From positions 49,724,001 to 49,788,000 of the forward strand of contig NC_043006.1 in NCBI RefSeq assembly GCF_006345805.1: 64,000 nucleotides of DNA, in the 5' to 3' direction. The stretch is from Octopus sinensis (lineage: Eukaryota). Of this stretch, positions 1 through 64,000 are shown one piece after another. A program made the translations under genes and the position numbers. Under the pieces are notes generated by a model, which was not told the DNA's origin, made no database searches, and saw only the letters and a program-made list of their open reading frames with translations. Positions within the stretch are counted from its first letter, which is position 1. The number at the start of each line of letters is the position of its first letter.

Positions 1-680
1 GAAGACAGGCCGTATTTGATTAGTGTAAGAAGGGAGTCACTGAGTTATGCTGAGAGCGAATAACGATATTTTAAACAAATATTTACCGAAAAGCAATGTA
101 AATTAATTCTGGCAAATAATCTCTTTTTATTTTTCACATCTGTTAAACAGTATCTTTTATGAATAAATTAAAGATAGAATTATATCACCGTGTCACCGTG
201 CTCTTAGATTTTGATCCTATGTTTAGTAACATTGAATCAATATCCCCACATGTATTGTTATCTATTCAGAGAATCCTCGGTATTTTAATACTCTTTGTAG
301 GATAGCTAAATGTATCTTCATCCGGAAACCAGGAAAGTATGCGTTTACAACTATTAAAGGATAAATTGCCCAAGATAGTATGTACACGGTAATAACTCAC
401 ATTTAAAAGAAATCATTTTCGTTTGAATTGTGACAAGGCCTAAGGTTATTGGTATCTAGTTTCGAAGTGATGTATAAAAAGTTTGCCTATAGCGAGATTA
501 GTTTCTGTATGCAGCATCCTATTTCATTGTAGAATCTCATCAGCATTAGGTCTTCTCTTAATTAACCAAGTTCATGTCCGGACATGTCTCTCTATATTAG
601 TAAATCGTTATGCCTGAAAATTTCTCATATGACTGCTACAGAGCGTCATTCTAATAACAAAAATAGTATTTATTATCTTA
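1..680 (-). pseudogene. Highly degraded Penelope-like (Naiad-type) RT fragment
   Basis: Minus-strand hand translation across frameshifts gives TNLAI-ANFLYITSKLDTNNLRP...HTILGNLSFNSCKRI. This resembles DTNLTV-NFLDVSLDLNNNIYKPY...HPPIVFKNLVKNISKR of the PLE at 45.5-47.5 kb. Confidence 0.5.
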
Positions 681-1284
681 TACGGGAAAAGTACACAAAA
701 GTGCGTAAAGACAGAAAATTTTTTTACATTCGATGATGGAATTTGATTGGATGCAGAAAAGAAAAAGTTATATATATATATATATAATATATATATATAT
801 ATAATATATATATATATATATAATATATATATATATATAATATATATTCATTTGGACCTGATTTACAACAACTGAATAGAGTAAGAAGGAAGTTAAAGAC
901 AAATGGTATAAAAATTATCGGGAAAGCAATTTCGGAAATAGATTTTGATTGAAGTTGAAATCATATATACAATAATCAATATAATTTACATTAAACCATT
1001 CCATGAATTGGCCCAATGGGTTATTTATTCATGTGTCAGATTTGTACACACAAACACATACAACATAACACATGCGCGCGCACATACACACACACTCACA
1101 TATATGACCATATGTACTGTACATTTATACATACATGTATACCCACATGTACATGTATGTGTTTACAAACACACATACACACAGAGACATATATGTGTGT
1201 GTGTGTGTGTGTGCATCCCTACGTACATGTATACACATATATATAGGTACAGACGTTCACTGGGAGGTGAGAAAGTAGAAACAG

Positions 1285-1320
1285 CTTTGAAGTTTCGAGC
1301 ATAAGCTCTTCTTCAGAAAG
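1285..1320 (-). ncRNA. Minimal type I hammerhead motif in a short pLTR-like repeat
   Basis: Minus strand reads CTTT-CTGAAGA-A-GAGC(TTAT)GCTC-GAAAC-TTC-AAAG: stem I CTTT/AAAG, core CUGANGA, stem II, GAAA. The cleavage-site G is mutated to T. Confidence 0.6.
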
Positions 1321-1673
1321 TTAGATATATAGACAGGGGGTAAAGTGTACAGGAAGAAAGAAAACTCTGGAGTAAAGGGGAAATACGTGTTGCTCTGAAC
1401 ATGTTTACTTGAAGTTGCCTTTCATGTACGCACGTACGCATACATGCATATATAAACATATATGTGCATTCAAACATATGCTTTCTCACATACCTTTATA
1501 CATGCATGTCTATATCAACACTTGTATTCACTCATATGTATATATATTCGTATATTCGATCACACAAATATCTACAGGCAACGTTCATACATTCCATTCG
1601 TAGTTGCACAATGTGCTCAGTTATAAAATATGATTGAGTGCATTAAATAACAATAATGATGATGATGATAATA

Positions 1674-2237
1674 ATGCCCTGATGCAGTACCAGGCAGTGG
1701 CTCTCATGGCTTCTGATCTTAACTGATTGGAGGTGTTATCATGTACATTGTTTTGTTTTGGTATAAAAGATGGGCTACAGCAAATATTCTGCTCAATACC
1801 ACAGATTTGCTCGTCAGTTGTTTGACCATAACCAGTTGAACGTGTCCCTTAGTGGCTGACGATATGTGCACCTCTGATCACAAGCAGAAGTAGTGGGGGA
1901 GCATCATAGCCATGTGTTGAGAGGGATTCTTTCGGGTTTGAATAGTTCACCTCTGGAAACATGGGTGGTTCTTTCAACATCCTTAAACAACCCTTATTCA
2001 GGGACCTTTTGAGCGGGATGGGTTACTCGACCAGAAGAACATTTTAACTGGGCCCCACCTGCAAGGTCATGTGCTGTTTATCTTGATATGAGATCACCAT
2101 GTCGCGCACATATGGTTGTGATGCATGTGCCTATGAGCCTAGTGTACCCTTATCAGACGGGTAGTCATGATGGGTATGCTGGGCTTCGTATATTTTACCC
2201 CAGTGTCACTTTGATGACATGCACTGCTCTCTCACTC
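1674..2237 (+). mobile_element. ~560-bp non-coding retroposed repeat ending in (AAT)n (probable 3' UTR or SINE partner of an R4/Dong LINE), copy 1
   Basis: Near-identical reverse-complement copies at 14421-14960 and 15779-16250. All end ...CTCTCTCACTC followed by (AAT)n. Confidence 0.75.
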
Positions 2238-2283
<46 letters not shown>

Positions 2284-2300
2284 TAATAATAATAATAATA

Positions 2301-2915
2301 AAGAACAGGTGATGAAGCACTAACAACAGAAAGTACAAGACTGAAATGCAACGAGAGCAAGTCAGACAGATCGAAGATCGCATCGGACACCTCAGCATGG
2401 CCAATTTTGGAGAGCCACCGAAGACATGTGGAACAAAATCCAAGGTTTGGTTAAAAAATGGAGAATTAAAAAGAGAAGCAGAGAGCCTACTTGTAGCAGC
2501 CCAAGATCAAGCGATAAAAACAAACAACTTGAGAAAAAATATATAGAGAGAGAATGTGTCAGAAAAACGTAGAGCCTGTGGAATTTGGTACGAGACAGTG
2601 GCATACATTGTGATGGAATGCCCCAAGTTGGCACAGGAAGAATATAAGAAATGGAGGCACGATCAGGTTGTAAAAGTTATACAGTGGAAAATGGCGGTTT
2701 GAAGCTGGAAACACATGGTACAATCATCAAGTCGAAAGAGTACTGGAGTCGGAGAGATGTAAGATTTTGTGGAACTTTTCTATTCAAACGGACAAGAAAT
2801 TAGAAAATAATAGACTATACATAACGATTGTAGATAAGGAAAAGCGAAGTTGCTTACTTATCGACCAATCATGCCTGTTTGATTCCAGTATCGCAAAGAA
2901 AGAGGAAGAAAAACA
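2301..2915 (+). mobile_element. Degraded R4/Dong LINE 3' fragment (zinc knuckle plus RLE)
   Basis: WLKNGELKREAESLLVAAQDQAIKTNN; then ETVAYIVMECPKLAQEEYKKWRHD and KILWNFSIQTDKKLENNR. Starts in an (AAT)n run. Confidence 0.8.
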
Positions 2916-3086
2916 GGATTCAATCCTAGCATCCCAAGACTAGAGTCTCCTCACCCGGAACTATCAAGCTAACGTTACACACAATGAGATAGACACAAAG
3001 CGTAGACTCTGAATTGACAAACCTGAGAATATTGACTACATTGTTGCCGCCGGTTGCTCAGTCGTTGCCCCAACAGAATATAAAAC

Positions 3087-5045
3087 TGTTGTGGAAGGGT
3101 TCTGACCACCCCAATAAGTGACTAAATGTGCGATTGGCAGTTCGTGTTAGTAGCAGTTCACTGTGAGCTTTTGATAATGAGCGTTGAATCTCGTGTAATA
3201 GTATTGATATTGTGTCGCGTACACACTTTCTTTCCCTGCTTCGTTATATTATATGTCCAATACAAGGATATGAAAGTAGCGGCGAGTTGTTCAAAGCTTG
3301 TGTTGGACGTTTAAAATTTATTTTTGAAACGAAATCAAAGAAAAAATTGTTTTAACATGAAAGAGCAATTGGCCTCCGTGGTGCAGTTGCAACAGCAACA
3401 GCAGCAACAACAACAATGATTACAACAGTAAAAACAACAAAACCAACACTTCCTGGAATTAATGTTCAAGGGGTCTGAAAATACTTCAGGTTCTTACTCG
3501 CTGGACAGCAAAGCAAATTCAATTGAAGAATTCAGCTATAAACCAGAAGATGGGATTATCTTCTCTGCATATTTTCGTAGGTACGAAGAAATCTTCAAAG
3601 AAGAGTGTAAAAGTTGGTCTGACGAGAAAAAAGTACTACTTTTAAGAAAGTTATCCTTTGCCGAATACGAAAAATATACCGAAGAAGCCAGGTGAGATTT
3701 GTTTCGATGAATCAATTAATATTTTATTGAAACTTTTCAGTGAAAGAAAACCCTGTTCAATACTCGCTGGCAGAAAGATGATGAAGATTTCGTTACTTAT
3801 GCCGGAGTAGCTAACAGAGTGTGTGAGAAGTTGAAATTGAATGAGTTGACCCTGGACATGTTCAAGTCTTTAATTTTTGTTCAAGGGAGTACTGCAAACA
3901 AAGATGCAGATATACGTTCCGGGATACTAACAAAATTAGAACAGGACCAAAATACAACTCTGCAGGTAATAGCAGAAGAATATTAGTGGGTTATTAATCT
4001 ACGACATGACGCAAATAAAATTGAAGAGAAATATTGCTTTCAAGTATGTCAACCGGTAACGAATAAGAAACAAGAGAAAAAAACATCAAAACCGAATCCA
4101 TATTATGGTGCGGTGGTCTACATTTTAAAAATAACTGCCCGTTTAATTTTTTTATGCTACAAATGTAGTAAAATAGGCTATAAAAAGTCGTATTGTAGGA
4201 CAGAACATAAATAACGGTTCAACCTAAATAACATATTATCGTTGACAAAATTATACGAACGAGTCTCAAAGAAAATTTGTGTATGTAAAAATTAGTGACA
4301 TAAATGTAAAGTTTCAAGTGGATACAGGCAGCAAAAATTAACACAGATACATGAGAAAAGATTGGAGGAGCTAAATAAATGAAGCCTGGAAAATTCCCTG
4401 TGGTGTTTCAGGAGAAAAATTATATTTTAAGGGCGAATTGATAAGTAGCATTACATTTCGTGAAAAAACCTTAAAAGCTATAGTTTTTGTGCTAAATAAT
4501 ACAAATTTGTTCGGTACTGACTGGATTAACTTATGGGACCTCCCCATAATTCTCTTCTGTAAGAATGTAAATGGTTTTCCGTCCAGTACAAATGAATCGT
4601 CAGACGTATTCAAAGAAATTTTTTTTAATATTTTACCTGAGGTACTGTCCGATCAGTTAGGTCTGTGTACCAAAACGAAGGCATGGTTTCAAATATAAGA
4701 AAACGCCATACCGACATTTGAACAAAAACAAGCGGTACCGTTTGCAGCGTTAGAACAGATAAGCCTAGGATTAGAGAGACTAGAAAAAATTGGAGTTATC
4801 CAAAAAGTGGAATACACTGAATGGACAGCACTAACTATATTCGTTAAGAAAAAGAATAATTAAATCAGAGTGTGCTGATTTTCCCACTGGAATTGAACTC
4901 TATGCGTAAGAGATATTAAAACTCGGAGCGGAGTTCAATTCTCAAAAGGGGAGAAGATAGGGAAGACTGATTCTAAAAAGGGGAGATGTTGTGGGAGGAT
5001 TCTGCTCCCCATCTCCGAGTGACTAAAAAGTGGACTGGCACATTG
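3087..5045 (+). mobile_element. Internally deleted Ty3/Gypsy LTR retrotransposon (gag, protease and RT start only)
   Basis: 5' LTR TGTTGTGG...AATACA (3087-3263) and a PBS-like TAGCGGCGAG. Gag ANSIEEFSYKPEDGIIFSAYFRRYEEIF, protease KFQVDTGS (~4310), RT start VKKKNN*IRVC. PPT AAAAAGGGGAGA precedes a diverged, truncated 3' LTR from 4987. Confidence 0.8.
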
Positions 5046-5460
5046 TTATAAAATAGGCTGCTTATAGAGATAGAGAAATTAAGGCTAATCGGCCAGATAT
5101 AGTTGTCAGAGATCACCAAGAAAAAATGCTTTCTAACTAATATATCAATATCGACAGATGACAATGTTTCTCTAAAAGAAACGGAGAAACCTAGAAATAG
5201 CGGTAATTCGAATGTGGAGCCTAAAAACAGAAACAATTTCTATAATAGTAGGCATGTTAGCTTTGATAAAAAACAACAACACATAATCAAAATACCAGGA
5301 CTCAAAAGAGCATATAACAGAGAAAATAGCACTACTAGGCACCACATATATCTTCCGTAAAGCTCTTTCAAGACAGGGAAATTAACAACACCACAAGAAA
5401 ACATAGCATATATTTAAGGGACGCAGAGCTGCACTTGGTAGTGCACAGAAAGCCCTTAAT
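5046..5460 (+). mobile_element. Degraded R4/Dong 3' fragment (RLE remnant plus 3' UTR)
   Basis: DREIKANRPDIVV motif at ~5070-5110; ends just before a long (AAT)n tract. Confidence 0.6.
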
Positions 5461-5473
5461 AAAAATAAGACTA

Positions 5474-5583
<110 letters not shown>

Positions 5584-5600
5584 TAATAATAATAATAATA

Positions 5601-6310
5601 AGGACCACCTAATCTCTGGATGTAAAGTCTTAGCACCAGTGGAGTATAAATTAAGACATGACAGAGTTGGCCAATATCTCCACCGGCTAATAAGTCGGCA
5701 TTACAATATCAAAACTGCCGACAAGTGGTATAATCACCACCCTGAGGCTGTAACTGAAGGAGAAAATGTAACCATTCTGTGGGACTTTCCAGTACATACA
5801 GACCGAACCATCAAGGCCAATAAACCAGATATTGTTGTGAAAGACCAAAACAATAAAGTTTGCTTATTGATCGACATGAGCATCCCCTGTGATCATAATA
5901 TCTCAGCGAAAGAGTTTGACAAGCTCAGAAAATATAAAGACCTACTCATTGAAATTGAGAAAATGTGGCATCTCAAGGCGGTTACAATACCAGTGATCGT
6001 AGGAGCACTAGGAATGATCAAGAAGGGAACCGAAAATTATATGAGAATGATTCCTGGCTTACCATCCCTGCAAGAAGTGCAAAAGATTGTCTTAACTGGT
6101 ACATCACACGTATTGAGAAGAGCATTGTCGATGTGAGAACTGTTGCTGCTCATGTATTTTAATTTAACTTTAAAAAAAAAAAAAAAATGAACGAACTACT
6201 GAGTTTGGTTTAATGGCCTACCAATGTATACTATGAGTTTCTTTGCCCTAGGAGTCGGGAAGACACTCGGCAAGAAATGATAGCAAATTTGAAAGAAGAA
6301 GAATTAAAGG
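5601..6310 (+). mobile_element. Young 5'-truncated R4/Dong LINE (RLE domain plus 3' UTR) inside (TAA)n
   Basis: Clean frame 5601-6136: DHLISGC, RHD, LWDFPVHTDRTIKANKPDIVV...LIDMSIP, IVGALG (PD-(D/E)xK RLE). Flanked by (AAT)n on both sides; the 3' UTR recurs inverted at 15061-15222. Confidence 0.92.
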
Positions 6311-6336
6311 TAATAATAATAATAATAATAATAACA

Positions 6337-6390
<54 letters not shown>

Positions 6391-6632
6391 TAACCTCAAG
6401 GTTTAAAACAACCATAATTTTCGGTTTAAAAAAAAAAAAAAAAAACTTTTTTTTTTAGACATTCATTAGTACAACATCCCCACCCCCCAAATATATGGCA
6501 CACTAGGCATAACAACAACATGAACTTCCAACCCTGTTGTCTCTTGAGGTCTCTGGGTGAGACTTGGAGCCAACTTGTACAAATATAAAGCAAAAGTCAA
6601 ACATAGAATAATAATAATAATAATAATAATCC

Positions 6633-6840
6633 TATCTACTGGAAGCACAAGGCCTCAAATTTGGGGGAAGGGATTAAGTTGATTATATCGATCCCAGTAC
6701 GTAACTGGTATTTATTTGATTGACCCCCGAAAGGATGAAGGGCAAAGTGGACCTCGGCGGAATTTGAACTAAGAACGTAGCGGCAAACGAAATACCGCTA
6801 AGCATTTCGTCCGGTGTGCTAACGATTCAGCCTGCTTACC
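6633..6840 (-). mobile_element. SINE with GCCTTTCATCCTTTCGGGGTCGA core (Meta/MESC-like domain)
   Basis: Matches copies at 14060-14278, 24597-24815, 37.5-39.8 kb and 50690-50922. Confidence 0.8.
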
Positions 6841-6877
6841 GACTTATAATAACAACAACAACAACAACAACAACAAC

Positions 6878-6925
<48 letters not shown>

Positions 6926-7291
6926 TGTTATCATTCTTATTATCATTTTCACTAGAATCATCTTTCAATTCTGTTTCCATTTCTTGCCGAGTGTCTTCCT
7001 GACAGCATAATTTGGTAGGTGCAACAAGCACACCAGATTGTTCGTTTACAGTGTCATGTGATAGAGAAAATGGGGAAGATAGAGAAAAAGGGAAAAAATA
7101 AAAAATAGAAAACTAAACAAATAAGCGCAGAAGTGGCTGTATGCTAAGTAGCTTGCTTAACAACCACATGGTTCCGGGTTCAGTCACACTGCATGGCACC
7201 TTGAGGAAGTGTATTCTACAATAGCCCCGGCCCGACCAAAGCCTTGTGGGTGGATTTGGTAGACAGAAGCTGAAAGAAAAAGAAGTCCTTC

Positions 7292-7335
<44 letters not shown>

Positions 7336-7438
7336 AATGTGAGGATAAAATTCTTTTCGAAAAAAAATATTTTCTCGAAAAAAATCTTATCAATGGCCAG
7401 CATATTAAAAAATACCTTTAACGGTTAAATTTATAAAC

Positions 7439-8127
7439 AATTCATAAATGAGGGCAAAGGAAAAAAATTCTAATGCCAAATATGCCGAAAACTTGGACAT
7501 ATTGTCCATTAACCATATAATTTTTTCACAATACGCACGCTACTCAAAAAAAGGCTGACAGAAATTTCTAAAAAATTCCATTATTACCATATCGGACCGA
7601 TTTCAGAGTTAGCTACTAAGAGCCCTCTCTTCGTCAGTAATACATGTGGCAAAAGAAATAAATGAGATACTTACTCATACCCATGGAAGAAGCAAATACT
7701 AAGTCACAGGCACAACTAAGTACCCCAAATACATCCAAAATAGAAATACTCCAGCCCATTCGAGGCACGTGCGATTTGAACTGAGGCTCTCACAGAGTGA
7801 GTTAGTTAGTTCGGGCTGGAGTATTTCTATTTTGGATGTATTTGGGGTACTTAGTTGTGCCTGTGACTTAGTATTTGCTTCTTCCATGGGTATGAGTAAG
7901 TATCTCATTTATTTCTTTTGCCACATGTATCACTGACGAAGAGAGGGCTCTTAGTAGCTAACTCTGAAATCGGTCCGATATGGTAATAATGGAATTTTTT
8001 AGAAATTTCTGTCAGCCTTTTTTCGAGTAGCGTGCGTATTGTGAAAAAATTATATGGTTAATGGACAATATGTCCAATTTTTCGGCATATTTGGCATTAT
8101 AATTTTTTTCCTTTGCCCTCATTTATG

Positions 8128-8131
<4 letters not shown>
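7439..8131. repeat. Near-perfect inverted repeat (~318-bp arms, ~55-bp spacer), inverted pLTR pair
   Basis: 7439-7757 is the reverse complement of 7813-8131 with only a few substitutions; the element lies within (TA)n. Confidence 0.95.
7928..7985 (+). ncRNA. Type I hammerhead ribozyme motif (mirror copy at 7585-7642 on minus)
   Basis: TATCA-CTGACGA-AGAG...CTCT-GAAA-TCGGTCCGA-TA-TGGTA: stem I TATCA/TGGTA, quasi-palindromic stem III ATCGGTCCGAT, AUA cleavage triplet. Confidence 0.8.
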
Positions 8132-8210
<79 letters not shown>

Positions 8211-8459
8211 TGTATGTATGTATGTATGTATGTGTATATGTTTGTGCGTGTGTTTTTCCCCCAACATCACTTGACAACCGATGCTGATGTGTTTACGTCC
8301 ACGTAACTTAGCGGTTCAGCAAAAGGTACCGATAGAATAATTACTAGGCTTTCATGTCCTGGGGTCAGTTCGTTCGACTAAAAGCGGTGCTCTAGCATGG
8401 CAGCAGTCAAATGACTGAAACAAGTAAAAAAATAAATAAAATAAAGGGTGGAAAAGGAA

Positions 8460-11400
8460 GAAACTTTACAGCGACAATGCTCTTCTAAATACATGTGACG
8501 TACCAGTTAAAACAATCTTTTGCACTTCCTGCATGGATGGGAAGCCAGGGATCAGTCTTAAATAATTTTCAGTTCCATTTTTGATCATCCCAAGTGCTCC
8601 TACAATCACTGGTATTGTAACCGTCATGAGATGCACATATTTTCGATTTTGATTAGCATATCTTTATATTTTCTGTGCTTAACAAATTCTTCTGCCGAAA
8701 TATTATGGCTATAAGGTATGCACATGTCAATCAATAAACTTACTTTATTGCTTTTTTCTTTCACAATAATATCTGGTTTATTTGCCTTGATGGTCCGTTC
8801 TGTACACACTGGAAATCCCAAAGAATAGTTACATTTTTTTCCTTCAGTTACAGCCTCAGGGTGATGTTTGTACCATTTGTCAGCAGTTTTGATTTTATAA
8901 TGCCGACACATTATCCAATGTAGATATTGACCAACTCTGTCATGTCTTGATTTGTACTCTACAGGTGCTAAAACCTTACATCCACAAATTAGATGATCGA
9001 CTGTTTCTAATCCATCGTTGCAGTATCGGCACTTTGGGTCTACACCATTTTTCATCACATTGGCTTGACAGTTCTGGATCAATAAGCTCTGATCTTTGGC
9101 AACCAAGATAAAGCCTTCGCTCTCTGCATTTAGCCCTGAGTACTGTAGCAACAGATGGGTGTGCTTCTGGGCTACATCAGCTTGTTTGCTACGGGCCACA
9201 TATTAGCCATGCAGAGGTTTTTGTTCCTACCTATTAGTCAATTGTTCAAACGCATTTTGCTTTTTTATTGATTTCACCTTCTTTGCAACTACAGATATTG
9301 CACTTACCTCATGCTGTTCAATTTAGGTATTATGCATAAACTCACTTGAAAATGTTTTGCTCTCCTTCATAACAGAATGAAGCTTCTTACGTCTTTTATG
9401 GTTTTCAACGAGTTTAGCATCCAGTCGTTAGATATTTCAAGATATTTTGCCAGTCCAATTGTGGTGGTTTTGTAGGAGATTTAAAACTGGATCAAGTCTC
9501 GACTTCCTCGAGCTCTCGGTAGGTAAAGATGATCTGCGTTTGCCTTTGGGTGGTGCATCTTATTGCAAGTCGGCAGCTTACGGATTTTCGTGTCAATCTT
9601 CCTTATTTCGCTCATATTTCAGTTCAACACATTGAAACCGTAAATAACAACAGGAACTGCTAGGAAATTTATAGCTAACATCTTGTTACGCGCAATTAAC
9701 TCGGATTTTAGGACTGCTCGAACTCTCCTGTAACACTCCTTCCTGATCTTCTCTTTCATACTTGCATGTTGAATGCCAGAGCCCTCATTTATTCTGAGGT
9801 ATTTGTAAGTTTGTTCCTGCTCAAGTTCTTTTATGACTGTGTCAACATCCAACACCACCGAATGTGAGGTCTTCACTTTCGCCTTCTGGAAAGTGGCCTT
9901 GGCACATTTATCAAGACCAAATTCTATCCCAATGTCATCAATGAATGCGTTCACAGTACATAGTAGTCCTTCAAGCTCATAATCATGTTTGCCATAGAGT
10001 TTTAAGTCATCCATATAAAATAGATGACTTATTTTCTTGACGCCAATTTTACATCCATACCCTTTTCTGTTGAGTTTACTTGTAAATTAAAGGTGAAAGT
10101 GAGTCACCTTGGAAAATGTTGCAGTTTATATTAATATTTTTTGTGGTCAGTACTCCATTAGAGTGGTATAATTGGAGATTTGCATTCCACATTGACATGC
10201 TGTGCTTCAGGAAGCCTGAAATCACGAGAAATTTCGAAGATATCCAGCGATTTCAAGACCAATGAATGCAGTATGCTGTCAAAGACAGTTTTATAATCAA
10301 TCCATGCAGAACTGAGATTTCTGCGCTTGTTATGACAGTTCTCAAGGATCTTGCGATTGATTAACAGTTAGTCTTTGCATCCATATGAGCGTCGTCGGCA
10401 CCCTTTTTGTTCAGTGAGGAAAATATCGTTCTGTTCCATAAATGTGTATGTTTTCTCCATGAGGATGGATGCTAAAATTTTATACGTGGTAGATGGACAT
10501 GTTATGGGCCGATAGTTTTGGGGAAATTTGCTTTCATTATTCTTCAGCAGTTGGTAACCAATCGGGTGTTTTCGCAGGATCTCTCATAATTTCATTGAAT
10601 AACTGGAGTAACTTTTCGTGGGCGCACGGGAGTGAGGCGAGCTAGAAATTTGGCAGCCTCTCATTACCAGTAGATTTCTACTTATCAGCCTTCGTAAGTG
10701 TCATTCTTAGGTCTGTTATTGTGATGTCTTCCCATCACAATTTTTGTTACGTTTTGGTAGGATCTTTCTGTATGTCTAATCCAGTCTGCGTTTTCATTGT
10801 ATGTCTTTTCTTCAGATAATTTTCCAGAAGTTTTCATCTTCTTGCATGGCAGGTGGGGGGGGGGTCTTCAACGGATATTTTCTCCTTCCCTATTTCTCTA
10901 TAGAATGTTTTCGCATTGGATATGAACAGCTTATCTTGTAATTTTTTTTCTCTTCCCAAATCTTCCTTTTCTTTGAGATTTTGCTTGGACTTTTTGTTGC
11001 AGTGTTTCTTTCCCTGAAAGTAGTTCTTCTCTTGATGAGAATCTGTTTTCTCTACATCTTTCTTCCTTTTCTGGTTTTTACATTGTTTCCATAAATTGGT
11101 TCATTCAATATTGGTATTTCACCTCTCATTATTTCAATCTCTTTTTTAATTTTACTTTTCCATTTTGGAATTCTCCTTAAGTTTGTATTTCTTTGTTTTT
11201 TCAGAGGCATACAACTGGTTTCAATTGTCTTAGCAGCTGCGTAAATAGTTTCATTTAATTCAGTGAGATCTGGTTATAGTTATTATATAATTTCCTTTGT
11301 TACATAGTTTCCATTTTTAATTTGTTTTCTATTTTGGATTGTATTTGAGAGCTTATAAAGTCGTTCTCTGTCATGTATATTAGTGTGTCTTACAACTGCA

Positions 11401-12200
11401 AGCTTATTCAGGATTTTCTGCTTCAGTTCTATCACAGACTCTCTGTGTTCTTCAGTAAATGAGTAGTCTTCAAATATTGTTTCTTTACCATTTTCCTCGC
11501 TATATTTATCAGGTTCATTACAATTTATTTTCTTCAGACGCTTACGTGTTCTAGTCAGATGACAGTCTTTCAATTGAGACTCGAGGAGAGTTGCTCTCTT
11601 CGCCTGGTTTTTCATTTCCTTGTTATCTTATATTTAGGTCATTTTCCGCTGCGAGTCCTTTATTTCTGAGGATATTCCTCCTAACATTTGCTAACTTGGT
11701 TTCGTCCAAATATAGTTTGCTGTCTTGATTTCGTGTTCTCCTTATTTGATAAGCATGTGCAGTGTGTTTCTCTTCAGATGGTCTACCTAACGCATAATAA
11801 TAGGCGTATATTACTTCTGTATACTCTTTTCAGGTCCATTTGATCCTCCTACATTTTCTTTCTGTGGTAGGAGTGGTGGTGGACTTGGAGGGTTCGAGTT
11901 GGGGCAGTTCCCGTTCAAGTGACCATCCAGGTTCGTATTCAGGGAAGAGTTTGTGCCAGTGGATGACTTTTCGACCCCAGGCTGGCTCTCTCCTGGGGGT
12001 CGCGCTTCCAGATTAACCATAGGACAAGCGATTTGGTGAACTGTTGTAGTTTTCCTTTGTGTTTCGTTAGACATATTTGTGCTACGTTAAAATTATTAGT
12101 ATTAAGCCTTGTATTGTGGCAGATGTAGAGACGGTTGTTGTCTCTGCCACTATTGTCGACTCCGCCATTAATACCGTTGCAGTTACTTTGACCTTGTTAT
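8460..12200 (-). mobile_element. Near full-length but decayed R4/Dong non-LTR retrotransposon (RT plus zinc knuckle plus RLE)
   Basis: N-terminus YAYYYALGRPS...KLANVRRNIL; RT motifs NYRPITC, EQKGCRR, WIDYKTVFDS, FQGDSLSP, YMDDLKLY; CRYC...ETVDHLICGC, RHD, KPDII. Many stops and frameshifts. Confidence 0.92.
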
Positions 12201-12635
12201 TACAGCATTGTTCATCGTTAGCTACCACCATAGTACATTGATCTGTATAGTTGTGGCTAACTTTTGTAGCCATGGTGATAGTATAGACATTATTTATTTA
12301 AATCTGTCACCTTTGCTACTACTATTATGTGGTATTATTAAATGTTTAGTTTCAACTGTGGTCATGTACTTGAGATAATCAAATATGTGAGATTTGAAGG
12401 GAATAGTAGGAGGAAGAGAAACAGCTTCATGACTAGATCAAATTCCACAGGTCTGTAAATAGATTTGGTAGATGGTGAGGAGATCAGCAATGGGCATTCC
12501 TGCGCGGTAACAGAGGTCAAATGTTTACTACTACTAACGATCAATGACAGCGCTGATCTTAACCTTGTAAAGAACCAATTCACCTATTTTTAATTACTGA
12601 TAGAAAATAACAATAATAATAATAATATAATAATA

Positions 12636-12722
<87 letters not shown>

Positions 12723-12744
12723 TATATATATATATATAATATAT

Positions 12745-12780
<36 letters not shown>

Positions 12781-13419
12781 CTAATGTTAACATCATTGGA
12801 TTTTTAAATTTCTGGATTGTCTTTTCAAAATTTTTCTTATCTTTTTATTAGTTTTACTGTGGTTTACAGTTTTTGTAATTGGGATCTAGTTAGTTTCATT
12901 CGCAAAATAAGCCCCCTTTATATATTAATATAACAAATTTTAAAAAATAATAAAAACATACAATCAATGAAGAGACAAAAGAAACAGTAAGATGATACAA
13001 GTTGATTTTATTAGGTATTTCTGTTTAGTTAGAAATCTACAATAAAATTAGGTGTTTCTGTTTGTTCAGAAAACAACAATGAACAGGTCATTTCACAGAC
13101 GATACACTATAAATTTCACAGGATACAACCTTAAAGTTGACACCGCTTCGCTAAACGCAGAAACTTTCTGTTTCACTATTGGTTAAAAATACACAGTTTT
13201 TTCTTTTCGATTTCTAAACCTCTGTAACTTCCTCCAATTTTTTTTTTCTCCACAACATCATAACTTCATAGCAATAAGACTGGAAAAGTACATTATTATT
13301 GCCAATTTTCAGATTTTTTACTTCCTTTTAAAAATTGCATATTTTGTGAATCAGTTTAACTAGATCCTGCAATTGTACTGTTTGTATATAGTGGCAGGTG
13401 CTTAATGCCGTGCATTTAA

Positions 13420-13830
13420 TTGTGTTCTTGCAATAAAAGATATGTTTACATATTCGGGTAGTAAGGGAGAAAAGAAAGGTAAACTTTTCACACAAAATTG
13501 TAGATATCAATATTTTAAAATTTTATAGAGATTATCTTTTGAATGTACGATCAGAGAAGACTGTAGTGTTTTTGCAATAAAAAGGATGTTTACATTTTCG
13601 AATACTCAGGGAGAAAGGAAAGGAAAGAAAAGGAGGGTAAAATTTTCACAGAAAATTGTAGGTATTATAGTTTTAAAATTTACTAAAGATGATCTTTTGT
13701 GTGTCCAAAGAGAGAAAACTGTAGTGTTCTTAGAATAATAAAAAAAGGACGTTTACATTTTCGAATACTCAGGTAGAGAGGAAAGGATAGATGTTCACAG
13801 AAGTTGTAGATATTAAAGTTTTTAAAGCTT
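13420..13830. repeat. Degenerate tandem repeat, ~3 units of ~145-160 bp
   Basis: Recurring GTGTT(C/T)TT...AATAA...GTTTACAT(A/T)TTCG...TTCACA...TTGTAG at ~13420, ~13565 and ~13725. Confidence 0.7.
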
Positions 13831-13997
13831 ATCGTTTGTGTAGATATGTAAGTTTCTTAACTTATTTTGAAGGAAATTTTAAATACTCACAAGAAATTGT
13901 AGATATTCCAGTCTTTGAGTCCTGCTGGGTTGTATTAGTGTTTCTGCGTCTTCGATTGCTGACTGGTCAGATCAGCAAAGAACACATCCACCCGCTA

Positions 13998-14046
<49 letters not shown>

Positions 14047-14059
14047 TATTATTATTATT

Positions 14060-14275
14060 AAGGCGGCCAGCTGGCAGAATCATTAGCACGCCGGGCGAAA
14101 TGCTTGGCAGCAGTTCGTCCATTCTCACGTTCTGTGTTCAAATTCCACCTGAGTCGACTTTGCCTTTCATGCTTTCGGGGTTGATTAAATAAGTAGCAGT
14201 TACGCACAGGGATCGATATAATCGACTTAATCCCTACCCCAAAATTTGAGGCCTTGTGCTACTAGTAGAAAGGAC

Positions 14276-14278
<3 letters not shown>
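14060..14278 (+). mobile_element. Meta-core SINE
   Basis: AAGGCGGCCAGCTGGCAGAATCATTAGC...GTCGACTTTGCCTTTCAT, between (ATT)n runs. Confidence 0.8.
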
Positions 14279-14374
<96 letters not shown>

Positions 14375-14420
14375 CATCATCATTAGTATTATCATTATTA
14401 TTATTATTATTATTATTATT

Positions 14421-14960
14421 GAGTGAGAGAGCAGTTCATGCCATCAAAGTGACACTGGGGTAAAATATACGAAGCCCAATATACCCATCATGACTACCCG
14501 TCTGATAAGGGTACACCAGGCACATGCATCACAACCATATGTGCGCGACATGGTGATCTCATATCAAGGTAAACAGCGCATGACCTTGCAGGTGGGGCCC
14601 AGTTAGAATTTTATTCAGGTCGAGTAGCCCATCCCGCTCAAAAGGTCCCTGAATAAGGGTTGTTTAAGGATGTTGAACAAAACACCCATGTTTCCAGAGG
14701 TGAACTATTCAAACCCGAAAGAATCCCTCTCAACACATGGCTATGATGCTCCCCCACTACTTCTGCTCGTGATCAGAGATGCACATATCGTCAGCCACTA
14801 AGGGACATGCTCAACTGGTTAAGGTCAAACAACTGACAAGCAAATCTGTGGTATTGAGCAGAATATTTGCTGTAGCCCATCTTTTATACAAAGACAAAAC
14901 AATGTACATGATAACACTTCCAATCAGTTAAGATCAGAAGCCATGAGAGTCACTGCCTGG
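14421..14960 (-). mobile_element. ~560-bp (AAT)n-tailed repeat, copy 2
   Basis: Reverse complement of 1690-2237. Confidence 0.8.
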
Positions 14961-15017
14961 TATATTATTATTATTATTATTATAAAAATAAAAATATAAA
15001 AATAATAAAAAGAATAA

Positions 15018-15060
<43 letters not shown>

Positions 15061-15061
<1 letters not shown>

Positions 15062-15670
15062 TTTTTTTTTCTTCTTTCAAATTTTCTTCCATTTCTTGCC
15101 GAGTGTCTTCCCGACTCCTAGGACAAAGAAACTCATAGTGTATATTGGTAGGCCATTAAACCAAACTCAGTAGTTCGTTAATTTTTTTTTTTTTTTTTTT
15201 TAAGTTAAATTAAAATGCATGAGCCCAAATAGGGCCTACTGTCTTGATTCCGTGTTCCCCATATACTGTAAGAGTTTGCGGTGTGTCTCTCTTGAGATGG
15301 CCTACCTAATGCATAGTAATAAGCGTATATTACTTCTTTATACTCTTCTCGGGTCCATTTGTTCCGCTTACATTTTTCTTTCTGTGGTGGTTGTGGTGGT
15401 GAACTTGGAGGGCTCGAGTTGGGGGATTTCCCGTTCAAGTGACCATCCATGTCCGTATTCGGAGAAGAGTTTGTGCCAGTTGATGACTTTTCGATCCCAG
15501 GCTGGCTCTTCCCTGGGGGACGCGCTTCCAGATTAACCATAGGACAAGCGATTTGGTATACTGATTTAGTTTTCCTTTTAGTTTCCAAAAACATTTTGGT
15601 GCCACGATAATGTTATCATTTTTTTAGCTTTGATTGGCTCGTGGGGAGACGGCCATCATTGCAGTTACAA
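15061..15670 (-). mobile_element. Internally deleted R4/Dong derivative (5' end fused to 3' UTR)
   Basis: 15230-15600 is homologous to the N-terminus at 11710-12080; 15061-15222 is the reverse complement of the 3' UTR at ~6150-6305; (ATT)n on both sides. Confidence 0.85.
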
Positions 15671-15686
15671 TTTATTATTATTATTA

Positions 15687-15778
<92 letters not shown>

Positions 15779-16250
15779 GAGTGAGAGAGTAGTGCATGTC
15801 ATCAAAGTGTGACACTAGGGTAAAATATATGAAGCTCAGTATACCCATCCAGACTACCTGTATGATAAGGGTAAACCAGACACGTGTATCACGACTATAT
15901 GTGCGCGACATTGTTATCTCATATCAAGATAAAAGCGCATGGCCTTGCAGATGGGGCCAAGTTAGAATTTTCTTCCCGCTCAAAACGTCCCTGAATAAGG
16001 AGTGTTTAAGGATGTTGAACGAACCACCCATGTTTCCAAAAGTGAGTTATCCAAATCTCAAAGAATTCCTTTCAACACACGGCTACGATGCTCCCCCATT
16101 ACTTCTGCTCATGATCAGAGATGCACATATCGTCATCCACTAAGGGACATGGTCAACTGGTTAAGGTCAAACAACTGATAAGCATATCTGCGATATTGAG
16201 CAGAATATTTGCTGTAGCCCATCTTTAATACCAAGACAAAACAATGTACA
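15779..16250 (-). mobile_element. ~560-bp (AAT)n-tailed repeat, copy 3 (more diverged, 5' truncated)
   Basis: Homologous to 14421-14910. Confidence 0.75.
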
Positions 16251-16252
16251 TG

Positions 16253-16318
<66 letters not shown>

Positions 16319-18300
16319 GCCTTTGCACAGCTTCTAACGCTGGAGATGTACTACAGTGTCAGCTGTTTACTACCAGTGAACTAAGGTAACACTTCTTATT
16401 TTCCGAGCACCTTCCGGAGTATTCGAGCGGTTCCAAGCACTGCTGTATTCTGCAAGTGCTCCACCCTTATTGTAACCCCTATTTGTTCCACGTACTTCTC
16501 TAGATTTTTGCTCAATGGTCTCAGGGCTCAAACAATTATTCGTACTACTGCTACCTTTTTCATCGACCACAACTGCTTAACTTCCCATGCTATCCTTATC
16601 ATCATCCGTTGCTTTTCCGGTTTTAGTTTGGAGTCCAGTTGTTTTACGACTTTTGTTGTTTCTTCTTTTTCTTCATAGTTATTAGGCACTATGACTTTTT
16701 TTTTCGTATTTGTCAGCTTCTTTAAAAACTGGAAACAGTTTTTTGCTTTGTTCGTGTTTTGTAACTATTTGTATTAGTTTTCCTTGCATCTGATGTATGT
16801 ATTTCTGTAGTCCTAAGGTGGTTATTTTGTAATAGTTCTCTAGCTGTATAAGGCCTCTACCTCCTTCGATACGTTATATTTATACCCTTTCTATGTCAGA
16901 TTTTGGGTGGTGCATCCTAAGTCCTGTCATTATTTTTGTTGTTTTCCGATCTATTTCGATTATTTCATTTATAGTCCAGTTAAGAATATTGCAGCTGTAA
17001 CTTATAACTGGGACGGCTAGAGTGTTAACCTATTATCTTATTTCTCGCATTGAGCTGTTTTCAGTATTAACTCTAACTCGTCTATAGTATTCTTTTCTTA
17101 TCCTCTCTTTCACTGGCGTGAGTTTTATCGTATTTAGTTCATTGATTCCTAAGGATTTGTATGTCTGACTTTAATTTCATGTTTATTTCTTTGGTAAATC
17201 CATGTACTGTCTGTAGTAATGTTTCCAGCTGTTTATCATTTGTAGCGTACAGTTTTAGATCATACATATACAAGAGAGGGTTGATTGTTTTACCGCAACA
17301 GTTTATCTACATTCAGTTCTGTTTGGCATGTCAGATAAAGGTGTCAGTACTAAGTAGAAAAGGAGTGGAGAGAGCGTGTCCCTGGAATATCCCTTTTCTA
17401 ATGGGGATAGATTAGGTTTTTATGAGTCCTTCTTTTGTCTGGAGCTGTAGCTCTTTATTCATGGAATGTTTTATATATTTTATGATAGTTGTTGCTACCT
17501 TATTTTTCTAGTGTTTCTAGGATTCATGTGCGCGGAATACTATCAAAAGTTTTTCGGGAATCAATCCAGGCCATACTTAGACCCTCCTTCTCTCTTCAGC
17601 TATAGCTTTATTGATCAGTAGCGGGTCTTTACAGCCGTATGATCCATTGGAGCATCCCTTCTGCTCTTTTGGAGACAGGTTGTTTTCTTCTAGATGCTTG
17701 CTCATTCTCTCCGATATTATTGAAAATTGTAGGGAGACAAGTTATCGGTCTCTAATTTTGTGGGTTTGTCGTTTCAGTGGATTTGGGAATTAGTATAGTT
17801 TTCTTTTCCGTGAGCCATTCAGGCATTGTCTCTGGCTCTGCTAGTATTTCATTAAACTTCTCGGCCATCTTTTTATGTGTTCCTGTAGGGTATTTCAACC
17901 AGACGTTGGGGATCTTATTGTGCCCGGGTACCTTCCAGTTGCTTAGTTTTTTGCAGTGCCTGGGTAACCTCTTCAGTTGTTATAGGGGTCCAGAGTTGTT
18001 CAGGTGGTGTGTTCGTTGCTTTGATAGACCTCTTTTTGAGGTAGCTCTTTCACTGACCATATTCTTCCACCGTTCCAAAATTCTTCCACTTCCTCTGCTG
18101 CTAGTGCTGCATTGATCTCTATTTTCTTTTCGCCAAGTCCTTGGTAGAATTTTTTGGGGTTTGAACAGAACTGTTTGCTTTATTCAAGAAACGCTGGCGT
18201 TTCTCATACCGACGGATTCTTTGTGCTTTGGCGAGGATATCTTGCTTCAGGTGTTCTTTTACCTCAGGTATACCTTGTTCTGTAATTCTGTATTTACGTC
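16319..18300 (-). mobile_element. Second, decayed R4/Dong family with internal deletions
   Basis: Minus-strand remnants NWKVPGHNKIPNVWLK, EQKGCSNGSYGCKDPLLIN, MAWIDSRKTFDSIPR, GIFQGHALSTP, YMDLKLYA, MHHPKSDIER, GGRGL. The 3' end abuts (AAT)n. Confidence 0.85.
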
Positions 18301-18631
18301 TTCTTCTTCTTCTTCTTCTTCTTCTTCTTCTTCTTCTTCTTCTTCTTCTTCTTCTTCTTCTTCTTCTTCTTCTTCTTCTTCTTCTTTTTCTTCTTCTTCT
18401 TCTCTTCTTCTTCTTCTTCTTCTATTATTATTATTATTATTATTATTATGTTATTTTATATTTTTTCTAGTTACACCTCGCCGAGAAGTAGCCATGAGTC
18501 GGATCTACGCTTTAAATTGGATTTGGTACTTACCGCATAGCTGTTTTACTTGTGAACCCTATTTTATTTTAGCTCACCGTTTCTGGCACCCTATGTGATA
18601 ATGTGCCTAGATTTTATTGAATCCTATAACT

Positions 18632-18715
<84 letters not shown>

Positions 18716-18980
18716 TGTGTGTGGTTGCAGATAGTGTTCTTGTGGGCATCAGGTCAAGAAAAATACTTACGTCGAACGTGAAAGACAGGTGTTCTTGTCA
18801 AACATTCAATTATTCGTCTTCGATTCGAAAACTATCATAGTACAATGCACATGTAACACAAATATATCAAAAGAAAACAAAAAAATTGCATTTTCAAAGA
18901 TTGCCACTGAATAAACGTAAGAATACACAGAACGGTAAAGTCAGTGCATTGAAAATGTCCATATTATTGTAAAATTACTA

Positions 18981-19300
18981 TTTTATTTATTTATGCGCCC
19001 TTTTCAAGCCTAGCCAGGCTCATGGACCAGGTTTCCCGCTTTCTGTGGCGTATGTGTTCCCCACCAGCTGGATAGGACGCCAGCCCATCGCAGCGTTACT
19101 CAAGAAACTGGAAGAGAGAGTGAGAGAAAGTTGGGGCGAAAGAGTACAAAAAGGGTCGCCACCACCCCGTGCCGGAGATCGTGGAGCTTTTAGGTGTTTT
19201 CGCTCAATAAACACACACAACGCCCGGTCTGTGAATCGAAACCGCGATCCTCCGACCGCGAGTCTCTGCTGCCCTAACCACTGGGCCATTGCGCCTCCAC
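18981..19300 (-). mobile_element. tRNA-derived SINE with 15-bp TSD
   Basis: Head with A box TGGCCCAGTGG and B box GGTTTCGATTC; (TAAA)n tail; TSD ATTGTAAAATTACTA at 18966-18980 and 19301-19315. Confidence 0.9.
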
Positions 19301-19315
19301 ATTGTAAAATTACTA

Positions 19316-20200
19316 GGTGATATCAAAATGTTCGTTCCCAGACTAGTTATGTCAAATAACTTATTTACTTACGTTTTAACATCATCGCCTTCGAAATAGT
19401 CACCTTGAGCAGCAATACATCGTTCCTGCCACTTTTGGAATCCAGTCTGGAAGTTGTTTTCCGCAAGCGAGTCGCGGACCTTCTACAATTTGTTCTGGAT
19501 TTCGAAAACGGTGTTACAACGGCGACCATTGAGCTGCATTTTCGTCTTAGGGAAGAGATAGATGTCCGCTAAATCTGGCGAAAAGGGTGGCTGCGGAAGC
19601 AATATCATCTTACTTTTGCTGAGAGACTCGCGAGCTCTGAGAGACTCGCGAGCTCAGAGAGCTCGGTGACAGGGTGCTTTGTCGTATTGAAGAAACCAAT
19701 TCTCTGTGCACCACAGATCTGGTCGCTTTCGTCGAATTTCTTCCCTGAAACGTTTCAAAACGTCGCAGTAGAACTCTTGATCGACGGTCTGACCCTCGGG
19801 GATGAATACTCAATGTACAATACCACATTTCCGGGGGTGACGCTCGTGGCTGTTTTTACAGATCCCTCATCGTTTTGCAAGGACGTTCTTTCGCTTTTGA
19901 AGCGCCTGTGCCACACGAAGCATTGCGTATCAGACATTGTCTCGTCGCCATAAGGCTGTTGCCGAAGCATGCTCAATGTCTCTGTAGCAGACTTCCCAAG
20001 TTTAACACAAATTTCACGTGGCCTTTTTGTTTCTGTTCATGACAAAATCGCAGACTACAGCATATAAGTGATTATAAAAACACAGCGATATCACTCGGCA
20101 CACTGCCTCATGAAGATCATTGCTAGCTCTCACTGCACACGTAACCGAGTGTTACCATCTGCTAGCGCGCTACAGAACAAGTCCGGGAACTTTTTGATAA
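19316..20200 (-). mobile_element. Internally deleted mariner transposon
   Basis: Imperfect TIRs TATCAAAA..GTTCCC(A/G)GACT. HTH remnant YGDETMSDTQCFVWHRRFK, FSPDLA motif, C-terminus FQKWQERCIAAQGDYFEGD. Confidence 0.85.
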
Positions 20201-21385
20201 TTTGTTTTGATAGTTTGTCCTATGCAACGAATAGCGGTTACTGACTGCAAAGCCAACGTTAATGAAGTGCAGAATTTGAGTATAATACGACTGACTGTTC
20301 ACCAGCAGTCAGCATAGAAAACTGGAAAGAAGCTTATTGTATCCACTTCAATTCTGCTTGTAACCTTTGTCATTGTCTGCCAAAGCGTTAGATTTCATAG
20401 AACAGAAAGTGTTCAAATGATCATCTCGAACAAAATGTGTAGGTTTTGGCATGATTCACTAAAAACTATTTCTAATCAGTGAATTGCTATGGTTAAATCA
20501 CGAGATCATTTACGCTGTTTTCAACTACTAAAAAATTTGAAAATTGTAATTGTTTGGCTCCAAATGAATGCTTTCGAGCATCGTAATGGTTGCATTTATT
20601 GGTGTATCAATGTCTGTGTATGTTTGTTTAGAGTACCGTGATGCGTAATACAAAGTAGTCTAAACGAATGTATGGAAGCATATAACTCATGTACGTGTCT
20701 GTGTGTATGTGTGTGTATATGTATTGTATTCTTCTTTTGCTTGTTTCAGGTGTCGGAGTGCACCCATGCCGAAACACCGCATTGAAGGACTTCGTCGCAT
20801 AAATCAGCCCTTCCCAGTGTTCAATCTTTTTGAGTCTGGTATTCATTACGACGATCTCTTTTGTTTGGCCTCTAAACTAAAGGGATATACGCAAAGCAAC
20901 ATCTGTTGTCTAGATGTGAGGACAAACAGAAATTTACACACACACACCACACACACACACATACACATACACATGCACACACATGCACATTAATATATAC
21001 GATGGTCCTGCACACATTTTCTGTCTACCAAGTTCATTAGCAAGGTATTAGACGAAAATACTTGCTTAAGGTGTTACACTGTGGAACTGAAACTGAAACT
21101 ACGCGCTTCGAAGGCGAACTTCATGGTCATGGAGCCATGCTTACGATTATATATAAATGTGTGTGCGTATGTGCGTGTGTGTGTGCGTATATGTGTGTAT
21201 GCATGCACGTATGTATGTATGCATGATTAGTTGAGTTGGTATGTATGTTTGTGTGTATGTACGTGTGTGTGTATATATGCATGCCTATATGTATGTATTT
21301 TTGTATGTATGTATGTATGTATGTATGTATGAGAGTAAATAATATAAATTTTGTCCTATTGTATGTATATATGTATGTATGTATG

Positions 21386-21417
<32 letters not shown>

Positions 21418-22270
21418 TGTATGTATGTATGTATGTATATATGCATGTATGTATGCATGTAGTGGGACTCTACTTCGGGAGTTCCAAGGTTTTGAGAAGT
21501 GTAGAACCACCTCTCAGCCGATATTGTTCTCAGGTATATCATTACCTGGAGTAGTAGCACCTGTCAAGTTCCCAGCGATGGGTTACCTAACAAGTCTGGT
21601 GACAATCCTTAGAACGCAGAGATGTAGAAATACTCTTAGTTGGTGTCAGAGCGCGCAGGAAAGCCACCGCGGATGAGAGGACCCCAGCTGTTGTCACAGA
21701 ATCCTTCAAGGAGAGGGGCACTCTTATGTAAAACCTCTTTACAATGGAGATTCAACGAGCGATACTCGTGTTGTGCAAGCATCTATCGCTATAATCCAAC
21801 GATTTACAGATATCTCTTTATAGTAATCTTATTTGTCATTCCATCTACTGAAGGTCCTAAGGCAATGGAAGAATGGCAGCGTGTGCAGACCTAACTTGTC
21901 GGAAGCACACATTAAGTCACAACTTACCTACGTCACCTATGTTTCAAATCATGCAGCAGGACTGAATAGTCAACTGAAAGATCAAGGACGGAACGTCAGA
22001 AATACATTGACATCAATAAAGCACAGGGAGACAGGAATCATATTTGTGAAAGTAATTACCAAATATATGTGCAAGTGTCTACATAAAGGTGTACATATAT
22101 ATATATATATAATATATATATATAATTATTTGAACTTTGGGCATATGTTTATTACTATGTCGATTAAAGCACATTTACCGTTTCGGCTACCTGATGTCAT
22201 CCACAGTTATGGGATAAATTTCACCAGACCTGCTTCAGGAATTCCGTAGTGTTCGTTTAATTTATAATTA

Positions 22271-22420
22271 AAAAAGATGGATTTGGTACGAATCTTTATT
22301 CAACACGACGATCGTTTCGACCCACCCTACAGGTGCCCCTTACGAGTTTTGTGCAACTAGTGTTGTAGGATAGGTCGAAACGATTGTCGTGTTGATAAAA
22401 ATTTGCATTAAATCCATTTT
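22271..22420. repeat. Imperfect ~150-bp hairpin with half-hammerhead motifs
   Basis: CAACACGACGATCGTTTCGACC...CCTACA versus TGTAGGATAGGTCGAAACGATTGTCGTGTTG. Confidence 0.8.
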
Positions 22421-22485
22421 CCGTTTCCTTCATCAACTATATATATATATATATATATGTACATACATACATATACATGCATATA

Positions 22486-22536
<51 letters not shown>

Positions 22537-24049
22537 TATCGGTTTATCCATGTTTGTATGTATGTATGTATTCGTATATAAATATGTAAACACTTATAAG
22601 CTCTCTGCATGTCTGTTAGACAGCTTGTTGTGAGGAGAAAAGATAATCATGAGTGAAAATTAGTGTCCAGTGATAATTTAAGTCTCGGGAAGTATATGCA
22701 TTAACTGTTAACGTTACTAACTCTAAAACTTAAGTGCTGGAAAGCTAGATTGTTGCTGTCTGGATTACTTCGATTGTGAAATTTGATTACGCAGCTTAGT
22801 GATGTGATAGTTTTACATAGCGCCAAGAATTCTTCCATGTTATATTATATCTTTTGTGCAATTTTTTGCTTAATTCTGAACTTTTTAGCAAGTGATTTAA
22901 CTTGAGATCGTGTGCTGCGATTAAAATAATTACATTGTCGAAGTGTTCTGATAGCCATTTATAACAGATAATCTGCTATATTGACTAGTGTTTTATGATC
23001 ATGAAATATATAATTGCATCACTGAACAGATCGCAGCTATACACTGAAAGTTTTTGACACTTTATGCAATAATAAGTAACACAAAATTAAACAAAAGTGA
23101 ATATAACGACAGCTGTGTGTTTATAATGACAAAAATCTGTCTATGCTCTCACTGAATATTACAATGTTTTATAAGTAAGACATTTGTACAGTTTTGTTTC
23201 TTCTCTATAGCTCAATAAATTCCGTACATTTTATTGACTTTGTGGTTAAATTTTTACTTTTTATCTTTTCTCTTACTTGCTTCAGACATTGGACTGTGGC
23301 CACACCGTGTCATAGCCTTGAAAGTTTTTCGCCGAACAAATCGACCTCAGTTTAGTACTTCGTAAACCAGAATCTGTGACCTTGTTGGGGCATCACTATT
23401 GGACAGCCAACGGGTTCCGAGAAAAAAATGAAAAAGAAAAAGGCAAGGCCGTTGGATTGGTAGAATTAATAGAATGCGGTCAAATGACAGTTTTAATTGA
23501 CATCAATTTCCAAGACAACAAGCTGGCACCAGCGTTGCTGCGCCAGACGTAATACGTAGCAGAATTTCTTTATTACGAGTTCACATGCCACCGGGGTCGG
23601 CTTTGCCTTTCATAATTCAGGATCGATACAATAAGACTGGGGTCAATATAATCAACTTATCTCCTCCCAGCGATATTACTGGCCTTTTACTAAAATTTGA
23701 AATATCGATTCCCTCCCCCACCCCGTACTCGAATTAGTGGGTCGTTGCCGGTATCTGCCTTCCGTGATCGATCACATCAATTATCATTTAACAGAGCAGT
23801 GGATATAAGCGACAGCTCCCTCCCCTACAAACTCTAAATATATATTCCACACATTTTAGTTTCATTTTAATCACATTCATTGGGTCGTTGCATTTGCTTT
23901 TTGTGAAGGTGATTGTAGCAAGTGAAAAGGCGAAAACAAAATCAAAACATATTTTTACTGTTGAATCCAAATCAAATATTTTGTATTTTCTTCATGCATA
24001 TCTGCACTGAAGCCTATATGTAATTATATAGAAACACATTCACGCTTTT

Positions 24050-26030
24050 ACAAGAATCAAAGATAAATAAAACGTATTCTTGTGCATGCCTACGCCCATG
24101 TCTTGCCCACCTACATGCTGATAATAAGAGCGTCTAATTACGCGAAACTATATACAGACCTACAATTTTAAGGCGTGAGTTTGGGCGGGGGTGTGGGTTC
24201 GCTATCAATGTTCCTACATTTGAGCTTTTTCCAAATGATTTTGTTTTGATTTTTACGGCACATTCCCTACTTTCTTATAGCATATATAACAAGTATATTA
24301 TATTTGTTTTATGTTCAGTTGGCTTTCTCTCAAATGTTATAGTTATTTTTGGTGACAGTTGTTTCTAGTTTATTACCACTGATTTTGTTTTCTTTATATT
24401 ATTTCTTTTCTATAGGAAATCACTTTGACATTTACTGTTGGTATAAATTGTTGGTCATCCATGTTAAAGTGTGTCATCTGCATATGTAAGGTTGATGACA
24501 TCCATACCTACTGTTGGTATTCTCATATATTACACAACATATACTTATTAGAACTAGGATATGATTATTTAATACTTCCAATATTTCTGCTAGTAAAAGC
24601 AGCGAGCTGGCAGAATCGTTAGCACACCGGGCGAAATGCTTAGCTGGATTTCGTCTGTCTTTACGTTCTGAGTTCTATTTCCGCCAGGGTCGAATTTGCC
24701 GTTCATCTTTTCGGGATTCGATTGAATATATACCAGTGAAACATTCGAGTCCATGAAACCGACTTATCCCTTCCCCCGAAATTGCTGGCCTTGTGCCAAA
24801 GTTTGAAACCAATATTTCTGCTAGCATTTCATATACTCCAGTTGCCTATCCATCATTCATTCACTATATTACCTTTCCTTTTTCGTTAAAGGTTTTGTTT
24901 CTGTTAGCATCCTCGAAATTGGGCACAGGTAGTCTGTTTCCATCATCCTACAGTTTTTCGTATTCAAATTATAGAATTTCTATTTTGTCTACACTTATAT
25001 TTGCTATTTACTATATTTCATATTTTTCTTTAGATTTGTGCTGATTATCAAACTTTCCAGTTTCTTTTGGCATTGATCATCTAACCAATTAGTTTTTTGC
25101 TTTTTCTGCATTCTGAACATAACACATTATTTAGATTTTATATCTATCTAGATCTTTATTTTTGTAGTTCATTTCTACATTTTTAACGAATTTCATGAGT
25201 TATCATTTTCATTCTTTATCTTTCCCTTTAAGGCGGTGAATTTTAGAGTTATTTACATGCATATTTTATGTGCCATTTTTTTAAAATTCGTTTTCCCACC
25301 AGTTTTTTGGTTCAGTTATTTTTTTTTTCTTTATTTTGTGAATATTAATTCTTGTTTCCTGTTTTCACAATGATTTGTCTTTTTTTACGTTTTTCTTTGT
25401 TTTAGCAAATTTAAGTTTGTTTTTGTCTTTGAGCCATTTTCACTTTTTGATTTTAAAGTTTGATTTTAAAGTTGATTTGTTACTTAATTACCATAGGATT
25501 ATGATCTAGGAATTTGTTTTCAAGTTTCACACAGTTTCATAACCGTTTGTTTATCAATATATAATCTGATTTGTTCTGTCACCTGGGTTTTTCCATGTGT
25601 ATGACTTTTTTGATGATTACTAACTTCTAAATTATTTCTTTCACGGGGAGATCCGTTGGTAACCTATTTTATTTCTCGGTAGAGAAAACATGAAGTCTTC
25701 CCTCATAATTATTTTTTTAGCTTTGTTGTACTTTTACTGAATTTGGATTTATTAGTAGAATCCCTTTAGTTCATTATCATTTTTTCTTGTGCAAGAACGA
25801 TTACCGGTATGATATGGATACTGAAAGCTTCCCTTTGTTTCCTCATTACCGTTCTATTTGAAAATTTGCAGTATCTATTTAACGTTCTGCTATAGCATTC
25901 TTCATTATGACTCCTATTCATTTTCTACGCCCTCCCCTTTCCCATCATAATACAATTTGGATAACTTTCCCATTGCAATTTTACTATCATTTGCCCATGT
26001 AGATTCAGATATTTCCGTGAGGTCCATTGT
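24050..26030 (-). pseudogene. Very old LINE remnant (RTE-like, uncertain)
   Basis: Only faint motifs (RWARH near 24100; KPLTKRKG near 24880); interrupted by a SINE at 24597-24815. Confidence 0.3.
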
Positions 26031-26090
26031 TTTCTGACTCCAGTATAATATTGTCAAATATTATATATATATATAGATATATATATATGC

Positions 26091-26158
<68 letters not shown>

Positions 26159-26195
26159 CATACATACATATATACACACACACACATATACATAT

Positions 26196-26521
26196 ATACA
26201 AAATTAAGGGGAATGACCACTAAAGGGGACACCTAATATGCTAAACATAGACGTCAAATCGCCATTACCACGAAGAATGTGTTCTCGAGAAAATTCTCAG
26301 CAAAGCGCCAAAATGTAAAAATAAGCAAGACAAATGAAAATATACGAAATAAAAAACGATTACCTACGTAACAATGGTTTCACTTGTGAATATCTACGTA
26401 TGCTAGCACGTTATTGCTTAGATTTTTCTTGAGAAGAAATTATTCTTGGTAATGGCGATTTGACGTCTATGTTTAGCATACTAGTTGTCCTCTTTAGTGG
26501 TTATTCCTCTTAATTTTGTAT
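26196..26521. repeat. Diverged inverted repeat (~110-bp arms) in (TA)n, pLTR- or MITE-like
   Basis: ATGCTAAACATAGACGTCAAATCGCCATTACC versus GGTAATGGCGATTTGACGTCTATGTTTAGCAT. Confidence 0.85.
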
Positions 26522-26633
26522 GTAACACAATTTTTAATCTTCAGATTTTTTAAATATGCTAAATCACTGGTTTTAATTGATTAATATCAATTTCTACCCT
26601 TATTATATATATATATAGATATATATATATATA

Positions 26634-26688
<55 letters not shown>

Positions 26689-27955
26689 AAATATGTTTGT
26701 ATGTATTCGCTTTGGGTGTCTCTATCTACCTTTCCACCTACCTACCTATACAGTATGACTGTACATATGTGTATTTGTGTATCGAGCATGTTTGTGTGTT
26801 CATATATGTATGTATGTAAGTATGTATGTATGTATGTATGTATGTATGTATGTATGTATGTATGTATGTATGTATGTATGTATGTATGAATGTATGTATG
26901 TATGTATGTATGTATGTATGTATGTATGTATGTATTCACGGCTTTATTAATAATTCGCAGAATTTACAGAGTGACCCAAGGGCAGAGAGTTTTATGCCTT
27001 AGCACTTAACTTAGTCGATTATTAATAAGAAGCGTATACATGTTCATGTTATGAGTTCTATTTTCCTGTTTGCATCACTAAAATCCTCTATGTGTGTATG
27101 TATGTATGTATGTATGTATGTATGTATGTATGTATGTATGTATGTATGTATGTATGATGTATGTATGTATGTATGTATGTATGTATGTATGTATGTATGT
27201 ATGTATTAATGTATGTATGTATGTATGTATGTATGTATGTATGTATGTATGTATGTATGTATGTATGTATGTATGTATGTATGTATGTATGTATGTGTGT
27301 GTGTGTGAGTATATGTTTATTATATATATATTTGTATTTGTGTGTGTGTGTGTGAGTATTTATATATATTTATATCTATATGTATGTATGTATCTACTGT
27401 ATGTGTTAACTCTCTGATCCGTCATGGTACATATTACTGATCTCAAAATTGATTATCCCATAGGCATGATAGAGTCTACTGCAGAAATTATATTTCTATA
27501 TGTAAGAGAGAGAGAGGGGGAAGGATGGGGAGAGAGAGAGAGAGAAAGTCGAAATATTGGATGAAGCAAGTGTACACAATCATTTCACATCTTATATATA
27601 TATATATATATATATATAGGTGTGTGAGTGTGTATGTGTGTGTGTGTGCATATCTGCATACACACATATATACCAGAACGTGTATCTCTCACATACATCT
27701 TACACCAGTTCACGCACAAGCACATATATATGGCCATACTGACTCTCTTTCACGCATATTTACCCATTGGCGTATTTTATTATTTGTTGTTTTGATTTTT
27801 GTGGCTTCATGGCAATGAACGTTTTATTGCTCATAAATCTGATAACATACACATAATCTGTATATTTACCTATCTCAATGAGTTCATATCACTCTCCCTA
27901 TTTCATCAATCTATGCGACTTTATTAATATAACTATCCATTTGTTTGCCTTATAG

Positions 27956-28016
<61 letters not shown>

Positions 28017-29274
28017 CATTTGCTGTCAACACCCGTTAAAAGAAGGGCTGGGCATGCTGTGGTTGATGATGCGCAGACACGCGCTGAGACTGCGACATCT
28101 CCAACTCTATGTACACGACGGTGAAAAGGTGTGGTCGCCGTTTGTGAGGCACGCCTTCCCGCAGCTCGTCTCCATGACCGAACTGCAGTCGTGGATCAAA
28201 AAGAGACCGAGGAAGGGCGAATGGCACCGCGAGTGTCGCGTTGCTCTCAAGCAACTATGCCGTCCCGGGTCGACCATGAGTAACTTCAACACAACCAAAG
28301 CATTCTATAGGGAATTAGTGGAGGGGAGGTACGACGACGATCTTGGGGCGAACCTGGGCGTCGACGAGGAATATCTGACCCGCCTGTTTGAGACGACTTT
28401 CAGGCCGGGACCTATGGACAACTTCCAGAGATCCCTGGCCTGGCAGTGCTACCGAGAAGCGCTACCCGTTCGAGATAAGCTCTATAGGCATGGCTCGAGA
28501 AACACGGGGCCGACCTGCCCGAGATGCGATCAGAGCAACGAAACCGTTCTGTACGCAATCGTTGATTTTTTATTGTTCTGCACGCAATCGTGCAGTGTCC
28601 AACAATCTCCGACCTGTGGGCTTATGTCGAACGACTGCTGTCACGTGTAGGACATGTCGGTTTATCAGCCGAGTCTATTGTTAATATCGTCACGCCTCCT
28701 TCCTTCATACTTGTGGCTATGGCGAAAGAATGTATCTGGTGGACGCGCCTGAAAGGATTAGAGAAAACACTTTCCTCTCTGGTCAATCTCTCATCAACTT
28801 CTTCAAGTATCACTTGAAAAGGAATGTGAGAGTAGAGAGGCAAGTTTTGTCTAGTGAATGTTTTAAAAAAGATGGGTGAATGTGGCAAGGATGGCACGTA
28901 TGAATGACGAAGCCACCTTGAGTATGATCCTATGAACGGTAAAATTTAATACAGAGAGTTAGTTATTTGTAAAAAAAATATAACATGTGACTTCATTGAC
29001 CGATGTTACCGTGGTCTTTTCCATAGGCTTTTCTTTCCACGGGCAAACCTCACTTGTCTTCCTCTTTACACTTTACATTGACATTTCTGTGATAACGATC
29101 CCTATTGATCGATTTTTTCTTTTTCCTTTTATTTTTATTCCCCCACCCCTTTAATTTTTTTTTACGATCCCTTTTGATCGAAAACCAACCCCCCTTTTTT
29201 ATCCCCCCCAAGAAAAGTTCTAGCTTGTAATTTGTCCCGTCTGTGTGCAGCCCTGTGTGGCTAATAAAGAAGCA

Positions 29275-29275
<1 letters not shown>
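28017..29275 (+). mobile_element. 5'-truncated Tx1/L1-clade LINE (zf-RVT C-terminus plus 3' UTR) inside (TATC)n
   Basis: EGLGM, TKAFYREL, LAWQCYREALPVRDKL, CPRC..SNETVLYA..C; AATAAA at ~29263; (TATC)n at 27957-28016 and 29276-29356. Confidence 0.85.
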
Positions 29276-29357
<82 letters not shown>

Positions 29358-29656
29358 TTAACAGTTCCACAACAAGTCTTCTCATTTCGTAGAAAGAAAA
29401 GCAGCGAAACGAAGGAAATATCGTCATTTACATGGAACAAAAATAAAATCACAGATGCAAAAATGAAACAAACACTTAATACTACATACATACATACATA
29501 CATACATACATACATACATACATACATACATACATACATACATGCATGCATACATACATAGTTAATCCAAACAAGAAAGCACAAAAAAAGCACAACGCGA
29601 GGACGTGGAACAAATATAGTATTATTGGACGCTCAGGAAATAAGGAAAGAAGGAGG

Positions 29657-29691
29657 GTTTAACGTTTCGAGCGGAGCTCTTTGTCGGAAAC
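29657..29691 (-). ncRNA. Minimal hammerhead-like motif (degenerate core)
   Basis: GTTT-CCGACAA-A-GAGC(TCC)GCTC-GAAAC-GTT-AAAC: stems intact, core deviates from CUGANGA. Confidence 0.5.
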
Positions 29692-29922
29692 ATAGGAGAA
29701 GGAAAGATCCAGAGAAGGGAAGACAGAGGAAAAAAATCGCCAACGGTACACAGATATAGATTACAAGTTCATCTGTAATTATTGGGTCAGAAAAGCCTTT
29801 GTGAGAGAAAATATCGAAGGTTGTCCGTGATCGAAACCACATCTTCCGTAAACATGAGAGAAGTTCTGCGATTGGACCAAAGCAAGCCCTCAAATCTCTT
29901 TGCGCAATTTAGTAACTTTATT

Positions 29923-30370
29923 GGATCTTTTCGGTTTGAACGCCAGTTTTTAACATAATTTCTAGGTAACTAAAAAATTTAAAACTTCGTATACTGGTAG
30001 ACTGTGGTTTATAAAACATCTTTTTCTCTTGGCTTATTGAGAAAATTCTATAGATTGTAAGATATTGTTGTTTTTTTCTTCAATTTCTGCAATTTCAACC
30101 AATCATTACGTCTATTGAGGTTAAAAAAACATTCTGTGCCGTATGAATATGTCCCTAGTTTAAGAAACAGATTGGGTTTATTTACATTTGTGAAGAAAAC
30201 AAGATACCCTTCTCCCCACCCCAAACCCTAACCCTAAACCTAACTAACCCTAGCTAACCCTAACCCTAAAACAGATTGAAATGCAACAGATCGATATTAG
30301 GGTCATAATTATGGGTGGCAATTTCATATGACACCGCTAGAAAAAACTGCCGTTCAAACCGAAAAGATCC
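29923..30370. mobile_element. MITE with GG-ended TIRs and 8-bp TSD (Merlin-like by termini)
   Basis: TIR GGATCTTTTCGGTTTGAACG(C/G)CAGTTTTT; TSD ACTTTATT at 29915-29922 and 30371-30378; internal CCCTAA-type repeats. Confidence 0.9.
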
Positions 30371-30607
30371 ACTTTATTCTTACCATCGGGAGTTGCATGT
30401 TGTTGATGTCACAAGAATTAAGAAACTTCATCAAATTGTGTTTGTTATAATATTTCATCTTTTATTGTTTTACCCAACATAAGAACAAGTATTGAATTGA
30501 AATTTCTTTTCTCGTGTATAATATATAACGTGATATAGTATAATATCATACAATAAATACACTATATACATATTAAGTAATATAATATGATATATATATA
30601 ATATATA

Positions 30608-30657
<50 letters not shown>

Positions 30658-31148
30658 TTACTCATACACACATATACATGTATGTGCGTATGTAAATGTG
30701 CGTATCTGTACACATTCCGGCAACTACTCAACAACGCCCCATACACACACGTACGTACACAACACGCATGCACACACATGCGCGCACGCGCACACATAAT
30801 TATAAGTTAGTAAACCAGATTATTTTATCGTGGCTAACTGTTTTGTCCGATTGACTTTACAGACAACTGCTCTGATAAGATAGTTCAAATTACTGAAAAA
30901 TGCTGTCGGCGCGCCGATTTTGACGATAAAGGAAATAGCAAAACCTAATAAGAATCATAATTACCATTTCTTAAAATTTTTCATTATATTCAGTTGATTG
31001 ACGAATACAGCTGAATAGAAATTAAATTATGGGAGTTATTCTCATAAAACTAAAACATAGTTTAACAACATGTAATTGTAACAGACTTACATTTCTAAAA
31101 TATGCTGAGTACTGAGCTCGTTTTAAATCTTTGTAAGTAGACTAACAG

Positions 31149-31225
<77 letters not shown>

Positions 31226-31232
31226 TATATAT

Positions 31233-31297
<65 letters not shown>

Positions 31298-31582
31298 CAG
31301 ATAGATAGATATAGATAGATAGATAGATAGATAGATACATACACACAACACACACACACACATATATATAGACAGATTGATGGATAGATAGATATAGAGA
31401 GATACGTACATGCACACACACGCACATATATACATAAATATACACATGTATGTGTGTATATATATATACGCGTGTGTGTGTGTGTGTGTGCATGTGTGTG
31501 CGTGTATGTATATTTTTAGGTAGTATATATATATGTGATATATATATATATATAATATATACATATAAATATAGATAGATTG

Positions 31583-31615
<33 letters not shown>

Positions 31616-31794
31616 AATATATATATATATAGCTATATATCAAGGCAAAGGGTCTATATATGCAACGCATATCTTACAGGACAAGGTAGAAAATTCGAAA
31701 ATAATACTAAAATCATGAAGAACCCTATTTTCCTTATACGTATCAACTCGTGTGTTACTTTTCAACATTTTATACACATATATATATATATATA

Positions 31795-32125
31795 AAGTAA
31801 AGACCCCTTCGGTCATGATGACCATGGGATTGCACCTAGAAAGTTACCCTCCTAGACACAAGTCGGGCAAGGTTGTTTATGGAAGACCAGCAGTCGCCCA
31901 TGCATACCAGCCTCCCCTCTCCACGCCACCAGTGTTATCCAAGGGAAAGACAAAGGTCGATACATCTTGGCACCAGTGATGTTGCAACTCATTTCTACAG
32001 CTGAGTGAACTGGAGCAACGTGAAAATAAAGTGCCTTGCTCAAGAACACAACACGCAGCCAGTCCGGGATTCGAGCTCACCACCTCACGATCGTAAGCTC
32101 GACGCTCTAACCAATGGCCATGCGC
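31795..32125 (-). mobile_element. tRNA-derived SINE
   Basis: Head GCGCATGGCCATTGGTTAGAGCG...GAGCTCGAATCCC, then TTGAGCAAGGCACTTT core; related copy at 38164-38410. Confidence 0.75.
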
Positions 32126-32133
32126 AGGCCTTA

Positions 32134-32245
<112 letters not shown>

Positions 32246-32255
32246 TATATATATA

Positions 32256-32316
<61 letters not shown>

Positions 32317-32650
32317 TATATATATATATATACATGCATTTATATATACACACACATCACACACACACACAAACACACACACGACGGCTTTTTTCAGTTT
32401 CCCTCTACCAAGTTCACTTACAAAGTTTTAGTCGGACCAAGACTATAGTAGAAGACACTAATGAAAGACCGGATCTGGAACCACGTCGTTGAGAATCAAA
32501 CTTTCCACCACACAACCACGCTTGCTTTCTAAAAAGATTTAACCAAGGGAGGGAGTACTTTTGATCCCTTCTTGAGACCTGAATTCAATCATATGACCCC
32601 AGAGTTTTCTCGACTGTTTCACACATAGAGCGAAAAGAGGAAACTGGCAA

Positions 32651-32688
<38 letters not shown>

Positions 32689-32703
32689 CGTGCGTGTGTG
32701 TGT

Positions 32704-32764
<61 letters not shown>

Positions 32765-33523
32765 ATGATTAAGGAGTAAAGCTTTTACCCATTCGTTCAT
32801 GCCAATGCTTTAAAATCTAATTAAGAAATGTTATGTAAAACAGTAAACTAACAACCAAATCATTTATTAGCATAAAGCTTCGATTCATTTTAAAAGATTA
32901 TAACCTAATAAAATTTCTCATGCTTTCCAGTCACCGCCAAAATGGCAAAAGGGTCGATTAGTTCAGTTTTCTCTATTTTCAATAACTTTGAAATAGATAA
33001 GAAGAATTTCATCCTTCTCGGAAAAGAGAAACCTAAGCTTAAGCTGAAAATCTAAACCGAAGTGGGCAGCAAGTAACGTCATCATTATTTTAATTGAAAG
33101 TATTATGAATAGTCTGAGTGAATGACGAGATGACCCACTCCGAACTAATTTTTCTGTTTCCCATGTTTGTTAGTTTGTCAGTATAAATACACATTTTCTC
33201 AGTTACGGGGACGTAAACACACCAGCATCGGTTGTCAAGTGATGCTGGGTGAAGAAACACACACACACACGCACACACACACATACACGCACACACACAC
33301 ACACACACACATATTTATACATATACATATATAAGACGAGCTTCTTTCAGTTTCGGTCTACCAAATCCACTTACAAGGCTTTGGTCAGCCCGAGGCTATA
33401 GTAGAAGACACTTGCTCAAGGTGCTATGCAGTGGGACTGAACCCGGAACCATGTGGTCGGAAGCAAGCTACTTACCACACAGCCACTCTACGCCTATATA
33501 TATATATATATAATATATATAAT

Positions 33524-33600
<77 letters not shown>

Positions 33601-33694
33601 GTATATAGGGAGAGTTTACGAAAAAAACAAAGACGAAGACAGGTGGTGTACAAAACAAACATGTATTAGTATAACGCTCAGGAATAGAAAAAGT

Positions 33695-33730
33695 CTTTTA
33701 CGTTTCTAGCCTACGCTATTCGACAGAAAG
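33695..33730 (-). ncRNA. Minimal hammerhead-like motif
   Basis: CTTT-CTGTCGA-A-TAGC(GTAG)GCTA-GAAAC-GTA-AAAG; GUA triplet; core position A6 is T. Confidence 0.55.
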
Positions 33731-33798
33731 GGACACAGAAAAAACAAGGAGAGAAAAAATGTGTGTAGTGGCTAACGATCTATCATGGCGACATATAT

Positions 33799-33830
<32 letters not shown>

Positions 33831-33862
33831 CACACACACACACACACACATATATATATACA

Positions 33863-34574
33863 TATAGACAGGCGAATTCGTATCTCCCTCCAAAATTACC
33901 ACGTGAGTTACAAAAACATTACCAACGAAACGAAGTTTCGCAGATTCATTGTATGGGAGTAAATAGTATTCAATACACATAAAGGGTGAAATATAATTAA
34001 TTTTATAAATTTTATAAATTTCACCTAGAAGATTTTCTGTATGGAAATGACCATATTTGGTAAGAATTATATTAATTATAATAAAGGGTTAATTGCAACA
34101 AGTTGCTCAAAACCACATACCGAAAATATTAGAAATAGTAGCCAAATAGATCACTATTTCTACTACTAGTAAAAAAGTCTCCACAAACAAACAGAATTTG
34201 TAACCCGTATATGGTAAAGAGAAAGAAGACAACGAAATCCCAGCCTATTGGATTAATTATAGACGAATCCGTTTCTGGATTAGAACCGAAAGTTCGTTTC
34301 GTTGGTAATGTTTTTGTAACTCACGTGGTAATTTTGGAGGGAGATAAGAATTCGCCTGTCTATATAAATGTAAAGATGCGGATTCGTCTATAATTAATCC
34401 AATAGGCTGGGATTTCGTTGTCTTCTTTCTCTTTACCATATACGGGTTACAAATTCTGTTTGTTTGTGGAGAATTTGTTACTAGTAGTAGAAATAGTGAT
34501 CTATTTGGCTGCTATTTGTAATATTTTCGGTATGTGGTTTTGAGCAACTTGTTGTAATTAACCCTTTATTATAA

Positions 34575-34579
<5 letters not shown>
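33863..34579. repeat. Interleaved inverted repeats in (TA)n (pLTR-like)
   Basis: 34071-34271 is inverted at 34379-34579; 33863-33940 is inverted at 34287-34365. Confidence 0.9.
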
Positions 34580-34605
<26 letters not shown>

Positions 34606-34610
<5 letters not shown>

Positions 34611-35476
34611 AATAAATGTTTTATATATAAAGAGCGTGAAATACAGGAAGGGACAAACACGGAACACAGACAAATCATTCGAAGCCTTCAATCTTCAGTC
34701 AGACACCGAATCATCATAGCAAATTTCGGCTGTTCAATTCTGATATTTGCTCCAACTCGGCCAGCCCCAAGAAAAAAACTAAGCTGTAAGCATTAGATTT
34801 CTTGGTAGAAGACAGGAATGTGAACGCACGAGACGGATGTAAATACGAGAGACGAAAACGAAATTGAAAACTGTAACGGTTAAACAAAATATAATATAAC
34901 GGTGGTTGTCAATACGACTTTAGACCAAATGAGACAAAACAACAACATAGCAGCAGGGGCGTAGAAATAATTACCTTTTCGGTAAATGGGACAAATACAG
35001 ATGTTAGCGAGATACCGATCGCCAACGAAATGGTGGAGAAGCAGCAGGTTGCAGGGGAGAGAGAGAAAGAGAGACAAGAGAAGAGGGAATCAAAGAGGGT
35101 GGAAGGCAGGGGACAGAATCAGTCAGAGACCGAGAGAAAAAGAGAGAAAAGGGATTGAGGAGGATGGGAGGAAGAGGGGGGAAGAAAAAAAAGGGCGCCA
35201 AAATAGTTTGGTCAAGAAGCAATGCGGGTAGGAAGAGAAGTATATAGAAGTCGTGCAGGGTTTAAAATTAGATAAACAAACGGGGGGGGGGGTGCACGTA
35301 ACACCGCCAGTAATATAAGAATAAATGTTTTATATATAAAGAACGTGAAATACAGGAAGGGACAAACACGGAACACAGACAATCATTCGAAGCCTTCAAT
35401 CTTCTTCAGTCAGACACCGAATCATCAAGAGCAAATTTCGGCTGTTCAATTCTGATATTTGCCTCCAACTCGGCCA
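34606..35476. repeat. ~155-bp direct repeats bracketing a purine-rich spacer (pLTR-like)
   Basis: 34606-34763 is nearly identical to 35316-35476; both outer ends abut (TA)n. Confidence 0.8.
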
Positions 35477-35477
35477 T

Positions 35478-35529
<52 letters not shown>

Positions 35530-35560
35530 CATACATACATACTCATACAACATACATACA

Positions 35561-35596
<36 letters not shown>

Positions 35597-37564
35597 TATA
35601 TATAGATATATATAATACAGTGGAGTATAAATTCGAGATATCCCCAAAACACATCGACGTTGTCATAGCCTTAGTTAATTTTATGTATTTTATCTTTTTT
35701 TATTGAACATCTTGTGATGTATACCACCAGTTTTAAGTGAATTTTAAGTACATCTGTGCGGGTTGTCTCTTTCTCTCTCGCTCTCTGTCTATCTATTTAA
35801 TTGTCTATCTATCTATCAATCTACCTACCTACCTACCTACCTACCTACGTACATACATACATACCTAACTACTTACCTATCTTTCCAACTGGCTAGCTAT
35901 GTATCTAGTCATCCCTCTGCCTGTATCTATGTATATATGTGTGGGACAGTATATATATATATATATTATCTTGACCTTTTTCGTTTTGCCAAATTTCTTG
36001 TGATTTTAAATCTTTAATATGGTCTTCTTTCAGAATATTATGTTGATCGTGTATAACTTTATTTTTCCAGTAACGGAAGTGAATCATGTCGACGCCTCAT
36101 TCTAAGTGCATGAAGGTTGAATGTTTCTGTAAATCTATCATTATACTTGTTATGCTTTCTTTAATTCTACACTCTTATTTTCTTCATAACTTCCCGCTTG
36201 ATTAAACAAATGTTTGTGTGTAAAGATAGCTGGAACTCTTTCTAGAGCTACTACCATTTATACAAGATAAATTAATTAATAGAGATATAAAATAGTTAAA
36301 AAACTTTTGTCTCATTTAAATTTCACCATAAATTATTTATAGATCTTAAGTTTCATCACTGAAAGCCTTAAATGTCACATTATGAAATTAGAGGCAATCA
36401 AATATTCTTTGGATTTCGTGCTGGGATTCACAGCTGTCACATCACCCTCTTAACATCTTCTTTTGGCATATAAGTCGGTGAAAGATAATATTCATCTCTA
36501 TTATTAGGTAGATTCAATATTTTATTTTCGTTTTTAGTAAGATTATAGTCACGTTGTACATTAGTATTTGTCACAGAATTCAATTATTAAATCAGTTATT
36601 TCATATGCTTATGGTTCTTTAATCACGTCGTTAGAAATCGTCTTAATATTACAAGGATTACTAATGTCATTAAATCGTGGTTTAAGCTTACTATTGCGTA
36701 CATATATATCTTATTTTCTTACTAATGTTGCTAAAATGAAATTGAAATATTGAATATACCTAACGATGTACAGGTATATACAAGTCTATGAATGAATTCT
36801 GCCGCATATAAAAACAATTTTTAAATCTCATTGACTAAATTTTATTTGCCCCAATATAAATATTAATAACTATTTTACTATAAATTATGATCAAAATACC
36901 ACATGCAACAGAAAATCTAATAACCAATATTATTACTGCAGCAAGAAATATAATTTTATACCATTTATAATAACCCAAGTTTCAAAAGTAATAAAAGTCC
37001 CTATGATATTTCAAATATTGATAATTTCCAATCTATATATACAATACATTTGTGCCTTTCTATAATTCAAATACTAAAGCAAGGAGGGAATATGCCGTCA
37101 TTCATCATAATATTTCATAGAAAAGTAATGGATGAAATGGAAAAGGAATATTACCTGTTGTAACGTTCCATTTGTAAGATCTATAAAAATGGAAATTGCA
37201 TACTTATTCTATAAAATTCTCGGCGACAATTTTCCGCCACAACCTAAAATTACATGAATTTGGTTCGCGTTGATAATATTGCTGTTTAATTCTATTAATG
37301 CTCATTATCTCTTTCTTCTGTTTCCATTGCTACCGTTTCTCATTTTAAACTTTCTTATTATACTACGCCTATTTTAGCATCTATTATAGTAAACGACAGT
37401 CATTTAACCTTATACAAGTATTATATTAATTCCAAGGAGACCAGCAATAACTGTCCCTCTGAATAGATTACTCGTAATCGTGTAGACTATAAATGGTAAC
37501 CGCTACAATGATATATTTATAATGTATACAATAGTATCATATTTATGATAGTACAAATAGAAAT

Positions 37565-39760
37565 TATGGTTTCAAATTTTGGCACAAGGACAGCAAGTTC
37601 AGGGGAGGAGGTAAGTCGATTACATCGACCCCAATGCTCAACTAGTACTTATTCTATTGACCCCGAAGGATGAAAGGCAAAGTCGACCTCAGCGGAATTT
37701 GAACTCAGAATGTAAAAACAGACAAACTACTTAGCAGCATTTTCTCCAGCATACTAACAATTCTACTAGCCCGCTGCTTTAGTACTAATAGTAATAATCC
37801 TTTCTACTAAAGGTACAAGGCCCGAAATTTGGGTAGAGGGGACTAATCGATTACATCGACCCTAGTACGCAACTGGTGCTTAATTTGTCGCCTCAAAAGG
37901 ATGAAAGGTAAAGTCGACTTCGGCGGAATTTGAACTCAGAACGTAAAGATGGACGAAATACTTATCTCTTTACTACCCACAGAAAGGGCAAACAAGGACA
38001 GAAACGGATTAAGTCGATATATATCGACCCCAGTGCGTAACTGGTACTTATTTAATCGACCCCAAAAGGATAAAAGGCAAAGTCGACTTCGGAGGAATTT
38101 GAACTCAGAACGTAGCGGCAGACGAAACACCGCTAAGCATTTCATCTGGTGAGTGCTAATAGTTCCTTCTCGAGCCATGCCAGGCTCATGAGGGCCGATA
38201 TCCTCCAGTTTCAGTGGCGTAGATATTCCCCACCTGGATGGGACGCCGCTCCGTCGCAGGATTACTCATTTTTGCCAGTTAAGTGGACTGAAGTAACGTG
38301 AAATGAAGTGTTTTGCTCAAGAACACAACACACCGCCCGGTCCAGGAATCGAAACCACAACCATACGACCATGAGTTCAACACCCTAACCACTAAGCCAC
38401 GCGCCTCCACGAGTACTAATAGTAATAATACTATAAATGATGGTTTCAAATTTTTGCAGAATCCCAGCAGTTTCGTGGGAGGGGGCAAGTCGATTACATG
38501 AACATGAGTGCTCAACCAGTACTCATTTTATTGACCCGAAAGGATGAAATGTAAAGTTGATCTCGGAAGAATTTGAACTCAAAATGTAACTGGCAATGAC
38601 CAGCAATTTCAGGGGATGAGATAGGTCGATTACAACGATCCCAATGTTCAACTGATACTTATTTCATCGATCCGAAAGGATGAAAGGCGGAATTTGAACT
38701 CAGAATGCTTGATGGACAAAATGCTACTTAGCAATTTTCCCGGTGTATCAATGATTCCACCAGCTTGCCGCATTGCAACTGTAACTATATTAGTTTCGAA
38801 GTTTGGCACAACGCCATCAATTTCAGGAGAGGGAATAAGTCGATTACATCACCCACCCCCCGCCAATACTTAACTGGTACTTATTTTATCGACTCCAAAG
38901 TTGACCTCGGTAAAATTTGAACAGCTGTAATAAAATTGATAATGATAACAAGTTGGGTTGTAGTAACGATTGTAATAATCCTTCTACTGGAGGCACAAGG
39001 TCTCATATTTGTGGAGTTGGGACTTGTAGATTATATCGACCCCAGCGTTTCACTGGTACTCATTTTATCGACCTCGAAAGGATGAAAAGCAAAGTCGACC
39101 TCGGCGAAATTTGGATTCAGAACGTAGCGACGTTCTGAAATACAGCTAAGCATTTCGTCCAGCGCGCTAACGATTCTTCCAGCTCACCGCCTTAGTAACG
39201 ATTATAATAATGATAATAGTTACAATATTAATAATAGAAGTACAAACAATCAAAAGAAAAACGTAGCATAGCTATTTTTTGTACTATTTGTAGAGTAATG
39301 AGAATAAAAGCAAATAATTCTAATAATAAAATTTCTTCTTATATCAATAATAGGAATTTTCAAGGCGGCGAGCTGGCAGAAACGTTAGCACGCCGGGCGA
39401 AATGCTTAGCGGTATTTCGTCTGCCGCTACGTTCTGAGTTCAAATTCCACCAAGGTCGACTTTGCCTTTCATCCTTTCGGGGTCGATTAAATAAGTACCA
39501 GTTACGCCCTGGGGTCGATATATATCGACTTAATCCGTGTGCCTGTCTTTGTTTGTCTTCTCTGTGTTTAGCCCCTTGTGGGTAGTAAAGAGATAAGTAT
39601 TTCGTCTGCCGCTAATTTCTGAATTCAAATTCCACCGAGGTCGACTTTGCCTTTCATCCTTTCGGAGTTGATAAATTAGTACCAGTGGCATACTGGGGTG
39701 GATCTAATCGACTGGCCCCCCTCCCCCAAAATTTGGGACCTTGTGCCTAGAGTAGAAATA
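37565..39760. mobile_element. Dense cluster of about ten full or partial SINEs, partly nested
   Basis: Repeated GAAAGGATGAAAGGCAAAGTCGACCTCGGCGGAATTTGAACTCAG on minus (37565-39195) and plus (39361-39760). One different SINE at 38164-38410 has TSD GAGT(G/A)CTAATAGT. Confidence 0.85.
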
Positions 39761-40386
39761 AATAATAATAATTTTCTACCTCTGCCTTTTTCTTTTCTAA
39801 ACCGTGATACAAATTTATGTAATTGGAGCCTGAGAGAAAATTGGCCTCTTAATAGTCACTGCAACTTAATAATCCCTTCTAATTTGCCAACTACAACGTA
39901 ATAATGAAGCTTATATAATTACTATTTAAAACCCATAATTCTTTTATATTCTGTATTCGTTTCAATTCAAATTTGAAACTAAGATATTAAATACACTTCC
40001 ATAAATATTCTGAAAATACCCTAAAGAGCGCTACATCTCTTGGTAAACATATCTTCAATCTGAAAACAAAGATATTTTCCAACTTCTCTTAACATGGAAC
40101 CAATGATAGCCTTAATTCACAAATAAAGAATATATATATATATATATATATATATTCATAATTAATCAATATAGGGTGGCAAAAGATTTTGTAGAATTTT
40201 TTTGCCACCAGCGGCCTAGTGGGAAAAAATTAAATAGTCATAGACCATTTTAAGTTCAACATCACAATCAAGGAACGGCCATAATAGGCCATTCACCCAC
40301 TAGAAATAACAGCCAAAAGCTTAAACCGCAAAATAACATCAATTCCGTAAACCAGGAGAAAATTAAAAAACATTTACCCTGTAATT

Positions 40387-40487
40387 TCTTATACGATGCA
40401 CCGTTTCATCTACTGTTTAATGGTAAACTAACCTGATTAAATAAATCAAGCCAATCCACACATAGGCTCTTAGATTCATCAGTAAGA
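40387..40487 (-). ncRNA. Type I hammerhead ribozyme, long helix II (array unit 1)
   Basis: TCTTA-CTGATGA-ATCTA...TAGAT-GAAAC-GGTGCATC-GTA-TAAGA. Confidence 0.85.
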
Positions 40488-40875
40488 AATAGCCAAGTCG
40501 GAACAGATATTTTTCACGAGCATTCCCGTCCCTGCCTCGGCAATATCTGACCTAAAATTTTCAAATCATCGCACTCGCGCCAAATTTATCGGCAGCATAT
40601 ATAATATAAGCCGCCGATTCCATTACGGAATTAACCAGAAAATTCATAATTAATCAATATAGGGTGGCAAAATATTTTGTAGAATTTTTTTGCCACCAGC
40701 GGCCTAGTGGGAAAAAATTAAATAGTCATAGACCATTTTTAAGTTCAACATCACAATCAAGGAACGGCCATAATAGGCCATTCACCCACTAGAAATAACA
40801 GCCAAAAGCTTAAACCGCAAAATAACATCAATTCCGTAAACCAGGAGAAAATTAAAAAACATTTACCCTGTAATT

Positions 40876-40976
40876 TCTTATACGATGCACCGTTTCATCT
40901 ACTGTTTAATGGTAAACTAACCTGATTAAATTAAATCAAGCCAATCCACCATAGGCTCTTAGATTCATCAGTAAGA
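40876..40976 (-). ncRNA. Type I hammerhead ribozyme, long helix II (array unit 2)
   Basis: Same motif as unit 1; all core nucleotides intact. Confidence 0.88.
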
Positions 40977-41363
40977 AATAGCCAAGTCGGAACAGATATT
41001 TTTCACGAGGCATTCCCGTCCCTGCCTCGGCAATATCTGACCTAAAATTTTCAAATCATCGCACTCGCGCCAAATTTATCGGCAGCAAATAAATATAAGC
41101 CGCCGATTCCATTACGGAATTAACCAGAAAATTCATAATTAATCAATATAGGGTGGCAAAATATTTTGTAGAATTTTTTTGCCACCAGCGGCCTAGTGGG
41201 AAAAAATTAAATAGTCATAGACCATTTTTAAGTTCAACATCACAATCAAGGAACGGCCATAATAGGCCATTCACCCACTAGAAATAACAGCCAAAAGCTT
41301 AAACCGCAAAATAACATCAATTCCGTAAACCAGGAGAAAATAAAAAACATTTAGCCTGTAATT

Positions 41364-41464
41364 TCTTAATACGATGCACCGTTTCATCTACTGTTTAAGG
41401 GTAAACTACCTGATTAAATTAAATCAAGCCAATCCACCATAGGCCCTTAGATTCATCAGTAAGA
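41364..41464 (-). ncRNA. Type I hammerhead ribozyme (array unit 3)
   Basis: Same motif, with 1-nt indels in stem I and helix II. Confidence 0.75.
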
Positions 41465-41820
41465 AATAGCCAAGTCGGAACAGATATTTTTCACGAGGCA
41501 TTCCCGTCCCTGCCTCGGCAATATCTGACCTAAAATTTTCAAATCATAGCATCGCACTCGCGATGTTGAACTTAAAAATGGTCTATGACTATTTAATTTT
41601 TTCCACTAGCCGCTGGTGGCAAAAAAATTCTACAAAATTTTTGCCACCCTATATTGATTAATTATGAATTTTCTGATTAATTCCGTAATGGAATCGGCGG
41701 CTTATATTATTTGCTGCCGATAAATTTGGCGCGAGTGGCGATGATTGAAAATTTTAGGTCAGATATTGCCGAGGCGGACGGGAATGCCTCGTGAAAAATA
41801 TCTGTTCCGACTTGGCTATT

Positions 41821-41920
41821 TCTTACTGATGAATCTAAGGGCCTATGGTGGATTGGCTTGATTTAATTTAATCAGGTTAGTTTACCATTAAACAGTGATG
41901 AAACGGTGCATCGTATAAGA
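41821..41920 (+). ncRNA. Type I hammerhead ribozyme (inverted unit)
   Basis: TCTTACTGATGAATC...GATGAAACGGTGCATCGTATAAGA read directly on plus. Confidence 0.85.
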
Positions 41921-42047
41921 CATTTACAGGGTAATGTTTTTTAATTTTCTCCTGGTTTACGGAATTGATGTTATTTTGCGGTTTAAGCTTTTGGCTGTTA
42001 TTTCTAGTGGGTGAATGGCCTATTATGGCCGTTCCTTGATTGTGATG

Positions 42048-42114
<67 letters not shown>

Positions 42115-42496
42115 GTGTGCATGAACCTTTTTTGTGCGAGCGTGTATGCGGGTATGTATATTTTTCGGCGAATGTGTGGGTGAGCATGTGTGTTTCAAGT
42201 GAGGGTGGATGAGTATATATTTATAGACGCATGTACGTGAGTTTGCGGGCGCGAATGTGTAGGTATGGACATGTGTGTTTACGCGAATATTATGAACATT
42301 TTACTCCCTTACCTTTAATCCCTACCCTCACTCTTTTGTCTTAATAACGGTCAATCACACAGTAATTTCCCTTCGTTTAACGGTCATTTACATAGCACTT
42401 TTACGATGGCCGGATAACGGAAGAGATGGCGACGTGGGTTTTATCATGACTACCGAATAATTGCCACATATTATAGTTACAGAATATATCTTTACA

Positions 42497-42537
<41 letters not shown>

Positions 42538-42538
42538 T

Positions 42539-42575
<37 letters not shown>

Positions 42576-42841
42576 GTATTATAAATACACAGAGTAGCAG
42601 AAGGTCGTGCTAAGATACAAGACGTGTTAGAAAAAATACGAGTCAAACATGCTCTTATCACATGAAATTAATAGTAGCGCAAAAAAATCGTATATTGTGT
42701 ATATAAAATGATATTTATCGCTCGCCAGATGGAGTTTTTGTTTGTTGATCATACCATTACGGAACAATACACTATATATTTATGTATACATACATACACA
42801 CACACATATACACGCACATACACACACATACAAACACACGC

Positions 42842-42902
<61 letters not shown>

Positions 42903-43074
42903 TATATATATTTTACCGTTTTCATCACAACAGTCCGACGAACGGAACGCGAAACTTTGAGTAGTAGTCTTGTGATAATTTTTCAGTTTTAATAAAAGCA
43001 TATTGCTCTACCCACTGTATTCGAATATCGTTTTTTCACCTTGTTTTGCACTTACGTGCACACCTGTGTTGTAC

Positions 43075-43129
<55 letters not shown>

Positions 43130-43158
43130 CATACCTACATATACATACATATATAATA

Positions 43159-43201
<43 letters not shown>

Positions 43202-43229
43202 TGTGTGTGTGTTATAATAGTGATAAATG

Positions 43230-43900
43230 TGAAAGTGAATGTTAGTGTGTCAGTGTGTCACATTTTTCAACTTTACTCCTCCGACCCACTCTCTCACTAT
43301 TCAATGACACTTCTACTATTCCCCGTGCTTTACCCCTCTCTCGCTAGTTAATGACGCTCCTATTATTCCTTATGCTTTACCCCACTCTTTCCCACTATCC
43401 AATGACTCTTCTACTGTTCTTCATTCTTGGTTTTTTCTTAATCCTAACATTTTGAAAAAATATTTCTCTAAATATTATAACTATTTCCAAACGTAATTTC
43501 CAAAATAAACATTTTGAAAAAATCTTTCTCTAAATATCAGTATCAAGTAATTGAACCACAACACGTGCTTCATGACGTTCGGAACTGAAATACGTATTGA
43601 ACTCACTCTCTCATACAATATTACTTTTCATAGCTCTCTGCCATAAAAACGTTGGATACTTAGTATTTTTTCAGATATTAATAAAATATGTCGGATCTAT
43701 TTTCATGCCGTCGGCCGTCGGAGTTATGGAAACTTAGCGCACTCCGACTGCATGAAAACAGATTCGACTAATATTATTACCTTAAAAATATTTAAAAATA
43801 CTAAATTTCAAATATTTTTGTGGTCAAATACGTTTCGAGCAATTCTAAACCTTAATTGCACTTTTAAATAGTGTTTAGCGACAGTAGTGTAATTTTCCTT
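43230..43900 (+). mobile_element. Non-coding Helitron-associated fragment
   Basis: Inverted homology to 53100-53520 and 53950-54000, which lie upstream of the Helitron Rep remnant. Confidence 0.55.
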
Positions 43901-44065
43901 CAAACTACGAAATGGAGTTTAGATACGTACTAGCTACTACAAATAATTGGTTGTACGAAAAGTAAGGCTCTACGTACATCAAAATGTCTTTAAATTAAGT
44001 GGTAACAGAAAAATTATCGTTGAACTTTTAAAAGGTAAGTTTATTGTTGCCTACGGCCAGTTATA

Positions 44066-44345
44066 TCAGATGTTGCTACACATCGCTGGTCACAATGCAC
44101 TTCGCATTGTTTTAGCCTTCAAATGACGCCACCCCACTGGCTAAGCGAGCAGGCCAACAGAAGAAAGAGTGAAAGAAAGTTGTGGCGAAAGAGTACAGCA
44201 GGGATCGCCACCACCCCCTGCCGGAGCATCGTGGAGCTTTAGGTGTTTTCACTCAATAAACACTCACAATGCCTGGTCTGGGAATCGAAACCGTGATCCT
44301 ACGACCGCGAGTCCGCTACTCTAACAACTGGGCCATTGCGCCTCC
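44066..44345 (-). mobile_element. tRNA-derived SINE (same head as 18981-19300, different tail)
   Basis: GGAGGCGCAATGGCCCAGTTGTTAG...GGTTTCGATTCCCAGACC. Confidence 0.85.
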
Positions 44346-44580
44346 ATATATATATATATATATATATATTAGTCAATTTAGGGTAGCAAAAAATTTATCG
44401 CTACCAGCGGCCTAGTGGAAAAGAGAAAATAGTCAAAGACTAAATATATAAATATAACAATTTAGGAGTGACCCTTAACAAGCCATTCGTCCACCAGAAA
44501 GAGCAGCCATAACTCACACCGCCAAGTAGTAGTGATTCAGAAATTAGGTGAAAATTTAAAAACATTTACCCTAATTCAAC

Positions 44581-44678
44581 TTTTAGACGATGCATCGTTT
44601 CTGTGTTATTAATGATTAAATTAGCTTAATTAAATTAAATTAAGCTAATCTACCATAGGTCACACTTCATCAGTAAAA
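44581..44678 (-). ncRNA. Type I hammerhead ribozyme in pLTR (second copy at 45040-45135 lacks one A of GAAA)
   Basis: TTTTA-CTGATGA-AGTGT...ACACA-GAAAC-GATGCATC-GTC-TAAAA; perfect palindrome ACGATGCATCGT; GUC triplet. Confidence 0.85.
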
Positions 44679-45319
44679 AACCTGGGAGAGACAAATATAC
44701 ACGAGGCGTCTGTATCGATGCCTCCGGAATATCTGTCTTAAAATTTTCAAGACGACGTATTCGCGCAAACTTATCAGCAGTAAATCTAAACTGCCTATTC
44801 AATCTCAGAATTATTCAGAAAATTATCAATTAGTCAATTAGGGTAGCAAAAAATTTATCGCTACCAGCGGCCTAGTGGAAAAGAGAAAATAGTCAAAGAC
44901 TAAATATATAAATATAACAATTTAGGAGTGACCCTTAACAGGCCTTCGTCCACCAGAAAGAGCAGCCATAACTCACACCGCAAAGTAGTAGTAATTCAGA
45001 AAAATTAGGTGAAAATTTAAAAACATTACCTAATTCAACTTTTAGACGATGCATCGTTCTGTGTTATTAATGATAAATTAAGCTTAATTAAATTAATTAA
45101 GCTAATCTACCATAGGTCACACTTCATCAGTAAAAAAACCTGGGAGAGACAAATATACACGAGGCGTCTGTATCGATGCCTCCGGAATATCTGTCTTAAA
45201 ATTTTCAAGACCGACGTATTCGCGCCAAACTTATCAGCAGTAAATATAAACTGCCGATTCAATCTCAGAATTATTCAGAAAATTATCAATAGTTTAGGTA
45301 GCAGGTTTCTCCCCAGGTT

Positions 45320-45412
45320 TTTTACTGATGAGTGTGACCTATGGTAGATTAGCTAATTTAATTTAATTAAGCTAATTAATCATTAATAACAGAAACGATG
45401 CATCGTCTAAAA
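45320..45412 (+). ncRNA. Type I hammerhead ribozyme immediately upstream of the PLE coding region
   Basis: TTTTACTGATGAG...GAAACGATGCATCGTCTAAAA. Confidence 0.8.
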
Positions 45413-45455
45413 GTTGAATTAGGGTAAATGTTTTTAAATTTTCACCTAATTTCTG

Positions 45456-47478
45456 ATGTAATTAAGCGTATGAGATGGAAGGTTTCTTTTTGACACAGAA
45501 GCGAACACCAAGGAAAACATTTGCTATCGGATAAAATCCAAAAAAATTCCCTCCTAGGATTAAAGGCTTGGAAGATTTCGAAGCCGACCTGCTGAAGATC
45601 ATGAGCAAAATAAAGTTTCGTAAGTCTTTTAACAATTTCCAACATAAATTGAAAAAAGATATGATCATATAAAAAGCTCCAAAGAAAAAGCACTTTTTTC
45701 GGATAAAACCAAGAACTTATACCTGGTAGATAACAGCAAATACACACAACTCTTACACAACAGCATCATTAATAATTATACTAAGGCTAGGGCACCGACA
45801 TATAACGAAATTAATAAAGAAGTAGCGTCATCGCCGCTAAACTTAAATTAGATAAAAAAATAGAAACCCTCCCCAAAAAGAGGCCTTTATTACTATTAAA
45901 GACCACAAAGAAAACTTCCTTTCCAACCCTAAATGTAGGCTTTCAACCCAGCCAAGTCAGAACTAGGGATTATTAGCAAAGAATTTTAGATAAAATAAAT
46001 ACGAAAATTAAGACCGATACTAGGCTAGTGCAATGGTCCAATAGTATAGAAGTCGTAGACTGGTTTAAAGCTATTAAAATAAGAAAAAGCGAGGTTTACA
46101 CAATTCGATATTGTTGATTTTTATGCCTCTATCTCTAAAGAACTCTAGATAAAGCCCTAATCTTCGCTAGTGACTTCATAGAAATTAGTACCAATGATAA
46201 GGATATAATCTTCTGCTAGAAAGACATTACTTTTCAGTGAGAATGCAAAGTGGGTAAAAAACACCGACACGGAGGGCGCTTTCGACGTGAGCATGGGTTC
46301 ATATGATGGGGCAGGCATCTGTGATCTAATTGGACTCTTTCTCCTAGATACCTTCGTGTAAGACATTCCCTAACGTACATTTCGCCATCTACAAAGATGA
46401 TGCCCTCGCCTTAACAGCTAATACAAATGGACCAGCACAAGATCGTTTTAGGAGGAAGGATTTATCCAGTTAATGAAACACTTCGGACTTAGTATAACTA
46501 TAGACACTAACCTGACGGTTGTAATTTCTTAGACGTTTCCTTAGATCTTAATAATAATATTTATAAGCCTTATAGGAAGCCCAATGATAGACTAAGTTAT
46601 ATTAATGTAGGTTCATGCCATCCCCCTATAGTATTCAAAAATTTAGTTAAAAATATTAGTAAGAGATTTCTAGCCTCTCATCTAATGAGAGACATCTTCA
46701 ATAGCGTTGCCCCAGTTTATAATAAAGCTTTAAAAGTAGTGGTTTTTAGCGAAAAAATAAAATATACACCTATCACAGCCCAACAATAAGGAAAAGGAAT
46801 AATAGAAATAGGAAGGTCATCTGGTTTACGCCGCCCCCTACTCACCCGAGGTGGCCTTCAATATAGGTAAATATTTCCTAGCACTGATAGATAGACATTT
46901 TCCAGTTAACCATGCTTATAGGAAACTCTTTAATAGACAACAATTTAAAAATTAGTTTTAGTTCAACTACCAATTTAAAAACATAATCATCATAACATAC
47001 AAAAAACAAAGAAGAAAACAGCTGTTCATGCAGGAATAAAGAATTGTGCCCGCTAAATGGAGCTTGCATGTCCAAGACCATCATATATGAAGCTACCGTA
47101 AACTCTATAACCACTAAAGACCACGTTTCGACGAAGAAATACGTGGGCCTGACAGAGGGTAATTTCAAGGCCAGGTTCAATAACCACACTTGAGCTTTAG
47201 GCACTGGAACAAAGAAAAGCGACACAATTATCCAATCATATTTGGTCTTTAAGAGATAAAGGTGTCGATTATAACATACAATGGAAGATTTTGGCCAATG
47301 TAAGCCCTATACTAACGGCAGCGGAAGGTGCGGTTTATGCGACATGGAGAGATGGCTTATCTGGAAAAGCAGCTTAGACCCTACCACATGTCTAAATACA
47401 AGGACAGAGCTTTTCGGATCATGCCCACATGTGACTAAATTCTGTTACGTTTTTTGGTCCCCTAAAGAAAACGGATAG
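45456..47478 (+). pseudogene. Frameshifted PLE reverse transcriptase plus C-terminal GIY-YIG endonuclease (Naiad-type)
   Basis: IKRMRWK, ITIKDHKENFLSNPKCRL, QFDIVDFYASIS, FDVSMGSYDGAGIC, YKDDAL, NFLDV, PYRKPND, SCHPP, CSCRNKELCPLNGAC, IIYEA...YVGLTEGNFKARFNNH, CGLCDME, LNTRTELFGSCPH. Confidence 0.92.
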
Positions 47479-47827
47479 AACATGCTTTCTGTGTTGTCCC
47501 AAAAGATTTTATATATTTTTATATGTTTTATATATTTTTATGTATTTTTATATAATTTTATGACGAAAAATGCGAGCGATGTATAAGTACGCAGGCAAAG
47601 CAGAGTTATAACAGAGTAATTTCCCTTCATTTTTAACGGTATTTTTTCATAACGTTTTCAAATAGCCAGATAACCGCGAAGAGATGGTGTTGTGGATTTC
47701 CACTTCGGCATCTGAAATCAGAGTTTTATCTTGACTACCGAGTAATGTAACATATTGTATAGATAAATTTCCTCTATTTACATAATATTGAGGTCTCTTT
47801 CTTTCTTTTGTTATCTTACCGTTTTAT

Positions 47828-47917
<90 letters not shown>

Positions 47918-47977
47918 CTATAATATATATTATATATATATAATATATATATACATACATATATATATTTAAACTCT

Positions 47978-48265
47978 GTAATATAATATGTGACAGTTAT
48001 TAATTATTCGGCTGCCATAATAAGAGTCCAAGTCTCGGATGTCGGGGCGGAAAACTGCTCCAGCATCTCGCCAGTTATCGAGGCAATCAAAAAAATGCTA
48101 TGAAAATGACCGATAAACAAAGGTTTTTTCCCCTCATTTAACGGTCATTTTCATAGCCTTTCTTGATTTCCTCGGTAACTGACGAGATGCCGGAGCAATT
48201 TTCCGGCCCGGCATCCGAAACTCGGAGTCTTATTATGGCAACCGAATAATTGTCACATATGTTAC
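47978..48265. repeat. ~290-bp imperfect palindrome (inverted pLTR pair); related degraded copies at 47605-47757 and 42345-42482
   Basis: Arms ATATGTGACA...GAAAATGACCG and CGGTCATTTTC...TGTCACATAT. Confidence 0.85.
48174..48234 (+). ncRNA. Type I hammerhead ribozyme, GC-rich helix II
   Basis: GGTAA-CTGACGA-GATGCCGG...CCGGCATC-C-GAAAC-TCGGA-GTC-TTATT; predicted cut after 48229. Confidence 0.82.
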
Positions 48266-48317
48266 CATTACTATTACTATTAATATGCATGCATACATAC
48301 ATACATACATACATACA

Positions 48318-48400
<83 letters not shown>

Positions 48401-50689
48401 AATATATATATATAATATATATTAATATATGTATGTATGTATATATAAATATATATAGACACTTCTATCACGCAAAAGACTACCACCATCACCCAATCTT
48501 ACGATCATCAGTACCGCTATCGCCATCACCACTACCTTTATCATGACAAAATATCTTCAGCTCTTCCATCTCGAATAAGACAATAACGCATTCGCCACTA
48601 TTTCCATTTGGTTAACATTATCTTGCAGTATTCAAATATTCAAATTTGAATTCATATATAAACAAAAGACTGTTTAAGCCTTAAGACCAAATTAATAAAT
48701 CAGTAAGGCTTCAGCCGAAATTATAACAAAAATTGGGCCCTATAAAGCGATTCTAAATATGTCCTAATGTATAGCTAAAAATGGTGTCAAGTAGCAAATG
48801 CGTATATAAATAAAAGCATTGGTTTGATGGGCACCCAAAGAAAATCTGAGGCATATCTGGCCCCGCAAATATGTCAAATATAAAGCCGTGTCGCAAAAAT
48901 GTTTGAAGTATTTGAGATAAGCACTGGAGGATCAGATGGCAAGGCTCTGAGAATGAATACTAAAGGTAGAGTTACGTTGGACATACCGAGAAAGCGATAG
49001 CCTGCGCTGTCAATTTACATCTGGTGCAAAACAGTTGTTGGTGAGCTGATAAAAAGTCTTACTTGGTGTTTGGTAGATAGTTACTGAAGATCGATCTGAA
49101 TTGCTTTGAATCGTCGAAATTTTATTTTTCCAATTAAAGAGTTAAAATAGCTTCACCATCCTAAAATATCACATTTTTGACATTTATTTTGTCTACTAGA
49201 TATGATTAATGATGACTGACATTCAATGTGAATTGAAGTATTGTCTAGTCAAGTTGTCGAGTGTCATCACTAATTAAATGTTGAAATGATGGCAATATTT
49301 GTGGTTCAGTTGCCCATTGTAAACGTTTTTAAATCATTGTTGTAGAAGAATATAAAAATAACCTCCTCTGCAAAGGCTGGTGCTAATAACAGAAAGAAAA
49401 TTACCGCAAAGCATTTGTTTGGCCGTTGAAAAAAATGGACGGATAATGGAAATATGTGGAAAGTGCGTCTTTCTAAACATTCGCCAGCGGTTTATAAAGA
49501 CTACAATCTTAGACGTCATTGTTTTATCAAGTATAAAAAAAATTGGAAAACACGAAGCAGACATTATAAAAAGAACCTTTATGAAAACAGTCATCTATTT
49601 TCGAAAGTTATGGTAATTAAATGAAAATACTTGTGTAACGCAAATTAGTGAAAAAGTTCGTGACTTAATGACAAAATTTGTCAAACTAAAATCGAAGGTG
49701 GGTTTTTAATTCGTGTTTAATTGCTGATGCATAAATTTTAATTCTAGAAAATGTCAGATCATTTTAGAATAATAATTTATGACGAAAGACAGTATCTATC
49801 CATATGAAATCTTGGCTAATGATATTCAAGTATCATCACTGAGTGTGACTCTTATTCTTATCGGCTTCAAGTAAGAAAGGACGAGTTCAATGGCATAATG
49901 AAAATCACCAAAAAATTTGTGATTTAATCGATAGTTGTAGATGAGTTAGATATAGTAAATATGGCGCAGCTAGCTATACGTGTTTGGGAGAGCAGCAAAC
50001 TTCAGTATACGTAAAGATTTACTTGCTTGGCTGTATCAAGGGAATTCTAATAACTTGACGCTACTTCACTGGGGCACAAACATATCTTAGGGGTAGAGAA
50101 GTTCGCTTCGCAAATACATGATTCAATCTCACAGCACACCTCGGGTCGACTAAAGCCTGTGTGAGAAATTCAGTTGACGGAAATTATGTAGAGGCCTGAC
50201 AGAGGGATTGTTCATAATCGTGAGTATGAGATTTAAACTGCTACCCGGTTAAACACATTCGTCTAGCAGGATGTTGTCTTTATTGCAAAACATTGTTTCA
50301 TTTGGGCCAGTATCCCTTCTGTGGATGGTTCCCTCTCTTCCTGCCATCTGTCTGCGAGGCCCTAAACAATAGTTTTTACCTCTGAGTGAACTTTTGACGT
50401 AAATAACAAAGAAAACTTTCAACGCCAAAATTGATTGACATGTTCCTCAAGAATGAACAGTGTGATAAAAATGGTAACAAATTATTTTAACTTATTAAAA
50501 ATAAGGAATTTGACAACAGAAAATTCATAGAAACTAGCTGAATCACCGCCCTCCGAGCGGTCGATTCAGATAGTGCTTGTCTAAATTCATGTTCGTAGCT
50601 TGAAAGTAAAAAGTGAAACTTACTATAATTTTCTTAAAGAATTTCCTTATAGACAACGTTGTCAGTGTATATTCCTTTCATACCTTTAT

Positions 50690-50922
50690 ACCTATTTCTT
50701 TACTACCCACAAGGGGCTAAACACAGAGAGGACAAACAAGGACAGACAAACGAATTAAGTCGATTATATCGACCCCAGTGCGTAACTGGTACTTATTTAA
50801 TCGACCCCGAAAGGATGAAAGGCAAAGTCGACCTCGGCGGAAGTTGAACTCAGAACGTAGCGGCAGACGAAATACTGCTAAGCATTTCGCCCGGCGTGCT
50901 AACGATTTTGCCAGCTCGCCGT
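50690..50922 (-). mobile_element. Young Meta-core SINE at the truncated end of the Helitron remnant
   Basis: Near-identical to 39361-39598. Confidence 0.85.
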
Positions 50923-50924
50923 GA

Positions 50925-53060
50925 GTCCAAAGCCAATATATGCACGTTGTTTCTAGGACCAAACAGGGCTTCCGTTATCTCAGTCCACTTTGGGCTGGTT
51001 GTCATAGTGATGAAGTAGTCTGGCTTTCCAAACTCTCTCACCAGAGCCATTCCAGCTTGGAAATACTCCCTGTAAAACCGAAGAGAACCAATATGTGATG
51101 GCGGAAAAATGATTTTAGACCCTACGTCATTCATGTCACCATTTGCAATAGCATCCAGAAGGCCCTGGTACTTTTCAGCCTTAAGTTGTTTCTGATGAGT
51201 TCTCAGGAAGTGTAATCGATCTTGCTCTATCTTTGCATATTGATCTACTGCCTATTGTTACATCAGACGTCTACTTTTCATTATGCCATTGAACTCGTCC
51301 TTTCTTACTTGAAGCCGATAAGAATAAGAGTCACACTCAGTGATGTTTTTGCTTCGGTCATTGTTTTTCAAGAACACATTCCAGCCAATATCCCCATAGG
51401 GAAACAGAAGTATATAATGAAGAGGGTCAGAGCTTCTATGGATTTGACTAATGTAGTCTAACTTCCTATTACTCTCTCTGTACTGAATAATATCATCCGT
51501 AGGTTTAATGTTTGGCTTATTGGTATCATCTCCCTCCATGATCGCAACAACCTCTGATGCAGTCGGTTGGTTATAGATTCTCTAATGTGATCCAGCAGGA
51601 ATAAACCGTTTGTCATGACTTATAATAATATCACCGGTAAAACATTTTCCTGTTGCAGAGTATTCCTTATTTATATTAATCGCCTGTTTAAAACTTTTGA
51701 CATATGGATTGTGCATATGCAGTACTCTCTTCAAATCTAGCAGGATGTTCTAATTAAGGTCATTATCAGCTCCTCGATGTCAACCTGTTTCTCATCTCAT
51801 TTTCAGTGTCAACGAAATATAGCTGTGCGTAGACTGCTAGTAGGAAACTTCCTATGCGGTGGTACACCTTTCCTTGAATCTTGAAAGTAGGCATAAAAGT
51901 GCTACCACCCTGTGGTTCAACTGGTGGATTATCCAGTCCAAGTGAAGCCATAGCCAGTAAATTATTGTAGTCACGAATTTTGTTCAGAAGCATTTGACCG
52001 CTTAGATTAACATCATAATACTTAGTTATTAATTCTGGGGGCTTTTTTATCTGAGGAACTTTGTCATTGCTAACTTTTCCTTTGTCACAGCAGAGGGTAA
52101 TTTTCTCAGCAACCCAGAGGTAAGCTTTCCAGTAAGGGCATGTTCTGTTAAAAATGTTTCCACAGTTGTGCAACATAAGGCTGGGTTTCGTTCTTCCTCA
52201 TGAAAATCTGCTACATCAACTTTCATAGCCATTCTCTCAGTGTCAGCTGACGAAATCTCGATTGGTATCGTGCCTGGTTGTTTGCTTGTCGCTGCTGAAT
52301 TTTTGGCAGCGATGTGCTTTCCCTAGAGCAGTGCTTTTCAAACTTTTTGCTGGAGCGGAACCCCAAGGAAACATTCCACTGGCTCGAAGAACCCCTGTGC
52401 AATAATTTAATAGTCTTATGCACACATATCTGCACAGGAGAATTAAAAATTACTGCCGATTTTAGCAGTTTTGTAACTTCTTGCGGAACCTCTGGACTGT
52501 ACTGGCGGAACCCTAGGTTGAAAACCACTGCCCTAGAGTCTTGTTTCCTCAGCCGATCAGTATTCCTCCGTGCTTCTGTGGTGTTTCCATTGCACGGCTT
52601 TTCTCTGTTCTCAGCCGATTCACATTCCTCCCTACTTCTGTTTTTCTGGTCTTTCCATTGCACGAATTTCCCGTGTTACCATCCGATTCACAGTCCTCCG
52701 TGCTTCTGAATCTTCTGGTCTTTCCATTGCACAAGCTTCCTGTCACCTCAGCCAATCTGCATTTCTCGGTGCTTCTGTCTCTTCTGGTGTTTCCATTGCT
52801 GAAATGTCTTGCATTCTCCTTCGCTTTATTTCGAGACACTGAGAAGAGCTACGTCCTTGTCTGTTTTTTTCAATTAACGCCCGTTGGCTTTGCTCAGCGA
52901 TCTTATGTGAACGAGAATTTTTTCGGGACAGGTTGTTGCCCTTTTTTTCTGGGCATAGTGTACTGATGAAAGCGTGATTATTTATGACAATTATACAGTG
53001 AAAGTTTTGAGACGATTCAGCTAGTATTTGAGCTAATTTCTCTGAACGAGAAGTTTTCAC
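50925..53060 (-). pseudogene. Helitron Rep/helicase N-terminal region, decayed
   Basis: CPYWKA...CCDKGKV, IRDYNNLLAMASLG, PTFKIQGKVYHRIGS, YAQLYFVD, DPLHYILLFPYG, FPPSHIGSLRF...FGKPDYFITMTTSPKWTEI (Rep motif 1). Imperfect ~50-70-bp coding repeats at 52560-52800. Confidence 0.92.
52329..52530. mobile_element. hAT (Charlie-like) MITE inserted in the Helitron
   Basis: Termini CAGTGCTTTTCAA / TTGAAAACCACTG; exact 8-bp TSD CCCTAGAG at 52321-52328 and 52531-52538. Confidence 0.92.
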
Positions 53061-53644
53061 GGTATTTATTATAAATATTTACCTTAGGTATTTATTTACA
53101 ATTACACCACTCTCGCTAAACACTATTTTAAAGTGCGCTTTTTATGTCGTTGAATTGCTCTAAACGAATTTTACCATAAAAATGTCGGAAATTTAGTATT
53201 TTTAAGGTAATAATAATAGAATTAGTCGAACCTATTTTTCTGCAGTCGAATGTGAAAAGTTTCCGAAATTTCCACATTTGTTACGTCTGCTATTTCAGAA
53301 TTCTGCGCATGCGTGAAACATCAGACGAGAGTACATTCAATAACATATTCATACACGGAACTACGTATAACTAAAGCCCAGACGGTCGAGGGCATGAAAA
53401 TAGGTCCGATATATTTTATTATCTTAAAAAATACTAAATTTCCAACATTCTTATGGTAAAATTCGTTTAAAGCAATTTAGTAACATAAAAATTGCACTTT
53501 AAGATAGTGTTTAGCAAGTATGGTGTATTTGTAATTTCCACCGAAGACTAAGTTTTTAATTTATTTATTTTGCATAATGACATCAATAGAGACATTTGAA
53601 AGAATGCAACTGGTTAAGAGAGAATGAAGTAAGAGAAGTAAATA

Positions 53645-53689
<45 letters not shown>

Positions 53690-53848
53690 GAGAGGTTTAT
53701 GAGAGGTAACACTGTATGAGAGAGTGAGTTCAATACGTAATATATATATGTGAGAGAGAAACATCAAAGTAACACCGACGGAGACATGGAAAAGTGTGCA
53801 ACCGGTTAAGAGAGAGTGAGTTAAGAGAAGCAGTAAATATGTAGGAGG

Positions 53849-53884
<36 letters not shown>

Positions 53885-54373
53885 ATGAGAGGTAACGTTG
53901 TATGCAATTCTGTCAATTGCCACTCGTCACACTGGAGCTTTCAATAAGTGAAAGAGGTAATAAGCATGAGGAATAGTAGAAGAGTAATTGAATAGTGAGA
54001 AAAGGGTAATTCGTTTTGTCGGATTTTACCAGACTAGAACCGGGCTGGTAAATTTTCGTGAATCCCATATAGATGTTGACATTCTCCGGATACCCTCGAT
54101 TCCTCATGCCAAGTTTGGTCAAAATCGGTTGAGCGAAAGCAATGTAGCCACAAAGTCAGGGATCGGTTTCATATACACTTAGTATTTGAATGCGGTACCC
54201 TCAGAATGGACCTGGACCGTTTAATTTTCGGGAATCCCACATAAATGCTGATTCTCTCCCGGTACCTATGGTTCCTCGTGCAAAGTTTTGTCGAAATCGG
54301 TCCAGTGGTTGCAGATGAGTTTGGTAACAAAATTTTGACACACACACACACACACGTAAGTAGCGCAACTAAA

Positions 54374-54969
54374 TATGGGTTGTCCGGAAAGTTCGTGCCG
54401 ATTTATTGTAGCTTACCTTTCGACTTATTTTAGAACATGATTGAGTCCATAAGATAGGATTTGACAACACCTCCATTTAGAGCACAGTTTGAGTTATCTT
54501 TTCGTGGAAGAAGAGTTATGTTCCTATAACCTGTGTTATTCTGTAACCCTTTAAAATGAAAGCTAAGAAAGTTCCTTTTCGGCACTTGATGCTTTGAGAA
54601 CCAGACAAACATTGCTGCAGTTCGGCTGGGATATGTTACCTCACCCTCCTCCATATTCGCCAGATATTGCACCTTTGGATTTCCACTTGTGCAAGAAAAT
54701 GGTTCATATTTGGTTGATTAAAAATGTAATGGCAAGTATTTATTGATCTTTTTCTTTCCTTTAAAAATTGGCACGAATTTTCTGGACAACTCAATACTTT
54801 GAGACAGTGAGATGATGTCACTTTAGGTAGATTTGGCTGCTATTTCTGGCATTTTGAGCGACTACATAGAGACACCTGCGTCAGCTTTTTGTTTAAAAAT
54901 GTAATGGCAAGTATTTTTGGCCTTTTTCATTCCTTTAAAATCGGCACGAACTTTCCGGACAACCCAATA
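54374..54969 (+). mobile_element. Non-autonomous mariner element with duplicated right end
   Basis: TIR TGGGTTGTCCGGAAAGTTCGTGCCGATTT with TA flanks; PYSPDIAPLDFHL at ~54652; an extra diverged right end at 54715-54796. Confidence 0.88.
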
Positions 54970-55996
54970 GTATAGATTTTGAAGAACCTTGATTAATTTT
55001 ACCTTGTAAGGCTAGTTGGCTAATGTTCAAGGGCTAGTTGGCTAATGTTCAAGCTGAAAGATTAAGTGAAATATTTTATGGTATTATGGACTTAAAGGAC
55101 TAAAACTGGTTATGTGATTTTTTTATCAATATCACTAACCAGAGAAATAGACAAGTTAGAAATAACAAGAATTTGATCAATTTATTTTCTTTCTTTTTAA
55201 CAAGAACTCTGAATTAATAATCGTAACTCAAGTGAAATAAAAAAAAAAAGAATATCAAACGCCTGGTACGTTTACTAACTCTGAAAGAACTAGATTCAAT
55301 AGTGAAGTATGTTGCCAGAGTGTTTCAATATTTTGAATAAATTTGAAAAGCAGACTCGAGGATTCACTAAATATTCCCACTCCTTTTGATGTGCTGTCAA
55401 ATGAATATCCTGTCTACTTACATAGTCAGTTCTTTTAAAATTACATAATTCTTGATGTCTGAACTTAATAATTTAATAGATTATCTATTTTAGAATTTAG
55501 TAAATCCTACGTGGATAAAGAAAAATAGCTCCTTTTGTAAATCATATATTTAAAAGTTTTTCTTAACATTAAATTTTACCAAGAAATACATGCATGTTAG
55601 ACTAATGATAATTACAATTGTTGATCGTCAGTCCTACTTGTCATTTCCAAATTTTCAGGGGCAAAATACAATTGCCATTTTCATTAAGATAGAAAGTAAA
55701 AATTTTCATTAAATTTAAGACATTAATTTCTGTGCCTTGTTCTGTTAATTAATGTAGTGTACCATTTTAATTAAAATTGCCTGAAGTGATTACATGCACA
55801 CATACCTGCAAATATATAAAATTAAAGAAACATGACTTTTCCTTGCGTTCCTAAAGATTTTTATACCCTTGTAAATTTACTCCAAAAAGTTTTCACCTGT
55901 ACTACATAATCAAACCGCCTATTGAATATATCAATCGACTTTCTTTTAAATCACACACCAATATCTTCAAAATTAAAAGAAACAATGGATAATATA

Positions 55997-56047
<51 letters not shown>

Positions 56048-56340
56048 ATATATATATATATATATATACATATATACAAAAATACATGCATGTGTACATA
56101 CATACGTACATACATAGATCTTAGAATTCGTATGACTGAGTACAGGTAAAAGTATGATTTTTACGTTTCATGCTTTCAGCAATTCTCAGTTTTATTTCGT
56201 AGCAGTATTACCCGACAGTTATGTTTCACAATTGATGACTGTTAATATTTTAAAATTGTGGAAAATACAAAACTAAAACATAAAAATCAGACTATGCTGG
56301 AATTACATTGACATAGATAAACAGGTACATACGTACATGC

Positions 56341-56385
<45 letters not shown>

Positions 56386-56440
56386 GCACAAATAAACATA
56401 TATATACATGTATATATAAATATGTATGTATATCTATCTA

Positions 56441-56479
<39 letters not shown>

Positions 56480-58023
56480 AATAAAATATAAATATATGCA
56501 TATATACATACATATATGTACATACCTACATCTATATGTATATATACATGCATATATGGGTACAGGACATAAAAAACGTTGAACACAATGAGAAACGAAA
56601 AATTAAAAACAAAAACATGGAAACGAACTTTTTTTCAAAGAACGAAAAAACGTAGTACAAGGCATACAACACAAGGAATATTCCCCTTCTTCAGTTGTCC
56701 CTGTTTCGTCTACTCCGCGTTTTCAAAGGTAAGGACAAGACGCGACTTCGTTGAAACAGTCCTTCCCGCAAAGCAAATTAAATAAAATTTGGGATTTTTT
56801 GCGGAGGGTTAAAAGTGGTAACAAAAACAGGACAGTAAGAACAAAACAAGACAGTAAAAACAACAAAAGAAGAAAAAAGTATAAGACAGAACAAAGAGAA
56901 TAACACAGCAAAAACAAACGATGAGGGCTGTTAAGTCAAGTCGAGGTAAAAATTATTCTGAACGCTTAAGGAGACAGCTTATGAGAGAGACAGGATAAGC
57001 GGTCTGGTCTTGGTGAAGATAGCAGTTGGAAAGATGGCTTCCCTCTGATCACGTGTCAGTGACGAGAGAATCAAGGAGGAGGAGTAAGAGAGAGAGAACG
57101 GTGAAGGGGATATATATATGTATATGTATCGAGAGTTGAACAGACAGAACACAACAAGGATAAAAAGTTAGACGAAAGCAGAGAAAACGTGAGACTTAAC
57201 GGATGGGAAAAATTGACGAAGACACGACACATAAAATATTCGCAGCTGAGTTTTCCTCGTCAGTCATTGACCCAAAATATCACAGTGGTTTCGCGCCATT
57301 ACCATTGAGACCACTTAATCTTGGAGGCGCCAGTGCAGTTACTAAGCTACTGGGAAAAAGCTAGCGAATGTATACGAAGACGAACAAACAAGACATTATA
57401 TAGATACAAAGACGAAGAATTATGCATATATAACAGCACAAAGCTTTACAGCTATATACAACAGAATAAAAAAATAATAATTATACATATACCACAAATA
57501 TAACAGAAGGTGCTTTTCAGCTATCGAACGAACTTAGTGGGGTTGCGCAAAGATGAAATGGGGTAAGTCCTAGTGGACGTAGCAGGAGCCTAGAGCAGCA
57601 TGACCAGACTAGTCAAGGCAGGGCCAAAAAGAACAACACCGCCTTCACCGGACATGGGTCACGTGGTAGGGAAGAGGAAGAATGGGAGATAGAGAGAGAA
57701 AGAGAACTAAGAAGCAGAGGGAGAAATGGAGTGAAAGAGAGAGTCGTGAAAGGTACAAGGGAGGTAAGCAAGGGTGAAAAGAGAGCGTAAGAGTGGAGAA
57801 AGAGGTAGAGTAAGAGGGAAAGAGGGGGATATATATATAGAGAGAGAACAGAAAGAAAGGGAAAAAGAGAGAGAAGAGAAAGGTACCAGGGAAGCAAGCA
57901 AAGGCGGAAAGAGAGAGAGTAAGAGTGGAGAAAGAGGTAGAGTAAAAGTAGAAGTGGAAAATGATAGTGATAGAGTGATGATGGCAATCCCTCAAGGTCG
58001 AGGATGATGGTTTTCGCGCAAAT

Positions 58024-61000
58024 TTACTGGCGAGTCCGTAGGTGACCGATAAGACCAATTCTTGCTTGAAAAGATCGGTCGCAGTGCGGACATCTAGTAC
58101 CGGAAGGGAGAGTCGCACGTGGTTGTTGTTGGCGCTCCTTCTGTCGTCGTCTTTTCTCCTCCAGCTCTGCAGACCTTTTCGACTCGAAAGTCGCCGTTCC
58201 CTCATGGATGGTGGTTTTCCAGAGTGGTCTGTTTTTTTGCCGTATCCTCCCAGTTAGTGAAGTCGATGTCACACTTTTTGAGGTTCGTTTTCAGGGAGTC
58301 CTTGTAGCGTTTCTTCTGGCCTCCTTTTGTACGCTTGCCGTCTTTGAGTTGAGAGTAGATCTGTTTGGGAAGTCGTTCGTCAGTCATTCTAACCACGTGG
58401 CCGCTCCATCTTAGTTGGCCTTTGATGACATAGGCTTCGATGCTGGTCATTTTTGCTTCTTGTAGCACGCTGACGTTAGTTCTTCTGTCTTCCCAGCTGA
58501 TGTTAAGGATCTTCCGAAGACAGCGTTGGTGAAATTTCTCGAGCGTTTTCAGGTGGTGATTATACGGAGTCCAGGTTTCGGATGTGTAAAGGAGGGTTGG
58601 AATAATGACTGCCCTGTACACCATGAGTTTGGTTTCGGTTCGGATGTCCCGATCAGCAAAAACTCTTGTTCAAAGCTTGCCGAAAGCTGTTCCTGCACAC
58701 TTCAGACGGTGTTGGATTTCATCGCTGAGGTCTACCTTTGCTGACAGATAGCTCCCAAGGTAGCAGAAATGGTTCACATTTTCCAGTGGAATTCCTTCGA
58801 GTTGAATCGATGGCGGGTTGTCAACACGGGCATTGGGAGGAGGTTGGTAGAGTAAGTGAGTCTTCTTGATGTTGATGCTCAGTCCAAGTTTAGTATATGC
58901 ATGATGAAAAGCATTTAGGATCTGTTGGAGGTGATCCTCTCTGTAAGCTGCTACACTGTTGTCGTCGGCATATTGGAACTCTAGCAAGCTTCGCGCCATT
59001 GTCTTTGACGTACTTTTGAGGCGAGCGAGGTTGAAAAGCTTGCCGTCCATTCTGTACGAGATCTCGATGCCAGGTGGAAGGTCATCTCGTATGATGTGCA
59101 ACACTGTCGCGATAAAGATGGTAAAGAGAGTTGGCGCTATCACGCAGCCTTGCTTTACTCCGGAGGTGACTTTAAAGGGCTCAGAACTGCCTCTGTCGGT
59201 CTGGACTCTGGCGTGCATATTGTCGTGGAGGAGTTTGAGGATCCGGATGAACTTATCTGGGCATCCATACTGGGCGAGAATATCCCAGAGGAGCTCTCGC
59301 GAGACACGATCAAAGACTTTGGATAGGTCGATAAAGGCCAAATAGAGCGGTTGGTGTTGCTCACGACATTTTTCTTGTAACTGTCGCAGCGTGAAGATCA
59401 TGTCGGTTGTGCTTCGTGATGGCCTAAAGCCGGTCTGCGTCTCAGGAAGGATCCTCTCTGACAGCATTTTGAGGCGGTTGTTCAGGATGCGTTCAAGAAT
59501 CTTCCCAGCAGTTGCTAATAAGGAAATACCCCGGTAATTTCCACACTCAGAACGATCGCCCTTTCGTTTGTAAATGGTAATGATGTTAGCATCCCTGAAG
59601 TCGGATGGTACAACTTCATTTGTCCAGATTTTGACCAAGAGTTGGTGGAGCTGGTGTTGGACAAAATCACATCCCAGTTTGTTTATCTCAGCTGGGATTC
59701 CGTCAGAACCCGCGGCTTTGTTGTTCTTCGTCGCTGTGATAGCAATTTTGACCTCTTCGAGGGATGGAATTCGAGCGAGAGAGTAATCCTTGACCTCTTT
59801 AGGAATCATGTGAAGTATGCTTTTGTCGATGGTAGCCTTGTGATTGAGGAGGCCATCGAAGTGTTCTCTCCATCTGTCTCCTATTTCTGTGTTGCTTTTC
59901 AGGATGGTCGCTCCGTCTTTACTCTTCAGAGGAGCCTGTCCATGTGTGGAAGGTCCGTATATTTCTTTCGTGGTTTTGAAGAACCCTCTGGTGTCGTTTA
60001 CATCTGCTAACTGCTGGATTTCACGAGATTTTTGTCTCCACCACTGGTTCTTCAGGGTACGGGTTGTCCTTTGAACTGCAGTTTTGTACTTTTTGAAAGA
60101 CTCTCGTTTAATGGTAGACTTTGGATCATTCTGTGAGCTGATGAAAGCTTTCCGTTTTTGGTCGATCAGTTCTTTGAGAGATTCATCATTGTCGTCGAAC
60201 CAGTCCTGGTCTTTCCTTTTCTTGCGACCGATGGTTTCTTCGCAAGCGGTGATGATGGTTTCTTTCAGCTGGTTCCAATTTTCTTCGACGAGATGATTTG
60301 GAGTCTTATTTTGAAGATTGACCTGTAGGCGCTGCTAGAAAGCGACACGAGTTTTTGGGTCTTGCAGTGCTTCGATGTTGAATTTCTTTACTCTGCTTTC
60401 CTTGCTGTGATATTTCACTTTTGGTCGGAGTTTGATTTTCATGGTGGAGGCGATGAGGCGATGATCTGTCCAGCACTCATCTGCTCCAGTGGCGGCTCTG
60501 GTGAGCAACACATCTTGCTGGTCTCGGGATCTCACGATGATATAGTCGATGAGATGCCATTTTTTAGATCTTGGATGCTGCCATGAGACCTTATATCGAT
60601 TCTTCTTGCGAAAAAGGGTGTTGGTTATTACCAAGTTACGTTCAGCACATTTGGTGAGTAGCAGAGTTCCATTGGCATTGACTTTTCCCACTCCTTCCGT
60701 TCCGATGGTTCCTGTCCAGAGTTCACGATCTCTCCCAACTCTGGCGTTGAAATCTCCCAGGAGAATGATCTTGTCGTTCTTTGGGACGGTAGAGAGAATG
60801 CTATCAAGCTGGCTGTAAAACTCTTCCTTGACTAAATCCTCCGCGTCAAGGGTGGGAGCATACGCGCTGATGATAGTTGCGTGCTGACTTTTGACAAGCT
60901 GGATTCGGAGGGTCATGAGTGGTGCGGACATTCCGATGGGCTGCTCTGTCAGTTTGGATAGGATGGTGTTTCGTATTGCAAGACCCACACCATGGATCCG

Positions 61001-61432
61001 TTGATGGTCGGGATCGTAACCTTTCCAGAAAAAGGTGTATTGACCGCCTTCTTCTCTCAGCCGGTCTTCTCCGGCTCTCCGGGTTTCACTGAGAGCTTCG
61101 ATGTCAAAATTGAATCGATGGGGTTCCAGGGCGATGATTGCAGTTCGCCTTTCGGGTCTGTCTGAGTTGGTGTTATCTATGAGAGTCCTGATATTCCAGG
61201 TCCCGAATTTCAGCGTTGCGTATCTTGATCTTGATTTTCGACCGCATGATGGTGATCCCTCTGGACGCGGTTTTCCAGACAGGCTTGGGATGAAGCAGAC
61301 TATGTTTAGGGCACCTTTTCTAGCTCCTTCCCAATTCAGGGTGAGCAGAGTGGATCCTAAACAGGGCTGCTCAGTCGTGGATACTGCTGCCGAACATCTT
61401 TCCTGCTTCTTCCGAAAGATAGAGCGACTGAA
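58024..61432 (-). pseudogene. RTE AP-endonuclease/reverse transcriptase with C-terminal C2H2 finger; two stops and one frameshift
   Basis: GTWNIRTL, ALSETR, AYAPT, GDFNARVG, WTDH, GNYRGISLL, GVKQGCVIAP, QYADD, LRWSGHVVRM, CPHC...GLIGHLR. TAG at 60335-60337, TGA at 58670-58672, extra A in an A-run near 58235. Confidence 0.93.
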
Positions 61433-61770
61433 TCATGTAACCACCGCATCCGTGCCGGTTCTGCATTAGGAGCCTCCAGCCTTCACGAGCCTGCTCCCGT
61501 CATCCATCGCCGATCGCCGAAAGACTTGGAAAGAATAAGAAGAGTGGTGGCGAAGACGCCTGTGCGTGAAATTTTTTAACGTGTGCTTGAGGTCGCACGC
61601 CCAGTAAAGCACACGTAAACTTGACAGACCACCAACTTGACCCAATGGCAAGGTAAACCGAGACGATTGGAGTCGATGGTCTGCTGCAGCCTTCGTCCGC
61701 TTTCGCAGCCGTTGAGTTGTTAAGGCAACTTCATTCGCCTGTTCCACCGTTGAGGACTTGATGACTGTCA

Positions 61771-61855
61771 GAGCCCCGTTTGCCGCTAGCACAGCTGGCT
61801 TGCTGTGCTCGCGTTGCCCAGTTTGCACCCCGTGGAGGAGGGGTTGAACTTTTGC
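61771..61855 (-). ncRNA. HDV-like ribozyme at the RTE 5' terminus (P1 5' strand truncated)
   Basis: GCAAAAGTTCAAC-CCC-TCCTCCAC-GGG-GTGCAAACT-GG-GCAA-CGC G AGCACAGC(AAGCCA)GCTGTGCT A GCG-GCAAAC-GGGGCT. Confidence 0.75.
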
Positions 61856-62230
61856 AGTGATAGAGTAAGAGTAAAGAGAGTTAAGAGTCGCACAATAGTC
61901 AGGGAATAATTTTTATAATAAAGTAAACAGAGTGTGCGTATAAAGGGTTGAACAGACAGAACACAACAAGGAGAAAAAATTAGACAAAGGCAGAGCCAAC
62001 GGGAAACTAGACGAAAACTTAACGGACGGGAAATATAGGCAAAGACATGAAACATGAGTTTCGCGGCTGAGTTCTCCTCGTCAGTCAAAGACCCAAAATA
62101 TGATAGTGGTTTCGCGCCATTACCATTGAGACCACTCAATCTTGGAGACGTGTGTGCTGTTATTAAGCTACTGGGCAAAAGCTAGCGAACTAAAACAGAT
62201 ACAAACATCACACACACACACAAACACACA

Positions 62231-62311
<81 letters not shown>

Positions 62312-62472
62312 GTAAAGTTTATTTGCCAACAGTAAGTGGCAGTCCTATAAAAGACTATGTTACTGTTGTTTAAGCCCCAAGAAAACATCTTTTCTTGCTA
62401 GTTGTCGACACACAGTCTGTGTCCCTATAGTGTTTTTATGTATGTATGTGTGCATGTATGTATGTATCTATG

Positions 62473-62503
<31 letters not shown>

Positions 62504-63069
62504 TATTCATGGTTTTATAATTTAGGAATCTAGTTTTCGAGAGAGGACTCAATATATATGGAATGTAGAGTATATTTAATTCATTAAAAATATTATCTTA
62601 CATGCTTAAGCTTCATTTTGTCTTCTTTACGTAGTTGAATGGAACTTTTTTTAAAATTCATTTAGTATGATTATAAGTATATTAAAAAAGAGAACATCGT
62701 TAAAAAGAAACATGTAACAAAATAAAGTGTGGCGGGAGGAGAAGAGTAAATAAAAATAGAAAGAAAGATTTGATACGAAGCGTATATTTAGGATATGTAT
62801 AACATGGATTCACATGGGAAGCCACAGCATATTTGAAATACGTAAGTTGAATGTTCCTTGGGAATCGACAGTGTTGCAGAAAAATATACGTTACAAGGCA
62901 AGCTCTCTGACAGGAATGGTAAATGGAAAGAAAGAAAGATTGAAAGAGAGAAAGGAAGAACGAAAGAAAGAAAGAAAGAAGGCAGAGAGGAAACTGAAAG
63001 ACGTGAAAAAGAGAAACAATAAAAGGGAGAGAAAGAACAAGAGGAAGAATATGATTAAAAAGTGATGTA

Positions 63070-63502
63070 TTATTCTTTTACTTGTTTCAGTCATTTGACT
63101 GCGGCCATGATGGAGCACCACCTTTAGTCGAGCAAATCGAACCCGGGACTTATTCTTTGTAAGCCTAGTACTTATTCTATCGGTCTCTTTTGCCGAACCG
63201 CTAAGTGACGCGGACGTAACTTAGCGGTTCGGCAAAATTATAATTTAGGAATACTAGATTCTTAAATTATACGACCATGAACATTATATACATACATGCA
63301 TACACACATCCATCCATCCATCTATCCATACATACATACATACATAAAAACGTATTACTGCTATTGGTAAGATCAACATCGCTTGACAACATCAGCATCA
63401 GTTGTCAAGCGATGTTGGGGGACAAACACAGACACGCAAACATATATACACACACACATACATACATACATACATACATACATACATACATACATACATA
63501 CA

Positions 63503-63535
<33 letters not shown>

Positions 63536-63536
63536 G

Positions 63537-63569
<33 letters not shown>

Positions 63570-63692
63570 GTGAAATAGAAAGATGAATAATCTTGTAGTA
63601 GATTAATCAAAAGTTTAACCGATACCTTAGTAGCAAAAATCACAGCAGTAAAATTGGATTGCTCCATTTCTTCAATTCACCAATAATGTTTT

Positions 63693-63786
<94 letters not shown>

Positions 63787-63958
63787 CACATATATACGAT
63801 AGGCTTCTTTCAGTTTCCAACTACCAAATCCACTCACAAGGCTTTGGTCGACCCGAGGCTATAGTAGAAGACGCTTGCCCAGGTGCCACGCATTAGGACT
63901 GAATCCAGAACCATGCGGTTGGTAAGCAAGCTACTTACCTCACAGCCACTCCTGCGCC
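63070..63958 (-). mobile_element. tRNA-derived SINE with internal microsatellites, locally rearranged
   Basis: Head at 63780-63958 and tail at 63070-63210, same family as 7124-8440. Confidence 0.8.
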
Positions 63959-64000
63959 TATATTATTGATAAAAAAAAATACTATAGTAATCAATACAAA

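Follow-up and report, generated by a model that had tools for sequence, protein, structure and literature searches.

An ORF-less tandem hammerhead array in Octopus sinensis: a candidate PLE-dependent non-LTR retrozyme

The window analysed here is a stretch of 64,000 nucleotides from Octopus sinensis, with all positions counted from its first letter. At 40155-42047 it contains an array of closely similar repeat units, which we call family U. The sense of the three tandem units is on the minus strand, and one further unit is inverted:

40130..40154, no strand: left flank, the (TA)n target (TRF and sequence)
40155..40642, minus: unit U1, 488 bp, whose 3' end (unit position 489) adjoins (TA)n (BLAST)
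40643..41131, minus: unit U2, 489 bp, the reference for unit positions (BLAST)
41132..41562, minus: unit U3, 5'-truncated, unit positions 63-489, its 5' end being the inversion junction (BLAST)
41562..42047, plus: inverted arm, unit positions 380-489 followed by 1-383 (BLAST)
42048..42113, no strand: right flank, (TA)n (42048-42085) followed by (AG)n (TRF)

The initial annotation had described this region as near-identical 488-489-bp units in tandem with one inverted copy, without an ORF, each carrying a complete type I hammerhead and set in (TA)n, and in all these respects we find the description correct. TRF reports a period of 489 with 2.9 copies and 98% matches at 40154-41555, and the BLAST identities to the reference unit are 98.6% for U1, 97.5% for U3 and 97% for the inverted arm, so that the units are 97-99% alike overall, with 5-8 indels against U2 in each full or near-full unit. 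Within a unit trimer, ORFs starting with ATG reach at most 26 aa, and the GC content of U2 is 36.6%. Both flanks are (TA)n, in which a target-site duplication is indistinguishable. Toward lower coordinates, the left arm runs through unit positions 63-489, 1-489 and 1-489, while the right arm amounts to a single monomer, circularly permuted, with 3-4 additional nt. The 5' ends of the two arms join at 41562 and their 3' ends point outward into (TA)n, the left arm ending at unit position 489 and the right arm at 383. Judged from the order of the units, the array is head-to-tail without a central region and has no LTR/PBS/PPT layout. A Sm-alpha-like Pol III SINE was rejected, as we found no B box in the unit and ARAGORN found no tRNA in 40000-48500; together with the two runs of at least five T that each unit contains, this points to Pol II for any transcription.

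Elsewhere in the window, a cluster of at least eight short interspersed repeat copies in both orientations lies at 37549-39737, a repeat which we take to resemble an octopus SINE. A nearly intact APE-RT LINE occupies 58202-61432 (minus), its RT part being 88-89% identical to two proteins named from Octopus vulgaris and 86% identical to a mantis-shrimp protein, which as indirect, TE-based evidence makes an octopod host likely, and fragments at 50850-52197 (minus) resemble Helitron Rep/helicase by eye.

A descriptor scan detected a type I hammerhead core with the cut triplet GUA in all four units, in line with the cut after GUA that had been expected for the array:

40392..40482, minus: U1 type I hammerhead, from C3 to the cut site, GUA (descriptor scan)
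40881..40971, minus: U2 type I hammerhead, predicted cut after 40881 (descriptor scan and folding)
41370..41459, minus: U3 type I hammerhead, with a 1-nt insertion beside the cut site (descriptor scan)
41826..41915, plus: inverted-arm type I hammerhead, with stem II one nt short (descriptor scan)

The descriptor gave 10 matches in the whole window and 0-1 per block shuffle (30 shuffles, six of which had one). In U2, stem I is 8 bp long and a palindromic UGCA loop caps the 4 bp of stem III, whereas stem II begins with 5 bp and continues through a 7x7 internal loop into a 19-bp hairpin, altogether 68 nt, compared with about 4 bp in canonical and 7-8 bp in PLE minimal hammerheads (PMC4209133, in part). 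The GUA triplet lies at unit position 251, and pair 10.1-11.1 is A-U in place of the usual G-C. The 1-nt indels beside stems I and II in U3 and the inverted unit are possibly sequence errors. Rfam recognised no hammerhead in the window or in the array, even at E<=10; the long-stem-II hammerhead is an atypical form that Rfam misses, and such families may hence be undercounted. A pattern scan of metagenome contigs returned 18 loci, none of them similar to U, to the neighbouring family N or to the Hydra remnant described below, and viral contigs gave no match to the pattern. In several of the metagenome loci (L002-L018), which are unrelated to the unit, the core is hammerhead-like and its stem III strand is the same palindrome; some of these loci may be real microbial hammerheads.

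A second group of features follows to the right of the array:

44368..45290, minus: two 460-bp units of a sister family, N, 71% identical to U (TRF, BLAST)
45305..45456, plus: inverted N fragment, about unit positions 140-298, with a hammerhead, fused directly to the RT ORF (BLAST)
45457..47478, plus: frameshifted remnant of a Hydra-clade PLE RT-GIY-YIG ORF, without about the first 33 residues (motifs, homologues)
47479..47830, plus: 3' UTR belonging to the Hydra element itself, its end lying in (TA)n at 47830 (alignment)

Family N starts 2.3 kb from the array and has the same orientation as the left arm. Its 3' terminus lies in (TA)n like that of U, and its hammerhead has the same fold with GUC as the cut triplet; owing to a mismatch at the base of stem II the descriptor found none of the three N copies. 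Just 5' of stem I, N carries a pyrimidine tract followed by CAG (44670-44690 and 45305-45318), which is splice-acceptor-like and not kept in U. In the Penelope element of D. virilis an intron end maps to helix I (PMC4209133, in part).

The adjacent ORF is colinear with two 721-aa homologues (P0005 and P0006) from residue 34 on and contains RWK (45473), DKT (45702), YKDD (46390) and CxCx5C (47023), followed toward the C-terminus by GIY-YIG (47080-47154), CxxC (47329) and CxH (47422). The diagnostic set given for the Hydra clade comprises a C-terminal GIY-YIG, RWK, DKT, a CxCx5C linker, and CxxC and CxH around conserved E and N (PMC8557442, in part), and by these motifs the ORF at 45457-47478 is assigned to the Hydra clade. 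A degenerate 3' hammerhead and an end in (TA)n, both likewise expected of that clade, are present as well: the short-stem hammerhead at 47669-47730 in the 3' UTR aligns with an intact one at 48179-48229. Pfam returned nothing on all seven ORF pieces, nor on the two full-length homologues. A Naiad identity of this ORF, given in the initial annotation along with a Naiad RT as the helper, was rejected, since the endonuclease is C-terminal and the motif is DKT and not DKA.

The Hydra 3' UTR is unrelated to both hammerhead families (z 0.3 against U and -0.5 against N; no BLAST match), while it scores z 18 against short Hydra-type hammerhead relics. Such relics of the 3' UTR lie at 42354-42475, with the hammerhead partly deleted, and at 48002-48251, as an inverted pair that holds the one intact short hammerhead (plus strand). 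The N units are consequently not the pLTR of the adjacent Hydra element. Thus, of the earlier proposal that a related pLTR attached to a Naiad RT lies 2.3 kb away, the physical link stands, as 71%-identical units are indeed fused to an RT, while the RT is not a Naiad and the units are not its pLTR. The N units are joined to the Hydra ORF without intervening (TA)n, so that 44368-47830 has the appearance of a retrozyme-Hydra chimera, a single locus involving N and not U, which is suggestive of mobilisation in trans. As to its origin, we lean toward a single insertion event in which two RNAs were primed and the reverse transcriptase changed template from the Hydra RNA to that of N, rather than toward a later deletion; a microhomology deletion joining two neighbouring insertions could leave an identical chimera. 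N sequence is absent 3' of the end of the Hydra element, which argues against insertion of Hydra into an existing N array.

One unit of family U was compared with four public runs (X1, X5, X15 and X16) that consist of contigs, a comparison in which cut-site ends, strand and level are not readable. Among the 20 listed runs (8 studies) with matches, none is recorded as RNA and 14 are guessed to be so, which carries no evidence on expression. The matching contigs number 1564 in X15 and 6757 in X16, figures that are not a copy number, and 734 and 2118 of these, respectively, are at least 99% alike. By this measure family U is high-copy and partly young. It is also dispersed, as one X5 contig has a (TA)n flank unlike that of the focal locus.

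The abundance of near-identical contigs bears on the possibility of a Naiad, or of some other non-Hydra PLE, as the helper, in which case the fusion to Hydra would be a deletion junction that arose by accident. A preference for (TA)n is also seen in Octopus Naiads (PMC8557442, in part), PLEs tend to adjoin each other, and there is a single Hydra junction. Yet the Naiads of cephalopods have been characterised as remnants that lost activity long ago, and Naiads in general as lacking canonical hammerheads (PMC8557442, in part), at odds with a family that has so many contigs at least 99% alike; moreover, the sole RT physically joined to the family is Hydra. We consider a non-Hydra helper unlikely.

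Contigs that stop at unit position 382-384 enter (TA)n in X1 (1), X5 (1) and X16 (14), runs that stem from three studies, with counts taken from the 23 loose ends listed out of 115. As the end at 383 recurs in (TA)n at other loci, the right end of the array is a family-wide terminus and not a random break. Terminus 489 is the edge of the reference and thus beyond the contig comparison; the end of the sister family N is at the homologous position, likewise in (TA)n. The two termini of U are 106 nt apart. Two internal RT start sites are a biochemical signature of a PLE, and the Anolis PLE nicks and extends both target strands (PMC11167929, in part); PLE insertions are typically tandem with inverted truncated copies, and (TA)n is the Hydra target (PMC8557442, in part). 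By analogy with these systems, the layout of the array matches a two-ended PLE insertion.

A further element in the window, at 7334-8131, has hammerhead cores at 7637-7590 (minus) and 7933-7980 (plus) with a 26-nt stem II. It shows a two-arm inverted layout in (TA)n like the focal array, and a spacing of 105-106 nt separates its termini, comparable to that between 383 and 489 of family U; both long ends close with a strong hairpin. A relationship of this element to U was rejected (z -0.3).

These observations allow two other readings of the array to be weighed. The units might be the 3' ends (pLTRs) of an autonomous PLE outside the window, with the array formed by stacked 5'-truncated copies. 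PLE insertions are indeed mostly 5'-truncated partial tandems with inverted copies (PMC8557442, in part), for 24 of 57 families of Xenopus retrozymes a match to pLTRs is reported (bioRxiv 10.64898/2026.07.22.740005, in part), and only 23 of the 115 loose ends are listed. Independent truncations, however, would not yield equal unit lengths and one fixed junction, and this head-to-tail junction recurs in X16 contigs. Contigs continuing into unlike sequence number zero in X15 and X16, which is a weak argument because the contigs are short, and no Hydra hammerhead among those listed resembles that of the unit (PMC8557442, supplement, in part; motif search). This origin of the units appears quite unlikely to us. 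The other reading, a locally amplified satellite or an assembly fold-back without any retrotransposition, would fit the indel-rich units and the many ORF frameshifts, the absence of the 41562 inversion junction from the joints listed in public contigs matched to the unit, and a unit that probably arose by DNA duplication (see below). But a fold-back would mirror the left arm, and the right arm differs from it in register and in substitutions; it also stops at the terminus used by other loci, and two other elements in the window share the two-arm layout. We regard this reading as very improbable.

Two peculiarities of the public contigs deserve mention. One X1 contig, with a joint from 40869 to 41060, skips 190 nt including the whole hammerhead, and the boundary of this joint adjoins the 5-nt insertion of U3. 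An AT-AC intron was rejected as its cause, as there is just one contig and no match to what we take to be the U12 consensus. Editing as the cause of extra transitions in X5 was likewise rejected, as the excess at low depth extends to every type of transition.

Between U and N, the hammerhead fold is well kept: 97.5% of the cells pair over 23 pairs, compared with 20-51% in slid controls, two pairs being altered on both sides and seven on one side. The alignment of seven rows represents effectively two lineages, and the poorly aligned 5-bp base of stem II was left out. Among the 40 variant rows listed out of 58 from public contigs, the sole core position hit is the free N7, a weak pattern given a chance of about 0.4 that the variants avoid all 11 invariant positions. 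Twelve of the listed variants fall in paired positions, where nine keep the pair and three break it; for one of these three the compensating change is also listed.

Folding predicts that stem III of two copies forms a 12-bp duplex of -17.5 kcal/mol, against -0.2 kcal/mol for the hairpin. The predicted minimum-energy fold of the monomer sequesters the hammerhead core and lies 1.9 kcal/mol below the hammerhead fold. A circular monomer is predicted to be 60% paired, with z -6.2 and none of 40 shuffles lower; the antisense strand reaches z -5.8, so that the fold score is not strand-specific. Dimer-dependent cleavage has been described for a short palindromic helix III (PMC4209133, in part) and is the likely mode for a hammerhead of this kind. 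On the basis of these models, the array transcript would somewhat more likely than not be cleaved after GUA, as a dimer.

The substitutions shared between units carry information on the history of the array. G185 is present in all four units, while A accounts for 98-99% of the depth at this position in X15 and X16; because all units carry the rare G185, both arms come from one source. A175 is common to U1 and U2 and absent from U3, from the right arm and from nearly all public depth. A459 is common to U2 and U3, with C in U1; this position lies in a T run of an indel-rich sequence, which calls for caution. Repeated laps of one circle would not by themselves leave A175 and A459 shared in this way. 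Such sharing is expected if a 1.9-unit arm underwent an unequal-crossover duplication, or if the template was a linear multimer, and the left arm probably gained one of its units afterwards through such a DNA duplication. The left arm ran at least 1.9 laps, and the template, as read from the unit order, is continuous across the cut site, that is, an uncut multimer or a circle. The register of the right arm matches neither the cut site nor position 489. The chance of a random stop within 4 nt of a full lap is about 2%, for a single case considered post hoc; a one-lap copy of a circle would look just like this arm, which we take as a weak hint. Since the sequence across a circle's ligation junction is identical to that of read-through from an uncut tandem, a short-read back-splice test cannot discriminate between the two.

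The same observations must be held against an element of identical kind that forms no circles, with a slow or protein-gated hammerhead and uncut linear multimers as the template. The core-sequestering fold with its 1.9 kcal/mol advantage would suit this case, and the private A175 of U1 and U2 is unexpected from laps of one circle without duplication. Furthermore, hammerhead cleavage is dispensable for insertion by PAc in vitro (PMC11167929, in part), and eight of nine Xenopus retrozyme dimers showed no cleavage in vitro (bioRxiv 10.64898/2026.07.22.740005, in part). On the other hand, core and stems are kept across U and N, two families that are 29% apart, stem III is predicted to be strongly favoured in the dimer, the right arm is one monomer long within 4 nt, and circles were seen in all three animals analysed by northern blot (PMC7229834, in part). 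We judge this alternative to be a serious if somewhat doubtful competitor.

Taken together, the array is best explained, with a probability of roughly 0.68, as one insertion of a high-copy non-coding hammerhead repeat into (TA)n by a PLE RT-endonuclease acting in trans, likely of the Hydra clade. That family U is a PLE-dependent non-autonomous element seems likely; Hydra as its helper is modestly favoured, and circles in vivo, argued by analogy, we would place a little below even odds. The units would be transcribed as multimers, likely by Pol II, and cleavage after GUA would then take place, mostly in hammerhead dimers. Some of the resulting 489-nt monomer may be closed into circles by ligation, a process known from coral, mussel and axolotl. 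The PLE protein would nick both (TA)n strands and prime cDNA internally at positions 489 and 383, on a template, uncut multimer or circle, that continues across the cut site. The product would be a pair of arms that face outward and meet at their truncated 5' ends; unequal crossover would probably have supplied one of the left-arm units afterwards. The main insertion substrate of one PLE was uncut RNA (PMC11167929, in part). Against the proposed insertion stands the distance between the termini, which exceeds the PLE tail of 30-40 bp. One may go further and speculate that a Hydra protein moves an unrelated circular RNA in trans, that the neighbouring locus is a fossil of template switching, that the right arm is a single lap and that the 105-106-nt spacing is a ruler set by the protein. 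We deem this combination rather unlikely. If it were true, the helper of an animal retrozyme would be named from physical evidence, and retrozymes would be free riders and not derivatives of pLTRs.

Among known systems, the metazoan non-LTR retrozymes are closest to the array. They share with it ORF-less tandem units, a type I hammerhead per unit, few units per array, a GC content below 50%, a well-paired predicted circle and the presence of PLEs in the same genome (PMC7229834, in part). In its DNA the array has the sequence features of this class, which agrees with its initial classification as an ORF-less, PLE-dependent tandem hammerhead element of the non-LTR retrozyme kind. The unit of 489 nt is above the range of 150-450 in PMC7229834 and inside that of 51-972 in bioRxiv 10.64898/2026.07.22.740005 (both in part). 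Different are the two-armed insertion and the fixed termini in (TA)n, not described for retrozymes in the literature covered, and a unit that is unrelated to the pLTR of the PLE fused to it. The retrozyme class is already known, and a cephalopod example alone is unsurprising. We found no cephalopod retrozyme in the literature covered; the supplements of PMC7229834 and of the 2026 preprint may list some, and the main text of the O. vulgaris repeat annotation (PMC13282606) has no mention of hammerhead or ribozyme. Nor did the same literature yield a 68-nt stem II, fixed two-ended retrozyme termini or a junction with a helper of unrelated pLTR.

Hydra-clade PLEs resemble the neighbouring ORF in their diagnostic motifs, C-terminal GIY-YIG, short length, (TA)n target and 3' hammerhead, and resemble the array in their tandem and inverted insertion pattern (PMC8557442, in part). 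The array differs by its lack of an ORF, and its UGCA loop and long stem II are unlike the Hydra hammerheads listed there. Octopus bimaculoides has a (TA)n-targeting Hydra family, Hydra-1_Obim, whose hammerhead differs in sequence from the one at 47669 (PMC8557442, in part), so that the neighbouring element probably belongs to another family. PAc, the Poseidon element of Anolis, shares two internal RT start sites, extension of both target strands and an AT-rich target with the array, and is unlike it in being autonomous and in its tail of 30-40 bp in place of 106 nt (PMC11167929, in part). Non-autonomous Chlamys elements such as MRC1 are, like the array, ORF-less, multicopy, head-to-tail PLE dependants in microsatellites; in contrast to it, MRC1-type elements resemble the 3' end of their helper, and most Chlamys lack canonical hammerheads (PMC8557442, in part). 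Naiad PLEs, which are present in Octopus, share the (TA)n preference, whereas their N-terminal endonuclease, DKA and lack of a canonical hammerhead are all opposite to what the neighbouring ORF shows (PMC8557442, in part).

Retrozymes have been argued to be non-autonomous PLE derivatives (bioRxiv 10.64898/2026.07.22.740005, in part), and PLEs are the likely candidate movers of animal retrozymes (PMC7229834, PMC7761336, both in part), which according to the 2020 review show no motif that reveals the helper (PMC7761336, in part). The locus bears on both questions, the enzyme that moves animal retrozymes and the use of circles as template. Its fixed priming sites and the retrozyme-Hydra junction offer a defined RNA-protein pair, and arm lengths collected genome-wide could separate circular from linear templates. 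In this way the array adds clues about the helper to the known non-LTR retrozymes.

Follow-up and report, generated by a model that had tools for sequence, protein, structure and literature searches.

Hammerhead motifs with a long, two-part helix II in two sister repeat families of Octopus sinensis

The closest described systems are the non-LTR retrozymes of metazoans (coral, mussel, axolotl), which, in the sections of PMC7229834 cited here, are short, low-GC, ORF-less tandem repeats with one type I hammerhead per unit, a strongly self-paired monomer and Penelope-like elements alongside; the mussel motifs do without the canonical contacts between loops 1 and 2. Families A and B of this study share all of these traits, but differ in their larger unit (460–490 bp against 170–400 nt for invertebrate retrozymes) and in a helix II of 65–68 nt with a candidate pseudoknot where retrozymes have 4–5 bp. 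A Penelope origin of metazoan retrozymes has been proposed in the available part of 10.64898/2026.07.22.740005. The minimal hammerheads of Penelope-like elements (PLEs), as set out in the relevant part of PMC4209133, resemble A and B in type I topology and in a palindromic helix III, have an additional or variable nucleotide at the helix II base, and likewise come with inverted partial copies and with tail ends. However, helix III is absent or 1–2 bp long in that class, against 4 bp and a tetraloop in A and B, and helix II has 6–8 bp, against ~23–24 bp in two parts, with no ORF between the A/B motifs.

Two further systems bear on the comparison. In the pseudoknot-stabilised hammerheads of PMC3088659 a paired contact between helix II and helix I replaces the loop–loop contact, as it would in the A/B candidate, although the cases assayed in the cited part are of type II with 4–6 bp, whilst the A/B candidate would arise from an internal loop with 3–4 bp. 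The Poseidon element PAc of the green anole, in the account given in part of PMC11167929, has two fixed ends downstream of its hammerhead and AT-rich targets, as do A and B, but is autonomous, carries a short hammerhead, and has two start sites that lie closer together than the A/B ends.

The window, by which we mean the whole 64,000-nt stretch of contig NC_043006.1 analysed here, comes from a microsatellite-rich genome of 2.72 Gb. Two tandem arrays were located with TRF, one of 489-bp units (2.9 units, family A) and one of 460-bp units (2 units, family B), and the features of the locus are as follows.

40154–41555, minus strand: family A tandem array, 2.9 units of 489 bp; its left end is the long 3′ end and abuts a TA repeat
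41560–42047, plus strand: family A inverted, 5′-truncated arm, ending at the short 3′ end, then a TA repeat
40392–40482, minus strand: family A hammerhead, copy 1
40881–40971, minus strand: family A hammerhead, copy 2, the copy of the original prediction; core CUGAUGA at 40971–40965 and GAAAC at 40896–40892
40881, minus strand: predicted cut of family A copy 2, after GUA
40909–40952, minus strand: distal helix II of family A copy 2, 19 bp with six G·U pairs, loop UAAUUU at 40933–40928
40954–40956, minus strand: GCC of the family A helix II internal loop, candidate pseudoknot strand
40981–40983, minus strand: GGC 5′ of family A stem I, candidate pseudoknot partner
41370–41459, minus strand: family A hammerhead, copy 3, with small indels and one arm change
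41826–41915, plus strand: family A hammerhead of the inverted arm
44368–45290, minus strand: family B tandem array, 2 units of ~460 bp; the long 3′ end abuts a TA repeat
44586–44673, minus strand: family B hammerhead, copy 1, also in the original prediction; distal helix 44656–44612 with a 1-nt bulge
44586, minus strand: predicted cut of family B copy 1, after GUC
44683–44680 (AGGU) with 44660–44657 (ACCU), minus strand: candidate pseudoknot of family B copy 1
45045–45130, minus strand: family B hammerhead, copy 2, one core A missing (mutation or assembly error)
45300–45450, plus strand: family B inverted partial unit with hammerhead at 45325–45407, joined to a Penelope-like element
45448–47829, plus strand: Penelope-like element, a 5′-truncated, frameshifted copy with RT, Cys linker and GIY-YIG

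Anatomy of the two hammerhead families

A core scan placed type I hammerhead cores (CUGANGA / GAAA / NUH, three helices, helix I open) in both arrays. In each family the motif comprises stem I, a 4–5-bp basal helix II, an internal loop, and a 19-bp distal helix closed by the 6-nt loop UAAUUU, so that the long distal helix with a common loop proposed in the original prediction is present in both; helix II as a whole measures 68 nt in A and 65 nt in B, close to but below the ~70 nt first given. The two families were also said to be homologous yet diverged, which is borne out by 71.5% identity between units over 453 columns, and to covary in stem I and basal helix II: the stem I change is present (C-G in A, U-A in B), and all four basal pairs differ on both strands (UCUA/UAGA in A, GUGU/ACAC in B). 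Helix III consists in both motifs of 4 bp closed by the palindromic loop UGCA, which does not fit the label of a minimal PLE hammerhead.

The six G·U pairs described for family A are found in the copy at 40881–40971 (distal helix 40909–40952), but do not amount to a family rule, pair 6 being G·U at 6 of the 80 insertion sites compared below. The distal helix of family B is, as claimed, mostly Watson-Crick (WC), with two G·U pairs and a 1-nt bulge; the bulge is real, the same core occurring at 17 of 117 sites. Next to the core, pair 10.1–11.1 is A-U in family A of the window, whereas in family B an A·A is followed by G-C, and across 42 representatives the first helix II pair is non-standard in 17, the A·A of window family B included. 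Apart from N7 the core is invariant in these 42, which were picked with intact cores.

Both motifs fold more stably in the sense orientation (A: −32.9 kcal/mol, z −4.2, antisense −19.6, z −2.3; B: −28.7 kcal/mol, z −3.9, antisense −22.9, z −2.75), and constraining the fold to the hammerhead costs 1.8 kcal/mol relative to the MFE in A and 3.3 kcal/mol in B. Rfam gave no match at gathering in the whole window, and none of 37 matches at E ≤ 10 within 40100–48400 was a hammerhead.

The repeat clade and its insertion ends

In DNA searches 769 and 1,517 sequences came up as first-look candidates, of which the top 40 were 98–100% identical, and patterns that excluded the window variants recovered 422, 444 and 788 more motifs (controls 0, 0 and 60); a clade-wide pattern without the loop constraint found 2,757 intact motifs against none in the control. 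Distant subfamilies can be aligned across most of the unit at 67–82% identity, and throughout the clade the unit is ~460–490 bp, tandem, ORF-less and TA-targeted. Loci consist of head-to-tail arrays with an inverted truncated arm, and each window array is followed by an inverted partial copy. Outward 3′ ends (n = 168) cluster at profile positions 350–389 (93 ends) and 450–463 (66 ends), TA-rich DNA follows 148 of the 168, and two-armed sites combine one long and one short fixed end in 49 of 54 cases. The long and short ends are ~95–100 nt apart, and the fixed copy ends fall within another conserved domain, ~135 and ~230 nt 3′ of the cut. This layout of partial tandems, inverted 5′-truncated arm, tail at one end and TA targets is Penelope-type; an insertion pattern with a “tail” is described for Penelope in the cited parts of PMC8557442 and PMC11167929.

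No endonuclease remnant lay upstream in sense in 189 clade-search loci (flanks mostly 1–1.5 kb), endonuclease matches at 4 of the 189 being on the opposite strand or downstream, and an RT/endonuclease search of the first 119 loci was negative, the window itself excepted. On the strength of the Penelope insertion pattern and the lack of such a remnant, the A/B clade likely represents non-LTR retrozymes with Penelope-type ends, non-autonomous in nature. The host elements are likely non-autonomous retrozymes rather than LTRs that belong to a coding element. The A monomer folds more strongly in sense (z −8.2, antisense −3.7), the B monomer about equally on the two strands (z −4.2 and −5.0). A run search gave 20 runs, each in the form of contigs and none on record as RNA; a unit-to-unit joint was seen in three of four of these contig sets, and tandem DNA gives the same joint.

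The Penelope-like element at 45448–47829, which we take to be Neptune-like, belongs to a young family (96–97% identity to other copies; 8,600 candidates, the longest open frames reaching 717 aa). An Atlas search with its protein gave GIY-YIG and RT clusters, Pfam gave no family, and solved structures offered no relevant match. The element, which is not homologous to A and B, carries its own hammerhead-like motif near 47670–47735. We rejected it as the A/B source, its pLTR and ends having no homology to A/B, and neither this element nor the loci searched provided an autonomous partner with homologous ends. A profile search of 110 non-clade loci, which cover a small share of the families of the genome, turned up no autonomous element with a homologous pLTR, neighbouring clade copies excepted.

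In the proposed cycle, multimeric A/B transcripts would be cut by the hammerhead into ~460–490-nt monomers, which would likely be circularised and copied back into TA repeats by a Penelope-type RT/endonuclease supplied by a helper. The available part of 10.64898/2026.07.22.740005 reports that only one of nine retrozyme dimers was cleaved in vitro, which counts against this account.

Selection on helix II pairing

Starting from 188 loci we retained 117 insertion sites with intact cores, the selection tests being confined to sites so chosen. The ungapped 19-bp register was found at 87 of them, and 30 were set aside: 4 with indels (window included), 3 with a longer helix, and 23 from deeper subfamilies. 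A tree was built from the flanks without helix II for the 80 sites with enough flank, its tips being poorly resolved. Parsimony on this tree placed 50 changes in the 18 scored pairs. On internal branches the pair was still a standard one after all 22 changes (null mean 14.4; 0 of 20,000 permutations), on terminal branches after 19 of 28. In the distal helix, WC pairs changed to G·U 18 times and to A·C never, with 17 changes from G·U back to WC. Events placed on a tree of such low resolution cannot be taken as independent; distinct change types alone number 9 against 0. In the 42 hand-picked representatives, deeper subfamilies included, 91.8% of cells were paired against 82.2% when shuffled (slid controls ≤44), the covariation score was 0.428 versus 0.242, and both sides had changed in 7 of the 19 distal pairs. 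Mismatches are tolerated in successful subfamilies, with A·A in pair 5 at 23 of 80 sites and A·C in pair 12 at 5 of 80.

Selection on sense-strand RNA structure, as first suggested from the two window families, is thereby upheld in a deeper alignment and a tree-based test (22 of 22 internal changes preserving pairing; the 18 to 0 asymmetry), and substitution patterns give good support to selection for the folded long helix II on the sense strand. What these comparisons indicate as selected is the pairing and not the G·U content, since only 6 of 80 sites have the six-wobble form, and the 18 pairs of one subfamily include a single wobble.

The strand-specific excess of G·U could have another source, namely A-to-I editing fixed by reverse transcription, with selection playing little part. 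Such a bias would agree with A>G in 15 of the 18 WC to G·U events, with the excess of A>G over T>C on internal branches (p 0.037; terminal p 0.36), and with a preferred 5′ U at A>G sites (15 of 32 columns, 10.6 expected; terminal 15 of 26, 8.5 expected). ADAR editing leaves a depletion of 5′ G neighbours, yet 5′ G is not depleted here (8 of 32, 7.8 expected), and the 17 restorations of G·U to WC (9 G>A, 8 U>C), the two-sided changes and the zero count of WC to A·C need selection. We consider editing very improbable as the main cause; it may be a contributing mutation source at most.

Least probable of all, in our estimate barely credible, is that the repeats are inert satellite DNA with a dead ribozyme, the hairpin being kept by inverted-repeat conversion at the DNA level. 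The near-equal folding of the B monomer on both strands would suit it, but a DNA-level process is strand-symmetric, in conflict with the 18 to 0 asymmetry, and the copies are dispersed and young with retrotransposition-type ends, around a core that is invariant save N7 among representatives chosen for intact cores.

Internal loop, apex and the long arm across the genome

Within selected helix II, the internal loop carries CC at 116 of 117 sites, and GG lies 8–12 nt 5′ of the core at 110 of these 116, two of the six misses lacking flank. The third pair that these strands could form is C-G at 68 sites, U-A at 38, U·G at 3 (U·G being found in a basal B-lineage copy) and mismatched at 1, and the candidate helix extends to 3–4 bp, or 5–6 bp in deeper subfamilies. 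We put the chance of a pseudoknot between the internal loop and the 5′ flank of stem I at about one half; base-paired contacts between helices I and II have a precedent in PMC3088659, at least in the part cited. Its covariation rests essentially on one two-step event, the flanking pairs do not covary (p 0.32 and 0.88), and an unbiased scan returned 31 covarying helices, 18 of them of 3 bp and mostly mutually incompatible, with the candidate itself out of register. Pseudoknot-like complementarity was not detected in 25 other long-helix clusters (p 0.76). The suggestion of a tertiary-contact module has moderate support from the CC/GG complementarity as regards the internal loop, but not for the distal helix. 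In the model, the internal loop, closed by the distal helix, would sit roughly where canonical loop 2 does, and its (G/A)CC would likely pair with GG(C/U) next to stem I, a short pseudoknot thus standing in for the usual loop–loop contact. The distal helix would also fold the insert away from the core, the job of helix II being most likely structural.

The apex is the best-conserved segment (0.996 against 0.67–0.95 elsewhere; 22 rows, 8 of them from a loop-requiring pattern) and is kept at 17 of 20 unconstrained sites. Such conservation points to sequence-specific binding, and the near-invariant apex UUUAAUUUAAU is probably a protein-binding site, which would act as a protein dock. The proposal of an RT-binding module is not supported. 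It would make the apex or internal loop the main binding or start site of the Penelope RT/endonuclease, in keeping with the near-invariance and AU-richness of the apex, with the protein assistance reported for the anole Penelope hammerhead in part of PMC11167929, and with long helix II in hammerheads downstream of endonuclease remnants. However, the fixed 3′ ends, ~135 and ~230 nt beyond the cut, map to another domain, apex sequences differ between families, and the anole element, though of another clade, tolerates removal of most of stem II from its template in vitro, templates from +20 still inserting (stem II from +1, cut at +26; PMC11167929, cited part). We regard this role as unlikely; given the position of the copy ends, helix II is an improbable start site, and reverse transcription probably starts at the two fixed ends instead.

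A stronger competitor, though still the less probable reading, is that the distal helix is a tolerated insertion at a permissive helix II, its pairing kept only against misfolding of the ribozyme or circular RNA. Helix II spacers run from 10 to 100 nt across families, the arms vary freely in sequence and G·U content, and the rest of the unit covaries too, with two-sided changes at 13 of 59 consensus pairs. Against this, the apex and CC are conserved above their neighbours, and within the clade helix II length is near-fixed, mostly 58–68 nt.

Helix III is 98.2% paired and covaries in the 42 representatives. It is self-complementary over 12 bp in all seven variants, for which the hairpin is worth −1.7 to +1.1 kcal/mol and the duplex −14.5 to −18.9 kcal/mol, and the 17 clade loci recovered by searches that did not demand the UGCA loop all have it. 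As helix III is weak as a hairpin and computed to be far more stable when swapped between neighbouring units, dimer-assisted cleavage is likely, with helix III exchanged between units for cutting (compare PMC6765202, in part). Taken as a whole, the account of A and B as Penelope-derived non-autonomous retrozymes with a structural long helix II, a pseudoknot and apex binding is one that we hold with moderate confidence.

Beyond the clade, we counted minimal hammerheads of one helix III class, spacers of 36–44 nt lying outside the count. Spacers of 10–35 nt were found in 5,021 motifs (control 38), of 45–70 nt in 15,026 (control 54) and of 71–100 nt in 3,219 (control 54), so that long helix II is the majority form (18,245 with 45–100 nt), a few families dominating the counts. 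Sixty loci of the 45–70 class (the first 20 matches and 40 hand-picked) gave 71 matches in 25 clusters, of which 18 fold into deep hairpins and 3 have an endonuclease remnant upstream, an arrangement also present in two further families. Many old copies have a weak stem I. With long helix II dominant across unrelated families, the long arm belongs to the Penelope-type hammerheads of this genome lineage-wide and is not peculiar to the A/B sisters. The description of this helix as atypical accordingly holds against published lengths of 4–8 bp, with 6–8 bp counted as long (PMC4209133, PMC13725137 and PMC7761336, in the parts cited), but not within the genome itself.

Of two other candidate functions, one was not supported and one was rejected. 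The first is a poly(A) signal in helix II: 7 of 25 long-helix clusters carry AWUAAA 10–30 nt ahead of the cut, where base shuffles predict 1.3, but antisense matches in 4 of 25, permuted hexamers at 0–3 each and the non-independence of the clusters speak against it, and neither window family B nor the deeper subfamilies have it. Palindromic kissing apices occurred in 2 of 18 families against 2.3 expected, 7 of the 25 clusters being skipped as shallow or large-loop folds, and do not form a general rule.

Our literature search found no description of long helix II in Penelope-type hammerheads; Lunse et al. 2017, outside that scope, may cover variants. The available portion of PMC8557442 uses spacers of 7–17 nt and lists eight Naiad cases with core halves 35–50 nt apart, and the octopus repeat annotation in PMC13282606 makes no mention of ribozymes in the part cited. 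The genome counts suggest that in this animal such short-spacer descriptors miss most of these motifs. Passages of PMC8557442 and PMC7761336 describe as unresolved the part that hammerheads play in retrozymes and Penelope-like elements. The host elements, as judged from their sequences, are of a known kind, and the new part is the helix II architecture, with its putative role. It is possible, albeit doubtful, that a two-part long helix II is widespread and overlooked in Penelope-type hammerheads, with over 18,000 motifs from many families of this genome alone escaping Rfam and short-spacer descriptors, and with a pseudoknot in A and B and an apex that docks a protein and gates cleavage. If so, censuses would undercount invertebrate hammerheads several-fold, and long-armed ones would be present in some Penelope clades described as lacking hammerheads. 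The young subfamilies of the clade, set apart by compensatory changes that follow one another step by step, offer natural variants for the study of helix II function.

Hammerheads of the Penelope-like family and beyond

The young Penelope-like family, a 5'-truncated copy of which lies in the window, carries a hammerhead-like motif whose core reads CCGAAGA (U4 to C) and whose helix II is in two parts; its copies end at two fixed 3' positions ~65-70 nt apart (window 47670-47735 and loci L121-L149 elsewhere in the genome). Related sequences and a separate short core also occur in the window.

Hammerheads and Penelope-like remnants in the window
42370-42480, +, degraded 3'-end copy of the Penelope-like family, adjoining a TA repeat
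48002-48094, inverted partial copy of the hammerhead at 48179-48229
48179-48229, +, additional hammerhead with an 8-bp helix II, similar to the one carried by the Penelope-like family nearby
62051-62084, -, short hammerhead-like core, stem I weak

Genome-wide, minimal hammerheads with helix II spacers of 71-100 nt numbered 3,219 across many families, against 54 in the control, as a raw count of motif matches. Long-helix hammerheads were also found within larger units arranged in tandem: those at L209 measure ~2.1 kb and include RT remnants, and those at L213 measure ~1.1 kb. Both are possible intermediates linking full elements to retrozymes.

Other repeats and open reading frames

The window holds several other repeats and open frames, and the types of the two coding elements named below are those we presume from motifs.

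Other repeats and elements in the window
37500-39750 and 50690-50920, short interspersed repeat, numerous copies in either orientation
50850-52200, -, open frames similar to a Helitron Rep/helicase
58200-61430, -, presumed LINE-type element whose endonuclease and RT frames span 365 and 554 aa

A candidate poly(A) signal and the joint with the Penelope-like element

In the ORF-less tandem repeats of family A, AAUAAA/AUUAAA is present at 40903-40910 (-), 17-26 nt ahead of the predicted cut, and the same placement recurs in 7 of the 25 clusters of long-helix hammerheads (loci L240-L299); this distance matches that of a poly(A) signal, and set against the controls the pattern is weak.

Where the inverted partial unit of family B, the second such repeat, meets the truncated Penelope-like element, the two share a 4-nt microhomology (45440-45455). 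The joint reflects either an RT template switch between family B and Penelope-like RNAs, or a later insertion accompanied by target deletion. A template switch, if true, would name the helper, the autonomous element presumed to supply RT and endonuclease to families A and B.

Follow-up and report, generated by a model that had tools for sequence, protein, structure and literature searches.

A predicted HDV-like ribozyme at the 5′ end of an RTE-type LINE family, represented by a clipped and probably inactive copy

What sets the 5′ end of an RTE-type LINE, and does the copy in this window (the whole stretch of DNA analysed, 64 kb long) still carry the means? An earlier note, made from the sequence of the window, had placed a self-cleaving ribozyme of the HDV type at the first bases of the element, with the copy itself starting a few nucleotides short of the cleaved end. 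We asked how well the letters, the statistics and the sister copies bear out this proposal for the family, and how it fares for the window copy.

The element and its insertion site

The insertion runs on the minus strand from 61855 to 57977, is 3,879 bp long, and has an 11-bp target-site duplication (TSD) and a broken ORF. Its parts are as follows.

61856..61866, no strand: TSD copy on the element's 5′ side, 11 bp
61222..61770, minus: 5′ UTR downstream of the ribozyme (the whole 5′ UTR is about 630 nt)
58027..61221, minus: one ORF, which encodes an APE endonuclease and a reverse transcriptase (YADD) and has a C-terminal C2H2-like motif
57977..58026, minus: 3′ UTR, 50 nt, with CATCATC at its end
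57966..57976, no strand: TSD copy on the element's 3′ side, 11 bp

The traits of an RTE-type element are present: a single APE-RT ORF, a TSD, and a brief 3′ UTR with a short tandem repeat at its end. The ORF contains Pfam domains PF03372, PF14529 and PF00078 (APE endonuclease and reverse transcriptase) and is colinear with homologs of 1,060-1,080 aa, of which the closest among the matches listed (P0021) shares 91% identity across 895 residues. The ORF's first in-frame ATG comes about 300 nt after its start. The window copy is not autonomous: its reading frame is interrupted by stops at 60337 and 58672 and shifts near 58235. Some homologs carry the name craniofacial development protein 2, which we take to be linked to RTE endonucleases. 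Assignment to the RTE clade is indirect, drawn from the domain build, matches to published RTE-2_OV primers (see below) and homolog names rather than from a tree. A second copy of the element was not found within the 64-kb window. SINE sequences suggest that the host may be an octopus.

The LINE is nested in another repeat. Numerous contigs that match 61856-61897 run on into a purine-rich stretch resembling the opposite flank (57680-57976); these look like empty-site paralogs. Two direct copies of a further repeat, 78% identical, flank the LINE at 57126-57299 and 61938-62120 and would have stood about 0.9 kb apart before the insertion; they can be read either as tandem copies or as terminal repeats of some element. 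Elsewhere in the window, other non-LTR retrotransposon-like fragments with reverse transcriptase and restriction-like endonuclease ends were recognised by eye at 5339-6136, 8624-9202, 9619-10086 and 27928-28650. An inverted repeat, TTTTGCCGAACCGCTAAGT ... ACTTAGCGGTTCGGCAAAA, lies at 63165-63235 within a SINE-like repeat and is apparently a foldback rearrangement.

The HDV-like core and its two registers

The predicted ribozyme occupies the first bases of the element and can be divided as follows.

61853..61857, minus: what is left of the P1 5′ strand (CTGCA, family bases 4-8), with bases 1-3 (GGT) missing
61840..61852, minus: J1/2 and P2 5′ strand, the latter being AGTTC at 61850-61846 (register A) or the C-run at 61843-61840 (register B)
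61827..61843, minus: P3/L3 core, with two UCC triplets in tandem
61820..61827, minus: P1 3′ strand, TGCAAACT in the window and TGCAGACT in nearly all sister-copy depth
61813..61819, minus: P1.1 GG (61819-61818) and GCAAC, equal to the Rfam HDV consensus GGGCAAC
61784..61813, minus: P4, made of 3 bp, G·A, 8 bp and a 6-nt loop
61778..61783, minus: J4/2 GCAAAC, in which 61782 is the predicted equivalent of the catalytic C75
61772..61777, minus: P2 3′ strand GGGGCT (GGGCT at 61776-61772)

All the motif letters that the earlier note had reported, namely TGCAAACT, GGGCAAC, both P4 strands, GGCAAA and GGGCT, were found on the minus strand, and the P3/L3 region reads CCCC-TCCTCCAC-GGGG at 61843-61828. 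The 8-bp P4 stem is present as AGCACAGC/GCTGTGCT (61809-61802/61795-61788) but belongs to a longer stem than was claimed, in which 3 bp and a G·A precede the 8 bp. The 38-nt piece bearing P4 was more stable than all of 200 shuffles (z −4.05). P1.1 can form between GG at 61819-61818 and CC at 61835-61834 (register B) or 61838-61837 (register A). J4/2 reads CAAA at 61782-61779, in keeping with the CRRA consensus, and no difference was listed there among the sister contigs of any of the four runs. The Rfam alignment also places the predicted catalytic C at 61782, as the earlier note had it, a position common to both registers.

The Rfam model RF00094 aligned over its whole length (61770-61852, minus strand; model positions 1-89) with 25.3 bits (E 0.084, for 301 nt and 4227 families), half the gathering score of 50 bits; the model is built on viral ribozymes, and the copy scored was the truncated one in the window. 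How often would the GC-rich end of a UTR resemble an HDV ribozyme by chance? A loose descriptor of the core, drawn up with the sequence already known and with no demand for the P1 5′ strand, matched one locus in the window when G25 was demanded, the ribozyme itself, but also matched 23 of 100 block-shuffled windows; together with the low Rfam score, this is what can be said for a chance likeness. Yet the motif stands at the element's first bases, where 3 of 2000 shuffled 5′ UTRs matched (without G25 the counts rose to 72 of 100 windows and 18 of 2000 UTRs), and the P1 bases that the window copy lacks were recovered in other contigs. We regard chance likeness as scarcely credible, the sister contigs having already largely refuted it. 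The core alone would count as modest evidence, weak at the scale of the window and strong at the element's 5′ position.

A search of PDB sequences gave no match. A sigma-70 scan was discounted as not applicable to an animal genome.

The tandem UCC triplets allow two registers for L3 and P2. In register A, L3 spans 61839-61832 and uses the first UCC; P3 is a perfect 3-4 bp helix, and P2 (AGUUC/GGGCU) has five pairs, two of them U·G, set off from P3. In register B, the one chosen by Rfam, L3 starts at 61836 and uses the second UCC, so that U20, C21, C22, A23, C24 and G25 are all present. Here P2 pairs the C-run with the G-run through four contiguous G-C pairs, followed by a mismatch and one A-U, leaving one extra base in J4/2; P3 has either 3 bp with a 6-nt L3 or 2 bp and a U·U with a 7-nt L3, the usual P3 being 3 bp. 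P2 is weak in every register, set against the 5 bp or more expected of HDV. The earlier note's P3, L3 and P2 correspond to register A: its letters are there, but it offers no equivalent of G25, and the Rfam register sits three bases downstream.

Published passages describe the fixed features of HDV-like ribozymes as G1·Y, P1.1 CC/GG, L3 U..CG and J4/2 CRRA, the U, C and G of L3 being crucial (PMC6326823), and register B has them all. Both the Rfam model and the strict descriptor pick register B. Loss of the L3 G abolished cleavage in the Nasonia R2 ribozyme, though not in HDV itself, as the available text of PMC3774820 reports, which argues against register A. A contig of single-copy depth in X1 has A at 61827, a change that completes P3 in register B and breaks a P1 pair in register A, although one contig may be chance. 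On the other side, register A had the lowest energy in nested models (−28.2 kcal/mol, compared with −26.2 and −24.5 for register B, which is 2-4 kcal/mol worse), although these energies do not decide the matter, and a short-P4 contig in X6 (loose end 61843) has C at the equivalent of 61848, turning U·G into C-G in the P2 of register A, and an extra C in the C-run, both of them changes in favour of A. R2 ribozymes, moreover, tolerate changed L3 spacing, and about one third of them have P2 mismatches (both from the available text of PMC3774820). On balance we lean towards register B as the active one, with L3 from 61836 and P2 formed by the C-run and G-run. An active fold in register A, with P3 CCC(C)/GGG(G), L3 from 61839 and P2 AGYUC/GGGCU, would be an HDV-like core without the usual G25; we hold it to be the less probable reading, though a serious one. 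P1, the P1.1 GG, P4 and C61782 hold in either register.

Two further pairings were rejected. A distal P2, in which 61849-61843 pairs with 61747-61741, is feasible on energy grounds, but it would put the catalytic C far from P2 and is broken by the X6 variant; its partner segment also belongs to a downstream motif conserved in a metagenome relative (L001, below), which we counted against it. An alternative P1, AGUU/AACU, depends on a base at 61823 that is private to the window.

Family 5′ end and the state of the window copy

Sister copies were drawn from assembled contigs of four (X1, X2, X6 and X9) of the 24 public runs listed, aligned to 61640-61910. Among the loose ends listed, three contigs in X1, four in X2 and three in X9 continue past 61857 with bases that start with ACC on the plus strand, or GGT on the RNA; the loose ends are pooled consensuses, in which the GGT start is not shown for every single contig. 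Across the 30 letters displayed, the pooled agreement in X1, X2 and X9 was only 0.60-0.63. A contig of X6 contains all of GGTCTGCA and passes directly into flanking sequence that is unique. At least two contigs end short of G1, at 61856 in X9 and at 61853 in X2 (record 15). The runs probably share loci, record 13 of X2 being equal to record 29 of X9 in length and coordinates.

These ends bear out the main proposal, by which the 5′ end of the family is fixed by an HDV-like ribozyme and the window copy is slightly short: the contigs complete P1 and then diverge. The sister copies do point to one start, as had been foreseen, but it is GGTCTGCA and not the predicted 5′ strand GGTTTGCA, base 4 of P1 being C. 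Copies without a P1-complementary 5′ strand would have spoken against the ribozyme; instead, the family end GGTCTGCA is fully complementary to TGCAGACT. The error in the prediction has a simple source. On the RNA strand, position 61823 is A in the window and G in the family (depth 596.2/596.2 in X1, 78.5/83.7 in X2, 22.2/22.2 in X6 and 890.4/943.1 in X9), and the family G restores a C-G pair in P1. The X6 contig that spans the same insertion junction carries the family G, so the window's A arose after insertion, and GGTTTGCA was predicted wrongly because this private substitution had altered the P1 strand.

The family P1 is a perfect duplex, 8 (or 7) bp long, that opens with G·U at the first base of the element and has a stability of −11.3 kcal/mol, like the P1 of about 7 bp that opens with G1·Y in HDV-like ribozymes. 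Three random bases would complete P1 with a chance of 0.03, or 0.01 if G·U is to come first. No difference was listed among the sister contigs at 61782-61779, 61819-61818 or 61836-61833. One subfamily, with an X1 depth of 176/489 (about one third), has a P4 5 nt shorter and a change at 61789; by inspection its stem still pairs. Very probably the family carries an HDV-like ribozyme that marks the RTE 5′ end.

Could the family end instead be set by an internal promoter that starts transcription at G1, with the HDV-like fold vestigial or merely protective or translation-initiating? The weak P2 and the ambiguous L3 would fit such an origin, DNA contigs cannot tell a start site from a cut site, and the 77 nt of L1Tc are described in the available part of PMC4758252 as both promoter and ribozyme. 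But the family ends exactly at the G whose partner is the final U of P1, the majority form of the family has a perfect P1, and RTE elements that bear ribozymes are said to lack promoters of their own (PMC6765202, in the portion available). We therefore consider a promoter-set end quite unlikely and favour the ribozyme.

The window copy itself has lost ground at P1. With the real flank, 4 of 8 pairs remain, all distal to the cut site, and the duplex is worth −3.5 kcal/mol, short of a P1 of about 7 bp; the pairs adjoining the cut site are replaced by U·U, C·C, A·A and C·A, and the G·U first pair is lost. The element does start at 61855, beside the TSD, as the earlier note had stated; what was read as reverse transcription stopping about 5 nt short resolves into a truncation of 3 nt plus a 2-nt microhomology, in which CT at 61857-61856 (minus strand) is both the end of the TSD and family bases 4-5. 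Self-cleavage of this copy, with flanking bases completing P1, would draw on the four pairs that are left, on L3, P1.1, P4 and C75 letters equal to the family majority, and on the precedent of the Nasonia R2 ribozyme, in which a 4-nt P1 is functional according to the available text of PMC3774820. The four lost pairs, however, are those that adjoin the cut site, the minimum-energy fold gains a rival AGUU/AACU helix through the change at 61823, and the X6 contig with the same junction has two further changes of its own, as under neutral decay. We judge continued cleavage very unlikely; the window copy is a damaged member of the family, its ribozyme 5′-clipped, point-mutated and probably inactive.

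Contigs from both X1 (organism A) and X6 (organism C) run across the insertion junction (61856-61898), the one from X6 bearing changes of its own; the insertion is thus common to samples with different species labels.

Relatives, mechanism and known systems

A wider search yielded few relatives. Metagenome contigs gave four related loci, of which one (L001) includes the UTR; its endonuclease is 65% identical to that of the window element. The window 5′ UTR (61222..61770) is 68% identical to that of L001 over 569 columns (window 61222-61764, minus strand, against L001 116-648), the similarity beginning just after the ribozyme. In two-sequence folding of this UTR, 9 of 35 pairs were changed on both sides, which suggests conserved helices downstream of the ribozyme, although two sequences are too few to trust. 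The conserved segment may be related to the mid-UTR domain of RTE elements outlined in the accessible part of PMC5786205. Positions 1-115 of L001 did not align to the window ribozyme, matched no Rfam ribozyme family and held no recognisable HDV motif; they contain a hairpin and then a segment resembling J4/2-P2, and could be either a ribozyme that is truncated or has diverged, or a 5′ module that was swapped in.

Among viral contigs, a protein search found no relatives (0/17 and 0/27 candidates). Two DNA patterns gave three viral-contig loci (L006-L008), of which L006, when read, looked like unrelated GC-rich sequence, L007 and L008 being covered by the descriptor scan. Genome contigs gave one weak match, at 23% identity. 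Neither the core descriptor nor a family-type motif matched any of the eight loci (four metagenome, three viral-contig, one genome).

By analogy with known systems, we infer double-pseudoknot folding, C61782-dependent cleavage and transcription from host promoters. Copies lying inside host transcription units would be co-transcribed with the host; intact copies would fold into the double pseudoknot and cut before G1; and the freed RNA would be translated, an IRES-like activity having been proposed for the leaders of such elements (PMC6765202, in the part available). The RNA would then be reinserted by target-primed reverse transcription that usually reaches G1 and sometimes falls a few bases short. 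For the window copy, reverse transcription may have stopped 3-5 nt too soon, its product joining the target by way of the CT microhomology. With considerable confidence we propose that in intact family copies the HDV-like ribozyme cuts the RNA just before the first G and so frees it from host read-through transcripts, the copy in the window being clipped, mutated and probably inactive.

Ruminski 2011 is reportedly the primary source for HDV-like ribozymes in RTE elements. Our literature search listed no account of a cephalopod RTE, or of the present family, as bearing an HDV-like ribozyme. That such ribozymes occur in RTE 5′ UTRs, which the earlier note had stated, is borne out by two papers: RTE is one of six LINE clades with a 5′ self-cleaving ribozyme (Kojima 2018, PMC5786205), and a 2019 review places HDV-like ribozymes in RTE and baggins elements (PMC6765202). 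Like the published RTE ribozymes, the present one is a predicted double pseudoknot at the element's first base, conserved downstream and differing upstream, with release from host co-transcripts proposed. The family and host are different, and the core has two L3/P2 registers here, in a comparison made by description only.

R2 ribozymes (Eickbush, Burke and Eickbush 2013, PMC3774820, available in part) share the fold, a variable P4 and a tolerance of P2 mismatches, and their variable 5′ junctions are laid to microhomology where cleavage falls at the element's own 5′ end. R2 is, in contrast, rDNA-specific, uses a restriction-like endonuclease and often cleaves upstream in the 28S sequence, whereas the present element is dispersed, uses an APE endonuclease and makes TSDs. 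The 77-nt leader of L1Tc, as described in the accessible parts of PMC6765202 and PMC4758252, is likewise an HDV-like ribozyme that lies in the first ~80 nt of a LINE of APE type whose TSDs are ~12 bp long, but L1Tc comes from trypanosomes, belongs to another clade and has promoter activity, shown for those 77 nt as well. In Perere-3 of Schistosoma mansoni, also an RTE-clade element, a self-cleaving ribozyme processes the 5′ end; that ribozyme is a twister variant, while the present motif is HDV-like (PMC8501958, in the part available).

A further comparison is with RTE-2_OV, an element from Octopus vulgaris (Petrosino et al. 2022, PMC9115989), assigned to RTE by its authors and described, in the portions available, as having a single EN-RT-C2H2 ORF and a 5′ UTR of ~600 nt, as here. 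Two of three published primers tested match the present element, with 2 and 3 mismatches; these mismatches, and the third primer, unmatched at 3 mismatches, mark a different family. The word ribozyme is absent from the text of PMC9115989, and none of the supplements searched yielded the sequence of RTE-2_OV; other supplements may contain its 5′ end.

A more speculative reading, which we think improbable, is that the tandem UCC-UCC with one C-run and two G-runs would let the RNA switch between exclusive folds, a G25-less first hairpin and the catalytic one, kinetically gating RNA release, or that the G25-less fold is itself active; if RTE-2_OV starts alike, its reported brain expression could reflect read-through of neuronal host genes and self-cleavage, without a promoter of its own. 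The reading that we prefer remains that of a ribozyme freeing intact copies from host transcripts. Single genomic copies can mislead, one private substitution here having changed the predicted P1 strand. Fixing the family's true 5′ end should aid the annotation of repeats and make it easier to pick an intact copy for assay. The principle of an HDV-like ribozyme at the RTE 5′ end is already published, and the present RTE family would be an addition to the ribozyme-headed LINEs.
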